Shown here: piece after piece, positions 1 to 56,905 of the stretch
Position numbering within the stretch: position 1 is the first letter of the stretch
How the letters are laid out: every line of letters starts with the position of its first letter
NCBI GenBank assembly: GCA_041746575.1
Contig: JBGTGT010000029.1
Span: 1-56,905, forward strand
From: Microcystaceae cyanobacterium
GTDB lineage: Bacteria; Cyanobacteriota; Cyanobacteriia; Cyanobacteriales; Microcystaceae
DNA: 56,905 nt
Direction: 5' to 3'
Made by a program: the position numbers and the translations under genes
The notes under the pieces: model-generated
The model's input: only the letters and a program-made list of their open reading frames with translations
What the model was told of the DNA's origin: nothing
The model's database searches: none

Positions 1-140
1 TGCTGGAATGATTTAAGGCTATTACTCCATAGGCACAGAGCTTCTAGCTCCTCTCCACTAAGAAACAAATTCAGAGATTCTTGTTTCATCCCTTCCTGGG
101 CTTACTTTTACTCCTTTATTCTATCTACAACTGTAGAGCT
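1..140 (-). mobile_element. IS terminus with 5' start of a putative transposase (possibly IS701 family), reading out of the window
   Basis: 1..140 is the exact reverse complement of 56765..56904. ATG at 89 (minus) opens MKQESLNLFLSGEELEALCLWSNSLKSFQ. The family guess rests on recalled IS701-type N-termini only. Confidence 0.7.
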
Positions 141-219
141 CCGGTACTTCCCTTAATTAATTTCTTTTAATCCTTAGTTAATATTGTAGAACACGAAAGT
201 AAGCAGCGACATAAAATAA

Positions 220-244
220 AGCCTCAGTGATGATTACTGGGGCT
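220..244. terminator. Stem-loop, possible intrinsic terminator
   Basis: AGCCTCAGTGA-tga-TTACTGGGGCT hairpin (with G-U pairs) flanked by A/T-rich tracts. Confidence 0.4.
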
Positions 245-395
245 AGTATTATTTTTAGGGAATCTTAAAAAAAAATAAAGTTTTGGCATTACATAACCCT
301 TTCCTTGAACAATTATTATAAGCAATATAATCACCGAAAAAATCGATCTTTTTCTGTGTTTTCTTTAATATTGTTTAGTTAAGGTTGATCCCCCC

Positions 396-548
396 ATGAG
401 ACTGCCAGCCACTCAATCCTTCGCGGACAAACGATATTCTCTTTCTGTTATTCAAGAAGAGGTACGCCAGCTATTATTTAGCGGAAAAATTACGCGTTAT
501 CAACCCATCTATGTGCTTTGTCAGTACATTCCGGCAAGCGAATGCTAA
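396..548 (+). pseudogene. Truncated DUF4327-like cyanobacterial protein (50 aa)
   Basis: MRLPATQSFADKRYSLSVIQEEVRQLLFSGKITRYQPIYVLCQYIPASEC* matches the YS..IQEE.RQL...G...R.QPIY.LCQYIPAREW pattern. It stops where the C-terminal LLRDRI..L..E.W..D part is expected. Confidence 0.65.
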
Positions 549-569
549 AAATCTTTAAAATTGCTGATT

Positions 570-597
570 AAAAAAAATAGGGAAAAAAATTTTCCCT
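570..597 (-). terminator. Intrinsic terminator downstream of the Rieske gene
   Basis: AGGGAAAA-aaa-TTTTCCCT hairpin followed by a T-run on the minus strand. Confidence 0.5.
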
Positions 598-657
598 TTG
601 ATTGCCTGCAAACTTTAGAGGTAGGTAATTTAAAAGAAAACAGTATTATTTTCTTAT

Positions 658-1014
658 TTAAGCGGTTAAATCAACCCAGATGCTTCCTGCTTCTACTTTA
701 ATCGGAAAAGTCGGGAGTTTTGCTTCTTTGGACATCATTGCCATTGCTTGACCTACCACCGGCGGCCAAGGTGTCCATGCTTTGACTGCTCCACTGCACA
801 AATCAAAAGCACTTCGATGCCAAGGACAGACAATAGCTCCATCTTCAGTAATTTTCCCTTTTTTTAGCGGTAATTTAAGGTGAGGACAACGGTTATCCAC
901 CGCATAAAGTTGGCCGTGATGGTTGAGGAGTAAAAGGCTATAATTATCCCGTTTCACGACTTGGCGAGTATCTGAGGGAAGTTGGCTTTCTTCAATCACT
1001 TTAGTCCATGTCAT
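658..1014 (-). CDS. Rieske [2Fe-2S] ferredoxin-like protein
   Basis: CPH...CPWH Rieske ligands, 118 aa. Confidence 0.9.
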   Translation of the reverse strand: MTWTKVIEESQLPSDTRQVVKRDNYSLLLLNHHGQLYAVDNRCPHLKLPLKKGKITEDGAIVCPWHRSAFDLCSGAVKAWTPWPPVVGQAMAMMSKEAKLPTFPIKVEAGSIWVDLTA

Positions 1015-1149
1015 AGGTTTAAAGAAGTTTTTCTCAAATAAAGTTTATTTTATCTCACTGAGACGCTGACTTTACTTTTCTTTACAGGGACAAACGCGTT
1101 TTCTCTTTCTCCTGACACCTGAATTCTGACTTTTCCTGCGCAATGGATG

Positions 1150-1521
1150 TTAGTTGTGGTGGCGCATTTGCTCCAATTCTGTTCTGAGATTAGCCAATTG
1201 CTCGGTGAGTTCCTGAATTTCTGCTTTTAGGTTTCTATCTGAGGCGGTTGCGTCAACTTCAACCGTTGTAGGACGATTAATCATTGCTTGATCTTCTCTT
1301 AATTGATTTAACCACTCTTCGACAAGACGGCGACCTTCTAACTCCGTTATTTCTCCTTTAGAAGCCCATTCATCTGCTTTTTGAATAAATTCAGATTGTA
1401 ACGTCGAAAAAGTTTGCGATCGCTTGCTTGGGTCTTGTAAAGTTTCAATAAGCATTGCCGTTGCGCCGACCGTAATGCGAAAGCCCTGATGGATATTATT
1501 AAAAAGAGTTTCCGTATTCAT
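1150..1521 (-). CDS. Conserved cyanobacterial coiled-coil hypothetical protein (phasin-like)
   Basis: GFRITVGATA...W..KGEITE.EGRRLVE pattern and a C-terminal coiled coil. Confidence 0.7.
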   Translation of the reverse strand: MNTETLFNNIHQGFRITVGATAMLIETLQDPSKRSQTFSTLQSEFIQKADEWASKGEITELEGRRLVEEWLNQLREDQAMINRPTTVEVDATASDRNLKAEIQELTEQLANLRTELEQMRHHN

Positions 1522-1747
1522 TTGCAGATCACTCCCGATTGAGTCTGGAACTTAATTGCTGTTCTAGCACAATTTATCGGATCTGAGTATTAAGTTTGTA
1601 GCAAAGATCAGTCCAAATGATCAGGTTTCTGCACGTCTTTGAGAATTGTTCAACCTCTTTAATATCAAGGGGGAGAGACGACGATTTACCACTCTTGCAA
1701 AACTCACGTTACTATAGGAAAACGATCAATGGAATGAAAAGAACAGT

Positions 1748-3343
1748 ATGAAGCCTTGGATGTGTGACGGTATCCCTAAAAATGGCAAAGTTTACCCAAC
1801 AGCGAGTGCAGATGGCCACGAACCCTACGAAAACACAGGGCCAGATTGCTTAATCTGTGGACTCCCTCAAGAAGCGATGGAACAAAGTTCTACCCAAGCC
1901 AAAACAAAAGTGCCTTCATCGGGTAAAACGGTGATGACAGGGGGTAAAACGTCTTGGTTACTCCCCGCTATTCTGGGGGTTGCTCTATTAGGTTTAGTGG
2001 GCGGATTTGCCGCATTTTTTCTATTAAGATCGAATGAAACCGTCATAACCGATAATAATACCCAAAATTCCACCCAATCTTCCAGTCCCTTTGTCAGTGG
2101 TCGTGCCACGAATCCCGCTTTATTCAGTCAAGGAGAAAAGATTCTCCTCGATGTTACGCCCGATAAACAGGCCGGTGCGTCAGCGTTTAGTCAAGAAGAT
2201 TGGGATGGCGCAATCGCCGCCTATCAACAGGCTGCTACTCAAAATCCAAACGACCCAGAGGGCAAAATATATCTTAATAACGCAAAAGCTCGTAAAAGTG
2301 GTTCGCCTTTAACCCTATCTGTTGTTGTTCCCATTACACCAAGTCCTGATTCGTCCAAAGAGATTTTACGGGGAGTCGCTCGTTATCAAGAAGAATTCAA
2401 CCAAGGGGGAGGCAGTGGACAATTGGCAATCGTAATTGCCAACGCCGCCGATGCCTTAAAGGGAGCATCTTTAGCCCAAGATATCATTGATTCTCCTGAA
2501 ATATTAGGTGTTTTAGGTCATGGAGCTGATCCGGGTAGCCAACAAGCCTTAAGACGCTATCAGGATGCCCAAATTGCCGCTTTATCCCCCCTCACCACCA
2601 GCGTCTCTACCGAAGGACAACCTATTCTTAAAATAATTCCGATTGACCAAAAATCCGACGAATTACTAGGTAATTATTTACAAGCTGTCGGAAAAACGCT
2701 AGCGAATCAGGCTAAGAAGCAAGGTGCATCTTCTGCTGTTATTTTCTACAATTCCGATAGTCCCTACAGTCAACAACTCAAACAAAGTTTACAGGATGCG
2801 ACTCAGACAATGGGGGTTAAAGTGACAAAACAAATCGATGTATCTGCGGGCAATTTTAACCCCAATTCAGCAATTAATCAAGAAAAAGTCGGATTTTTAG
2901 CTCTGAGTAAAAATAAAGTTCCTCAAGCAATCGCGATCGCCCAAGCAAACCAAAATGCAGGTTCTCCAATGCGTTTAATGGGAGGTGATGAATTATACAA
3001 TCCAGACACCCTAATTCAAGGGGGAGATGCCATTAATGGTCTAATTTTAGCGGTTCCTTGGCGTTTTCAACCGAATGATCCTTTCGCTCAAGATGCCGTT
3101 CAAAGTTGGAAAGGTCGAGTCAGTTGGCGCACAGCAACGGCCTATGATGCAACGCAGGTAATGGCAGATACTGCTCACAAGACACCGAACCGAAGTGGCA
3201 TTTATCAAGCTTTAAACCAAGGCGTATCATTAAAAACGAAAACCACTGATTTTGGTATTTTTAATGAAGTTCCCCTCGTAGAAGCGATTAGCGGCAAAAA
3301 TGGGCCACCGGGATCTCAATATCAATTTAGTCCTCTGCAGTAA
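1748..3343 (+). CDS. Membrane-anchored type-1 (branched-chain amino acid-like) substrate-binding protein with a TPR-like segment and a Cys/His N-terminal motif
   Basis: TM helix WLLPAILGVALLGLVGGFAAFFLL; NPNDPEGKIYLNNA; LRGVA..Q; VSWRTATAYDA. Confidence 0.8.
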   Translation: MKPWMCDGIPKNGKVYPTASADGHEPYENTGPDCLICGLPQEAMEQSSTQAKTKVPSSGKTVMTGGKTSWLLPAILGVALLGLVGGFAAFFLLRSNETVITDNNTQNSTQSSSPFVSGRATNPALFSQGEKILLDVTPDKQAGASAFSQEDWDGAIAAYQQAATQNPNDPEGKIYLNNAKARKSGSPLTLSVVVPITPSPDSSKEILRGVARYQEEFNQGGGSGQLAIVIANAADALKGASLAQDIIDSPEILGVLGHGADPGSQQALRRYQDAQIAALSPLTTSVSTEGQPILKIIPIDQKSDELLGNYLQAVGKTLANQAKKQGASSAVIFYNSDSPYSQQLKQSLQDATQTMGVKVTKQIDVSAGNFNPNSAINQEKVGFLALSKNKVPQAIAIAQANQNAGSPMRLMGGDELYNPDTLIQGGDAINGLILAVPWRFQPNDPFAQDAVQSWKGRVSWRTATAYDATQVMADTAHKTPNRSGIYQALNQGVSLKTKTTDFGIFNEVPLVEAISGKNGPPGSQYQFSPLQ

Positions 3344-3376
3344 TATCAATACAGACAATATTATGACTCATAACAA

Positions 3377-3398
3377 AGCCCCCTATTGCTAGAGGGCT
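3377..3398. terminator. Hairpin between convergent genes
   Basis: AGCCC-C-CTA-ttgc-TAG-A-GGGCT. Confidence 0.45.
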
Positions 3399-3416
3399 AT
3401 TAAAGTTTGAATTAAT

Positions 3417-5429
3417 TTAGCCTAGTAACGCTTTTGCTTTCGTCAAAACATGCTCAGCGTTAAAGCCAAACTTCTCCATACAAGTGCCGCCCGGTGCAGA
3501 AGCCCCAAAGGTGTCAATACTGACCGTATCACCCTCAGAACCGATGTACTTATGCCAGCCTAAGCTAACGCCAGCTTCCACCGATAACCGCTTCGTTACC
3601 GCTTTAGGTAACACCGATTCTTTGTAGTCGGTATCTTGCGCTTCAAATAATTCCCAAGAAGGCATAGAAACCACTCGTACCTTTTTCCCTTCGCTAGTCA
3701 GTTTTTCGGCGGCAGTAACACAAAGACTGACTTCTGACCCCGTTCCCATCAAAATAAGGTCGGGTGTTCCTTCACAATCCATCAGCGTGTAAGCCCCTTT
3801 GGCGACGCCTTTGATCGTGGTTTCTGAGAAGTTAGGCACCGCTTGACGAGTGAACGCTAACAGGGTGGGACGATTCTGCTTAGCATTCTCAATTGCCACT
3901 TTATAAGCTCCAGAAGCCTCCGTGCCATCACAGGGACGAATCACCGTTAAATTGGGAATCGCCCGTAAAGAGGAAAGGGTTTCAATGGGTTGGTGAGTGG
4001 GGCCATCTTCCCCTTGTCCGATAGAATCGTGAGTCATAACCCAAATCACGCCAGCTTCAGACAAAGCAGAGAGACGAATGGCCGCCCGCATATAATCGGT
4101 AAAGATTAAGAAGGTTGCACCATAGGGTATCAATCCTGAATCATGAAGGGCAATTCCGTTACAAATGGCGCCCATAGCGTGTTCACGTACCCCAAAGTGA
4201 ATATTGCGGTTTTGAAACTGGCCTTTTTGGAAATCCTCTGATACTTTGAGTTCAGTCAAGTTAGAGTGGGTTAAATCTGCCGAACCCCCTAATAATTCGG
4301 GTAAAACAGGGGCTAATTTATTGAGACAATTTTCTGAATGTTTCCGAGTGGGTAAGGCTTTGTCTTCCGCCGTGTAAGTGGGTAATACGCTGTCCCAACC
4401 ATCGGGCAGTTTACCACTAAGATAACGCTCAAACTCAGCCGCCTCAGCCGGATATTTTGCTTTGTATTGAGCAAAAGCTTGATTCCATTCTGCTTCGTAG
4501 CTGGCACCCCGTTCAATCGCTTTACGGGTATGATCTAGCACATCGCTCGGAATATCAAAGGGTTCATAATTCCAACCCAGTTTTTCGCGGGTTAAGGCCA
4601 CTTCATCAGTCCCTAACGCAGATCCGTGAACGCCTGCTGTATTCGCTTTATTGGGAGAACCATAACCGATAGTGGTAGTCACCTTAATCATAGAAGGCTT
4701 ATCGGTAACGGCTTTGGCCGCTTCAATGGCTTTAGCGATCGCTTCTAAGTCCGTGTTGCCATCTTCAACGTGGAGAACGTGCCAACCGTAAGCTTCAAAA
4801 CGTTTGCTTACATCTTCGGTAAAAGCAACGTCGGTGGAACCATCAATTGAAATATGGTTATCATCATAGAGGGCAATAAGCTTGCCTAAGCCCCAGTGAC
4901 CGGCAATGGAGGACGCTTCACCTGAAACGCCTTCCATATTACAACCATCTCCTAAGATCACATAAGTATAGTGATCAACAATGGTAGCATCAGGTTTATT
5001 AAACTGAGCCGCTAAATGAGCTTCTGCCACCGCTAATCCCACTGCATTGGCGATGCCTTGACCAAGAGGGCCGGTGGTCACTTCTACGCCGGGGGTTTCA
5101 AAATTTTCAGGGTGTCCGGGAGTTTTGGAACCCCACTGACGAAATTGCTTAATTTCTTCAATAGTGACACTGTTGTAGCCCATCAGGTAAAGTAGAGCAT
5201 ATTGTAACATACAGCCATGGCCAGCCGACAGGACAAAGCGATCGCGGTTAAACCATTTGGGGTTTTTGGGATTAAAACGCATAAATTGATCCCACAGCAC
5301 GAAAGCCATAGGAGCCGCCCCCATCGGCAAGCCAGGATGTCCTGATTTGGCTTTTTCAACGGCATCAATCGCTAAAAATCGAATGGAATTAATGCAAAGT
5401 TCTTCAAGGGATTGGCTAGCAACGACCAT
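3417..5429 (-). CDS. tkt: Transketolase
   Basis: [26 protein letters not shown] (ThDP motif), EDGPTHQP; start moved to ATG 5429 ([11 protein letters not shown]). Confidence 0.97.
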
Positions 5430-5645
5430 AATCTTCCACGTAATAAACGACAATAAACAGCAAAAAGATAAGGGGAACGACACCTCTAAATCGCATTCAA
5501 AGGCGATCTGTGTGGTTCGTCTCTATCATCCCATTGTTCGGTAGGTCTGTATAGTCAATCGTTGATTTTGAAATCCAAAAGGCACAAGTTAACGATTAAC
5601 GTCATCAATATAAGTTAAACAGAGGTTTAACCCAAATTGAGCCAC

Positions 5646-6896
5646 TTAAACATATTTTTTAAAGGCTAACGTCACGTTATGCCCACCAAATCCAAAGGAG
5701 TTGGAGAGAGCCACCTCGACCGGCAATGAACGACTGTGAAGGGGCGTATAATCTAAATCACAAGCGGGATCGGGGTTTTCTAGATTAATAGTCGGGGGAA
5801 TTTGGTCGTTGGCGATCGCCATCACTGTTGCAACCGCCTCAATGCCGCCCGATCCTCCCAGTAAGTGACCTGTCATTGATTTGGTTGAGCTAATTGCCAC
5901 TTGGTAAGCATGAATACCTAATGCTTTTTTGATGGCTTGGGTTTCGGTCACATCGTTCGCCGCCGTACTGGTGCCGTGGGCGTTAATATAGTTTACTTGT
6001 TCTGGCAAAACGCGAGCATCTTTCATTGCCAATTCCATGGAGCGAGTTGCCCCCCGACCGTCGGGAACGGGAGAAGTGATATGATACGCATCGCAAGTCA
6101 TGCCGTAACCCACCATTTCACCATAAATCTTTGCCCCTCTTGCTAAAGCATGGTTGAGTTCTTCTAGGATCAAAATACCTGCCCCTTCCCCCATCACAAA
6201 ACCGTTTCGATCTCGATCAAACGGACGACTGGCACGAGCGGGAGCATCATTGCGCATCGCTAGGGCTTTAGCTGAGGCGAATCCCGCATAAGATAACGGG
6301 GTAATCGCCGCTTCAGCCCCGCCGCAGATCATAACTTTGGCGTAATCCCTTTGAATCAGACGAAACGCATCACCAATCGCATTAGAACCGGCCGCACAAG
6401 CAGTTACTGGACAGGAATTCGGACCTTTCGCCCCCGTATGAATCGCCGTTAATCCTGCCGCCATATTGGCAATCATCATCGGTATCATGAAAGGACTGCA
6501 ACGGCTGGGCCCTTTACTCAATAAAACGCTATGCTGATCTTCGAGGACTTTTAAACCGCCAACCCCTGTGCCAATAATCACGCCAACTTGGTCAGCATTG
6601 AGATCAGTAATGACCAACTGAGCATCAGTGATCGCCATTTTGCTAGTCACCACGGCGAATTGAGCAAAACGATCCATGCGCTTGGCCTCTTTACGATCCA
6701 AATAAGCATAAAGATCAAACCCTTTAACTTCTCCACCGATACGGCAGGCATGGTGGGAAGCATCAAATAACGTAATTTCTCCAATGCCATTGCGACCACT
6801 GAGTAATCCTGCCCAGTAGTCTGCTAAGGTATTACCAATTGGAGTGAGTGCGCCTAGCCCAGTAACGACCACACGCTTTAGCTGTACTTCTGTCAT
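5646..6896 (-). CDS. fabF: 3-oxoacyl-ACP synthase II
   Basis: TACAAG catalytic Cys, NAHGTST, GHLLG, SNSFGFGGHN. Confidence 0.97.
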   Translation of the reverse strand: MTEVQLKRVVVTGLGALTPIGNTLADYWAGLLSGRNGIGEITLFDASHHACRIGGEVKGFDLYAYLDRKEAKRMDRFAQFAVVTSKMAITDAQLVITDLNADQVGVIIGTGVGGLKVLEDQHSVLLSKGPSRCSPFMIPMMIANMAAGLTAIHTGAKGPNSCPVTACAAGSNAIGDAFRLIQRDYAKVMICGGAEAAITPLSYAGFASAKALAMRNDAPARASRPFDRDRNGFVMGEGAGILILEELNHALARGAKIYGEMVGYGMTCDAYHITSPVPDGRGATRSMELAMKDARVLPEQVNYINAHGTSTAANDVTETQAIKKALGIHAYQVAISSTKSMTGHLLGGSGGIEAVATVMAIANDQIPPTINLENPDPACDLDYTPLHSRSLPVEVALSNSFGFGGHNVTLAFKKYV

Positions 6897-6975
6897 GATT
6901 TTTATTGAATGGTGAGGTCGGCTGCCTCAATGGTGCAAAGAAATCAAAAAAATTGCTCACCTGAGTGAGGGAAAG

Positions 6976-7224
6976 TTAAGCGGGTGTCTCTACTTTTTGA
7001 CTGATATGGTCGACCGCTGCACTAACCGTCAGGATTTTCTCGGCTTCTTCATCAGGAATTTCAATGTCAAATTCTTCTTCTAAGGCCATGACCAATTCGA
7101 CGGTATCTAGGGAGTCTGCGCCTAAGTCATCGGCAAAGTTTGCTTCTGGTTTGACCAGAGCTTCGTCGACCTCTAATTGATCTACGACGATTTTTTTGAC
7201 TCTTGTAAAGATTTCTTCGTTCAT
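6976..7224 (-). CDS. acpP: Acyl carrier protein
   Basis: [20 protein letters not shown]; upstream of fabF. Confidence 0.98.
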
Positions 7225-7504
7225 CTACCTATTTTTGAGTCCGCTAGCTGCTCTGAGCGGGTTTCGCTCTAGAGAGAAAGTAGGGCGGCTGTTACTACTT
7301 CCTAGGTGAATAGAGGATGCTAAATTTCCATCAATCTTTTCTATCTTACTCATAAAGGGGGACATTTCTCTAGTCAGCTTAAGCAACAAAAGCCATCAAT
7401 CAAGTCAACACCCTGAGCAGGGCAATAGCAGCGCGATTTTGGATTTTAACTTTTTGAGGGTGAGTGGAGGGGTAACTTCCTCAAACTCGATCTTGCTAGG
7501 ATGA

Positions 7505-7537
7505 CAAAAAAAAGAGAGAACCTTGACGCTCTCTCCT
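7505..7537 (-). terminator. Probable psaC terminator
   Basis: GAGAGAG...TTCTCTC stem followed by a T-run on the minus strand. Confidence 0.45.
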
Positions 7538-7613
7538 CCTCGGTCACATCATAAAGGGAATTTTAAAGATCGACTTTGGATTCAGGGTTTAAGAACGGAC
7601 TCAAACCATTTTC

Positions 7614-7981
<368 letters not shown>

Positions 7982-8088
7982 ACCCCTTTCTAACTTCTCT
8001 TTGATTTCTCTATTCTTCTGTTGAGACAGTAGGGGAGCAGGGGAAAAGATAAAGTAAAAAATCGTATAAAAAACCGAAAAATCAAGCA

Positions 8089-8565
8089 TTATTCTATTTT
8101 TTCAGTATTACCCGATTTAATCCACCCCTCTTGTCCGTTACTGAATAATTGAATTTTTTGCCATTGACCGTTGTTGCTGGTACCCAAAATAACTACTTCC
8201 GTATTGTAATCTATCCCTCCAATCCGACTGGAGGAAGTGGACGGTTCAGCCCGAATACTTAATCCCTGAGGCCAAGTCACTTTTGCCTTATAGCTGCCAG
8301 AAGGTAAAGTTTCTTGTGTTTTTTCAGCTTGTGGAGCAGGCGATTCAGATGGGTCGGCTTTTAAGGACTTCTCGTCAGGTTTTGGGGTTTTTACCGGAGC
8401 TTTAGTCGGAGATTTGGGTTTTTCTTCAGCAAATAAGGGTTTTTCAGGAGGAGTGGACAGGCGGGTAAAGACCACATATCCCAAAGCAGCTGCTCCTCCC
8501 AGCAACAGAGCCACCCCGAGGATGAATCCGAGTAAAAATTGGACAACAGAGGCAAAATTTTTCAT
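8089..8565 (-). CDS. Membrane-anchored SH3b-domain protein
   Basis: N-terminal TM helix, Pro/Lys linker, VTWPQGLSIRAEP...QEGWIKSGN. Confidence 0.85.
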   Translation of the reverse strand: MKNFASVVQFLLGFILGVALLLGGAAALGYVVFTRLSTPPEKPLFAEEKPKSPTKAPVKTPKPDEKSLKADPSESPAPQAEKTQETLPSGSYKAKVTWPQGLSIRAEPSTSSSRIGGIDYNTEVVILGTSNNGQWQKIQLFSNGQEGWIKSGNTEKIE

Positions 8566-8608
8566 AAATAAGGCATTAATGACAAGATTCTACTAAGTTT
8601 CGTTAAAT

Positions 8609-10126
8609 TTAATTGAAGGATTGTTGAATGTGATCGCTCAGGCGATTTTCGCGGGAGGCTAAACGGGCTTTTCCGGCGGCCGCCCAATCTTGTAATAATT
8701 GTATTTGCTCTTTGGCCGTTCGAGCTAAAGGAATCACTTGACTGGCCGCTTCTAGAATATCATCAGTGGTGAAATCGCGATTTTGGCTAAAACCAATGTG
8801 CATTGCTTCAATAAGCGTTTGCTCAATTTCAGCCCCAGAAAATTCGGGAGTTTCATAAGCTAATCGCTTTAAGTCATAGGCTTTCAGATTATGGGGTCTT
8901 AATTTAGATAAATGGACGTTAAAGATCGATTCTCGTTCCGCTTGACTGGGCAAACCGACAAAAAAGATTTCGTCAAATCGTCCTTTGCGTAGTATCTCTG
9001 GTGGTAACATTTGAATGTTATTCGCCGTTGCAACGACGAAAACGGGGGATTTTTTCTCCGCTAACCAGTTGATAAAGGTGCCAAACACCCGACTGGTAGT
9101 TCCCCCATCTCCTTTACTATCCACTCCTGCAAAGGCTTTATCTATTTCATCAATCCACAGTACACAAGGGGCTAAGGCTTCGGCTAAATTAATCATCTGA
9201 CGGGTGCGAGATTCCGATTCTCCGACTAATCCGCCAAATAAGCGTCCGACGTCTAATCTCAGTAAGGGAAGATGCCAATGATGGGAGATCGCTTTCGCCG
9301 TTAAAGATTTACCCGTTCCCTGAATTCCGGCAAGGAGTAATCCCCGTGGATAGGGTAACCCATAAGCTTGCGCCCGTTCACTGAACGCGCCCCCCCGTCG
9401 AATTAACCAGTCTTTCAGGTTATCCAAGCCACCAATATCCGAAATTTGTTCAATAGCAGGGTAAAAATCTAGAATTTGAGTTTGGCGAATGGATTGACGT
9501 TTTTCTGCCAGAATCCATTCTACGTCTTCTGGGTCAATTTTACCGTGACTGGCAAGACATCTGGTTAAAACGCGCCGAATTCGCTCTAAAGATAGCCCCT
9601 GAGACGCTCTGACTAGCTCATCTAACAGTTTACTGTCTAAAGTTTCCCCTGTTGCGGCCAATAACCGTTGAATTTCACTTTTGATTTCTTGAGGAGTCGG
9701 TAAGAAAAAATCCAAGATGGTAAAAACTTCACTGAGTTCATGGGGAATTTCAACAATAGGGGCTATAATAACGATGTTTTTCGGTTGCGACTTTAGTTTT
9801 CGAGCAAGATTTCGTAATTTTCGGGAAACGGAAACATCTTCAAGAAAGCGATGAAAATCCCTGAGAATAAAAATCCCTGCACTGTTTTCAGGCAAATTCT
9901 CAACAAATTCCAAGGCTTGTAGCGGATTACGTCGCCCGACTCCCTCATTATTAGGGTTATCTTGATACCCTCCCACAAAATCCCAAAGGTAAACGGTGCG
10001 ATTACCTAAATTTTGCGCACTTTGACGAATCGTTGTCTCTGCTCTTTCTTCCTCTAAGGTCGGAATATATAGTAATGGGTAACAAGCGCGCAGGAGAAGC
10101 TCAAACTCTGTACGAAAAGATATCAT
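8609..10126 (-). CDS. ycf46: Ycf46-family AAA+ ATPase
   Basis: GIQGTGKS Walker A, LWIDEIDK Walker B, LRKGRFDEIFF. Confidence 0.9.
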   Translation of the reverse strand: MISFRTEFELLLRACYPLLYIPTLEEERAETTIRQSAQNLGNRTVYLWDFVGGYQDNPNNEGVGRRNPLQALEFVENLPENSAGIFILRDFHRFLEDVSVSRKLRNLARKLKSQPKNIVIIAPIVEIPHELSEVFTILDFFLPTPQEIKSEIQRLLAATGETLDSKLLDELVRASQGLSLERIRRVLTRCLASHGKIDPEDVEWILAEKRQSIRQTQILDFYPAIEQISDIGGLDNLKDWLIRRGGAFSERAQAYGLPYPRGLLLAGIQGTGKSLTAKAISHHWHLPLLRLDVGRLFGGLVGESESRTRQMINLAEALAPCVLWIDEIDKAFAGVDSKGDGGTTSRVFGTFINWLAEKKSPVFVVATANNIQMLPPEILRKGRFDEIFFVGLPSQAERESIFNVHLSKLRPHNLKAYDLKRLAYETPEFSGAEIEQTLIEAMHIGFSQNRDFTTDDILEAASQVIPLARTAKEQIQLLQDWAAAGKARLASRENRLSDHIQQSFN

Positions 10127-10352
10127 TTCGCTTTTAGGGGTAACTTAAGTTGTTGGATAAATATTTTTTAGTCTTTTCAGTGTAGCAGTAAGACTGATCT
10201 TTGAATAAAAGAGGTTGAGCAATTTGTTCGGCTGTCAGGCTTTTAAATATTCATTTTACAGCGTTTTGTCTTTGAAACAACAGACAAAAAGAAATTGTAT
10301 CCCTTTTTATTACTTAGTTTATCATGAAGTCAGAAATTCAATCAATCAAGTT

Positions 10353-12437
10353 ATGAATCAACGGCATTCAGGAAAAGGGAATAATATTGGAGGCAATCAA
10401 AACATCGATAATTCACGGGAGATTAGGGTTGATAAAGGTAACTATTTTGAGAATGTTGGGGATGTTATCATTAAAAATGATGCACCAACACCGCAACGGG
10501 ATAAGAATCAACAGGTTTTACTTGATTATACGAAAGATATAATTGAAGGGTTATTGAATAAATCTTTACGCAATCAGGTTTATATTACCTTGGATAAAGT
10601 CACGGATGAAACGAAAGTGATTCCCCCCATCCAACTTAAATTTGCCGATGAAGAAGCGCAATTATTACCTACCGAAACGACCATCATTGAGGTTTATGAT
10701 CGCCCTGATATTAACAAACGTCTTTTGATTTTAGGACATCCGGGTTCAGGAAAATCCATGAGTTTATATAAGCTAGGAGAAGAATTAGTTCAACGGGCAA
10801 AAAATGATATTCATCAACCGATTCCTGTCTTATTTAATTTATCTTCATGGACAAGTAATTATTCAACGATTGAAGATTGGTTAATTGATGAGTTAGTGCT
10901 TAATTATGGTTTTAATAGAAATAAAAAGTTAGCAAAACAATATATCAGAGATCAGTTGATTATTCCCCTTTTAGATGGGTTAAATGAATTAGTAAGCGAT
11001 CGCCAATTTTCTTGTGTCAATGCCATTAATACTTTTTTGCAACCAAATCACTGGAAAAAGCCTTTAGTGGTGTGTAGTCGCCTCAAGGCATTTGAATTGT
11101 TACAAACTCGAATTGGTTTAAATGGTGCAGTGATTTTACAACCTTTAAGTGATGAGCAAATTGAGATTTATTTAAAAGAAACGGAAGCAGAATATCTCAG
11201 TGATTTAATTCAATCAGATAAAGACTGGCATGATTTAGCAGAAACGCCTTTATTTTTAAATATTATGGTTTTAATTACAAAAGGAAGTTCATTAAAACAA
11301 TGGCAAGAATTGAAAACAAAAGACGCAAAGTTATTTTACTTATTTGAAAAGTTTATTTATCATCAGTTGGAAAATCAGAATTTGATCGAAAGTCGACATA
11401 AAAATAAAATCAGGAAGACACCGAAAGAAGGACAGAAAATTCTTAAAAGTTATTTACCCTATATCAAGAATCCACCGCAAAGTCGTCGTTATTTAACATG
11501 GTTAGCGTGGCAGTTAAAGAAAAATAAGCAAACCGTATTTTTGATTGAGAATTTACAACCAACTGACTTAGCAAATTCAAAGCAAAGATGTATTTATGGG
11601 TAGATTTTAAGCTTAATTCTTTATTTAATTTATGTCTTAGCTTTTGGATTAAGTTCGGGAGGATTGGTAGCTTATTTCTTTAGATCCTCACTTGCTGGCA
11701 CTTTGCAAGATTTAGTTATCAATGGAGTAAGAATTGCGTTAATTATTGGAATTATTTTAGTAATAATAAATAATCAAAACTTAAGCTTACAAAAAATCGA
11801 AACGTTTAAAACACTAAAATTTTCGCCTAAAAGGTTGCTTGGCAAATTACCTAGTAAATTTGAACCATTTCGCTTTAACTTTGTTTTAGGTGGATTAGTA
11901 ATAGGAGTTCTTTTTGCAGTACAAATTGTCAATCTTGGTTATATTATTACAGCAATCTTTTTAGGTTTATTTATTGCATTAATATTTAGGGTAATTTTAG
12001 GATTTTTAGAAGTATTTATTGCAAATATTTTGAGAAGTCTACACGAATCTGAGCTTGAAATAAACAATTATCCTAATCAGAGGATTAAATCTACTACAAA
12101 GAATATTTTAATCCTTTTTTGTGTAGCCTTTGTTATCGGAATTCTTTTAGTGTATTTTTTACGTTTTCAGCCATTTTCAGAGGAAAGAGATTTAAAACCT
12201 TTTATTATTATAGTTTTACCTACAGTTATTACTTCCTTAATTTATAGCAACAGTGTCACTCCTGTTCTACAACATATTATTTTGCGTCTCGTCCTTACTT
12301 AAAATCAATACACGCCTTGGAATTATGCGCGCTTTTTAGATTATTGTACCGAACAAATCTTATTACAACGGATAGGAGGAGGTTATCAGTTTATCCATCG
12401 TTTATTACGAGAACACTTATTAAATGATGAACAATAA
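10353..12437 (+). pseudogene. NACHT NTPase with C-terminal TM helices, broken by two in-frame stops
   Basis: One frame throughout: GHPGSGKS Walker A, LDGLNE (degenerate Walker B), TAG 11601-11603, TM region, TAA 12300-12302, then the family C-terminus PWNYARFLDYCTEQILLQRIGGGYQFIHRLL to TAA 12437. Confidence 0.88.
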
Positions 12438-12478
12438 ACGATGATAAATTTGGATAGTTTTTTTATTATAAAATACCA

Positions 12479-12952
12479 TTACAATAAATTAGGAAGCCAA
12501 TTTTCATCTACAATTTGTTCTACAGTAGCGATTGGAAAAACAGGAAATGTTTTCGAGGGAAGTCTTGTTTTTTTATAAGTAATTTTAACAGCATCTTTAT
12601 AACATTCCTCTAAAATTTGAGCTAAATAAGGTTTTAAACTGGGACTATCTTGCAATAATCGTCTAATTTGAATCCGAAAATTCTCAATTTCTCCTTCCCA
12701 TCCTGCTTGATTATATTCCCTTTCTGATTGCCAATAAGCTAACATTAAAAAATGTTCAAATAGACGAGTTAATAAACTTTTTAATGCTCGTTTATCCCTT
12801 CTGGTCATTCCCTCAATTTCCTCTAATAAATTCTGCCAATCGACTTGAGAATATTGACCATTACGAAGTTGTTCTAGGGTTGTTTCTAACCAGAGTTGAT
12901 AATCTTGATCATATAATTGTTGCGTAGGTGGCGGTGTTTGTCGAATCATCAC
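12479..12952 (-). CDS. DUF29 family protein
   Basis: LYDQDYQLWLE...DWQNLLEEIEGM...LLQDSPSLKPYL. Confidence 0.9.
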   Translation of the reverse strand: MMIRQTPPPTQQLYDQDYQLWLETTLEQLRNGQYSQVDWQNLLEEIEGMTRRDKRALKSLLTRLFEHFLMLAYWQSEREYNQAGWEGEIENFRIQIRRLLQDSPSLKPYLAQILEECYKDAVKITYKKTRLPSKTFPVFPIATVEQIVDENWLPNLL

Positions 12953-13060
12953 ATTGTCTCTAATTAAGTAAACCTAATCACTGCACTGCATAGCAGTACA
13001 CTTAAGCAAGTTATTATAAGTATTATAATGTAATTTCAAAAGATCGAAAGGCAACCATTC

Positions 13061-13462
13061 TTATTTCTTAATTGTATTTGCCGTTTTGTCCATAATTTTC
13101 GCTAATTCGACATCTAAATTACTAATAACATGGCCTAGGTCATAGGTTAATAAACTAACTTTAACCAAACTATAGGCATTAAACCATTCAGGATGATGTC
13201 CTAATGCTTCCGCTTGAACACCAACATTCACCATCCATCCTAAAGCCTCCGCAAAATTACGAAATTGAAAATCTTTACACAATTTTCCGTCTTTTACTGT
13301 CCAACCTTGGAGGGTGTTTAAGGCTGATTCGATTTCTTGATCACTTAGTTTGTGTCCGCTCATAATGGTGTTATCAGGGGTAAAGGACGAGGCATTAGCC
13401 AATAAACGTGTCAATTCATAACTTATCACTAAAACACTGCTCAAAAACACCCTCCTATTCAC
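13061..13462 (-). CDS. Pterin-4a-carbinolamine dehydratase-like protein with possible Tat-like leader
   Basis: FRNFAEALGWM...AEALGHHPEWFNAY; alternative ATG at 13363. Confidence 0.85.
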   Translation of the reverse strand: MNRRVFLSSVLVISYELTRLLANASSFTPDNTIMSGHKLSDQEIESALNTLQGWTVKDGKLCKDFQFRNFAEALGWMVNVGVQAEALGHHPEWFNAYSLVKVSLLTYDLGHVISNLDVELAKIMDKTANTIKK

Positions 13463-13484
13463 TGCTCCCTTTCTCCTCCTCTGC

Positions 13485-14144
13485 TTAACCTAATGTTAAA
13501 CGATAAACGGTTCGGTCTGTTCCTGTTTCGGCAAAGTGTTCGTAGGCTAATTTTTCCAGTTTCATCGTGTCTGGAATTTTCCGTAAAGTGGCTAAATTTC
13601 CTAAATTAGAATAACCAAAAAAGACTTCCCCTTGAGGGGCAAGATAATGGGAAACGTGTTCAATAAATTTGAGGAAAATTTGTCCACTGGGATCATTGGT
13701 GGCAATTTCTGTCTCGTTTTCGATGACTTTATCTAAAAAAGGCACATTAAAAGTAATTGTGTCGAATAAGGTATTTTTAGGAACATTTTCAAACAAATTA
13801 GAGACAAAAATGTTTGCTTTCTTAAAATTCAGTAAAGCATTTAATTTAGTACAGAATACGGCTTTTTGACTAATATCTGAAAGATAAATTTCTTTGAAAT
13901 ACTGACTTAATCCTAAGCCGACAATGCCGGTGCCACATCCCATATCCAATAGGCGGTTTTTTGAACTTCCAACGTTTTGATAATACTTTAAAATGCTTTT
14001 GAGAAAAAATACTGAACTAGAAGAGGCTTCGGGATGATAAAGATAGGGAAAAGCGGCAATGGTCAAACCATTCACTCGATAAAAATTTAAACGGGATTGT
14101 TTATCCAAAAAAGCTCGGTGTAAGTCTAAAAAGGAAGATTGCAT
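13485..14144 (-). CDS. Class I SAM-dependent methyltransferase (HemK/MTS-like)
   Basis: LDMGCGTG motif I, SDIS, SNLFENV, FNVPF (NPPF-like). Confidence 0.85.
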   Translation of the reverse strand: MQSSFLDLHRAFLDKQSRLNFYRVNGLTIAAFPYLYHPEASSSSVFFLKSILKYYQNVGSSKNRLLDMGCGTGIVGLGLSQYFKEIYLSDISQKAVFCTKLNALLNFKKANIFVSNLFENVPKNTLFDTITFNVPFLDKVIENETEIATNDPSGQIFLKFIEHVSHYLAPQGEVFFGYSNLGNLATLRKIPDTMKLEKLAYEHFAETGTDRTVYRLTLG

Positions 14145-14145
14145 A

Positions 14146-14189
14146 TCAGTGAATAGTCAATAGTAAACAGTGAAAAGTTGATAGTTGAG
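14146..14189. repeat. Degenerate heptamer tandem repeat (STRR-like)
   Basis: cagtgaa tagtcaa tagtaaa cagtgaa aagttga tagttga. Confidence 0.45.
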
Positions 14190-14212
14190 CCAATAATTCT
14201 TAACGATTAACT

Positions 14213-14240
14213 AAAAAAGGAGGGGGATCTCTCCCCCCTT
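14213..14240 (-). terminator. Intrinsic terminator after folE
   Basis: Minus strand AAGGGGGGA-gaga-TCCCCCTCC-TTTTTT. Confidence 0.7.
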
Positions 14241-14244
14241 GGAT

Positions 14245-14964
14245 TTACATAAAATTCGGCTGATGACGAATGAGGTTTAGGTATTCCTCACGGGTTTTCT
14301 GATCTTCTTGAAAAACCCCAACCATTGCACTGGTTACTGTCCAAGAGCCTGGTTTTTCAACACCGCGCATCGCCATACACATATGGCTGGCTTCCATTAC
14401 CACAGCCACTCCTTTGGGTTCGAGAATTTCTTGAACCGCCTCGGAAATTTGGCGGGTTAAGCGTTCTTGCACTTGCAAACGACGGGAATACATTTCGACA
14501 ATTCTGGCTAATTTGCTCAATCCCACCACTTTTTGATTGGGAATATAAGCGACGTGCGCTTTCCCCATAAACGGCAACATATGATGTTCACAGAGACTGA
14601 AGAAGGTGATATCTCGCACTAGCACCATTTCACTGTGACCTTCATCAAAAATCGCCCCATTGACGATGTCATCCAAAGATTGAGAATAGCCTTGAGTAAG
14701 GAATTGCATCGCCTCTGCGACTCGTTTGGGGGTTTTGAGTAAGCCTTCGCGTTCGGGATCTTCTCCTACGGATTCTAAGATAGTCCGCACGGCGGCCATC
14801 ATTTTTTCTTGACCTTCGGAGGTGGTGGGGTGAATTTTGGCTTGTTCGCCATTGTGGGTATTGCGATCGGGGCGGGATAATACTCGTTCGGTGAAATTTG
14901 GATTCAGAATGGGTGTACCATTAGAAACTGAACGATTTGAACCGTTAGAAGAAACTATTGACAT
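14245..14964 (-). CDS. folE: GTP cyclohydrolase I
   Basis: [41 protein letters not shown]. Confidence 0.97.
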
Positions 14965-14991
14965 ATTTTAGATAATTCCTTGTATTTTACG

Positions 14992-15720
14992 TTATAAAGC
15001 TCCAGCACTGGGCATAATCGTCATATCAGTAATGACGGCATTGGCTGGCAACAGCACAGCGTGGAGGATGGACTGAGCGACAATATCAGGGGTTAACATT
15101 TGAGAACGATCAAAGTCCGCTTGTACGGTGTTGCTATCCCAGATGGCTGTATTTACTGCACCGGGAGAGAGCGTTACAACTCGAATAGCATTAGCTCGTT
15201 CTTCTTCTGCTAAAATCTTAGAAAAAGCGACTAGAGCGGCTTTGCTTGCGCTATAGGCCCCCCATTCAGGAAAGGATTGATGGGCGGCTACTGAAGCAAT
15301 ATTGACAATCGTTCCCTGACGTCGTTGCCGCATATGGGGTAAAACCCCTTGAACGCACTGAAATACACTGGTGAGATTGAGATCGATCACCTGTTGCCAA
15401 TCCGCTAAAGTCATTTCCCCTAAACGACCTGAATAGCCCATGCCCGCATTATTGACTAAAATATCAATATCTCCAAAATCTTGAATAATGCTGACGATGT
15501 GAGGCTCAATTGCCTCTAAATGGGTTAAATCGAGGGGATAGGCTTCGGCTTTCACACCCAACGTTTGAGCGGCTTCAACGACAGACGCTAAGGATGCAGG
15601 AGAACGACTCACCAATGCTACGTTGATCCCTGCTTTGGCAAAAGTTAGGGCAGTTTCTCGACCAATACCACTGCTTGCGCCGGTAATAATGGCCTGACGT
15701 TCATGAGAAAGGACGGTCAT
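14992..15720 (-). CDS. SDR family oxidoreductase
   Basis: TGASSGIG, VNNAG, YSASK. Confidence 0.92.
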   Translation of the reverse strand: MTVLSHERQAIITGASSGIGRETALTFAKAGINVALVSRSPASLASVVEAAQTLGVKAEAYPLDLTHLEAIEPHIVSIIQDFGDIDILVNNAGMGYSGRLGEMTLADWQQVIDLNLTSVFQCVQGVLPHMRQRRQGTIVNIASVAAHQSFPEWGAYSASKAALVAFSKILAEEERANAIRVVTLSPGAVNTAIWDSNTVQADFDRSQMLTPDIVAQSILHAVLLPANAVITDMTIMPSAGAL

Positions 15721-16042
15721 GATTTAGAAAAAGACTTTGCATTAAAATCAGGGGATTCAGTCGGATTTGAGAAGAAATTTTGTAACATTTACCCCTTAGG
15801 CAGTTGGAAAGATGATTAAATCTAGCATTTGAGATAGTTTAAACAGATTGATAGGGGCTACATGGGAATTTGTGCCTAGCCCAAATAGAGGATTAGGTGA
15901 GAAATTCTTTACAAAATTTTACTTAATGAAATTATAACATTCTCTGACCCGCTTAGGGTCTGTCCCTTGGAAATTTCACGAGAGAAGCAGGAGAAGGTAG
16001 GAAGATAACTAAATGACAGGCAGGGAGAAACGCCGTTCGATC

Positions 16043-17041
16043 CTAAAAAACACGGCTTACTGTTTCCAAATTTTCGCTGAAAACGCCCATTTGACGAAAT
16101 TTCTGATACCGTTGTTCTCGCCGTTGTTGAGGAGACAATTGGCATAAGGCATCAAGGTGCTTAATGAGGGTTTGCTTTAATAATTCTGCGGCTTCTAGGG
16201 GGTTAGCGTGGGCAGATCCGGCAGGCTCTGGGATAATTTCATCGATAATACCCATATTTTTTAAATCTTCTGCTGTAATTTTCAGAGAAATTGCCGCTTG
16301 TTCTGCTTTTTTAGCATCTTTCCACAGAATAGCGGCACAAGCTTCTGGCGTTGCGACGGTATAAACAGAATGTTCTAACATAAAGACGCGATCGCCGATG
16401 CCGATGCCTAAAGCACCCCCTGAGCCGCCTTCACCAATGACGGTACAGAGAATGGGAACCTCATAGCGAAACATCTGCCGCAGATTATAAGCGATCGCTT
16501 CTCCTTGTCCTAATTTTTCGGCTTCTATCCCTGGAAAGGCTCCCGGTGTGTCAATAAATGTAATGATTGGCAATTTAAATTGATTGGCGTGTTCCATTAA
16601 GCGAATTGCTTTACGATAGCCTCCCGGAGACGCCATACCAAAGTTTCGTGCCACATTGTCCTTCGTATCTCGTCCTTTTTGGTGTCCCATCACAACGACA
16701 GGTTGTGTTCCTAAGCGTGCCACGCCACCAACGAGAGCAGGGTCATCTGAACCGCCGCGATCTCCGTGCAATTCAAACCAATCGTCGCATATTGCTTGAA
16801 TATAATCGAGGGTACTGGGACGACGGGGATGGCGGGCTACCTGTAAGCGTTGGGAGGGGGTGAGAGAGCTAAAGATTTCTCGGCGCAGTTGTTCGGCGCG
16901 TTTTTCCAGTTGTTTAACCTGTTCTGAAACATCTACGTTATTTTCTTCCGCTAACTTGCGAATTTGCTGAATTTGTTCTTCTAGCTCGTATAGAGGTTTT
17001 TCAAATTCAAGAAGGAAAGGACGACGTTCAGTTGACGGCAT
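16043..17041 (-). CDS. accA: Acetyl-CoA carboxylase carboxyltransferase alpha subunit
   Basis: [30 protein letters not shown]. Confidence 0.98.
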
Positions 17042-17249
17042 GGTCTGGCACAGTAATAGGGCAACTTATTATTTTATCATTTTAGGGGTTATCGCTTATC
17101 GGTTACCCTGTGATCCACTCGTTTAAGAAATAACTTTATCACGAGCAAAAGCAACGTTCACTGGCTTCAGATTAGAGTAATGACGAGGGGCGAAATCACT
17201 GTGACACTGATGACTGATTATTGTTGACTTTTGACGGATTACTGTAATT

Positions 17250-17855
17250 ATAAATACATTTTCAGCGATTAAAGAACGTCGTTCTGTTAAGCACTATGAT
17301 TCTTCCCATGTGATGACGCAGGAGGAAATAAAAGCTTTGCTTGAATTAGTTATCTTATCGCCGACTTCGTTTAATATTCAAAATTGGCGTTTTCTGGTGG
17401 TCGAAAGAGATCCGAATTTACGGCAACGCTTGCAAGAGGCGGCGTGGAATCAAACGCAAGTGACAGAAGCTTCTCTTGTTGTTCTGCTATGTGGTGATTT
17501 AAAATCATGGCAGAGAAATCCAGAGCGATACTGGAGAAATGCGCCAGAAGAAGTACAAAAACAGCTTGTTCCGATGATTGTTCAGTTTTATCAAGGAAAG
17601 GAAGACCTGCAGAGGGATGAAGTCATGCGTTCTTGTGGTATCGCTGGACAAACCTTGATGTTGGTGGCTAAAGCGATGGGGTATGATACTTGTCCGATGA
17701 TTGGCTTTGATTCCGAAAAAGTGGCTGAAATCATTAATTTACCCGAAGAGCATGTTATCGGTTTTATGATAGTAGTGGGTAAGGCCACGCAACCTGCACG
17801 TTCGAGGGGGGGGCAGCTGGACTTATCGGAGGTCTTAATTTACAATCAGTTTTAA
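17250..17855 (+). CDS. Nitroreductase family protein; homology begins at an ATA codon
   Basis: In-frame (I)NTFSAIKERRSVKHYD upstream of the ORF-track start; SPTSFNIQNWRF; DTCPMIGFD. Confidence 0.85.
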   Translation: MNTFSAIKERRSVKHYDSSHVMTQEEIKALLELVILSPTSFNIQNWRFLVVERDPNLRQRLQEAAWNQTQVTEASLVVLLCGDLKSWQRNPERYWRNAPEEVQKQLVPMIVQFYQGKEDLQRDEVMRSCGIAGQTLMLVAKAMGYDTCPMIGFDSEKVAEIINLPEEHVIGFMIVVGKATQPARSRGGQLDLSEVLIYNQF

Positions 17856-17903
17856 GCGATCGCCTAGCCTTTTGGTCTTATAAAGCCGCTTTTATTAGAC
17901 ACT

Positions 17904-18014
17904 ATGACCCTTATTGACTCTAATCTCTTCCACACTGTGGCAATTACCCTAGGAACACTTTTCTTCGGTATGATTATCACATGGGCGATCTGGTTTGCGG
18001 CTAAAATGAAATGA
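17904..18014 (+). CDS. Putative 36-aa single-TM small protein
   Basis: MTLIDSNLFHTVAITLGTLFFGMIITWAIWFAAKMK*; fills the gap between nitroreductase and the HAD gene. Confidence 0.5.
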   Translation: MTLIDSNLFHTVAITLGTLFFGMIITWAIWFAAKMK

Positions 18015-18029
18015 TCAGCGAATATTAGG

Positions 18030-18737
18030 CTAATAAGGCTGATTTTTGGTATAGGCGGCTTCAATTCGCTCCCATTCTAATTCTGAGAAGCTATCGATTG
18101 CCCAGTTAGCTAAACGTTGCATAAAGTGTAAAGGGTAGGTATGAGCAACGCCGACGACGGGTATCCCTGCTTTTTTGGCGGCTTCAATGCCAGCCGGCGT
18201 ATCTTCGATGGCGAGACAGTTAGCGGGTTGTAGTTGAAGATGGGTATCAAGGTGATTAAAGCGTTCTATGGCTAAAAGATAGCCATCAGGTTGAGGCTTA
18301 CTGACTTTAAGGTCATCTCCTGACACAATTACCTCAAAATATCGGTCTAAGTTCGCTTTTTGTAGAACTATCTCGACTTCTGCTCGTATTGCTCCAGTTA
18401 CTAACCCCATTCTAAGTTGTTTCAAGGTTATTTTTTCTAGAAGCGTAAATAAACCCGCATAAATAGGTAAATTTTCTTGATTTTCTAGGCATTTTAGATA
18501 AGCTTGCCCTTTTTTATCAATGAGTTTGTCTAAGTAATCATCTGTAACGATGCGACCGCGTTCGGCTAAGATATCCTTAATACAGGCTCGATCACTGCGC
18601 CCTAAGCAGAATTTTTGAAACTCTGTGCCAGAAGGTCGCAAATTTTCCCCTAAAAGGAGTTCATCAATCAGTTTTTGATGAATGGGTTCATCGTTAATGA
18701 TAATGCCGTTGAAATCAAATAAAATCGCTTTTAGCAT
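18030..18737 (-). CDS. HAD-superfamily phosphatase
   Basis: LFDFNGII, VTG, SKPQPDGY, IEDTPAGIEAAKKAG. Confidence 0.9.
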   Translation of the reverse strand: MLKAILFDFNGIIINDEPIHQKLIDELLLGENLRPSGTEFQKFCLGRSDRACIKDILAERGRIVTDDYLDKLIDKKGQAYLKCLENQENLPIYAGLFTLLEKITLKQLRMGLVTGAIRAEVEIVLQKANLDRYFEVIVSGDDLKVSKPQPDGYLLAIERFNHLDTHLQLQPANCLAIEDTPAGIEAAKKAGIPVVGVAHTYPLHFMQRLANWAIDSFSELEWERIEAAYTKNQPY

Positions 18738-18766
18738 CTTCAAAGTCTTTCACCGTAAGCAGTAAT

Positions 18767-18787
18767 TCCGTCATCCGTCATCCGTCA
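18767..18787. repeat. (TCCGTCA)x3 heptamer tandem repeat
   Basis: Exact triple repeat just upstream of the HAD gene start. Confidence 0.85.
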
Positions 18788-18989
18788 GCTAGCTAGCACA
18801 ATGCCTAAATGAGTGATTGAGAAACGGCAGTATAACCTCCCGAATAGGCAGTTTATATGTACATATGTACAATAGCCTAACCTAATGATTTTAAAATTTA
18901 ACGCTAATCGTATCGTAACGGTTTGCTTTTCGATCTTTTTATCTCTGTTTGCTATAATCGGGAAATTAACCATTGATCCTGCTAAAAAA

Positions 18990-19430
18990 ATGACCGACTT
19001 CGTTCCAGCGATTTTTAAACGTCACATCGGAAGTTGGCAGGGAGAGTATATTAAAACCAACGCTCAAGGCCATTTTATCAGAAGCTTTAAAGGAACGTTT
19101 ACGATTCATATAGAAGGAACTATTTATCGTCAAGTAAATTATTACGAATATGCCGACGGTTCGGATTTAACTTTACAATTTGAAGGACAATTTGAAGCGA
19201 AAATTTTAAAATTAAATTCAAGCAATTACGAAGAATTTTTTGCTTTTGCATGGGATGCTGGCCATGATACCATTGGCTTTAAAGTTAATAAAAAACAAGA
19301 TAATTCATTGATTACTTATATGGAAACCATTTATTTGATTAATGATCACTATCGAGTTCGTACAACTCAGGAATTTAAAGATCAGCAATTTATCGGTGTT
19401 AATTTGATTGAAGAAGTCAAAAAATCGTAG
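18990..19430 (+). CDS. DUF3598-like beta-barrel protein
   Basis: HIGSWQGEY...YRQVNYYEYADG...RVRTTQEF; ATG 18990 preferred. Confidence 0.65.
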   Translation: MTDFVPAIFKRHIGSWQGEYIKTNAQGHFIRSFKGTFTIHIEGTIYRQVNYYEYADGSDLTLQFEGQFEAKILKLNSSNYEEFFAFAWDAGHDTIGFKVNKKQDNSLITYMETIYLINDHYRVRTTQEFKDQQFIGVNLIEEVKKS

Positions 19431-19779
19431 ATCTCAGAGGATTCATAGCTTCAGGTTAGAGAAGAGCTAAGGTTATCAATGCTAGAAATTTTTAATAAAA
19501 TGTTTTTAAGGCAAGCTTTTGTATATTTTTTGTCAATTTTACTGACTCTATTCGCTAAAAATCCTTGTTTATAGTGTTTTTGAAAGGCGACTTTTCACGT
19601 TAATTCGTTTCTAAGGTTAAATTAAAAAGGGCTATTTGGGCAAGGAAGAAATACCAAAAAATCTTTCGTAGCGAAGGAATGATTTCCCTTAAATGTCTAA
19701 TAAGTGTCTAAAGCAAAATTTAAAAATTCTTGTTAGAATTGGAGTAATTATACCTCGTGAATAACTAGGAGGGATGAAG

Positions 19780-19866
19780 ATGAATAAAGCGGATTGGGAA
19801 GTTCTAATTATCACCCTTTCCTCTCTCGGATTCTTTATGGGATGGTCATTAATCTGGGCGATGTAA
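19780..19866 (+). CDS. Putative 28-aa single-TM small protein
   Basis: AGGAGG (19767-19772) 7 nt before ATG; MNKADWEVLIITLSSLGFFMGWSLIWAM*. Confidence 0.55.
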   Translation: MNKADWEVLIITLSSLGFFMGWSLIWAM

Positions 19867-19977
19867 TGTCTTAATGTTGTCTTAATCTCCTAAGCTCGAT
19901 TTACGTTATTCATTATCTTTAATGGGGGTTCAGTACCTGATCATAAAAAGAAAGAATGTTTATGATAAAATCATCTA

Positions 19978-20967
19978 ATGCGTCTTTCCTCATTTGACTT
20001 CAAGATTGGCACGTTTAACCTCTATAATTTGGCTTTACCGGATACGCCTTTTCACCATCATTTGCAGTATTCTGCCGAAGATTATCAGCGCAAAAAAAGC
20101 TGGATTTCTCAACAATTAGCGCGAATGCAAGCCGATGTTGTGGGATTTCAAGAGGTGATTCATGCTCAAGCCTTGAATGATGTTCTCTCAGCCACAGAAA
20201 GCTATCAAAATTATCACCGTGTGATCGCTGAAATAAAAGGCAGTCATCCAACAGTTGCCCTCGCCTCGAGATTTCCGATTACTCATCTAGAAATTGTGCG
20301 AGACTTTCCAAAGGAAGCCTATTTTACAGTGCAGAATAGGGAAATTCCCTTTGAAACCTTTTCTAAGCCCATTCTCATTGCTCAAATTGCTTTAACGCCT
20401 CAACAAATTACAACCATTATTGTCGTCCACTTAAAGTCAAAAGCCCCTATTTTTCCCAAATCGGTTGACTCAGATGATCCCATCGAAAGAGCCAAAGGAC
20501 AAGGAAGATCGCTAATTTTAAGGACTGCTGAAGCCATTGCCTTACGTATTCTCTTAATTAAAAAGCTTCAGAATACCAATCATCCTGTTATTGTCTTAGG
20601 CGATGTTAATGATGGTGGATTGTCCTTTACTTCTCAAATTATTACCGGAGATCCACCGCATCAGCAAGCCAATTTTTCGCAAAAAAAGAAAATTTGGGAT
20701 ACCTTACTCTACAGTGTTAAAGAAATTCAGGACAAACAGAGTCAGGGTCACTTTTATTATACCCACATTCACAATGGTCACTACGACAACCTTGATCATA
20801 TTCTGGTGAGTCAAGAGTGGGTGAGTCAAAACCCCCATCGGATTGGCCGTGTGAAATACGTTACCGTGTTGAATGATCATCTTATTGACGATACCCTCAG
20901 TGAGGAAAATGTGCCTTGTTGGCAATCCGATCATGGTCAAGTCGTGGCAACCTTAAGTTTAGAATGA
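19978..20967 (+). CDS. Endonuclease/exonuclease/phosphatase family protein
   Basis: TFNLYN, VGFQEV, HLKSK, LGDVND, LDHILVS, SDHG. Confidence 0.9.
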   Translation: MRLSSFDFKIGTFNLYNLALPDTPFHHHLQYSAEDYQRKKSWISQQLARMQADVVGFQEVIHAQALNDVLSATESYQNYHRVIAEIKGSHPTVALASRFPITHLEIVRDFPKEAYFTVQNREIPFETFSKPILIAQIALTPQQITTIIVVHLKSKAPIFPKSVDSDDPIERAKGQGRSLILRTAEAIALRILLIKKLQNTNHPVIVLGDVNDGGLSFTSQIITGDPPHQQANFSQKKKIWDTLLYSVKEIQDKQSQGHFYYTHIHNGHYDNLDHILVSQEWVSQNPHRIGRVKYVTVLNDHLIDDTLSEENVPCWQSDHGQVVATLSLE

Positions 20968-20994
20968 AGGCATAAACCTTCAAAACTCTCTCGG

Positions 20995-22980
20995 ATGAAT
21001 CCTCCTATCCCTTACGCAACTGATTTTAAGCTTCAGAGCGTTTTTGTGATTATTCCTGCCCTTAATGAAGAAAAAACGATTTTACGGGTTATTAATGACC
21101 TAAAATCTAATGGATTAACTGAGATCTGTGTGGTGGATAATGGGAGTCAGGATGAAACAGCAACAACGGCATTGGCGGCAGGCGCACAAGTCATACGGGA
21201 AGATAAACGGGGATATGGCCAAGCGTGTTGGAGTGGAATGCAAACGATTCCAGAGTTTTGTGAATGGATTTTATTCTGCGATGGAGATGGTAGTGATAAT
21301 CTCAGTCAATTATCTCAATTTTGGGACGTAACTGCGGAAACAGACTTCATTTTAGGCAATCGTCGGGCAACGCCTGAAGGACGTGCGTTTTTAACCCCTG
21401 TCCAAAATTTTGGCAATGGGTTAGCAACATTTCTTATTTATATAGGTTGGGGTTACCAATATCAAGATTTAGGTCCGTTACGCCTCATCCGTCGGGCTGA
21501 TTTAGAACAGTTGCAAATGGGCGATCGCTCTTTTGGCTGGACGGTGGAAATGCAGGTAAAAGCGGTGGAAAATGGGCTAAGAATCAAGGAAATTCCTGTT
21601 AATTATCGCCGGCGACAAGGGGGGAAATCGAAAATTTCTGGCACAATTATGGGCAGTTTTCGGGCAGGCCACATCATTTTAACGACTTTGGGGCAATTAT
21701 ACTGGCAAAAAATCTCAAAAACTCCTTTTATGCTTTGGTTAAGTTCATTTTTGCTGATACTGGGAACAATCCTTGCCCTTCCTTACGGCAATTTCCAAGA
21801 AAGGGGGATGATACCTCATTTTTGGCTAGGAATAGGGATAATGGGTTTAGGTTTTATATTTTCATGGTCTTTGAGTTCTGTTACCGTGTTATGGTTCTGG
21901 GGAATCACGCTGATTACTCGTTTGTTAATGTTGGGGATGTATCCGGCGGATGATATCTGGCGTTATTTGTGGGAAGGATATATTCAACATTTTGGCTTTA
22001 GTCCTTATGAATTTGCACCGAATTCGGCTGAATTAATGCCTTATCGTACGGATTGGTGGGAATTAATCAACACAAAAGAAACATCGGCGATTTATCCGCC
22101 TTTGACACAACTGGGTTTCTGGGGGTTAACGTTCATTTCTCCTTCCGTTTGGGTATTTAAGGCGTCGTTTGTATTAGCAGATTTAGCGATTTGTTGGCAA
22201 TTAAGCCGAAGGTGGGGTTACACTCAAACGTTGATTTATGCGTGGAATCCTTTGATTATTTATTCTTTTGCGGGGGGTGGCCATTATGATAGTTGGTTTA
22301 TTTTACCGTTAGTCTTAGGATGGTTAGCCTTTGAACAACATCAGTGGCGAAAAAGTGCGTTTTGGTTGGGCATTAGTTTGGCGATTAAATGGATATCCTT
22401 GCCCCTTTTGGCGTTTGTTTTTCTGCGTTCAAGGGTTTCTCAAAAAGCCCTTATTCTATTATTAGGAATTTCGCCTTTTTTGATAACAGCAACTCGATTT
22501 TGCTGGGATACTTCTTGCCCTCTAATTCCGACGAGTTCTCATTTTGTGGTTTCGGATAGAAGTGCAGAGTTTATTCCTTATTTTATCGGTTTAATTTGGA
22601 TTTATTCAGTCCGAAATAATTGGATTTATGCTATTTTATTGGGAATTTTTATCCTAGTTTTATTAAACGTTTGTGTAAAGTTTATTGATTTTATTGAATG
22701 GTATTTCTTTGGCTTGTTAACTTTGTCACCGATTATTCATGCGTGGTATTTTACATGGATTATTCCTTTTTCTGTAGTAACTCGGAATAAAGGAATACAG
22801 GGGGCAAGTCTTTCTGCTTTTATTTATTTTGTCCTGAAGCATCGGGGAACGTTAGGAATTTATGATTGGCAACTAACCCTTTTTGAAAGATACGGATTAT
22901 GGTTACCTTTTATCGTTGGCTTTTTAATCACAAAGTTAAATTTTTTACATAAACTTAATAACAAAAATTATAACGATTAG
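20995..22980 (+). CDS. GT2 glycosyltransferase fused to a multi-TM GT-C (GT87-like) domain
   Basis: IIPALNEE, VVDNGSQD, FCDGDGSD; then DDIWRYLWEG, IYPPLTQ, YAWNPL, GGHYD. Confidence 0.85.
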   Translation: MNPPIPYATDFKLQSVFVIIPALNEEKTILRVINDLKSNGLTEICVVDNGSQDETATTALAAGAQVIREDKRGYGQACWSGMQTIPEFCEWILFCDGDGSDNLSQLSQFWDVTAETDFILGNRRATPEGRAFLTPVQNFGNGLATFLIYIGWGYQYQDLGPLRLIRRADLEQLQMGDRSFGWTVEMQVKAVENGLRIKEIPVNYRRRQGGKSKISGTIMGSFRAGHIILTTLGQLYWQKISKTPFMLWLSSFLLILGTILALPYGNFQERGMIPHFWLGIGIMGLGFIFSWSLSSVTVLWFWGITLITRLLMLGMYPADDIWRYLWEGYIQHFGFSPYEFAPNSAELMPYRTDWWELINTKETSAIYPPLTQLGFWGLTFISPSVWVFKASFVLADLAICWQLSRRWGYTQTLIYAWNPLIIYSFAGGGHYDSWFILPLVLGWLAFEQHQWRKSAFWLGISLAIKWISLPLLAFVFLRSRVSQKALILLLGISPFLITATRFCWDTSCPLIPTSSHFVVSDRSAEFIPYFIGLIWIYSVRNNWIYAILLGIFILVLLNVCVKFIDFIEWYFFGLLTLSPIIHAWYFTWIIPFSVVTRNKGIQGASLSAFIYFVLKHRGTLGIYDWQLTLFERYGLWLPFIVGFLITKLNFLHKLNNKNYND

Positions 22981-23046
22981 AAGGGTGAAAAAAAAAAGAG
23001 AGCTTATCTTACTCCGATCTTTATTTCCTTCACCCTATCTAAAGTT

Positions 23047-23787
23047 TTAACGTTTTGACCAATGATATTCCGCCCAAACAGGATGGGAAAAAATTGCCTC
23101 AGCTACCCGAACACCTCGTAACTGGTTTAATAGGGGAAGATGCCCAGAGGGTGCGCCTAAATTCCAAGTGAAACCATTAGGATATTGTGTCCAACGATTG
23201 CCATTTTTCCAGTCAATTTTCGGCCACAATTTCGCAAAATCTTGACCGACTGACATCCAAAGTTTACGCTGTACAGAAAAGCCAAATTTCCCTTCCGAAT
23301 ACAGCCACCATAGTGAATTAATGGTGTGGAGATCAATACTCGGAAATTGATCAACTTCGGTAAAATAAACCCATTTACGGGCAACTGCGCCTTCACCTGC
23401 CAATTCACAGAGTTTTTGACGGGTTAAACTATCGGCAGTTTGATAATCTTGTTCAAGCAGAAGGGTTTGTAAGAGGTCATAATCTAGATTTTGGTCTGAT
23501 TTGAGGGAAACTAAACCATTCGGAAACGTATTTTGCAAAAATTCTTGTATTTGCGGTGTTTTAATGCTATGGAGATGCTGATAAGCCTTGCCCACAACAA
23601 GATTCAGATGATTCGCTTGATTTGCCTGTAGAAAGTCTTTTAAAACGGATAAACCCAATTCTCCGGCATTTTGCAGTCGGGAAACGAGTTGGATCTGATT
23701 TTTCTCAGATTCCGTAGAAAATTGTTGGATGAGTTGGGTAATCTCTTCTTGAGAGGGGGGAACTGAGACGGTTGATTGCTCAGTCAT
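23047..23787 (-). CDS. gun4: GUN4 / Ycf53 Mg-chelatase cofactor
   Basis: ADSLTRQKLCELAG, RKWVYFTEV, SEGKFGFSVQ, APSGHLPLLNQLRGVRV. Confidence 0.93.
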   Translation of the reverse strand: MTEQSTVSVPPSQEEITQLIQQFSTESEKNQIQLVSRLQNAGELGLSVLKDFLQANQANHLNLVVGKAYQHLHSIKTPQIQEFLQNTFPNGLVSLKSDQNLDYDLLQTLLLEQDYQTADSLTRQKLCELAGEGAVARKWVYFTEVDQFPSIDLHTINSLWWLYSEGKFGFSVQRKLWMSVGQDFAKLWPKIDWKNGNRWTQYPNGFTWNLGAPSGHLPLLNQLRGVRVAEAIFSHPVWAEYHWSKR

Positions 23788-23941
23788 GAGCTTTCCTTGT
23801 AACCATATACTCCTCTACTAATACCATTATTTGCCGATCAATTGATCACCAGTTTAGCAGAACAATCAAAAAAGACCGTTTAGATGAATTCAGGAAGCAT
23901 GGGATAATAGAAAGAGAAATTCAAGTTAAAATACAATCGCT

Positions 23942-24844
23942 ATGGTTAAAATAGCCGTCATTGGAGATGTTCATGATCAATGGGAAGAAGAGGATCAATG
24001 GGCTTTACAATTATTAAAGGTAGATTTAGCCTTATTTGTCGGGGATTTTGGCAATGAATCGCTGGAAATTGTTGAAAAGATTGCCCGTTTACCCCTGCCG
24101 AAAGCGGTGATTTTAGGCAACCATGATGCGTGGTACACCGCCACTCCATGGGGACAGAAAAAATGTCCTTATGACCAAAATAAAGAAGACCGAGTGCAAA
24201 AACAAGTGGATTTACTAGGAAAAAGTTATGTAGGCTATTCCAATCTTGATTTTCCGCAATTTCAATTATCGGTAGTTGGCAGTCGCCCTTTTAGTTGGGG
24301 GGGAAATGACTGGAAATGCGAGGAATTCTTAAAGCAACGCTACAATGTAAGTAATTTTAAAGAATCTCAGTCTAAAATTGTGCAAGCTGTTCAGCAAACG
24401 GCCTATCAAACGGTAATATTTTTAGGGCATAATGGACCTTCTAGTCTTGGAAATGGGCCTGAGGATATCTGTGGGCGAGACTGGAAGCCATTGGGGGGAG
24501 ATCATGGTGATCCAGACTTGGAAGGGGCAATTTTTGCGGCAAAAACCCTCGGTAAGCGAGTTTCCCTAGTTACGTTTGGTCATATGCACCACCGTTTACG
24601 CCATACCCAAGAAAGACTGCGTACGAAAGTTACAACCGACGCAACCGGAACAATTTACCTCAATGCCGCCAGTGTTCCTCGTATTATTGACAAAGGCTCT
24701 GAAAAATGGCGAAATTTTACTCTGGTCACTTTGAAGGATGCACAGGTTAAAGAAAGCTCTCTAGTATGGGTAGGAGAAAATGGCCAAATTATGAGCCAAG
24801 AATGGCTGTATTCTTCAGATTTTCAGACTTTAAAACAAATATAA
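23942..24844 (+). CDS. Metallophosphoesterase (TIGR04168/DevT-like)
   Basis: GDVHD, VGDFGNE, LGNHD, GHNGP, FGHMH. Confidence 0.88.
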   Translation: MVKIAVIGDVHDQWEEEDQWALQLLKVDLALFVGDFGNESLEIVEKIARLPLPKAVILGNHDAWYTATPWGQKKCPYDQNKEDRVQKQVDLLGKSYVGYSNLDFPQFQLSVVGSRPFSWGGNDWKCEEFLKQRYNVSNFKESQSKIVQAVQQTAYQTVIFLGHNGPSSLGNGPEDICGRDWKPLGGDHGDPDLEGAIFAAKTLGKRVSLVTFGHMHHRLRHTQERLRTKVTTDATGTIYLNAASVPRIIDKGSEKWRNFTLVTLKDAQVKESSLVWVGENGQIMSQEWLYSSDFQTLKQI

Positions 24845-25067
24845 TATAGTATAATTTTTTTGTAAATAAAATATAGCGTCTTTGATTTTTGGGAATGGGG
24901 AGTTGAAAGTCGCTAAAAATTTTGAGGCACATAAGGACGAAATGACCGCTTTAATTTAAGGATTCTTGATAATCTTCCCTATCAACAGTGTCCTATTACC
25001 TATCACATGGTCAAGGAAGTGTTAGATATTCTTAAAAGGGAACGTCCCACCCTTTAATAAAAGGATG

Positions 25068-26405
25068 TCAATCCACGATTTTCATCTTAAAATAAGCAGG
25101 AGGCGCAAGCGTTAATCCCCGTCGAACAGGACGAAGCGGACGAGAACTCGTTAAAGAAAAGCGAAATTGTGACAAAAGCGTTGCTAAAACCGTTTGCATT
25201 TCTAATAGGGCTAAACCACTACCGATGCAACGCCGACTTCCCCCCCCAAACGGCAAATATTCATAGGGCGAAAAAGTACAATTTAAAAAACGTTCGGGTT
25301 GAAATTGATAGGATTGAGGATAAATATCTTCTCGATGATGCACCAGATAAATACAGGGGAGTAAAGCACTATTCGCCGGAAAAACGTAACCCATGATTTC
25401 GAGAGGAGACGTAAGAATTCTAGGAAAACTGGTAAGGGTAACAGGATAAATGCGTAATGCTTCTAAACAGGTGGCTTCTAAATAAGGGAAACGTCCGTTA
25501 GATTGAAGTTCTTTTTGTTCTTGGCGTACCTTTTGCTCAATTTCCGGCAAAAAATGTAGCCAATACATCACCCAAGTCAGTCCAGAAGCCGTGGTTTCAT
25601 GACCTGCAATCAATAGCGTCATCAGTTCATCACGCAATTCTTCCTTCGTCATTCCTTGGCCATTTTCGTCTTTAGCTTGTATCAGTAGGGTTAAAATATC
25701 ATTCCCTTTTAATTCTTTGTGTTGACGACGTTCGTCAATTTCATCCCCCAGTAAGCGATCAACTTGAGCTTTCATCTCAAGAAAACGCCCCCAAGGACTC
25801 CATTTACCCCAATCTTGCCGCAGAAATCGAAAAAAAAGCAAACTCGAACTGAGAGGAGAACTGGTGGACTCTAACAGCGTGGTTAAAAGGTGTTGCAGAC
25901 GCTCAAATCTTGCTCCCGATGACAAACCAAAAACGACTTTTAAGATAACTTTTAAGGTAATTTCCTGCATAACAGGACGCACTCGAAAGGTTGTTCCTTG
26001 TTGCCACGATTGAGTCACTTCTTGGGTAATTTCCTGAATCAAATGGCGATAATTTTGTAGGGTTTCTCCTTGAAAAGGAGGCTTTAATAATTTACGTTGT
26101 CGTTGATGGGAAACTCCGTCGAGTAAAACCAGAGAATGTTCCCCTAAAAGGGACTTAAGAATTTGATTTCCTTGACCACTTTTAAATTGTTCGGGGGGTG
26201 CGTTAAAAATCTGCTGAATGGCTTGAGGATGATTGACATAAACTAAGGGCGTATCAGGATTACCCACTGCCCAAAAATCACCAAATTCTTGATAATAATC
26301 TTCTAAATAATCAATCGGGCGAAAAACCAGTTTAAGAATTCGTCTCCATTGAGGTGCAGTAGGATAGGGAATTGATTGAACAGAAAGAGGAGAAGAGATT
26401 TTCAT
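25068..26405 (-). CDS. Cytochrome P450 (CYP110-like)
   Basis: AGHETTA I-helix, EALR, PERF, FGGGSRRCIG heme motif. Confidence 0.93.
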   Translation of the reverse strand: MKISSPLSVQSIPYPTAPQWRRILKLVFRPIDYLEDYYQEFGDFWAVGNPDTPLVYVNHPQAIQQIFNAPPEQFKSGQGNQILKSLLGEHSLVLLDGVSHQRQRKLLKPPFQGETLQNYRHLIQEITQEVTQSWQQGTTFRVRPVMQEITLKVILKVVFGLSSGARFERLQHLLTTLLESTSSPLSSSLLFFRFLRQDWGKWSPWGRFLEMKAQVDRLLGDEIDERRQHKELKGNDILTLLIQAKDENGQGMTKEELRDELMTLLIAGHETTASGLTWVMYWLHFLPEIEQKVRQEQKELQSNGRFPYLEATCLEALRIYPVTLTSFPRILTSPLEIMGYVFPANSALLPCIYLVHHREDIYPQSYQFQPERFLNCTFSPYEYLPFGGGSRRCIGSGLALLEMQTVLATLLSQFRFSLTSSRPLRPVRRGLTLAPPAYFKMKIVD

Positions 26406-26524
26406 CAGTCAAATTTAAGAATAGATGCAGCCCAATTTTATGATAACTAAACTCACGAAATTATCACAATTTTCGTAGATATAATGGGTTGTTTAACGCT
26501 AATTCTCCCTGACTTACTATTCCC

Positions 26525-27679
26525 TTATCTTCCTATCGAATGCTGACGTCCAACTGCATTAGAAAGATGTAGTAAGTTGTTTTCAGCTAATTTCTCCAAA
26601 ATTCCTGCTAGAATCTCTTGAACCATCCAAGGTCCTCGATAAACCCATCCCGTATAGACTTGCAATAAGCTAGCACCTGCCGTGATTTTTTCCCAAGCAT
26701 CCTCTGGCGTAAAAATACCTCCTACCCCAATAATAGGTAATTTACCATCTGTTTTTTGATATATATAGTAAATAACTTCAGTGGATCGTTTTTTAAGCGG
26801 CTTACCGCTAATTCCGCCTGCTTCTTCTGTAATTGGCTTCCCAGTTCTCGGCAAAATTTGGGTGTTCAATCCATTTCGTTGAATCGTCGTATTAGTGGCG
26901 ATTAATCCTGATAATTGATAGATTTGGGCAAGTTCAATAATGCTATCCATAGCTTCCCAAGACAAATCGGGAGCAATTTTGACAAATAGAGGACATTTCC
27001 CTTTATTTTCTGCTTGCAACGTCGTTAAAATTTGATTTAATTGCTCACTATCCTGTAGCGATCGCAATCCGGGCGTATTAGGAGAACTGACATTCACAAC
27101 AAAGTAATCAGCCCAGTCTTTTAGAATGCGAAAACTGGTCACATAATCGTGATGAGCTTCTTCTAGGGGGGTAATTTTCGACTTACAAAGGTTTATACCG
27201 ATGGGAATTGCTCTATTTTGTCTTTGCCATGTTTTTTCTAAGGTTTGTGCCATGACTTCTGCCCCTAAGTTATTGGCGCCAAGACGATTTAAGGCCGCTT
27301 CGTCGTCAGGAAGACGAAAAAGACGGGGTTGAGGATTACCCGATTGAGGATGTTGGGTAATTGCCCCTAATTCAGCAAAACCAAAGCCAAAACTTGACCA
27401 AATTCCGGCGGCAACGCCATCTTTATCACATCCGGGAGCCAAACCCAAGGGATTCGGCCATGTTAACCCCCATAAATTCTGAGATAAGCGAGAATTCGTG
27501 AGTTTCAAACTTTTTTCGCTTTGAGATAATATCCATTTTCCCCACGGCGTATGACGGGCTTGCTCAAGGGAGCTTAGGGTTGCTAAAATTTGATGATGAG
27601 CTTTTTCGGGATCGTTTTGGGTTGCTCTCAAAAAGAGAGGATAGAGGGGTTTCGATAGGGTTAAAACAGATGAATTCAT
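26525..27679 (-). CDS. pyrD: Quinone-dependent dihydroorotate dehydrogenase
   Basis: [40 protein letters not shown]. Confidence 0.95.
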
Positions 27680-27739
27680 TAAATTAATAAGAACGAGGAA
27701 ATCGGTTTTTCAAAAATTAACTTTATCAATTAACTATTA

Positions 27740-28351
27740 TTATTTTAAATGTTCAGTATCGCCCTTTAAGATCAATTGCCATGTTTGCTCCTGTTCAATT
27801 ATTTGAATTAACCCACATAAAGGGGTCTTAATGGCTGTTCCTTTCCCGAATAATCGCTGAGCGGTTCCCATGAGTGTCGCACTATGACCGACAATTAAAA
27901 GATTATCAGAAAATTCTGCCATTAATTTAACAAGCGTTTCGCCCGTCCGTTGATATAGCGTTTCTTCGCTTTCAGGATATTGAGAAATCCCTCGTGATTG
28001 ATAGGTTTCATCAAGCAGATTATATTCAACCTTTAACTCGTCTAAAGAACGGGTTTCAGGAGGATAGGTCATCCAATGGGGGTTTAACCATTCACTGAAT
28101 CCTGCTTCTATTTTGAGGGGTAAATTTAAGATTTCTGCTAGGGGATACGCTGTTTGAATGGCGCGCAAAAAAGGAGAGACAAAAATATGATGAATCTCCT
28201 CCGATTCCAATCTTTTGGCCAACTGTTGTGCTTGAATTAATCCATCCTCAGATAAAGGGGGATCATAGCGTCTTTTAGCAGTATTAAACCACTCAGGATA
28301 GACAAAATCTAGGCGGTTTCCATGTCTCGCTATCCAAAGAATCTGGGACAT
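27740..28351 (-). CDS. Histidine phosphatase family protein
   Basis: IARHG motif, SPFLRAIQTA, LIVGH. Confidence 0.9.
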   Translation of the reverse strand: MSQILWIARHGNRLDFVYPEWFNTAKRRYDPPLSEDGLIQAQQLAKRLESEEIHHIFVSPFLRAIQTAYPLAEILNLPLKIEAGFSEWLNPHWMTYPPETRSLDELKVEYNLLDETYQSRGISQYPESEETLYQRTGETLVKLMAEFSDNLLIVGHSATLMGTAQRLFGKGTAIKTPLCGLIQIIEQEQTWQLILKGDTEHLK

Positions 28352-28407
28352 AAACTGTGACGTATTTAAACGACTTGTTAAGGATAATAACGTGAATGAA
28401 CTGACGA

Positions 28408-29058
28408 TTATAATGCTTTTTTTTCAGCAATAACAGCATGAAAAGGATCAGCCGTTTCGACGCCCAACATTTGCAAAAAATCAGGCATTTTTGATGATTT
28501 CATGATGGTTTGCGGTTCATTAAATCCTGACACTGATTCTAAATAACGCTTGACTAACATGGTACGACTTAGATCCGTGCCGTCTCGCCAGATCGCGATC
28601 GCTTTTTGATAAAACATTCGATTGGAGAAACTAATTATAACTTTGCCTTGAGGTTTAAGGATACGGCAAATTTCCGAAAAAACGGCTTCGGGATACTGAA
28701 GATATTGTACTGAAACAGCCATTAAAACTGCATCAAAATCTTGATCAGGTAAAGGAAGTTTAGGATTTTGGTTTAAGTCTTGGGTAAAGTAATGATTTAA
28801 ACGAGGATTTTTACTCAATTCCTCTGCATTCAAACCGTGACCTTCCACGTGACTCAATTCTATTTTATCAGGTAGATGAGAGACCCAACTACTCATTAAA
28901 TCTAACACACGACTATGAGGTTTCAACTGCTCTCGATAAAGATCGGTTAATTGATCAATAAATCCTTGATCAACATGGGTTACAAAACGCGGAAAAGAAT
29001 AAAAATCTTGATCGCTACTAGGATCAAGTTTCGTTCGTTGCTCTGGATTAAGTAACAT
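28408..29058 (-). CDS. SAM-dependent methyltransferase (conserved cyanobacterial/plant type)
   Basis: FYSFPRFVTHVD, LDLMSSWVSHLP, SVQYLQYP, SFSNRMF. Confidence 0.88.
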   Translation of the reverse strand: MLLNPEQRTKLDPSSDQDFYSFPRFVTHVDQGFIDQLTDLYREQLKPHSRVLDLMSSWVSHLPDKIELSHVEGHGLNAEELSKNPRLNHYFTQDLNQNPKLPLPDQDFDAVLMAVSVQYLQYPEAVFSEICRILKPQGKVIISFSNRMFYQKAIAIWRDGTDLSRTMLVKRYLESVSGFNEPQTIMKSSKMPDFLQMLGVETADPFHAVIAEKKAL

Positions 29059-29273
29059 AAGCGACAAAACAAAATTATAAGTCTTCAAACGATTATTATA
29101 AAGAATAACTTGTCAGGATGCAAAGTGGGCATTTCCTTACTAACCTAGGCTATCAGTTATCAATAACTCGTCAATTGCTTACGCTTTACCGATGAAGTTT
29201 GACAGCTTGTCTTTTGACAAAAGTGAACAAGGTTACTTATGCTGAGAAAGCAACTTTTTAACCATCAATACTA

Positions 29274-29636
29274 ATGAAAAATAATCTGAGAAGCAAACCA
29301 CCGTTAGAAACGAAAATGGGAAGCTGTGGGATTGAGCAAGGTAAATTGTTTTCAGTGGGAATTGCCCCAACGGGTATCATTGCTATAGGCGTTGTTCCAA
29401 TGGGAATTATTTCGATTGGTATCGTCCCGATGGGAATTGTTTCATTAGGAACGGTCGCCATGGGGTTGATTGCCACGGGTTTTGTTTCGATGGGAACGAT
29501 CGCCACTGGGTTGGTATCAATGGGGATTATATCCATTGGCAGTGAAACGCATAGTTTGATTAATATTAATAATAATCCCCTCATCAATGAGATGGAAATG
29601 CCGGCTAACCCTGAGTCTTCTAAGCATCATCATTAA
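29274..29636 (+). CDS. Small Gly/Met-rich pentad-repeat hydrophobic protein
   Basis: Repeats GIIAI-GVVPM-GIISI-GIVPM-GIVSL-GTVAM...; C-terminal HHH. Confidence 0.7.
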   Translation: MKNNLRSKPPLETKMGSCGIEQGKLFSVGIAPTGIIAIGVVPMGIISIGIVPMGIVSLGTVAMGLIATGFVSMGTIATGLVSMGIISIGSETHSLININNNPLINEMEMPANPESSKHHH

Positions 29637-29712
29637 ACTTGTTAGCAAAATTGGGAAACCCTCAAAAGTATAAACAAACTAAAGTTACTTTGTTCTTTAA
29701 CAAAAATCTTAA

Positions 29713-29841
29713 CAATTCACAGAAAAAGTTATCCCCGTTTTTTCCACAGTCAATCCCCAAATTTTTCCACAGACTTTGAGACGTTTTCCACAAGTTACAG
29801 TAAATAATTCACAAAGGGCTTTTTAGCGGCTTTTCTCTACA
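29713..29841 (+). promoter_or_regulatory. Cluster of co-oriented DnaA-type boxes (TTTTCCACA)
   Basis: Exact TTTTCCACA at 29740, 29763, 29784; degenerate copies at 29713, 29729, 29751, 29805, 29833. Confidence 0.6.
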
Positions 29842-30109
29842 GAAGAGGCAGTTATTCAAAAAATAGACACCAAAAGTTGCTGATCAATAACCACGAAATA
29901 TTAGGATTTCTTTTCTTACTTTGGGAAAATTTCTGAGGTATTTTTCTGATTTCAATTGAGAGTTTAAAGGACGCTTTCATGTGTTAGCATACTAAGGCTA
30001 AAAGCGTGGGCATTCCACTGAGCAACTGAGGTTTCCTAAATAGAGACTTTGGGGGACTCAAAAGATAGCCTTGTTTTAAGCTGAATACCCTTTTTGAGGA
30101 TAGTTTTCT

Positions 30110-30307
30110 ATGAGCCAATCTATTACGTTGACAGTTGATCTTCCTGAGTCTCTACATCGTTCTCTCTGCGATTTTCTAGAAGAAGATTCCCAATGGGATT
30201 TTAACCAAGTATTTAGTGTTGCGCTTCTTCAATTTCTTCAGCAAAACTCAGCCATTAACCGTAACCCATCATCTATTATTCAACGAAGCGTCACTTTTAA
30301 CCATTAA
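30110..30307 (+). CDS. DUF2811-like small protein
   Basis: DLPESLHRSLCDFLEEDSQWDFNQVFSVALLQFLQQN pattern. Confidence 0.75.
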   Translation: MSQSITLTVDLPESLHRSLCDFLEEDSQWDFNQVFSVALLQFLQQNSAINRNPSSIIQRSVTFNH

Positions 30308-30329
30308 AAATGTTGCCCCACTCTCCACC

Positions 30330-30908
30330 ATGAAACGTTCTCAAGCTCACGCCAACCCTCTGCTTTTGTTAGAAACTGACCCCGATGCGTCTTTTCGTCC
30401 TCGTTCGGATATTCTAGATATGAATCGCTCTCACTCTCCTTCTCCCTCTGCTGGGAAAAAAAACTCATCGATCCCTAAATTTCCAGCCCAAAAACTTAAA
30501 CATAAAAGCGTAGTTGACCAAATTCGAGAACGTCATCGTCTGCCAAATCCTTGGCGAGTAGGAGAGGTGGTTCAAGTTATTGTCAAAGGAAACCCCGATT
30601 TACGAGGTAGAGGAGGACAATGGGGAGTGATCGTTGAGGTGTTAGAATTCTCCTGTATCGTGCGGGTTTGGGATGGGGTACTTCAGGTTAAAATTGAACA
30701 GCTTCAAGAATTGCCCTATTCCCTCTCTCAGAAAAAGGAAATGCAGGCAATCAGCGATCGCTTAGCAAAAATTCCAGTGCAGAATACAGAAACCTCAATC
30801 AAAGCATTCTTAGCAGGGTTAGGCAGTATCCAACGTCCTTTTTTAACGCAAACTGAAGAAACCCTCTTAACAACGCTAGAAAGCTTTTATAACGGTAACG
30901 GAATGTAG
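30330..30908 (+). CDS. Hypothetical protein with a KOW/SH3-like cyanobacterial domain; possibly an N-terminally truncated relic
   Basis: IRERHRLPNPWRVGEVVQVIVKGNPDLRGRGGQWGVIVEVLEFSCIVRVWDG; low-complexity N-terminus. Confidence 0.6.
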   Translation: MKRSQAHANPLLLLETDPDASFRPRSDILDMNRSHSPSPSAGKKNSSIPKFPAQKLKHKSVVDQIRERHRLPNPWRVGEVVQVIVKGNPDLRGRGGQWGVIVEVLEFSCIVRVWDGVLQVKIEQLQELPYSLSQKKEMQAISDRLAKIPVQNTETSIKAFLAGLGSIQRPFLTQTEETLLTTLESFYNGNGM

Positions 30909-31009
30909 AATTAAAAAGTATCTATCGAAATTTAACCTGCAAAAGCCAATGATTGTCAGAAAAATTCGTTCTTCGCTTTAACAGGTTACTGCTCACCGCT
31001 GGCTGAATC

Positions 31010-31822
31010 ATGGAACGTCTTATCATTGCACAAGAATTGGCCGATGTATCGGGGGAAGTCATTCACCGCTATTTTCGTCAACCCAATTTATCTACCGAGA
31101 CGAAAACATGGGATCGTTCTTCCATCGTGACGATTGCCGATCAAGAAGCGGAAGAAGCCATGGTAGGGATTATCCGAGAAAAATTGCCTAAAGATGGCGT
31201 GATTCGGGAAGAAGGGGTAAATATTCCCTCAGAAAATGGATTTTACTGGGTACTTGATCCCATAGACGGTACATCCTCTTTCGTGAAAGGTTTACCCATT
31301 TTCGGCACTTTAATTGGTTTAATTGAAGAAAATAACCCTAAACCTCTTTTGGGCTTAATGAATCAACCGATCTTAAACGAAAGATGGCTCGGCGTTCAAG
31401 GAAAAGGGACAACCTTTCAAGGCTCTGCCATTAGTAACCCCTATCTGCAACGAACCGATATTCCCTTAAAATCTGCCTGTTTAACCTCAACTACGCCGTT
31501 AATGTTTGTTACGGCAAGACAACAAGCGATCGCCACCCGTCTGCAACAAGTGTGTCAACGGACAGCCTTTGGCGGAGATTGCTATAACTATGTTTCTTTG
31601 GCAATGGGTTGGGGAGCTTTGCCCCTCGTTATTGTGGAATCTGACTTAAAATACTATGATTTTTGTGCTTTAATTCCAATTATCGAAGGCTCAGGTACAA
31701 TCATTACGGATTGGCAAGGTAAACCGTTACAACCGGATTCTACCGAAGCGATCGCTGCCGCCAATCATTCCCTATGGCAAGAAGCCTTAGCCATTATCGA
31801 TCATGTCATAGGTGAGGGGTAA
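31010..31822 (+). CDS. Inositol monophosphatase family (HisN-like) protein
   Basis: VTIADQEAE, EE, WVLDPIDGT, GGDCYNY, YDFCALIPIIEGSG. Confidence 0.85.
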   Translation: MERLIIAQELADVSGEVIHRYFRQPNLSTETKTWDRSSIVTIADQEAEEAMVGIIREKLPKDGVIREEGVNIPSENGFYWVLDPIDGTSSFVKGLPIFGTLIGLIEENNPKPLLGLMNQPILNERWLGVQGKGTTFQGSAISNPYLQRTDIPLKSACLTSTTPLMFVTARQQAIATRLQQVCQRTAFGGDCYNYVSLAMGWGALPLVIVESDLKYYDFCALIPIIEGSGTIITDWQGKPLQPDSTEAIAAANHSLWQEALAIIDHVIGEG

Positions 31823-31954
31823 AATCTTTGGTTTTCGAGAATCGATCAGCATTTTAAGGCGTACCTCACGACGAAATTCGGAGATTCTAGAGAAGAAAAA
31901 CAGGCAACTGTGACCTATCTCATTCTGCTCTCGCTTCCTTTTTAGCCTAATTTC

Positions 31955-33682
31955 TTAATAATAATTGCCTACCTTACGATGATGAACTGCCGTCAAGCCA
32001 TCAGGGTTAGAAACGCGTCCTTGGGTCACTTTACTATACACCACCCAATGATCACTGCACTCCATTCGACTCACCACCTCACACTCCAAATAAGCTAAGG
32101 CATCGACTAAAATCGGTGAACCATTGTTGGCAGTTTGAATCTTTATCCCTTCAAAGCGATCAGCCCCCGGTGAGAATCGTTTGAGAAAATGCTTCATTAA
32201 ACCTTGATATTTACCCTCTTCAAGAATATTCAAGACAAAAGTATCTCCTACTTGCATCAATGATTCGATTGCCCGGTCTTTCGCCACCGCAACTGTAAAA
32301 CCGGGGGGATCAAAACTAGCCTGCGTCACCCAACTGGCTAACATTGCCCCGCTAACTTCTCCTTTTTGAGCAGTTAAGATGTATAATCCGCCGCTAATTC
32401 GCCCTATCGCTTTATCTAACTCATTATCAAGGGATTTACGTTGTTTAGTTTTTTTGGCTTGGGTTAACGCTTGTCCTAAGTCTGTTCCCGACTCTTCACA
32501 TAATTGATAAGTGGTTTCGTAGGGAGTATCTTTAATCCGAAGGGAAGTAAACACTTGAGTTAAACCAATATCTCGCAACTTCGTTACCCAAGGATCAACC
32601 GGTTCATCATTGCCTCCGTAGGATTCAAATAAGCCAAAATATTGCTTATCATGAACTGCCGCTAGCATTGTTCCTATATTAGTCGTAATCTCCTTATTAT
32701 ACTCTCCTGTAATCGGTGGCATCCCTAAAACAATCCCACTAGCGCGACTGACGAGTTCTTGAATCTCTTGGGGATCGCCGGATTTGAGATCCACCATTTC
32801 CACCGCCACACCCGTTTTCGTTATTCCTTTAGCTAAGGCTTGAGAAAGGCGATCGCTGTAACCGTAATCAGAGACATAAAAAACCGCCACAAGGGTTTCC
32901 GCTTTGGTTTGATCAAGGCTCCAAGAACGATAACGATTGAGTAACTCTTGCAGATTATACTGAAGCAAAGGCCCATGTCCGTTGGCAATTAGCTTGATTT
33001 CTGCCAAATTCTCCATCCGTTTCATTGCCGCAATCACAGATCGGGCATTAGGTGCCATTAAGCATTCATAATAAAAATGATAATCTGCTTCAATATCTGC
33101 TAAATGCTCATCATAAACCAAATCAGAGCAGTAATGCATGCCAAAGACATCACAAGTAAAGAGGACGCCTGTTTTCTGGTCGTAGGTTAAAATCGTATCT
33201 GGCCAATGAAGGTTTGGTGCATTGACAAATTCCAAAATATGACCGTTCCCTAAATCAAGGGTATCCCCATTTTTCACAATTATCCGTTTAAAGGGCTGAT
33301 GAACAAAGTTTTCAAGAAATTGAATGGCTACTTTAGATCCCACAACGGTAATATTGGGTGCAAGGGCGAGAATATCTTTGGTTAAACCACTGTGATCGGG
33401 TTCAGTATGGCTAATAACTAGATAATCAATCCTTTTCGGGTCAATTAACCCTTGAAGCGTATCAAGATATAACTGGCGAATCTTTTCATGGGAGGTATCC
33501 ACTAAAGCTATTTTTTCGGATTGAATTAAGTAAGAATTGTAAGTTGTGCCGTTTTGTAAGCCAAATTCAATATCAAAGCGATCTCTATCCCAGTCTAAAG
33601 AACGAATCGTCGTAGTATCTTGTGCAATGACAGCCGTCTGTATCGTTAAGCGTTTCTCAATTTTTGTAGGGGTAGCAACCAT
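31955..33682 (-). CDS. flv3: Flavodiiron protein, Flv3-type
   Basis: RSLDWDRDRFDIEFGLQNGTTYNS, intact HTEPDH di-iron motif, flavodoxin and flavin-reductase domains, HHRKVGNYY. Confidence 0.85.
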   Translation of the reverse strand: MVATPTKIEKRLTIQTAVIAQDTTTIRSLDWDRDRFDIEFGLQNGTTYNSYLIQSEKIALVDTSHEKIRQLYLDTLQGLIDPKRIDYLVISHTEPDHSGLTKDILALAPNITVVGSKVAIQFLENFVHQPFKRIIVKNGDTLDLGNGHILEFVNAPNLHWPDTILTYDQKTGVLFTCDVFGMHYCSDLVYDEHLADIEADYHFYYECLMAPNARSVIAAMKRMENLAEIKLIANGHGPLLQYNLQELLNRYRSWSLDQTKAETLVAVFYVSDYGYSDRLSQALAKGITKTGVAVEMVDLKSGDPQEIQELVSRASGIVLGMPPITGEYNKEITTNIGTMLAAVHDKQYFGLFESYGGNDEPVDPWVTKLRDIGLTQVFTSLRIKDTPYETTYQLCEESGTDLGQALTQAKKTKQRKSLDNELDKAIGRISGGLYILTAQKGEVSGAMLASWVTQASFDPPGFTVAVAKDRAIESLMQVGDTFVLNILEEGKYQGLMKHFLKRFSPGADRFEGIKIQTANNGSPILVDALAYLECEVVSRMECSDHWVVYSKVTQGRVSNPDGLTAVHHRKVGNYY

Positions 33683-33830
33683 AACCCGCTCCTTGATTAA
33701 ATTTTTGATCTTAAGATTTGCTTTTTATTGTCTCATAAATTTTATGAAACCGACGTCCATCGCCAGAATTAAACTCTATCTTGTTTCTTATATTATTTCT
33801 TGAGGATAATCGGCAAATTCTGTCAAAATT

Positions 33831-34664
33831 CTATTGTTTTAATTCTGCCTTTGCCGCTTGCCAAAGGTTTTCTAACTCTTCTAGGGTATAGTCTGTTAAA
33901 GGTCGATTAGCCACTTCTTCCATCAGGGTGAAACGTTGGACAAAACGCTGATTGGTTCCCTGTAAGGCTAAGGATGGATCTAATCCATACCAACGGGCAA
34001 TATTGATTAAAGTAAAAAGAACATCTCCCAATTCTGACTCTTGATGGGTTTTATTGTCGCTTTGCAAAGCCTCTTTAAATTCTGCTAACTCTTCTGCAAA
34101 TTTCTGCCAAACGCCTTCTACGTTCTCCCATTCAAATCCAGCAGCAGCCGCTTTATGGGAAATTTTGTTACCTGCCGTCAAAGGAGGTAGGGTTCGGGCA
34201 TAACGGTCTAATTTTCGGCCGAGTCGTTGACTTTCCTGTTCTGTTTCTCCTTTTTCTGCCGCTTTAATTTTTTGCCAGTTTTGATGCACCTCTTCGACGT
34301 TAGATACGGCTAGCTCACCGAAAACATGGGGATGACGACGGATCAACTTATCTGTTAGGCCTTTTGCCACATCTTTTAGGCTAAATTGTCCATAATCATC
34401 AGCAATTTGAGCTTGTAAAACCACTTGTAGCAATAAATCGCCTAATTCTTCTGCAATAGCTTCTTGTTCTTGACTTTGAATCGCACGAACCACTTCATAG
34501 GCTTCTTCGATGATATAGGGAATCAAGGTTTGGGGGGTTTGCGCCCGATCCCATGGACAGCCTCCATCCGGTGATCGCAGTTTCGCTACGACATCTACGA
34601 GATGTTCTAGGGCAGTTAAAATATCTTGGTCAGGAGAAGACGGGAGAACGGGAGCGTTAGTCAT
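33831..34664 (-). CDS. mazG: Nucleoside triphosphate pyrophosphohydrolase
   Basis: GGCPWDRAQT, IEEAYEV, EELGDLLLQV, KLIRRHPHVF. Confidence 0.95.
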   Translation of the reverse strand: MTNAPVLPSSPDQDILTALEHLVDVVAKLRSPDGGCPWDRAQTPQTLIPYIIEEAYEVVRAIQSQEQEAIAEELGDLLLQVVLQAQIADDYGQFSLKDVAKGLTDKLIRRHPHVFGELAVSNVEEVHQNWQKIKAAEKGETEQESQRLGRKLDRYARTLPPLTAGNKISHKAAAAGFEWENVEGVWQKFAEELAEFKEALQSDNKTHQESELGDVLFTLINIARWYGLDPSLALQGTNQRFVQRFTLMEEVANRPLTDYTLEELENLWQAAKAELKQ

Positions 34665-34828
34665 CGCATTAAGTTTTGTGACACTCTCTTTTTTTATACC
34701 ATTTTATAAGTAATATGTATCGAAAATATCAAGATTTGCTAACGGTGGTATCGGCTCGTTATTGTTAAGTTAGCTTTTTTGAGCTTGAGAATTATGGTCA
34801 AAAAATCGGATTTAGGCAGTAAACACCT

Positions 34829-34861
34829 CATACTCACCCCATACTCACCCCATACTCACCC
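34829..34861. repeat. (CATACTCACCC)x3 11-bp tandem repeat
   Basis: Exact triple repeat in the divergent mazG/transglutaminase intergenic region. Confidence 0.9.
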
Positions 34862-35145
34862 CGACAATTCCCTGATTAATGATTCGTAAAAACCGTTTGC
34901 GACCAAGATTTGTAGAGCTAACCCCACCACAGCTAGAAGAATTAGGGGAAAGTTTAAGGAATTTTTCCCGTTTGATTGATTGAGAAATAGGGTTATCTAA
35001 TCAAGAATAAACCCTTAATATTGAGTTCCTCGATCAAAAGAGCCAAATATCAAAAAACCAAGATGATTGAACTGAACAATAACTATTCTTGGACTATAAT
35101 TATTTATTGAAACGTTAAATTCATTTGCGCTCGAATATTTTAACC

Positions 35146-35979
35146 ATGAGAACACAATTTAACTGTGGTTGCGAACTCGATTACAAAGTAACAACTGATA
35201 GCACCTTTATTTTTAACGTTGCCGTTGCTAATACTGAAAGCCAAACTATTTTTCAAGAAAACCTCGTTTTCACTCCTTCGTTTCCCTATGAAGATTCGAG
35301 CAAACCGATAGTCAATAATCGTTATTTTAAAGTTCATGTTTCTACTGGACAATTTAAACTCAGCTATCAAGCCCAAGTCGAAGTGTCTTATTATGACCAC
35401 GATCCTGCTCAAATTGTAGAAATTCCTCCCAAAGATTTGCCGATAGACATCTTAGAATATATTTATCCTTCTCGTTATTGTGAATCGGATCGTCTTTTTC
35501 ATTTCGCTCATTCGGAATTTGGGGATTTACAAGGAGGATACTCTCGAGTGACTGCAATCTGTAACTGGATTTACGACCATGTTACTTATCTTTCAGGCAG
35601 TACCGACTCTCAGACATCAGCTTTCAATACAGTTACTGAAAGAACAGGCGTTTGTCGGGATTTTGCCCATTTAGGCATTGCTTTATGTCGAGCTTTAAAT
35701 ATTCCTGCACGCTTTGCGGCCGGTTATGCTTATAATTTAGTTCCCCCTGATTTTCATGCTTATTTTGAAGCCTATTTAGGCAATCGTTGGTATCTTTTTG
35801 ATGCCACTCGTTTAGTTCCTTTAGAAGGATTAATTCGGATTGGCACAGGAAGAGATGCGGCTGATATTTCTTTTGCAACCATTTTTGGAGGCGTAGAAAT
35901 GCAAAGCATGAAAGTGTTTGTTAATACGTTCGATCAAAATAGACCTGAAGCTACTACCGAAGCCATTTCTCCCCTCTAA
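35146..35979 (+). CDS. Transglutaminase-like protein
   Basis: YPSRYCESD, GVCRDFAH, DFHAYFE, WYLFDAT triad. Confidence 0.92.
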   Translation: MRTQFNCGCELDYKVTTDSTFIFNVAVANTESQTIFQENLVFTPSFPYEDSSKPIVNNRYFKVHVSTGQFKLSYQAQVEVSYYDHDPAQIVEIPPKDLPIDILEYIYPSRYCESDRLFHFAHSEFGDLQGGYSRVTAICNWIYDHVTYLSGSTDSQTSAFNTVTERTGVCRDFAHLGIALCRALNIPARFAAGYAYNLVPPDFHAYFEAYLGNRWYLFDATRLVPLEGLIRIGTGRDAADISFATIFGGVEMQSMKVFVNTFDQNRPEATTEAISPL

Positions 35980-36258
35980 TCTTCACTCCATATCGGCATA
36001 CCTGTCTTAAAATAATAGATAAGGAATGAGGGTAGACAAAAGGCAAGAGAAGAGAGTAGAACCCTTATGACCGATTAGGATTCAACGAGGGACAGCTTAT
36101 CGCGTCAAATGCCTTACCCATCGCGCTTTTGGCTTCAGATTTTGATTTTTGATGACTGATGCCCTTAAATATCATTCTCTAGATATTGATAAAAATAGGG
36201 AGCTATTGGTTATAATCTAGATTAAAGCCAGTTAATTAAAAATGAGGAGACACAACCT

Positions 36259-36525
36259 ATGTTAAATATCATTGCTTGGATAATTTTAGGGTTACTCGCT
36301 GGGGCAATTGCCAAAATGATCTACCCTGGCACCCAAGGGGGAGGGTTTATTGCCACCATGTTCTTAGGGATTATCGGTGCATTTATCGGGGGTAGTCTGT
36401 TGACTTTTTTCCGCACCGGATCATTAGCACTTGTCGGCACAGCCCTCAGTATTCCGGGGATTATTGTGGCCGTTGTAGGAGCAATTATTGCAATCTGGCT
36501 CTGGGGATTACTTAATCGTCGTTAA
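36259..36525 (+). CDS. GlsB/YeaQ/YmgE family membrane stress protein
   Basis: IIAWIILGLLAGAIAK..YPG...LGIIGAFIGG; GAGGAG RBS. Confidence 0.9.
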   Translation: MLNIIAWIILGLLAGAIAKMIYPGTQGGGFIATMFLGIIGAFIGGSLLTFFRTGSLALVGTALSIPGIIVAVVGAIIAIWLWGLLNRR

Positions 36526-36539
36526 CCCAAGTCAGAAGT

Positions 36540-36992
36540 TCATTCAAGACGAAGTGATCTTCCGGTATCATCCGTCCGATACGTCCATGTTTGCTGTTGA
36601 TACCCCATGACCACGCGCCAACCACTGACTAAAGCTTGCGTACAGAGTTCGTTGGCGGTGCCGAGTCCTAAACAACCATCCGCCCAAGTCTGAGGGGTGG
36701 CTTGTTTGATTTCAAACTGATTCGCCTTAAGTTTGGTACGACGGGCTAAATTTTGGCGAATCTCTGCTTCAATCTCTTTGGGCAGGGCAACTTGACTCAT
36801 CGCAATTGTCTCATTAGATATTAGAAAATTTAATAACGATAAAGACGCATCTGCCTTTGTGGCAGCAATAGGGAACAGCGTTACACTCAACATCAAGCCT
36901 AACGTCAATCCCCATGCCCCTTGTCGGTTAAAATTCATCCATTGCTTAAATTTTGAGAAATTTTTCAGTGGCTTGGTAAGATTCATTGTCAT
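36540..36992 (-). CDS. Secreted hypothetical protein
   Basis: Signal-like segment; TWADGCLGL...CTQALVSGWRV...YRTD. Confidence 0.7.
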   Translation of the reverse strand: MTMNLTKPLKNFSKFKQWMNFNRQGAWGLTLGLMLSVTLFPIAATKADASLSLLNFLISNETIAMSQVALPKEIEAEIRQNLARRTKLKANQFEIKQATPQTWADGCLGLGTANELCTQALVSGWRVVMGYQQQTWTYRTDDTGRSLRLE

Positions 36993-37136
36993 TTTGGGAA
37001 AGCTATATCTATCAATTTAGTCGATCAGGGAAATTAAAGGTTAAAGCTTGAACTTCTCAAGCGGCATCTGAATATCCAATCAGTTTTAACCGTAATATCC
37101 TTATACTGCCTATTTTAGCCAAATTTAACCTTTAAG

Positions 37137-37973
37137 GTGAACCTGCTTATGTTCTCTCTTTGGTTGTCTCAGCAACGCCTTTTTGCTCAATTGGTCGAAA
37201 CAGAGGATCCCCTATCCTCAAAGCCTAGGGAGCAAAATAATTCTTCTCCTCATCCTGTCATGATGGGGATTTCCCTCGTATTGATTCTCAGTGCGATCGC
37301 CCTAATTGCATTCAGTCGCTACCAAGTTTATCAAGGGATTAAAGCACTCAAATTTGAAGAATATAAAACCAAAGATTTAAAGAAAAAACTGAAATTGGCG
37401 TTGGTAACTATCCGAAAAATGGAAGCAAATCCTGATTTAGTTCATGCCAGAGGTTTTAATCTTGATTATCTTAGAATGCGCATGGATGAAGAGGTCTTTC
37501 ATTATGTGATTGTCAATCAAATTAAAATGAAGGTCACCCAAATTATTGGTTCTGCGCTACGACCTAGTACAGAAAAGTTACAAGCAGGAATTGTAGCTGG
37601 AGGACGACAAATTGATGAAAGCTTTGACGTAACCTACGAAGTAGAAACTCAAGAGGGAAAATGGAATAAAGGAATTTTATTTCGCATTCAAATTAAATTG
37701 ACCAAACTACCCACTCAATCCACTGCCTCCACCATTGAACAAATTATCAGTTGTATCGAAACCTTTCTAGCTCCCAATGCCGACCATAGTAATTGGCAAC
37801 CTGCCATTCAAGGTCATGTTGTTTACATGAGTTGGGATCAAAAAGCCAAACCCACACCATTATTGGTGCTAGAACAATCCGAAGAAGGGGTAAATGTCAG
37901 CATTAGAACAAATCCCATTCATGCTAATTCCAATCCCAATCTTAACCCCAAAAAGAGCGAAGTTTCGCCATAG
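37137..37973 (+). CDS. Conserved hypothetical membrane protein
   Basis: Single TM helix then NPDLVHARGFNLDYLRMRMDEEVFH; 278-aa ORF. Confidence 0.7.
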   Translation: MNLLMFSLWLSQQRLFAQLVETEDPLSSKPREQNNSSPHPVMMGISLVLILSAIALIAFSRYQVYQGIKALKFEEYKTKDLKKKLKLALVTIRKMEANPDLVHARGFNLDYLRMRMDEEVFHYVIVNQIKMKVTQIIGSALRPSTEKLQAGIVAGGRQIDESFDVTYEVETQEGKWNKGILFRIQIKLTKLPTQSTASTIEQIISCIETFLAPNADHSNWQPAIQGHVVYMSWDQKAKPTPLLVLEQSEEGVNVSIRTNPIHANSNPNLNPKKSEVSP

Positions 37974-38038
37974 TGATTAACAGTGAAGCTTTTTTCGTGA
38001 AGGAGGATGAGATCTGAGTCAACGAGGTAGTGATATCC

Positions 38039-39643
38039 CTACTTAAGCGGGGCTGTAGAACTCAGTTTAAGGGAAGGATGATCCGTTCTGACTTGATCTA
38101 AATTCCACTCATTTTTAAATAATAAAACAGGGCGTTCCCAGCTATCTTTTACAGTCATACTATTAAAAATTCTCCCCACTGCGTCTAAGGCTTCCCAACC
38201 GTCCACTACCCAACGAGCGACGCTGTAAGGCAACGTTTCAGTGGCTGTTTCTACGCCATACTCGTTTAATAAGCGAAATTGCACCACATCAAACTGTAGT
38301 TGACCGACTGCCGCTAAAATAGGATCTCGTTTAAAGGAATCCTCTGCAAACATAATTTGAATGGCGCCTTCTTCCCGTAACTCTTGAATGCCTTTTTGAA
38401 ATTGCTTAAACTTAGATGGATTCGGATTCTTGAGATAAGCAAATAATTCGGGTGAGAAACACGGAATTCCTTCGTATTCCAACTTTTTGCCTTGATAAAT
38501 CGTGTCGCCAATCGCAAAAACTCCCGGATTATTTAAACCAATCACATCCCCCGGATAAGCTTCCTCAATCGACCCCCGATCTTGAGCAAAAAGCTTCTGA
38601 GGACGGGAAAGGCGGATACTTTTACCCGTTCTGGCATGATTAACTACCATATCCTTCTCAAATTTTCCGGTACAGACTCTTATAAAGGCTACCCTATCCC
38701 GATGTTTTGGATCCATATTCGCCTGTAACTTAAAAACAAACCCTGTAAACTCTGGATAAGTCGGTTCAACTACCCCCATCGAAGACGGACGACCTTCGGG
38801 TTTTAGTGCATAATTTAAGAACGATTCTAGGAATAATCTCACGCCAAAATTGGTCATGGCACTGCCAAAGAAAACAGGCGTCATTTCCCCTTGATGAACT
38901 GCTTCAAAATCTAAATCGCCCCCTAATTCTTCGAGAATTTCTAGTTCTTCTTTGAATTGATGATAGCATTCCGGCTCAATATAATCCTCAATCTGGGGAT
39001 CTCCCAAGGCAATGACGATTTCCTTCGCTTCGGCGGAGCCGTGGGAACGCCGTTCAAATAGATGAATCTTTTGACTAGGACGATGATACACTCCTTTAAA
39101 GCGATCGCCTGAGCCAATCGGCCAATTAACCGCATAGGTTTGCATTCCTAACTCTTGCTCAATCTCATCGAGTAAGGATAAGGGATCTTGTCCCGGGCGA
39201 TCCATTTTATTGATAAACGTAAAAATTGGCAGTTTTCTGAGGCGACAAACTTCAAATAACTTACGGGTTTGGGGTTCAAGTCCTTTAGCCGCATCAATCA
39301 GCATCACGGCATTATCGGCCGCCGCTAGGGTACGATAGGTATCTTCACTAAAGTCTTGGTGACCGGGGGTATCCAGTAGATTAATTTGGGTATCTTGATA
39401 ATTAAACTGTAAAACGGTAGAAGTAATCGAGATTCCCCGTTGTTTCTCCATTTCCATCCAGTCTGAGGTTACTTTTCGCTGATCTCGTCGAGCTTTAACC
39501 GCTCCTGCTTGGTGAATAGCACCGCCGTAGAGAAGGAGTTTTTCCGTTAAAGTGGTTTTTCCGGCATCTGGGTGAGAAATGATGGCAAAATTGCGTCTTT
39601 GCTTAACCGCTTGGGCAATTTCTGTTTGAAGATCGTTAGTCAT
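38039..39643 (-). CDS. prfC: Peptide chain release factor 3
   Basis: [41 protein letters not shown]. Confidence 0.98.
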
Positions 39644-39751
39644 GCACGCTTGCGTCGTTCGTCAAGAGGGGATAGTTCCAGTCTTCAACATTATAGCAAA
39701 CCGTCTTAGACCCTGAGAGAGATTTGATATCAATCAGGATTATGATCTTAT

Positions 39752-39778
39752 TTATCCAAATTATCCAAATTATCCAAA
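39752..39778 (+). repeat. (TTATCCAAA)x3 9-bp tandem repeat
   Basis: Exact triple repeat upstream of prfC. Confidence 0.85.
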
Positions 39779-40037
39779 GCCAAACACTCACCCCTTACCT
39801 TAACCCCCCAAACGAAAACAACGATGAAGAATTCTTCTTCTCAATCAATCTCTTCATCTGAATAAATTGTCCAAATTTACGTCATCGTTTTCATTCGTCT
39901 TTTTAATTCATTTTATCAATCAAGAATTGACAATGATAAAAGCCCTATGGTAGCGTAGCGTCATTTATGTTAATGTTATTAACATTATAATCTAGATCAG
40001 CAAGGTTAACATTACCCTTTAAAATTGGCTATTTTTT

Positions 40038-41027
40038 ATGATGTCTCCCGAACTATCTATTGTAATTCCGACCCGAGAAGGATTGTCCGAAAGCTGGTTT
40101 AGAGAATTATTTAAAGTCAAAGGCAATGTGGAGTTTATTTTAGTCCATCCGCCGGGGAGTCAGAAATATCCCTACAAAGATTCTCGAATGCAACAAATCA
40201 TAAGTCCATTTCGGGGTGAAATTATGCAGCGGATGACAGGATTAATGACCGCCTCTGCCCCTTACATTTTATCAGTGAACTGCGACGAATATCTTCATCC
40301 TCAATTATTAGAAATTACGCAACAATATTTTACTGCCTTTCCAGATAGCTGGATGATGCGATTGAAAGCTCAGTTTTTTGACTATGGACAGTTGGAAGGC
40401 AATGAAAATGAATGGGGAATTTTCCCCTCGATTGAGACCTTAGCGGTTTATTCGGATCAGGAATTGAAAGCTAAAAAGAAACAAGGAGAAATTGCCGAAA
40501 AAGAAAGTAATTATTTAATTGAAATTCCGATCGCTCCTTTAGAAAATTCTTTTTCTTTTCAATCTTTTCGTCGAAAGCGTCAAGATTTACACGGTCGCCA
40601 TACCGAGAATTTTGATAAAAAGGTTTGGCAAGCCCATTTAGTCAAGGAAACGCTTTTAGATTTAACTCAATTGATGATGTTATTTGGTTCGATTAAATAT
40701 GTCCCATTTTGGTGCTTAGATCGTTTATTAGGTTTATATCTACAAGCAAAGTTTTTTGAAAAAGATCGAGTAATTGGTCATCTGTTATGCTCTCCTGAAC
40801 AGCTTTACATCGAAGATAATCCGCCTAAATATTCTCGCAATTATCGTTGGTATCAATTAGCAGAAATTTTATTAATTAAACGCTTTCCTCAATATGGTTA
40901 TCTCTGGAATTTAGCGGTACAGGATGTGGTTGCTATGATATCTTGGCTCGTTAAACCCCGTATTCAGCCCGAAAAAGACGACTCAATACTTGATAGTAAT
41001 CAGGTACCTGTCATTGGTGACCCATAG
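40038..41027 (+). CDS. GT-A fold (GT2-like) protein
   Basis: LSIVIPTR start, YILSVNCDEY (DxD-like). Confidence 0.6.
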   Translation: MMSPELSIVIPTREGLSESWFRELFKVKGNVEFILVHPPGSQKYPYKDSRMQQIISPFRGEIMQRMTGLMTASAPYILSVNCDEYLHPQLLEITQQYFTAFPDSWMMRLKAQFFDYGQLEGNENEWGIFPSIETLAVYSDQELKAKKKQGEIAEKESNYLIEIPIAPLENSFSFQSFRRKRQDLHGRHTENFDKKVWQAHLVKETLLDLTQLMMLFGSIKYVPFWCLDRLLGLYLQAKFFEKDRVIGHLLCSPEQLYIEDNPPKYSRNYRWYQLAEILLIKRFPQYGYLWNLAVQDVVAMISWLVKPRIQPEKDDSILDSNQVPVIGDP

Positions 41028-41156
41028 GGGAGACGCGGGAGCGTTTGCACCCAAAATAGATTAAAATACGGTCAGGAGAACATCAAAAAATTGGATTGCC
41101 CTAAATTTATCGGCTATCATCTACAATTGAGCTTGAGTTGACACTGAAAATTTTTT

Positions 41157-42614
41157 ATGAATCATCCTTTAAAGTGGTTGGGTTTATTATTGATCTCGTT
41201 GTTATTGGTGGTGGGAATGCGACTACCGGCAATTGCCCAAAACCCTCGTCATTACACGGATTTAACCTTTCCAACCCTTCGGGAAATTACCCTGCCTCAG
41301 TACGAACGCTATCAACTGAAAAATGGCATGGTCGTTTATCTAATAGAAGATCACGAGTTGCCCTTAGTGGGCGGAAGTGCGATGATTCATACGGGAGGTC
41401 GTCTTGAACCGGCTGATAAGCTAGGATTAGCTCAATTAACGGGAACGGTGATGCGGAGTGGTGGCACACAAGACCATTCGTCATCGGAATTAAATGAAAT
41501 CTTAGAGCAACTAGCGGCTTCTGTGGAAAGCGGAATCGATACAGATGTGGGAATTGTCGGCTTTTCAGGTTTGAGTCAGGATACTTCGACTATTTTTCCT
41601 CTTTTTACTGAAGTTATTCGCTATCCCATCTTTGAGCCTCAACAGTTAACCCTTGCGAAAACCCAATTACAGGGTGCAATTGCTCGTCGTAATGACGATC
41701 CCGGTGATATTGCTAGTCGGGAGTTCCGTAAGCTTATTTATGGCGAAAATAGTCCTTATGCTCGAACGATTGAGTACAAAACCCTTGATAATATTAAAAG
41801 AGAAGATTTACAACAGTTTCATCAAACTTATGTGCGTCCTGACCAAATTATCCTCGGCATTGTCGGCGATTTTGATCCTGTCAAGATGAAACAGTTAATT
41901 AATGATAATCTGGGCCAATGGGAAGCTCCGCAGACCCCGGCGGCGATTGATGTACCTTCTGCTACTCAGAAAATAAAACAAGGCATCTTTTTGGTCAATC
42001 AACCCCAATTAACCCAAAGTAATATTCGCTTAGGACATCTCGGTGGCGAGTTAAATAGTCCTGATTATCCGGCGTTAACCGTGGTCAATGGGGTGTTAAA
42101 CGGTTTTACCGGACGATTATTTAATGACCTGCGATCGCGCCAAGGGTTGGCCTATACGGTTTACGGAGTCTGGAATCCAGCTTACGACTATCCCGGTCTG
42201 TTTCTGGCAGGTGGCCAAACGCGCTCTGAAACCACAGGGCAGTTCATCCAAGCGTTAGATCAAGAGATTGGACGTCTGCGGACAACACCGATTACTCCTG
42301 AAGAATTAACGCTCGCTCAAGATTCTATTTTAAACTCTTTTGTCTTCAAATTCGAGAATCCCAGTCAAACCCTCAGTCGTTTGATGCGCTATGAATATTT
42401 TGGTTATCCATCGGATTTTATCTTTCAGTACCAAGCGGGCGTAAAAGCAACTACTATTGAGGATGTAGAACGAGTTGCCCAAAAATACTTAAACCCAGAC
42501 CAATTCGTCACGTTGGTGGTGGGAAATGCCCAAGAAACTGAACCCCTTTTAACGCAACTAGGAGTAGAAGTTCAATTTGTCGATATCGCCATTCCCCTAC
42601 CCAGAGAGGGTTAA
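41157..42614 (+). CDS. M16B peptidase-like subunit (non-catalytic type), secreted
   Basis: Signal peptide, LKNGMVVYLIEDHELPLV, LRSRQGLAY; no HxxEH motif seen. Confidence 0.88.
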   Translation: MNHPLKWLGLLLISLLLVVGMRLPAIAQNPRHYTDLTFPTLREITLPQYERYQLKNGMVVYLIEDHELPLVGGSAMIHTGGRLEPADKLGLAQLTGTVMRSGGTQDHSSSELNEILEQLAASVESGIDTDVGIVGFSGLSQDTSTIFPLFTEVIRYPIFEPQQLTLAKTQLQGAIARRNDDPGDIASREFRKLIYGENSPYARTIEYKTLDNIKREDLQQFHQTYVRPDQIILGIVGDFDPVKMKQLINDNLGQWEAPQTPAAIDVPSATQKIKQGIFLVNQPQLTQSNIRLGHLGGELNSPDYPALTVVNGVLNGFTGRLFNDLRSRQGLAYTVYGVWNPAYDYPGLFLAGGQTRSETTGQFIQALDQEIGRLRTTPITPEELTLAQDSILNSFVFKFENPSQTLSRLMRYEYFGYPSDFIFQYQAGVKATTIEDVERVAQKYLNPDQFVTLVVGNAQETEPLLTQLGVEVQFVDIAIPLPREG

Positions 42615-42658
42615 TCTTGGGATTCAAAAAGCGACTGTTGGAGTTGCGCAGAGGATTT

Positions 42659-43402
42659 ATGAGAATTAAGTTAATTAATCCCAATACAACAGCCAGCATG
42701 ACCCAAAAAATTGAAACGGTGGCCAAAAAAGTTGCCTATCGGGATACGGAAATTATTGCTTGTCATCCGGCAATGGGGCCAGTTTCTATTGAAGGACATT
42801 ACGATGAGGCGTTGAGTGTCATCGGTATTTTAGAGGAGATTCATAAAGGAGAAAAAGAAGGCATTGATGGCTATATTATTGCCTGTTTTGGAGATCCCGG
42901 TTTATTAGCGTCCCGTGAAGCCACTGCACAACCTGTTATGGGTATTGCTGAAGCCGCTATGCATACTGCCAGTTTATTGGCGACGGGATTTTCCATTGTG
43001 ACGACCTTAAGTCGAACTCGGATTATTGCCGAGCATTTGGTTAAAAATTACGGAATGACCCCTTTTTGCCGCAAAATTCGGGCAATTGATCTCCCTGTCT
43101 TAGATTTGGAAAATGCAGTTTCTTCTTTGGCGAAGGAGCAACTGATGGCAGAATGTCGTCGAGCGTTAGCAGAGGATGGCTCAGGAGCAATCGTACTAGG
43201 GTGTAGCGGAATGGCAGATTTAGCGACAGAAATTAGCCAAAATTTAGACGTTCCTGTGATTGGCGGTGTGAGTGTGGCGGTTAAATGGATGGAAGGATTA
43301 ATTAGTTTAGGACTGAAAACCAGTAAAGTGGGCGATTTGGCTTTTCCGATTGCCAAACCCTATCAAGGCATTTTACAGTCGTTTTCTCCTTTTTCGTCTT
43401 AA
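42659..43402 (+). CDS. Allantoin/hydantoin racemase (Asp/Glu racemase family)
   Basis: INPNTTASMT, SIEGHYDE, ACFGDPG, LGCSGM. Confidence 0.9.
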   Translation: MRIKLINPNTTASMTQKIETVAKKVAYRDTEIIACHPAMGPVSIEGHYDEALSVIGILEEIHKGEKEGIDGYIIACFGDPGLLASREATAQPVMGIAEAAMHTASLLATGFSIVTTLSRTRIIAEHLVKNYGMTPFCRKIRAIDLPVLDLENAVSSLAKEQLMAECRRALAEDGSGAIVLGCSGMADLATEISQNLDVPVIGGVSVAVKWMEGLISLGLKTSKVGDLAFPIAKPYQGILQSFSPFSS

Positions 43403-43544
43403 AACCCTTAGTGAATGGTTTTTGGATAACAGTAGTTAACTGGATCAGAAGCAATCTTTATGTAATTATTACATTAAATCATTGCAATTTTAGGAGAAAG
43501 CGTGGGATTTTCGGTCTATCTCCCTAGCTTTTAGCTCAATTTTC

Positions 43545-43560
43545 TGTAACAATAGATACA
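43545..43560. promoter_or_regulatory. NtcA-type site
   Basis: TGTA-acaataga-TACA matches GTA-N8-TAC, upstream of nitrogen-scavenging genes. Confidence 0.65.
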
Positions 43561-43704
43561 TAAGAGAAATCGTTCATCTCTCTTTCATTCACCTCTTTAC
43601 GAATACAAGAGTGAAAAAGAGAAACGGAAGTAGGAAATAGAATTCCGAAGGAACGCAAAGTTAAACAACGTTCAAAACTTTAATTCCTAGAAGGAGATAA
43701 TAAT

Positions 43705-43830
43705 ATGCAAAAATATCAATGGAAACAGTATCAAACCTTAGAATTGATTCCTGCCACCGTGACGAATCCTGCCAGAATGTCATTTCCCTTGAGTCAATCC
43801 TTGACCTTTCTATGGCGATCGCTAGTTTAG
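43705..43830 (+). pseudogene. 5' fragment of a cyanobacterial hypothetical gene, ending just after a HIP1 site
   Basis: AAGGAG RBS then MQKYQWKQYQTLELIPATVTNPARMSFPLSQSLTFLWRSLV*. Confidence 0.55.
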
Positions 43831-44303
43831 GAACGTTACGAATCAACGCACAAACCGCTCAAGGCTCTCGCTTAACGAAAGAAACAGAACTCGGTAAACA
43901 ATTGGCTGACTATGGGCAAAATCAGCAATTAATTGCCGATCTAAAGTCAGGAGCGAAACTAACCACTCATGTACTCGATACGGCTTCAGGTGATCCCGCC
44001 ATGGGAATGCGGATTGATTTTTCCGTCTTAGAAGGCGATCGCTATCGTCTGATCAAAACCCTTTATACCAATGTCGATGGACGCACAGATGAACCCTTAT
44101 TAAGTCCTGAAGAAATAAAAGTAGGGCGCTACGAACAAATTTTTTATGTGGCAGATTACTACAACAAACTAGGAACAAAACTGCCTAATCCGCCTTTTAT
44201 TGACCAAGTTCCCTTGCGTTTTGCGATTTTTGATTCAACTCAGAGGTATCATGTTCCCTTACTATGTAAGCCTTGGAGCTACACCACCTATCGAGGAAGC
44301 TAA
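43812..44303 (+). CDS. uraH: 5-hydroxyisourate hydrolase (transthyretin-like); native 5' end probably lost
   Basis: LTTHVLDTASG, TNVDGR, YHVPLL, C-terminal YRGS. Confidence 0.9.
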   Translation: MAIASLGTLRINAQTAQGSRLTKETELGKQLADYGQNQQLIADLKSGAKLTTHVLDTASGDPAMGMRIDFSVLEGDRYRLIKTLYTNVDGRTDEPLLSPEEIKVGRYEQIFYVADYYNKLGTKLPNPPFIDQVPLRFAIFDSTQRYHVPLLCKPWSYTTYRGS

Positions 44304-44431
44304 TACTCATTCTCATCCAGTTGACGAGAGATGATAGTGAGGAGATCAATGTATTGCTTGATTGCGCAGAATTAGCATAAAAACGCGTTAATAGGCAATT
44401 TGTTTTTATTTTGTGTGTGAGGACTTCATTT

Positions 44432-46096
44432 ATGAGTGTTTATCTGTTATTGACGACTTTTTTATCGAGTTTTTGTCTTTTTAGTACGAGCTTACTGTCA
44501 CAGGAAACAACCTTAGCGCAATCGAGTGTGCCAAGACAAGTGAGGATAGATCAGTTAAAATCTCAGGGATTTCAAACAGTAAATGCGCCTATGTCCCAAA
44601 TTCCCTCTGTTTTTCAATTGAGGGATGTTCAGCCGAGTGAGTGGGCGTTTGAGGCTTTGCGATCGCTAGTGGAACGCTATGGGTGCATTGTCGGATATCC
44701 TGATCAAACCTTTCGGGGCGATCGTGCCGTAACCCGTTGGGAATTTGCCGCCGGATTAAATGCGTGTTTGAACACGATAGAAAGGCTATTACGAGAGAAC
44801 GTCGCAGTTTCACAAGAAGATATTGATAAATTAAAGCGTTTAGCTGTAGAGTTTCAGTCGGAATTAGCGGCTTTAGGCACAAGAGCCGATAATTTGGAGT
44901 CACGGGTGGCTTATCTCGAAGACCATCAATTTTCTACTACCACCAAACTTTACGGTCAGGCGATTTTTGCCCTTGGGGGGGCATTTGGCGGCAATCAAGC
45001 GGTTTCTGGTCGTCCTGTCTTACCTGCGCTTCCGGGAGAATCAGGAGATGCCGGGGATAATACAACGCCTGTTACCAAAGATATTAGTAACAACGTCTTT
45101 TTATCTGATAGAGTGCGATTGGTGTTAGATACCAGCTTTAATGGCAAAGATTTACTCAGAATGCGGATGCAAGCCGGAAATACCCCCGATTTAGCTGAAA
45201 CAACGGGAACGAGGATGGCGCGCTTATCCTTTACGTCTCCGACGGATAACGATGTGGTGATTAACAAATTAGAGTATCGCTTTCCAATTGGGGATAAAGG
45301 GATGGTTTTTGTAGAAGCCTTTGGATTTTTGGATTTATTTGCTCCAACCTTACACCCCCTTGATGGCGACTATGACACGGTATTAACAGGATTTAGTTTG
45401 CGGAGTCCTATTTATTTCCAAAGTGGGTTAACGGGCATCGGCGTCCATTATAATTTTACTGACTTCTTTAGCTTTAGTGGGGGCTATCTTGCGGGAGATG
45501 CGACGGCAGGAAACCCAGAAACGGGACCTTTTAACGGTTCTTACGGAGCGTTAGCGCAATTAACCTTTTATCCCACTGACGAATTGGCTTTTGCTTTTAC
45601 TTATCTCAATGGTTACGATAATGGAACAGGCAATGCACCTGCTGGGGGCTTTTTTGGCAGTGAAAATGCAACATTTCCCTTTGGTTTTGTACCGACTTCT
45701 TATAATTCCTATGGCATTGAAGCCCAATATGAATTTAGTCCGAATTTTCTCTTAAGTGGTTGGGTGGGATGGACAAAAGCCACCAATGAAAGCCAAGAAA
45801 ATAAAGGAGCAGATGCAGATTTGTTTTATTGGGCGGCCACTTTATCTTTTCCTGATTTGTGGCAGGAAGGCAATCTAGGCGGTATTATTGTTGGTCAACC
45901 TTCAACCGTAACCAGCAACGAATTACGGGATTTTCAAGACCCCGATAGTGCCATTATGATAGAAACCTTTTACCGTTATATGATCAATAACCACATCGGC
46001 GTTACTCCCGGTTTTGTTGTTATTTTCAACCCTGAAAGTAATAGTGCAAATAACACGATTTATTTAGGCGTTATTCGGACTCATTTTAAGTTTTAA
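44432..46096 (+). CDS. SLH-domain/OprB-type cyanobacterial outer-membrane porin
   Basis: LRDVQPSEWAFEALRSLVERYGCIVGYPD, FSTTTKL, C-terminal RTHFKF. Confidence 0.93.
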   Translation: MSVYLLLTTFLSSFCLFSTSLLSQETTLAQSSVPRQVRIDQLKSQGFQTVNAPMSQIPSVFQLRDVQPSEWAFEALRSLVERYGCIVGYPDQTFRGDRAVTRWEFAAGLNACLNTIERLLRENVAVSQEDIDKLKRLAVEFQSELAALGTRADNLESRVAYLEDHQFSTTTKLYGQAIFALGGAFGGNQAVSGRPVLPALPGESGDAGDNTTPVTKDISNNVFLSDRVRLVLDTSFNGKDLLRMRMQAGNTPDLAETTGTRMARLSFTSPTDNDVVINKLEYRFPIGDKGMVFVEAFGFLDLFAPTLHPLDGDYDTVLTGFSLRSPIYFQSGLTGIGVHYNFTDFFSFSGGYLAGDATAGNPETGPFNGSYGALAQLTFYPTDELAFAFTYLNGYDNGTGNAPAGGFFGSENATFPFGFVPTSYNSYGIEAQYEFSPNFLLSGWVGWTKATNESQENKGADADLFYWAATLSFPDLWQEGNLGGIIVGQPSTVTSNELRDFQDPDSAIMIETFYRYMINNHIGVTPGFVVIFNPESNSANNTIYLGVIRTHFKF

Positions 46097-46115
46097 TTTT
46101 AAGGAGAGAACTTTC

Positions 46116-46965
46116 ATGAAAACACACAAAAGCTTACAACCTTATTTATTGGCAATGCCACAAACCTTGATTTTTCTCTTGTTTTTGGTACTGCCTATTT
46201 TATTGTTATTGTTAGTTTCTGGAACTTTAATGGCTTTGCTATGTCCCCAGGATTTACCCTTGATAATTATTGGGGAATTTTTACCTCAAAGGTTTACTTT
46301 CTACTTATTTAAATACAATTAAATTTGCTTTTTTGGCTTGGTTAATTTGCCTTTTAATTAGTTATCCCGTTGCTTATTTTTTAGCGTTTCATGTTAAAAG
46401 TGCGAAATGGCAAACGTTATTATTCCTCATTTGTACTGTCCCTTTTCTGACCTCAAACATTATTCGTATGATTGCGTGGATTCCTTTTCTGGGTCGAGAA
46501 GGATTACTCAATCAAGCGTTAATGGGATTAGGTTTAATCAAGCAACCGATTGAAATGTTTTTATTCTCTGATTTTGCGGTTATTCTAGCAATGGTACAGC
46601 TTTATGTCCTATTTATGGTTGCTCCTATCTTTAATAGTATGGTACGTATTGATCGCGCTTTAGTATCAGCCGCCGAAGACTTAGGAGCATCGGGTTTTGA
46701 CATTCAAAAAGACATTATCTTACCGTTATCTGCTCCCGGTATCGCCATTGGTTCAATTTTTGTGGTTACCTTAGTGATGGGTGAATTTGCTACGATGCGC
46801 CTGATGAGTGGAAAGAAAACGTCTTCAGTCGGATATTTAATTAAAAACCAAATTGATAGTCTGCAATATCCCTTAGCGGCGGCGAATGCCGTGGTTTTAT
46901 TACTCCTTGCTTTACTGGTTGTTTCTGCAATTTTAAGAACGGTTAATATTCGAGAGCAAATTTAA
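46116..46965 (+). pseudogene. PotB-like ABC permease with two frameshifts
   Basis: First frame to about 46200 (..VLPI), second frame IVIVSFWNFNGFAMSPGFTLDNYWGIFTSKVY to about 46300, third frame STYLNTIKFAF... with AAEDLGAS EAA loop. Confidence 0.8.
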
Positions 46966-47059
46966 TAAAAAGTTGTCAGTAATTAGAAATAAATTCTCAA
47001 CATCTGAACACCTTGTAACTCCTGTCATTTCCAACACTTATTTAAAAAGGAAAAAATTC

Positions 47060-47875
47060 ATGAGTAATCGCAAAAAATCCCTATCCAGTTATCTTCTTGC
47101 CGGCTTTTTCGGTTTATTCGTTTTGTTTCTCTATGGTCCGATGTTTGCCATGTTTTTGTTGTCTCTTCAAGGACCAAAAGGAACGCTAACATTTCCGATG
47201 AAAGGGTTTAGTTTTTATTGGTTATTTTCGGTTTTTGGAGAACAACGAGTGGGTAATTTTGTTACTGCATTTCAACGCTCTTTTTCTTTAGCTATTATTG
47301 TGGCTTTAGTTACGGTTGTTTTTAGTGTCTTAGCAGGATTAGCTTTCCGCAAGCGTTTTAAAGGTTCAAATGGGATTTTTTATCTCACTATTTCGAGTTT
47401 AATTGTGCCAAGTATTTCAGTCTCTTTAGGCATTGGTATTTTATTTGGCTTAATTAATTTACCGATTCAATGGTTTACCACCGCTTTAGCCGGACATTTA
47501 ACATGGACAATTCCCTTTGCTTTTTTGATTATGTTGGGCATTTTCAGCCGTTTTAATCCTTCCTATGAAGAGGCGGCGAGAGATTTAGGCGCAAGTGAAA
47601 TAACGACCTTTTGGGAAGTGGTGTTTCCCCTGATTGCCGCTAGTGTGATTGGGGTGGGTTTACTCGGTTTTACTTTATCTTATGATGAATTTACTCGAAC
47701 CTCTTTAATTTCGGGTGAAACAAATACCTTACCTTTAGAAATCTTTGGTATGACGACGAATGTAACTTCTCCCGCCCTCTATGCTTTGGGAACATTAACC
47801 ACCCTATTTTCTTTTATTCTGATTGGGGTTGCTTTGTGGATTATTCAACGCTTAAACCCTCGTCAACCGGAGTAA
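47060..47875 (+). CDS. PotC-like ABC permease
   Basis: LFLYGPM, EEAARDLGAS, TLSYDEF, TLPLEI. Confidence 0.9.
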   Translation: MSNRKKSLSSYLLAGFFGLFVLFLYGPMFAMFLLSLQGPKGTLTFPMKGFSFYWLFSVFGEQRVGNFVTAFQRSFSLAIIVALVTVVFSVLAGLAFRKRFKGSNGIFYLTISSLIVPSISVSLGIGILFGLINLPIQWFTTALAGHLTWTIPFAFLIMLGIFSRFNPSYEEAARDLGASEITTFWEVVFPLIAASVIGVGLLGFTLSYDEFTRTSLISGETNTLPLEIFGMTTNVTSPALYALGTLTTLFSFILIGVALWIIQRLNPRQPE

Positions 47876-47901
47876 ATTTCATTTTTTAGCTTAATTGTTG
47901 G

Positions 47902-47930
47902 AAAAAAAAGACATTCTCTATGGAGAATGC
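47902..47930 (-). terminator. psbK terminator
   Basis: CATTCTC-tatg-GAGAATG hairpin with an 8-nt T-run on the minus strand. Confidence 0.6.
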
Positions 47931-47961
47931 CTCATTTGTGCATTTTGGATGCTTCAGAAAC

Positions 47962-48099
47962 TTATTTAAACCCTACGGAGGCTTGCCAAACGAAAGCAAG
48001 TAGTAAAAAGAATAGGGGAATAATCGGCAGAACATCCACTAAGGGATCAAAAATTTGGTAAGCTTCTGGCAATTTTGCTAATAGAATGGCTAATTCCAT
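47962..48099 (-). CDS. psbK: Photosystem II subunit K (45 aa; absent from the ORF track)
   Basis: [50 protein letters not shown] upstream. Confidence 0.98.
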
Positions 48100-48366
48100 C
48101 TTCCTTTTATCCTTCCCAACACAGTTTTTAATAGATTAAAGACATCCTACCATGATTTGCTCCTCGTCATCGGTCAAGTTTACAAGGGGAAATAGAGAGA
48201 AAAATGTTTTGACTCAATCGGATTAACCCCTACGCAATTGTACCCTTAACCTCAGCCAAATGCCTTCAAGCCTTGTCTCTTTAAAAGTTACGAGCGATAG
48301 ATGTCAAAAAAGTTAAATTTATTTACAATAGCCTCAATCGCTAACATCCTCAATCACTATTTCAAC

Positions 48367-51300
48367 ATGAATCTTATTAAGCTGGCTGTCCGTTGGCGAC
48401 ATGGAACTGCTGTATTATTTTGTCTTTTAGCTTTATTTGGTATTTTATCCCTTTTTAACTTACCCCTAGAATTGCAACCGGGAGGCGATCGCCCAGAAAT
48501 TACCATCAGCACATCTTACGCAGGAGCAAGTCCGGCAGAGGTAGAAGACATCATTACCCGTCCTATTGAGGAAGCCCTAGAAGAAGTCAAAGAAGTAACG
48601 GAAATTAGTAGCAGTAGCGCATCGGGGCGCAGTCGTATCACCTTAGAGTTTGATTGGAAAAGTAACGTAAATGAACGCTTATTGGATGTTATCACTCAAC
48701 TACAACAGGTAGAAGCGTTACCGCCTGAAGCCGGAGAGTCAGAAGTGGAGGTAGTCAGTGGTAGCAGTCGCCCGATGATGTGGATAACATTGCTCCCTAA
48801 GGACGGTTACACTGCCGATGAGAACCACTATCGAGATATTGTAGATGATATTGTGGTGCCGTATTTTCGCCAAATTCCGGGGATTGGGGAGTTTAACATC
48901 TCTGGAGGGCGAGAAAGAGAGGTTGAAATCGTTGTAGATCCTAAAGCCTTATCCGATCGCCGTTTAACGATAACAGACGTGGTAACCACCTTACGCAATA
49001 ATAACCGAGATATTCGTGGCGGACCTTTAGTGGTTGGACGACGGGAATACAGAGTGAGAACCTTGAGTCGTTCGACAGATATTCAACAATTAGAAAGCTT
49101 TATCTTGAGAAGAGATGAATCCGGAACAGTGTATCTCGGAGATGTTGCAAAAGCCAAAATTGGGCGTAAAATACAAGATCGTGCTTTAATTCGCAATGAT
49201 ATCCCTGCGGTAGGGGTAGGCATTGTACGACAAGTCGGCGGCAATACGCCTGCGATTTCGGCAGCGATTCGGGAAGCGATCAAGGAATTAGAAGAAAGAC
49301 TTGATCAAGCAGGGGAAGGCATTGCCTTTGATATTACTTACGATGAAAATGATTATATTCAAGATTCTATTCGTTTTGTTCAAGGAAATTTAATTTTGGG
49401 GGCGATTCTCGCTTCTGTTATCCTACTCCTATTCTTGGGATCGTTGCGAACGGTGGCGGTCATTGCTATTACCATTCCGACAACGCTGATCACGGTTTTT
49501 ATTGTTTTTAACCTATTGGGGCGATCGCTCAATGTCATTAGTTTAGCAGGATTAGCCTTTGCGGTGGGCATGGTGGTTGATAATGCGATTGTTGTGTTGG
49601 AAAATATCTTCACCCAGATGCAACAGGGCAAATCCCCCGTCAAAGCGGCGATTGAGGGAACACAAGAGGTTTGGGCGGCTATGTTGGCTTCTACTTTAAC
49701 GACTGTTGCTGTTTTTGCGCCTATTATTCTCGTAACAGGGGAAGCAGGGCAATTATTCTTTGATATTGGCTTAGCACTCTCTACTTCGGTTCTGATCTCT
49801 CTTTTTGCTGCGATAACGCTTGTTCCGATGTTATCTGGCTTATTTCTTAAACAAGCAGAAGCACAACAGATGTTGGAAGACCCAGAAATTAGAGGTGGTA
49901 ACATTTTAGAAAGAGCAATCGTTAGAACATCAACGGTTTTTCGTGTTTTTCAAGGTCGTGTAGAACAATTTATTTTAAGTACCGTGGCTTGGTCACTTGA
50001 GGCGACAACCCCGATTCGACGCTTAATTATCTTAATGATTCCCTTATTTTTGTTGGGAATTAGCATTTTATTACTTCCTCCTGCGGATTATCTACCGGAA
50101 GGTAATCGTAACGCCATTATGTGGTTAGCCGAACCCTTTCCAGGAACCAGTATTCCCGAAGCGATTAAATTGTCTGAAGCTCCCCGTCAGTTTGCCAAAG
50201 AGCTACCCTTAGCTCGTCGGATATTGTATGTGTATCGGACTGGATTTAAGGTGGTTCTGGTCTTTTTGGACTCAAAAGATGCAACAGGGAAGAATTTAGA
50301 TAGCATGGTCGAACAAATGCGTTCGGTGAGTCAACAATTTCCGGGATATCGCTTCCTCATTCCTCGAAGAATGTCTATTTTCCGAAATCCGGGGAAAGAA
50401 TTTGAAATTCAAGTGATTGGACAAGATTTAGAGCAATTAAATCAAATTGCTAACGACATCAGCAATAAAGTCAAAGAAAGCTCAGGTGTTCAAAATGTTC
50501 GTTCTGATTTTGTCACCGGCGCACCCGAATTGCAAGTTATCCCTAACCGTGAACGCTTAGCAGAGGTAGGATTATCGGAGCAAGACATCGGAGAAATGAT
50601 AGAATCGGCGTTGGGCGGCTTAAGAGCTTCTAAATTCATTGATGGTAAGCGAGAATTGGATGTCACCGTTGAATTACAAGATATTTTTGTGGATACCCCT
50701 GAACAATTGCGTCAACTAGCCATGTATAATGGCAACAGCCAACGTATCCAACTAAGTGACGTTGCGGAAATAGTAGAATCAACAGGGCCAGACAGCATTA
50801 ATCATGTAGATTTGAACCGTTCTATCACTTTAACCGCCGATGTGGCACGAGAAGCTTCGTTAGGCGGATTAGTTGAACAAGTAGAGACGGATATTCTGAA
50901 ACCCTTGCGTTCGAGTTTACCTCCCGGTGTACGGGTAGAATTGGCGGGATCTGCGGATGTTTTAGGGGAAACGTTGGTTCAGTTGGGGTTGACTTTTATT
51001 TTGTCTTTAATTATTACCTATCTGCTCTTAGTTGCCCTTTATCGCTCTTTTGCTTATCCTTTAGTAATTATGGCTACCGTACCCATGGGCATCAGTGGGG
51101 CATTATTAAGCTTAGTCTTAGCCAATCTGATTCCCGGTGTGATTGTCCCTTTAGATATGATTACGGGATTAGGATTCGTGATTTTAACGGGAGTTGTGGT
51201 CAATAATGCTATTTTACTGGTAGATCGCGCCTTACAACTCCACAAAGAGGTCGGAAAAGACCTTGATTCTGCTCTCTATTATGCCGTTAGCGATCGCCTC

Positions 51301-51498
51301 CGTCCCATTTTTATGTCGGCTGGCACCAGTGTGTTAGGGATGTTACCGTTAGCCATCTTACCGGGTAAAGGAACTGAATTGTATCAAGGATTAGGAATTG
51401 TTTTAGTAGGAGGATTAGCCTTTTCAACCCTCTTAACACCGACTGTTGTTCCTGCTTTAATGCGACTGCTTGCTGATGTGAAAAAACAAATTCGTTAA
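48367..51498 (+). CDS. RND efflux permease (AcrB/AcrD/AcrF family)
   Basis: GASPAEVED, GMVVDNAIVVLENI, GVVVNNAILLVD, RLRPIFMS. Confidence 0.95.
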   Translation: MNLIKLAVRWRHGTAVLFCLLALFGILSLFNLPLELQPGGDRPEITISTSYAGASPAEVEDIITRPIEEALEEVKEVTEISSSSASGRSRITLEFDWKSNVNERLLDVITQLQQVEALPPEAGESEVEVVSGSSRPMMWITLLPKDGYTADENHYRDIVDDIVVPYFRQIPGIGEFNISGGREREVEIVVDPKALSDRRLTITDVVTTLRNNNRDIRGGPLVVGRREYRVRTLSRSTDIQQLESFILRRDESGTVYLGDVAKAKIGRKIQDRALIRNDIPAVGVGIVRQVGGNTPAISAAIREAIKELEERLDQAGEGIAFDITYDENDYIQDSIRFVQGNLILGAILASVILLLFLGSLRTVAVIAITIPTTLITVFIVFNLLGRSLNVISLAGLAFAVGMVVDNAIVVLENIFTQMQQGKSPVKAAIEGTQEVWAAMLASTLTTVAVFAPIILVTGEAGQLFFDIGLALSTSVLISLFAAITLVPMLSGLFLKQAEAQQMLEDPEIRGGNILERAIVRTSTVFRVFQGRVEQFILSTVAWSLEATTPIRRLIILMIPLFLLGISILLLPPADYLPEGNRNAIMWLAEPFPGTSIPEAIKLSEAPRQFAKELPLARRILYVYRTGFKVVLVFLDSKDATGKNLDSMVEQMRSVSQQFPGYRFLIPRRMSIFRNPGKEFEIQVIGQDLEQLNQIANDISNKVKESSGVQNVRSDFVTGAPELQVIPNRERLAEVGLSEQDIGEMIESALGGLRASKFIDGKRELDVTVELQDIFVDTPEQLRQLAMYNGNSQRIQLSDVAEIVESTGPDSINHVDLNRSITLTADVAREASLGGLVEQVETDILKPLRSSLPPGVRVELAGSADVLGETLVQLGLTFILSLIITYLLLVALYRSFAYPLVIMATVPMGISGALLSLVLANLIPGVIVPLDMITGLGFVILTGVVVNNAILLVDRALQLHKEVGKDLDSALYYAVSDRLRPIFMSAGTSVLGMLPLAILPGKGTELYQGLGIVLVGGLAFSTLLTPTVVPALMRLLADVKKQIR

Positions 51499-51780
51499 CG
51501 TCAGTCAATGATATTTAAAAAAGAATTTTCGTTAACTATTCATTAAAATGAGAGATGAATAATCACTTTAATTTGCATGATTTTGATGTTTAAATAAAAT
51601 TATTTTATATTTCTGACTGCATAAAAAAATTATAATTCATATTTTTGTCCATAACATACAGCAAATTATGAGCTAACATCATACACCTTTGAGCGCAGGA
51701 TTTGTACCCCTACGATTAATTTCCGAGCAAATTACCGTGCGACTCAAGTTTGTTCTTTGTTAATAGTGCCAGATTTGATT

Positions 51781-53799
51781 TCAAGCATTTTTCCCATTAG
51801 AAAGGGTCTCATGATTTTGCACAATTGCAATTTCACGCTGAGGAATACCTAAGGCAATGCCTGCCTGGGCAAAAGCCTCTTTTAAACGCAGACGAAATTC
51901 TCGACCCACTGCCCATTGTTGTAAAGGTTGCGTTTTAATAATAATGCGAATCAAAATTCCTTCATGAGACACTTCATCAATGCCTAAAATTTGCCCTGGT
52001 TCTAGAATTTTTTCTTGCCATTCTGCTTTTGATTGGAGTTGATCTAAGACCTCTTGCAACGTATTCATCGTTGTTTTAATATTGGTGTCCCATGCAACTC
52101 TAATGGCAAAGTTAACTTGCGCCCAGTTCTTACTTAAATTTCTAACTGCTGAGATTTTTCCATTGGGAATAACCGTTAATTCACCATCAATATTACGCAA
52201 GGAAGTCGTGTATAAATTCATATCTTCGACTGCCCCATCCCCAATATCAGGAACAATAATAACATCCCCAATGGCATAACGGTCTGTCCAGAGAATAAGT
52301 GCGCCATTTAGCATATCTTCGAGGACATTTCGAGATAGGAAAGCGACAATCACAGCAAAAGCCCCCGCCCCTGCTAAAACAGACGGGTTAATACCAATTA
52401 AAAGAATAGTTAGATAAACTGCAATGGCAACTAAGAGAACATTTTTTGCTCCCTTAAACGCTTTAGAATAGGTGTTAACCCGTAAACCGTAGCGATTCGA
52501 ATTCGGATCAATTTTTTGCCCTTCAGTTGCCCAATTGTCAAGCCAATCATCAATGACAAAATCGAGAACTTTATTAATAATACTCGCCCCAACCCAAATT
52601 AAAGGAATGAGTTGTGCTTCTTGAAAAAAAGTATTGAGTAAAAAGCGAGTTTCTCGAAAAGTTAAGGCAATCAGACCTAAACCAATAAAAATCAGAAAAC
52701 ATTGCAAGAGAAAAATTAAACTCAAGAAAAGTTTGCTTAAATTGCGCTTTTGTTCAAGTAAGATTTGTTGTTTAAAAATCGGTTGAACTTCTGATAATCC
52801 CCTTGATAAAGCCAGATTGAGTCTAAGAACTTGCTGAAATAGAAAAAGAAAAAACTGCCGCTGAATCGGGTTACTTTTTTCAAAATCAGAGGGATTAGCT
52901 GAGTTTAATTCAATGTCTATCCCCGTTGAATTTTTATTGATATTGTCAACTGTCAAAGAAACATTTTTAGATCCTTGACTGCTTAAACTTTCAGGGTTCT
53001 GAGCAAGAGAGCGGGTGATTTGATCAGACTTTCCTTTCAGACGGTATTGCCAACGTTTTAGCGGTTTGCCGATAATATTTAATAACCAGATTAAAAAGAC
53101 GGTTATTAAGATAATTATCCCTGCTAGAATAGGACGTAATAAAGGATATTGACGATCTAATTCTTGTCCCCATAAAAAAGAACTGTAGGTCAGACGAAGG
53201 GTATTTTGCCATTGTTGGGCGAGTTTTTTAACGGTCGTTCCATTGACGGTTGCATCCACCTCCGTTACAGTTACTATCGCTTGATTCGCTAATCCCAATG
53301 AAGGTTGAGACGGTGTATAAATAACCGTTTGCTCATTTTCAATTCCCACTTCAATTTTGGGGGTTAGAGGATGTAATGGCTTGGAATTGCTATTGAGCCA
53401 AAATAACCCGATGGGTTGTTCAGCCGCCGCCGGAATCGTATTCCATTCAACAATATTTTCCGCAATTTCATCGATAGTTCGTCTGACCAATTTACTTCGT
53501 TCTTTAATTTGAGATTCTGCTTCCTCAAAAGACTGATCTTGATTACGAGCAATCCCTAAGATTAAATCAGGTTCACTCACATTTTGATCTTTATAAAGAT
53601 AGATTTCACTACACCAAAATTTACCACAAGGGTGGGCGCGATTGAGATTCCAAAGTACCGTCTGAGAGTCGTCGCTATTCGTCGTGGAAGGAAGCAAAAA
53701 AGGAAATTGGGCAACTGCGATAGTGGGATGATAAAAAGTTAAGATAAAGGATAAAGATACCAGAAAAAGCCAGCGAATAGGTTTGGGAAGTTTATACAT
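51781..53799 (-). CDS. MscS-family mechanosensitive channel with large N-terminal extension
   Basis: DRYAIGDVI, GAVEDMNLYTTSLRNIDGELTVIPNG, QQWAVGREFRLRLK. Confidence 0.9.
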   Translation of the reverse strand: MYKLPKPIRWLFLVSLSFILTFYHPTIAVAQFPFLLPSTTNSDDSQTVLWNLNRAHPCGKFWCSEIYLYKDQNVSEPDLILGIARNQDQSFEEAESQIKERSKLVRRTIDEIAENIVEWNTIPAAAEQPIGLFWLNSNSKPLHPLTPKIEVGIENEQTVIYTPSQPSLGLANQAIVTVTEVDATVNGTTVKKLAQQWQNTLRLTYSSFLWGQELDRQYPLLRPILAGIIILITVFLIWLLNIIGKPLKRWQYRLKGKSDQITRSLAQNPESLSSQGSKNVSLTVDNINKNSTGIDIELNSANPSDFEKSNPIQRQFFLFLFQQVLRLNLALSRGLSEVQPIFKQQILLEQKRNLSKLFLSLIFLLQCFLIFIGLGLIALTFRETRFLLNTFFQEAQLIPLIWVGASIINKVLDFVIDDWLDNWATEGQKIDPNSNRYGLRVNTYSKAFKGAKNVLLVAIAVYLTILLIGINPSVLAGAGAFAVIVAFLSRNVLEDMLNGALILWTDRYAIGDVIIVPDIGDGAVEDMNLYTTSLRNIDGELTVIPNGKISAVRNLSKNWAQVNFAIRVAWDTNIKTTMNTLQEVLDQLQSKAEWQEKILEPGQILGIDEVSHEGILIRIIIKTQPLQQWAVGREFRLRLKEAFAQAGIALGIPQREIAIVQNHETLSNGKNA

Positions 53800-54052
53800 G
53801 AATCTAAAAGCTTATATCTACAGTAATGGGCTTGAGTTAACGATATAAAATGGCCGGAGAAATTTATGTTAAGCTAATCCCGTTGTCAGTTCCGTGACAT
53901 TGTAACGTTCTGTTCTAAACAACGCAACCGACGAGCAAAAGGCTCAATATTGTCTAACTTAAAATTCAAATAAAGTCATCTGCTAAATTGTAGATTCATT
54001 TATTTTTCAATTAAACGATAAAACATTATTAAAGCAATATTAATGATCAACA

Positions 54053-55159
54053 ATGTTCAAGCAAATCTATTTAGTTTTAACGCTGTCTGTCGTGGGAACA
54101 ATTACCCTCATTCAACCGTCTGTTGCTCAAAAACAAACCCCTCCTCCTACAAAAACGCTCAAAGTTGGCGTAGCCGGTTCGCCTCCCTTTGTTATTAAGA
54201 CTTCAGACCAGATTCAAGGCATCAGCCTAGAACTTTGGCGAGAAATTGCTTACAAATCTCAGCTTAGCTATCAATTAGTGCCGCAAAGCAATGTTAGAGA
54301 GGGCATTAATGCTGTTAATCAAGGAAAACTAGATGTTTTGATTGGTCCGATTAGTGTAACAGCGCAACGTCTCGAAAAAGTTACCTTTACCCAACCCTAT
54401 TTTCAGTCCAAGATTGGTTTATTGGTCAATAGCGAAAGTCCTACCCTTTGGAGTCGAGTCAGACCCCTTTTTCGCAATGCAATTCTTTCTTCTCTGGGTA
54501 TTCTGCTGATTGCTCTATTTACCGTAGGAAATCTCCTTTGGTTAACCGAACATCGCCGCAACGATAGACAATTTCCTAAAGCCTATCTACCGGGGGTAGC
54601 GAATGGAATGTGGTTTGCCTTGGTGACGTTAACCACCGTGGGTTATGGAGATAAAGCTCCCATTACGAAATCCGGACGTACGATTACCAGTATCTGGATG
54701 TTAATTACAATGGTAGCGGCTTCCTCCCTCACCGCCGGTATTGCCGCCGCTTTAACCATTTTTCTGTCTGGGGAAACGACCGAGCGATTTAGTGACCCTG
54801 AAGCCATTGAAGATGCTAGAATTGCTATTATTGAAGGAACTACGGGTCAAATTTGGGCAGAAGACCATAATGCCCGTTTAGTCAAGACAGAAAACTTAAG
54901 CGAAGCCGTACAACAGGTGTTAACGGGAAAAGCAGAAGGAGTTGCGTTTGATGTTCCTGCTTTACAATATTATTTACATCAAAATCCTAAATTGCCTCTG
55001 AAAATTAGTAGCATTACCTTTGCCACCGAAGACTATGCCTTTGCCCTACCCATTGGGAACAGTTTACTGCATGAGTTAAATATAGACCTCGTTGCCCTTA
55101 GAGAACAAGGGGAACTTGACTATTTACGCAAAAAAGTCCTAAATTTAGCGAGTGAATAA
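54053..55159 (+). CDS. GluR0-like ligand-gated K+ channel
   Basis: Signal peptide, split SBP-3 domain (GSPPFV, GPISVTAQR) around a TM-pore-TM segment with TTVGYGD filter. Confidence 0.9.
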   Translation: MFKQIYLVLTLSVVGTITLIQPSVAQKQTPPPTKTLKVGVAGSPPFVIKTSDQIQGISLELWREIAYKSQLSYQLVPQSNVREGINAVNQGKLDVLIGPISVTAQRLEKVTFTQPYFQSKIGLLVNSESPTLWSRVRPLFRNAILSSLGILLIALFTVGNLLWLTEHRRNDRQFPKAYLPGVANGMWFALVTLTTVGYGDKAPITKSGRTITSIWMLITMVAASSLTAGIAAALTIFLSGETTERFSDPEAIEDARIAIIEGTTGQIWAEDHNARLVKTENLSEAVQQVLTGKAEGVAFDVPALQYYLHQNPKLPLKISSITFATEDYAFALPIGNSLLHELNIDLVALREQGELDYLRKKVLNLASE

Positions 55160-56079
55160 TGGAAATTGAGTTGATTGCCGATCAAGCGGCAGAACGACTT
55201 GATCGCTGGTTGGGAACGCAATTATCTAATATTTCTCGATCAAGAGTGCAAAAGTTAATTGAACAAGGCAATATGTCTTTAAATGGCGAAATTTGTCGTA
55301 ATAAAAAAATAAAAATCCATTGTGGCGATCGCATTGCCTTAAAGATTCCGCCAGCGCAACCCCTCAATTTAACCCCCGAAGCCATTCCCCTTGATATCCT
55401 CTACGAAGATGAATATCTATTAATTGTCAATAAACCCGCCAATTTGGTCGTACATCCATCTCCTGGCCATACCTCTGGCACATTAGTCCATGCTTTACTT
55501 GCCCATTGTACCGATTTAGCGGGTATAGGTGGCATTGAACGACCGGGCATTGTGCATCGTTTAGACAAAGACACCACGGGAGCGATCATGATGGCAAAAA
55601 CGGATTTTGCTCATCAACAATTACAAGCACAATTGAAGGCAAAAACAGCCTATAGAGAGTATTGGGGGGTTGTTTATGGCTGTCCGAAGGATGAATCGGG
55701 CAAAATTGACGAGCCTATTGGACGTAATCCTCTACAACGGCAAAAAATGGCGGTAGTTGTCCCTGAAAAAGGAGGAAAAGAAGCCGTTACCCATTGGCGA
55801 ATCTTGGAACGATTGGGCAATTACACTTTAATGGAATTTCGCCTCGAAACAGGGAGAACCCATCAAATTCGCGTTCATGTCAGCCATATCGGTCATCCAA
55901 TTGTAGGCGACCCTTTGTATGGAGCAGGAAAATCAGTTAAAGTGAATTTAACGGGGCAAGCTCTCCACGCCCGTCGCTTGAGATTGATTCATCCTGTAAG
56001 CCAAGAAATTTTAGACGTTACTGCGCCTTTACCAGATGAATTTGCGAAATTACTCTCTGTTTTAAGACAGAGAACTTAG
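55159..56079 (+). CDS. rluD: RluA-family pseudouridine synthase (RluD-type, S4 domain)
   Basis: RLDRWL..SRSRVQKLI, VHRLDKDTTG, GRTHQIRVH; TAATG overlap with the upstream gene. Confidence 0.88.
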   Translation: MEIELIADQAAERLDRWLGTQLSNISRSRVQKLIEQGNMSLNGEICRNKKIKIHCGDRIALKIPPAQPLNLTPEAIPLDILYEDEYLLIVNKPANLVVHPSPGHTSGTLVHALLAHCTDLAGIGGIERPGIVHRLDKDTTGAIMMAKTDFAHQQLQAQLKAKTAYREYWGVVYGCPKDESGKIDEPIGRNPLQRQKMAVVVPEKGGKEAVTHWRILERLGNYTLMEFRLETGRTHQIRVHVSHIGHPIVGDPLYGAGKSVKVNLTGQALHARRLRLIHPVSQEILDVTAPLPDEFAKLLSVLRQRT

Positions 56080-56363
56080 GAAAAAAGCGAGAATCCTTGG
56101 ACTAGGCTGTCTAAATCCAAGCTTTGTTGTTTTTAATTACCAGTATAAGTTTATAATTCATCTAGTTCTGCTATCACTCGGATGATTAATCTCATCTTCT
56201 TCATCTTCATAGGATTTCCCTGACCCCATTCACGACAGTTGTCGGAATCATCCTCTTTTCAACAAATCTTTCTCCCTTCTTCAATTTTGAATCAGCAACG
56301 CTCTGCTTAGAAACCAAAACTTAATCAAAAAAGAAAAGACTTGTAGAATTATTGAATATCCTT

Positions 56364-56780
56364 ATGAGTTTTCCCTCTGATCCTCGAAATCCCAAAGTTA
56401 AACAGAGCATTCTGCCTCAACGAGAATCTCATTTCTCTTGGCTTCGCACCCGTCTTAGCGTTGAGCGAACACTGATGTCTTGGATTCGTACCGGAACAGC
56501 AATGATTGGGTTTGGCTTTACGATTTTTCAGTTTTTTGAACGATTTAAACAGCAAGATGCTACCCAGCCACTCGCACAGATTCCCTCTCGCATTATCAGT
56601 CTCGGTTTGATTGCGGCTGGAACGTTTGCCTTATTTATTGCCATTCGTGAATATCGTAGAACACTGCGCTATCTCTGGAGTGAAGAATTTAGAGATATTG
56701 CTGGGATGGAAACGAGACCAAGCTTTACACCCGCCTTAGCGGTTGCTATGTTGCTGACGCTGGTAGCTCTACAGTTGTAG
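56364..56780 (+). CDS. DUF202/YidH family membrane protein; C-terminus replaced by IS sequence
   Basis: RTRLSVERTLMSWIRTGTAMIGFGF; last codons and TAG lie inside the repeat starting at 56765. Confidence 0.85.
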   Translation: MSFPSDPRNPKVKQSILPQRESHFSWLRTRLSVERTLMSWIRTGTAMIGFGFTIFQFFERFKQQDATQPLAQIPSRIISLGLIAAGTFALFIAIREYRRTLRYLWSEEFRDIAGMETRPSFTPALAVAMLLTLVALQL

Positions 56781-56905
56781 ATAGAATAAAGGAGTAAAAG
56801 TAAGCCCAGGAAGGGATGAAACAAGAATCTCTGAATTTGTTTCTTAGTGGAGAGGAGCTAGAAGCTCTGTGCCTATGGAGTAATAGCCTTAAATCATTCC
56901 AGCAA
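56765..56905 (+). mobile_element. IS terminus with 5' start of a putative transposase (possibly IS701 family)
   Basis: Identical inverted copy of 1..140; ATG 56816 gives MKQESLNLFLSGEELEALCLWSNSLKSFQQ, open to the window edge. Confidence 0.7.

What the first reader, a model, noticed from the sequence alone, without database searches (positions are those of the whole stretch)
43691..43900. Apparent gene chimera with its junction on a HIP1 octamer
Seen: a strong RBS (AAGGAG) and ATG 43705 start a frame (MQKYQWKQYQTLELIP...LTFL-WRS-LV*) that stops 8 nt after GCGATCGC (43815-43822). Through and after that octamer a different frame reads AIASLGTLRINAQ-TAQ, like the tail of a signal peptide, and continues into a complete UraH domain. 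The ORF-track N-terminus (METVSNLRIDSCHRD) looks like out-of-frame sequence. Established: HIP1 sites have been linked to precise deletions in cyanobacteria (smtB in Synechococcus). Inference: recombination between two HIP1 copies deleted the intervening DNA. That would place the uraH-porin-ABC genes under a borrowed NtcA-box promoter and create ATG 43812 for a leaderless UraH. The left fragment resembles, from memory only, a cyanobacterial family with a Y..LELIP N-terminus.
Basis: partly seen in the sequence, partly recalled or inferred. Interest (0 to 1): 0.72.

Follow-up and report, generated by a model that had tools for sequence, protein, structure and literature searches.

The report
HIP1 seam in decaying purine operon
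Two broken genes of a cyanobacterial purine-uptake cluster, a small gene behind a glutamine-sensing RNA switch and an enzyme gene that has lost its export signal, are joined out of frame at the abundant 8-base HIP1 word, most likely the scar of one deletion that also removed two transporter genes, so this is ordinary decay by a known route and likely not a new working gene.

Summary
The chimera is real. The 41-aa ORF is the front half of an unnamed cyanobacterial small-protein family (93-141 aa; E 2.6e-8) and carries its own NtcA-type box and glutamine riboswitch. Two intact homologs have the same leader and HIP1 at the same codons. The downstream frame is a hydroxyisourate hydrolase whose relatives begin with a twin-arginine signal; here only the signal's tail is left. 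Scoring both frames puts the break at 43815-43832, on or just after HIP1. The ABC ATPase and binding protein, which precede these permeases in 13 of 13 related loci, are missing from the genome, and one permease has two frameshifts. Best reading: a deletion by crossover in a HIP1-centred microhomology (0.6). Not shown: HIP1 in an intact uraH gene, or an intact ancestral locus. The promoter is probably active under nitrogen plenty and belongs to the same cluster type, so it is not a useful borrowed one. The scan noted HIP1 at deletion scars before, on other DNA (e1-9868515). Side lead: the intact riboswitch-controlled family appears undescribed.

The parts
42659..43402 (+). Asp/Glu/hydantoin racemase gene, likely allantoin racemase; open frame, same cluster
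   Evidence: PF01177 188 bits; 65-70% identical to racemases beside the same ABC genes in relatives; substrate inferred from context
43546..43559 (+). NtcA-type box (GTA-N8-TAC), 10 nt before the riboswitch; likely repressing position
   Evidence: sequence; 13 of 14 letters shared with the boxes of G208 and G332; polarity inferred from PMC6212724
43569..43659 (+). Type-1 glutamine riboswitch aptamer (RF01739)
   Evidence: 48 bits, gathering 35, E 2.1e-7, full model
43691..43696 (+). Ribosome binding site AAGGAG, 8 nt before ATG 43705
43705..43830 (+). 41-aa ORF: front half of a small-protein family gene ('family X', 93-141 aa when intact), cut after WRSLV
   Evidence: profile positions 6-50 of 93, E 2.6e-8; no other copy or back half in the genome
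43815..43822 (.). HIP1 octamer read as WRS in the left frame and AIA in the right frame
   Evidence: both frames score positive here
43813..43836 (.). Junction zone: left-gene homology ends by 43827, uraH homology is certain from 43836-43848
43812..44303 (+). uraH remnant: junction-made ATG 43812, tail of a twin-arginine signal without its RR (43815-43853), linker, intact HIUase domain (43959-44297) ending in YRGS
44432..46096 (+). SLH/OprB-type porin gene, open frame
   Evidence: NF033921 572 bits, PF04966; 53-58% identical to cluster porins of relatives
46116..46965 (+). PotB-like ABC permease pseudogene: 4-nt deletion near 46201 and 1-nt deletion near 46299
   Evidence: alignment with 4 intact orthologs; same letters in run contigs
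47060..47875 (+). PotC-like ABC permease, open frame, without ATPase or binding protein

Best explanation
The 41-aa ORF and the uraH frame are halves of two different genes joined out of frame at HIP1, most likely by one deletion in which a HIP1 in the small gene (WRS codons) crossed over with a HIP1 presumed in the signal-peptide codons of uraH (AIA). Shown: both halves are truncated, the break lies at 43815-43832, the back half of the small gene and the ABC binding protein and ATPase orthologs are not found in the genome, and one permease has two frameshifts. Inferred: the ancestor read racemase, riboswitch-small gene, ATPase, binding protein, exported UraH, porin, two permeases, and scavenged a urate/allantoin-type purine product; the deletion took out the stretch between the two octamers by illegitimate recombination over 8-13 matching bases; the importer was dead before or after this; what is left would be transcribed from a promoter that NtcA represses, with a 41-aa stub made when glutamine is high and at most a little signal-less UraH made by re-initiation at ATG 43812, which has no ribosome site of its own and is redundant with the cytosolic uraH on contig C75.
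For: Left half: profile match ends at WRSLV, LE-to-W spacing 25 as in 71 of 105 family rows, scores negative after 43827; G208 and G332 share box, riboswitch and 14 of 15 letters around HIP1. Right half: closest homologs carry RR signals; in their register AIA scores 9.5 bits and sits 11 codons before the AQ site as in 10 of 10 clade-I rows, 6 of which have exact AIA; everything 5' of the octamer scores negative except one Asn; tree places the domain among these signal-bearing proteins, outside clade II and away from the cytosolic copy. AIA is coded by HIP1 in 775 of 1199 cases in this genome. Missing genes: ATPase and binding protein lie just upstream of (porin)-potB-potC in 13 of 13 loci; binding protein has no hit in G000 (99.78% complete) while 2 of 2 control genomes hit; ATPase best hits 41-47% against 85% for potB. 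Decay. Precedent: 352-bp HIP1-flanked excision at smtB (PMC13756078, passages).
Against: No DNA of a clade-I signal-bearing uraH was found, so the second HIP1 is inferred; the 2 clade-II genes with DNA lack it, and the clade-II register gives AIA no support and instead matches LS upstream of the octamer. The 5 letters after the octamer match the left gene (4 of 5), the best single break is 43827-43829, and the signal's invariant Pro is Gly here, so the true break may lie up to 14 nt downstream. Ungapped DNA identity over the 45 nt before HIP1 is only 12-13 of 45. The W score is inflated because rows were anchored on that W. No related locus shows the proposed ancestral order, and none of 13 has a signal-bearing uraH; the small gene lies tail to tail with potC in 7 of 13 and upstream in the same direction in only 2.
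Confidence: 0.6

Rival explanations
1. Same deletion, but the break lies a few bases downstream of the left gene's own HIP1; the octamer comes from the left gene alone and reads AIA in the other frame by accident. HIP1 was either a bystander or a one-sided cut site.
For: Left-gene match continues 5 letters past the octamer; best break 43827-43829 in all three registers; codons 43824-43832 fit the signal family poorly; no intact uraH with HIP1 seen.
Against: Needs two coincidences: a break within about 14 nt of one of only 1-2 HIP1 in a 426-nt gene, and a landing point in uraH that puts AIA exactly in the clade-I register.
Confidence: 0.2
2. HIP1 crossover, but not a simple deletion: an inversion between the two palindromes turned uraH-porin-permeases round under the small gene's promoter (or a foreign uraH-porin piece was captured at HIP1), and the reciprocal half with ATPase and binding protein was lost later.
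For: HIP1 is a palindrome; riboswitch plus small gene face potC tail to tail in 7 of 13 loci, including the two with HIP1 at the same codons; inverting that order between the two sites gives exactly the window's order from riboswitch to potC. The cluster is patchy: potC, the family and close uraH are in 0 of 27 sampled genomes of the own family, close uraH in 0 of 88; the porin is divergent.
Against: No reciprocal junction: 86 nt separate potC from psbK and they do not resemble the expected spacer (82 and 32 of 200 shuffles score as well); no back half in the genome. It needs a further move to put the racemase upstream, whereas racemase-ATPase-binding protein-permeases in one direction is seen in 7 of 13 loci, including the two closest by potC.
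Confidence: 0.15
3. One gene with a one-base frameshift or an assembly error: the 41-aa ORF is the true N-terminus of UraH.
For: A single missing base before the octamer would join the two frames.
Against: The ORF belongs to a separate family with its own C-terminus; no UraH homolog starts that way; four run contigs give the same letters.
Confidence: 0.02

Closest known systems
HIP1-flanked 352-bp excision at smtB in Synechococcus PCC 6301 (Gupta et al. 1993, as cited in PMC13756078; passages seen, original not read)
   Same: Loss of DNA with one HIP1 left at the joint; proposed illegitimate recombination between two octamers.
   Different: There both parental sites were seen in laboratory strains and the loss was selected; here it is a natural fixed scar, the second site is inferred, the lost piece is likely several kb, and two genes are fused out of frame.
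gifB/IF17 leader of Synechocystis PCC 6803: type-1 glutamine riboswitch plus NtcA repression (PMC6212724; abstract, passages, part 1 of 3 of the supplement)
   Same: RF01739 aptamer in front of a small gene, NtcA-type box just upstream.
   Different: The gene is not DUF4278/IF17: intact family members hit no Pfam family at cut-off and sit in purine clusters. Switch direction was not shown here.
Periplasmic 5-hydroxyisourate hydrolase / transthyretin-like proteins (PMC4324301, passages; PDB 4q14, 8uw4)
   Same: Full HIUase domain with YRGS end; genome has both a signal-type and a cytosolic copy, as described for several bacteria.
   Different: Signal is of RR type in the relatives and is cut here; activity untested.
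PotABCD-type ABC importer cluster with racemase and porin of other cyanobacteria (G141, G069, G208, G332 and others)
   Same: Permeases 70-85% identical, same order porin-potB-potC.
   Different: ATPase and binding protein missing, potB frameshifted, uraH present in the cluster.

Membership tests
HIP1-bounded deletion | One exact HIP1 at the junction | tested here: met
   43815-43822 inside the scored break zone 43815-43832
HIP1-bounded deletion | HIP1 at the homologous place in the left parent | tested here: met
   4 of 30 homologous loci plus L174; these are relatives, not the ancestor
HIP1-bounded deletion | HIP1 at the homologous place in the right parent | tested here: inconclusive
   AIA in 6 of 10 clade-I proteins, 65% of AIA is HIP1-coded; no clade-I DNA found; 0 of 2 clade-II genes
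HIP1-bounded deletion | Intervening DNA present in an intact locus and gone here | tested here: inconclusive
   Expected genes missing from the genome but no locus with both genes in this order
HIP1-bounded deletion | Homology switches exactly at the octamer | tested here: inconclusive
   Both frames positive on the octamer; left match runs 5 letters further
Type-1 glutamine riboswitch (RF01739) | Full-length covariance match above gathering score | tested here: met
   48 bits against 35
Type-1 glutamine riboswitch (RF01739) | Glutamine binding frees the ribosome site (ON switch) | tested here: inconclusive
   Folding with and without P1 forced gave mean unpaired 0.60 against 0.55; binding not testable
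IF17/DUF4278 glutamine synthetase inactivators | DUF4278 domain | tested here: not met
   No such hit in the ORF or in the intact homologs scanned
5-hydroxyisourate hydrolase (TIGR02962) | Score above cut-off and C-terminal YRGS | tested here: met
   111.6 against 87.45; YRGS and aligned His/Arg kept; YRGS signature per PMC13751858
Twin-arginine exported protein | RR motif before the hydrophobic stretch | tested here: not met
   RR (RK in 2 rows) in the close homologs, none in the window; Tat assignment of homologs is by motif, Pfam TAT_signal only E 0.14 in 1 of 5
Working ABC importer | ATPase, binding protein and two intact permeases | tested here: not met

The most novel reading that the evidence does not exclude
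The joint is a kept, HIP1-built regulatory fusion: it puts a now cytosolic hydroxyisourate hydrolase and a porin under the glutamine-ON, NtcA-OFF leader of an undescribed family of small nitrogen-status regulators of purine salvage, showing HIP1 as a natural seam for promoter capture in cyanobacteria.
Probability: 0.08. Interest if true: 0.65.

Novelty: new member of a known kind. Interest (0 to 1): 0.33.

Why it matters
What HIP1 does is still open (PMC5861425, PMC13756078, passages), and the link to deletions rests on a few laboratory cases; my searches listed no paper on natural gene chimeras at HIP1. This locus is a fairly clean natural case in which the break can be placed from two protein families, but it is one event, the second site is inferred, and any 8-base repeat this common can seed such deletions. 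The more useful by-product is the intact family: 34 of 400 sampled genomes of the order, often behind a glutamine riboswitch and NtcA-type box and inside purine clusters. If it works like IF17, it would be a small brake on purine-nitrogen salvage when nitrogen is plentiful (my estimate about 0.3; untested; searches listed nothing on it).

Tried and rejected
DNA search of 40 relatives found no orthologous locus, only the box/riboswitch and cytosolic uraH. Same-genus G001 and G002 are 70-81% identical, lack racemase and binding protein and have the flanking genes on separate contigs, so no empty-site comparison and no genome-wide breakpoint test was possible. The 41-aa ORF as a single query found nothing among longer proteins. 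Short family-like proteins (12 inspected) end at different places, so 41 aa is not a conserved length; the split copy in G404 is a frameshift with no HIP1 nearby. Structure prediction of the family gave pLDDT 58, pTM 0.22: no fold search made. Protein atlas gave no answer. Riboswitch folding did not show the switch direction. Promoter/terminator scan was at chance level. No RNA holder listed. Run X5 holds only two short identical pieces, away from the junction. Private substitutions at otherwise invariant columns are not clearly raised in racemase, potB, potC or uraH (5, 5, 2, 4), so protein drift does not date the decay. PMC306751 is not held.

Full report
Observation. The sequence is as described: ribosome site 43691-43696, ATG 43705, a 41-aa ORF stopping at 43830, HIP1 at 43815-43822, and a second frame 43719-44303. 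HIP1 is common (26 in the window; 1780 in the genome). Contigs of runs X1 and X2 cover 42400-48200 whole, X3 covers 42989-44351 and X4 43587-43857, all with no differing letter; the four are one study and three may be the source.

Left half. The ORF matched 3 of 60 relatives weakly. Those matches are 93-94 aa proteins; an alignment of 17 found the family in 34 of 400 genomes of the order and matched the window at profile positions 6-50 of 93 (E 2.6e-8), and 101 representatives at E up to 0.001, including 140-aa forms. No Pfam family reaches cut-off. The genome holds no second copy and no back half. Of 30 homologous loci read, 4 have exact HIP1 at the WR(S) codons, 10 have a riboswitch-like pattern upstream, and 9 of those 10 an NtcA-type box against 1 of the other 20; Rfam confirmed the riboswitch in 6 of the 20 of these loci that I gave it and found 8 in 7 further cluster loci. 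The window's own riboswitch scores 48 bits. G208 and G332 align with the window from the box through the riboswitch to the octamer plus five letters. Against: ungapped identity over the 45 nt before HIP1 is 12 and 13 of 45, and over the 55 nt after the shared stretch 22 and 17 of 55, so DNA alone does not place the break sharply; by DNA score other loci match the leader as well as these two.

Right half. The domain is a hydroxyisourate hydrolase. Its best homologs are 160-178 aa with an RR signal ending in AQ. A tree of 23 domains puts it with these (88/90), outside the clade-II group (100/98) and far from the cytosolic copy on C75. Nothing aligns with residues 1-31 of the 194-aa frame.

Break point. 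Position scores for the two frames (99 family rows; 10 clade-I and 7 clade-II signal rows) show the left frame positive to 43827 and mostly negative after, and the clade-I signal positive on AIA (9.5 bits) and on R and AQ, negative before the octamer. The best single break is 43827-43829, with 43815-43832 within about 6 bits under clade I. Under clade II the AIA match disappears and LS upstream of the octamer scores instead. The overlap of two positive readings on the octamer is what a crossover inside shared letters leaves. AIA is written as HIP1 in 775 of 1199 cases in this genome, so a parental uraH with AIA probably had one, but I could not see such a gene: nine searches failed apart from two clade-II genes, which lack HIP1 there.

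What was lost. The permease has close homologs in 37 of 400 genomes. I read 14 stretches from 13 of them, picked mostly from the top hits. In 13 of 13 stretches with potC an ATPase and a binding protein precede (porin)-potB-potC; the racemase lies upstream in the same direction in 7; a porin lies between binding protein and potB in 7. In the window the junction sits where ATPase and binding protein should be. The binding protein has no hit in G000 and the ATPase only 41-47% paralogs. potB has a 4-nt and a 1-nt deletion against 4 intact orthologs. potC differs from G141 at 104 synonymous and 43 non-synonymous codons, so the cluster was under selection for most of its history and the decay is likely recent. 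The rest of the purine pathway (urate hydroxylase, permease, cytosolic uraH, OHCU decarboxylase, allantoinase-type gene, amidohydrolase) has strong matches on other contigs.

Geometry. A plain deletion needs the small gene upstream of the ATPase in the same direction, seen in 2 of 13 stretches, though not directly after the racemase. The commoner order, 7 of 13, is tail to tail with potC; an inversion between two palindromic HIP1 sites would then give the window's order, but there is no reciprocal joint in the 86 nt before psbK and the racemase would need a separate move. I put deletion via HIP1 at 0.6, deletion with a bystander HIP1 at 0.2, inversion or capture via HIP1 at 0.15.

Consequence (inferred). 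In Synechocystis gifB this aptamer raises protein synthesis when glutamine binds, and NtcA sites near the -10 element repress (PMC6212724, abstract and passages). The cloned gifB leader starts 9 nt before the aptamer (supplement part 1 of 3); the same offset here would put the start near 43560, right behind the box. The leader would thus be on under nitrogen plenty, the wrong logic for scavenging genes. Folding did not confirm the direction. ATG 43812 arises from left-gene letters, has no ribosome site, and overlaps the stub's stop by 19 nt, so coupled re-initiation is possible; the product lacks RR and would stay in the cytosol. No RNA data were available.

Known or new. A HIP1-flanked 352-bp excision at smtB is the precedent (PMC13756078). 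PMC4390886 (passages) reports site-specific recombination in PCC 7002 and low-efficiency illegitimate recombination in PCC 7942 and E. coli, which argues that no cyanobacterium-specific enzyme is required; a preprint reports HIP1 raising transformation and possibly recombination (10.1101/2024.09.10.611283, passages). The scan has noted HIP1 at deletion scars in another cyanobacterium (e1-9868515) and other scars in this genome; I did not test those. Klahn et al. say some aptamers precede genes without Pfam match; Tables S1 and S2 (parts 2-3 of the supplement) were not read and may list this family's loci. Verdict: a real, well-placed chimeric scar of a known kind in a decaying cluster; interest 0.33, with the intact riboswitch-controlled family as the lead worth following.

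Noticed in passing
L173:7148-7689, L174:157-699, L131:9899-10283, L178:14307-14705 and others: Intact family X (93-aa and about 140-aa forms, plus 104-121 aa relatives sharing the C-terminal part) sits behind a glutamine riboswitch and NtcA-type box inside purine/allantoin clusters; no Pfam family; possible IF17-like small regulator. 34 of 400 genomes; low-confidence helical model.
   Followed up: partly
window 46116-46965: potB-like permease has two separate frameshifting deletions; the first lies in codons where 4 of 4 aligned orthologs carry a HIP1, but the window's letters there do not derive simply from it.
   Followed up: partly
G000 contigs C84 (33750), C102 (16334), C105 (4149): Three more glutamine-riboswitch-like patterns in the genome, each before a small ORF; the one on C102 precedes two short ORFs that look like glutamine synthetase inactivators (recalled resemblance, pattern match only).
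   Followed up: no
P0002-P0008, P0010, P0014, P0018, P0019; L129:9697-10233; L130:1562-2047: A rare cyanobacterial group of HIU hydrolases with RR signals (2 of 400 genomes); in G224 and G143 it lies among two-component genes, not in a purine cluster.
   Followed up: partly
G000 contig C40 4170-5362: A second xanthine/uracil-type permease matches in two pieces, likely frameshifted: further decay of purine uptake.
   Followed up: no
L206 (G404:C1, about 3232-3491): Family X copy with an early stop and a frameshift, no HIP1 at the break.
   Followed up: yes
window 44432-46096: The porin has 86 private changes at columns invariant in 7 cluster porins, far more than the neighbouring genes; it may come from another lineage together with uraH.
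   Followed up: no
window 42441-42454: A second GTA-N8-TAC box inside the M16 peptidase gene, about 200 nt before the racemase start; may be chance.
   Followed up: no
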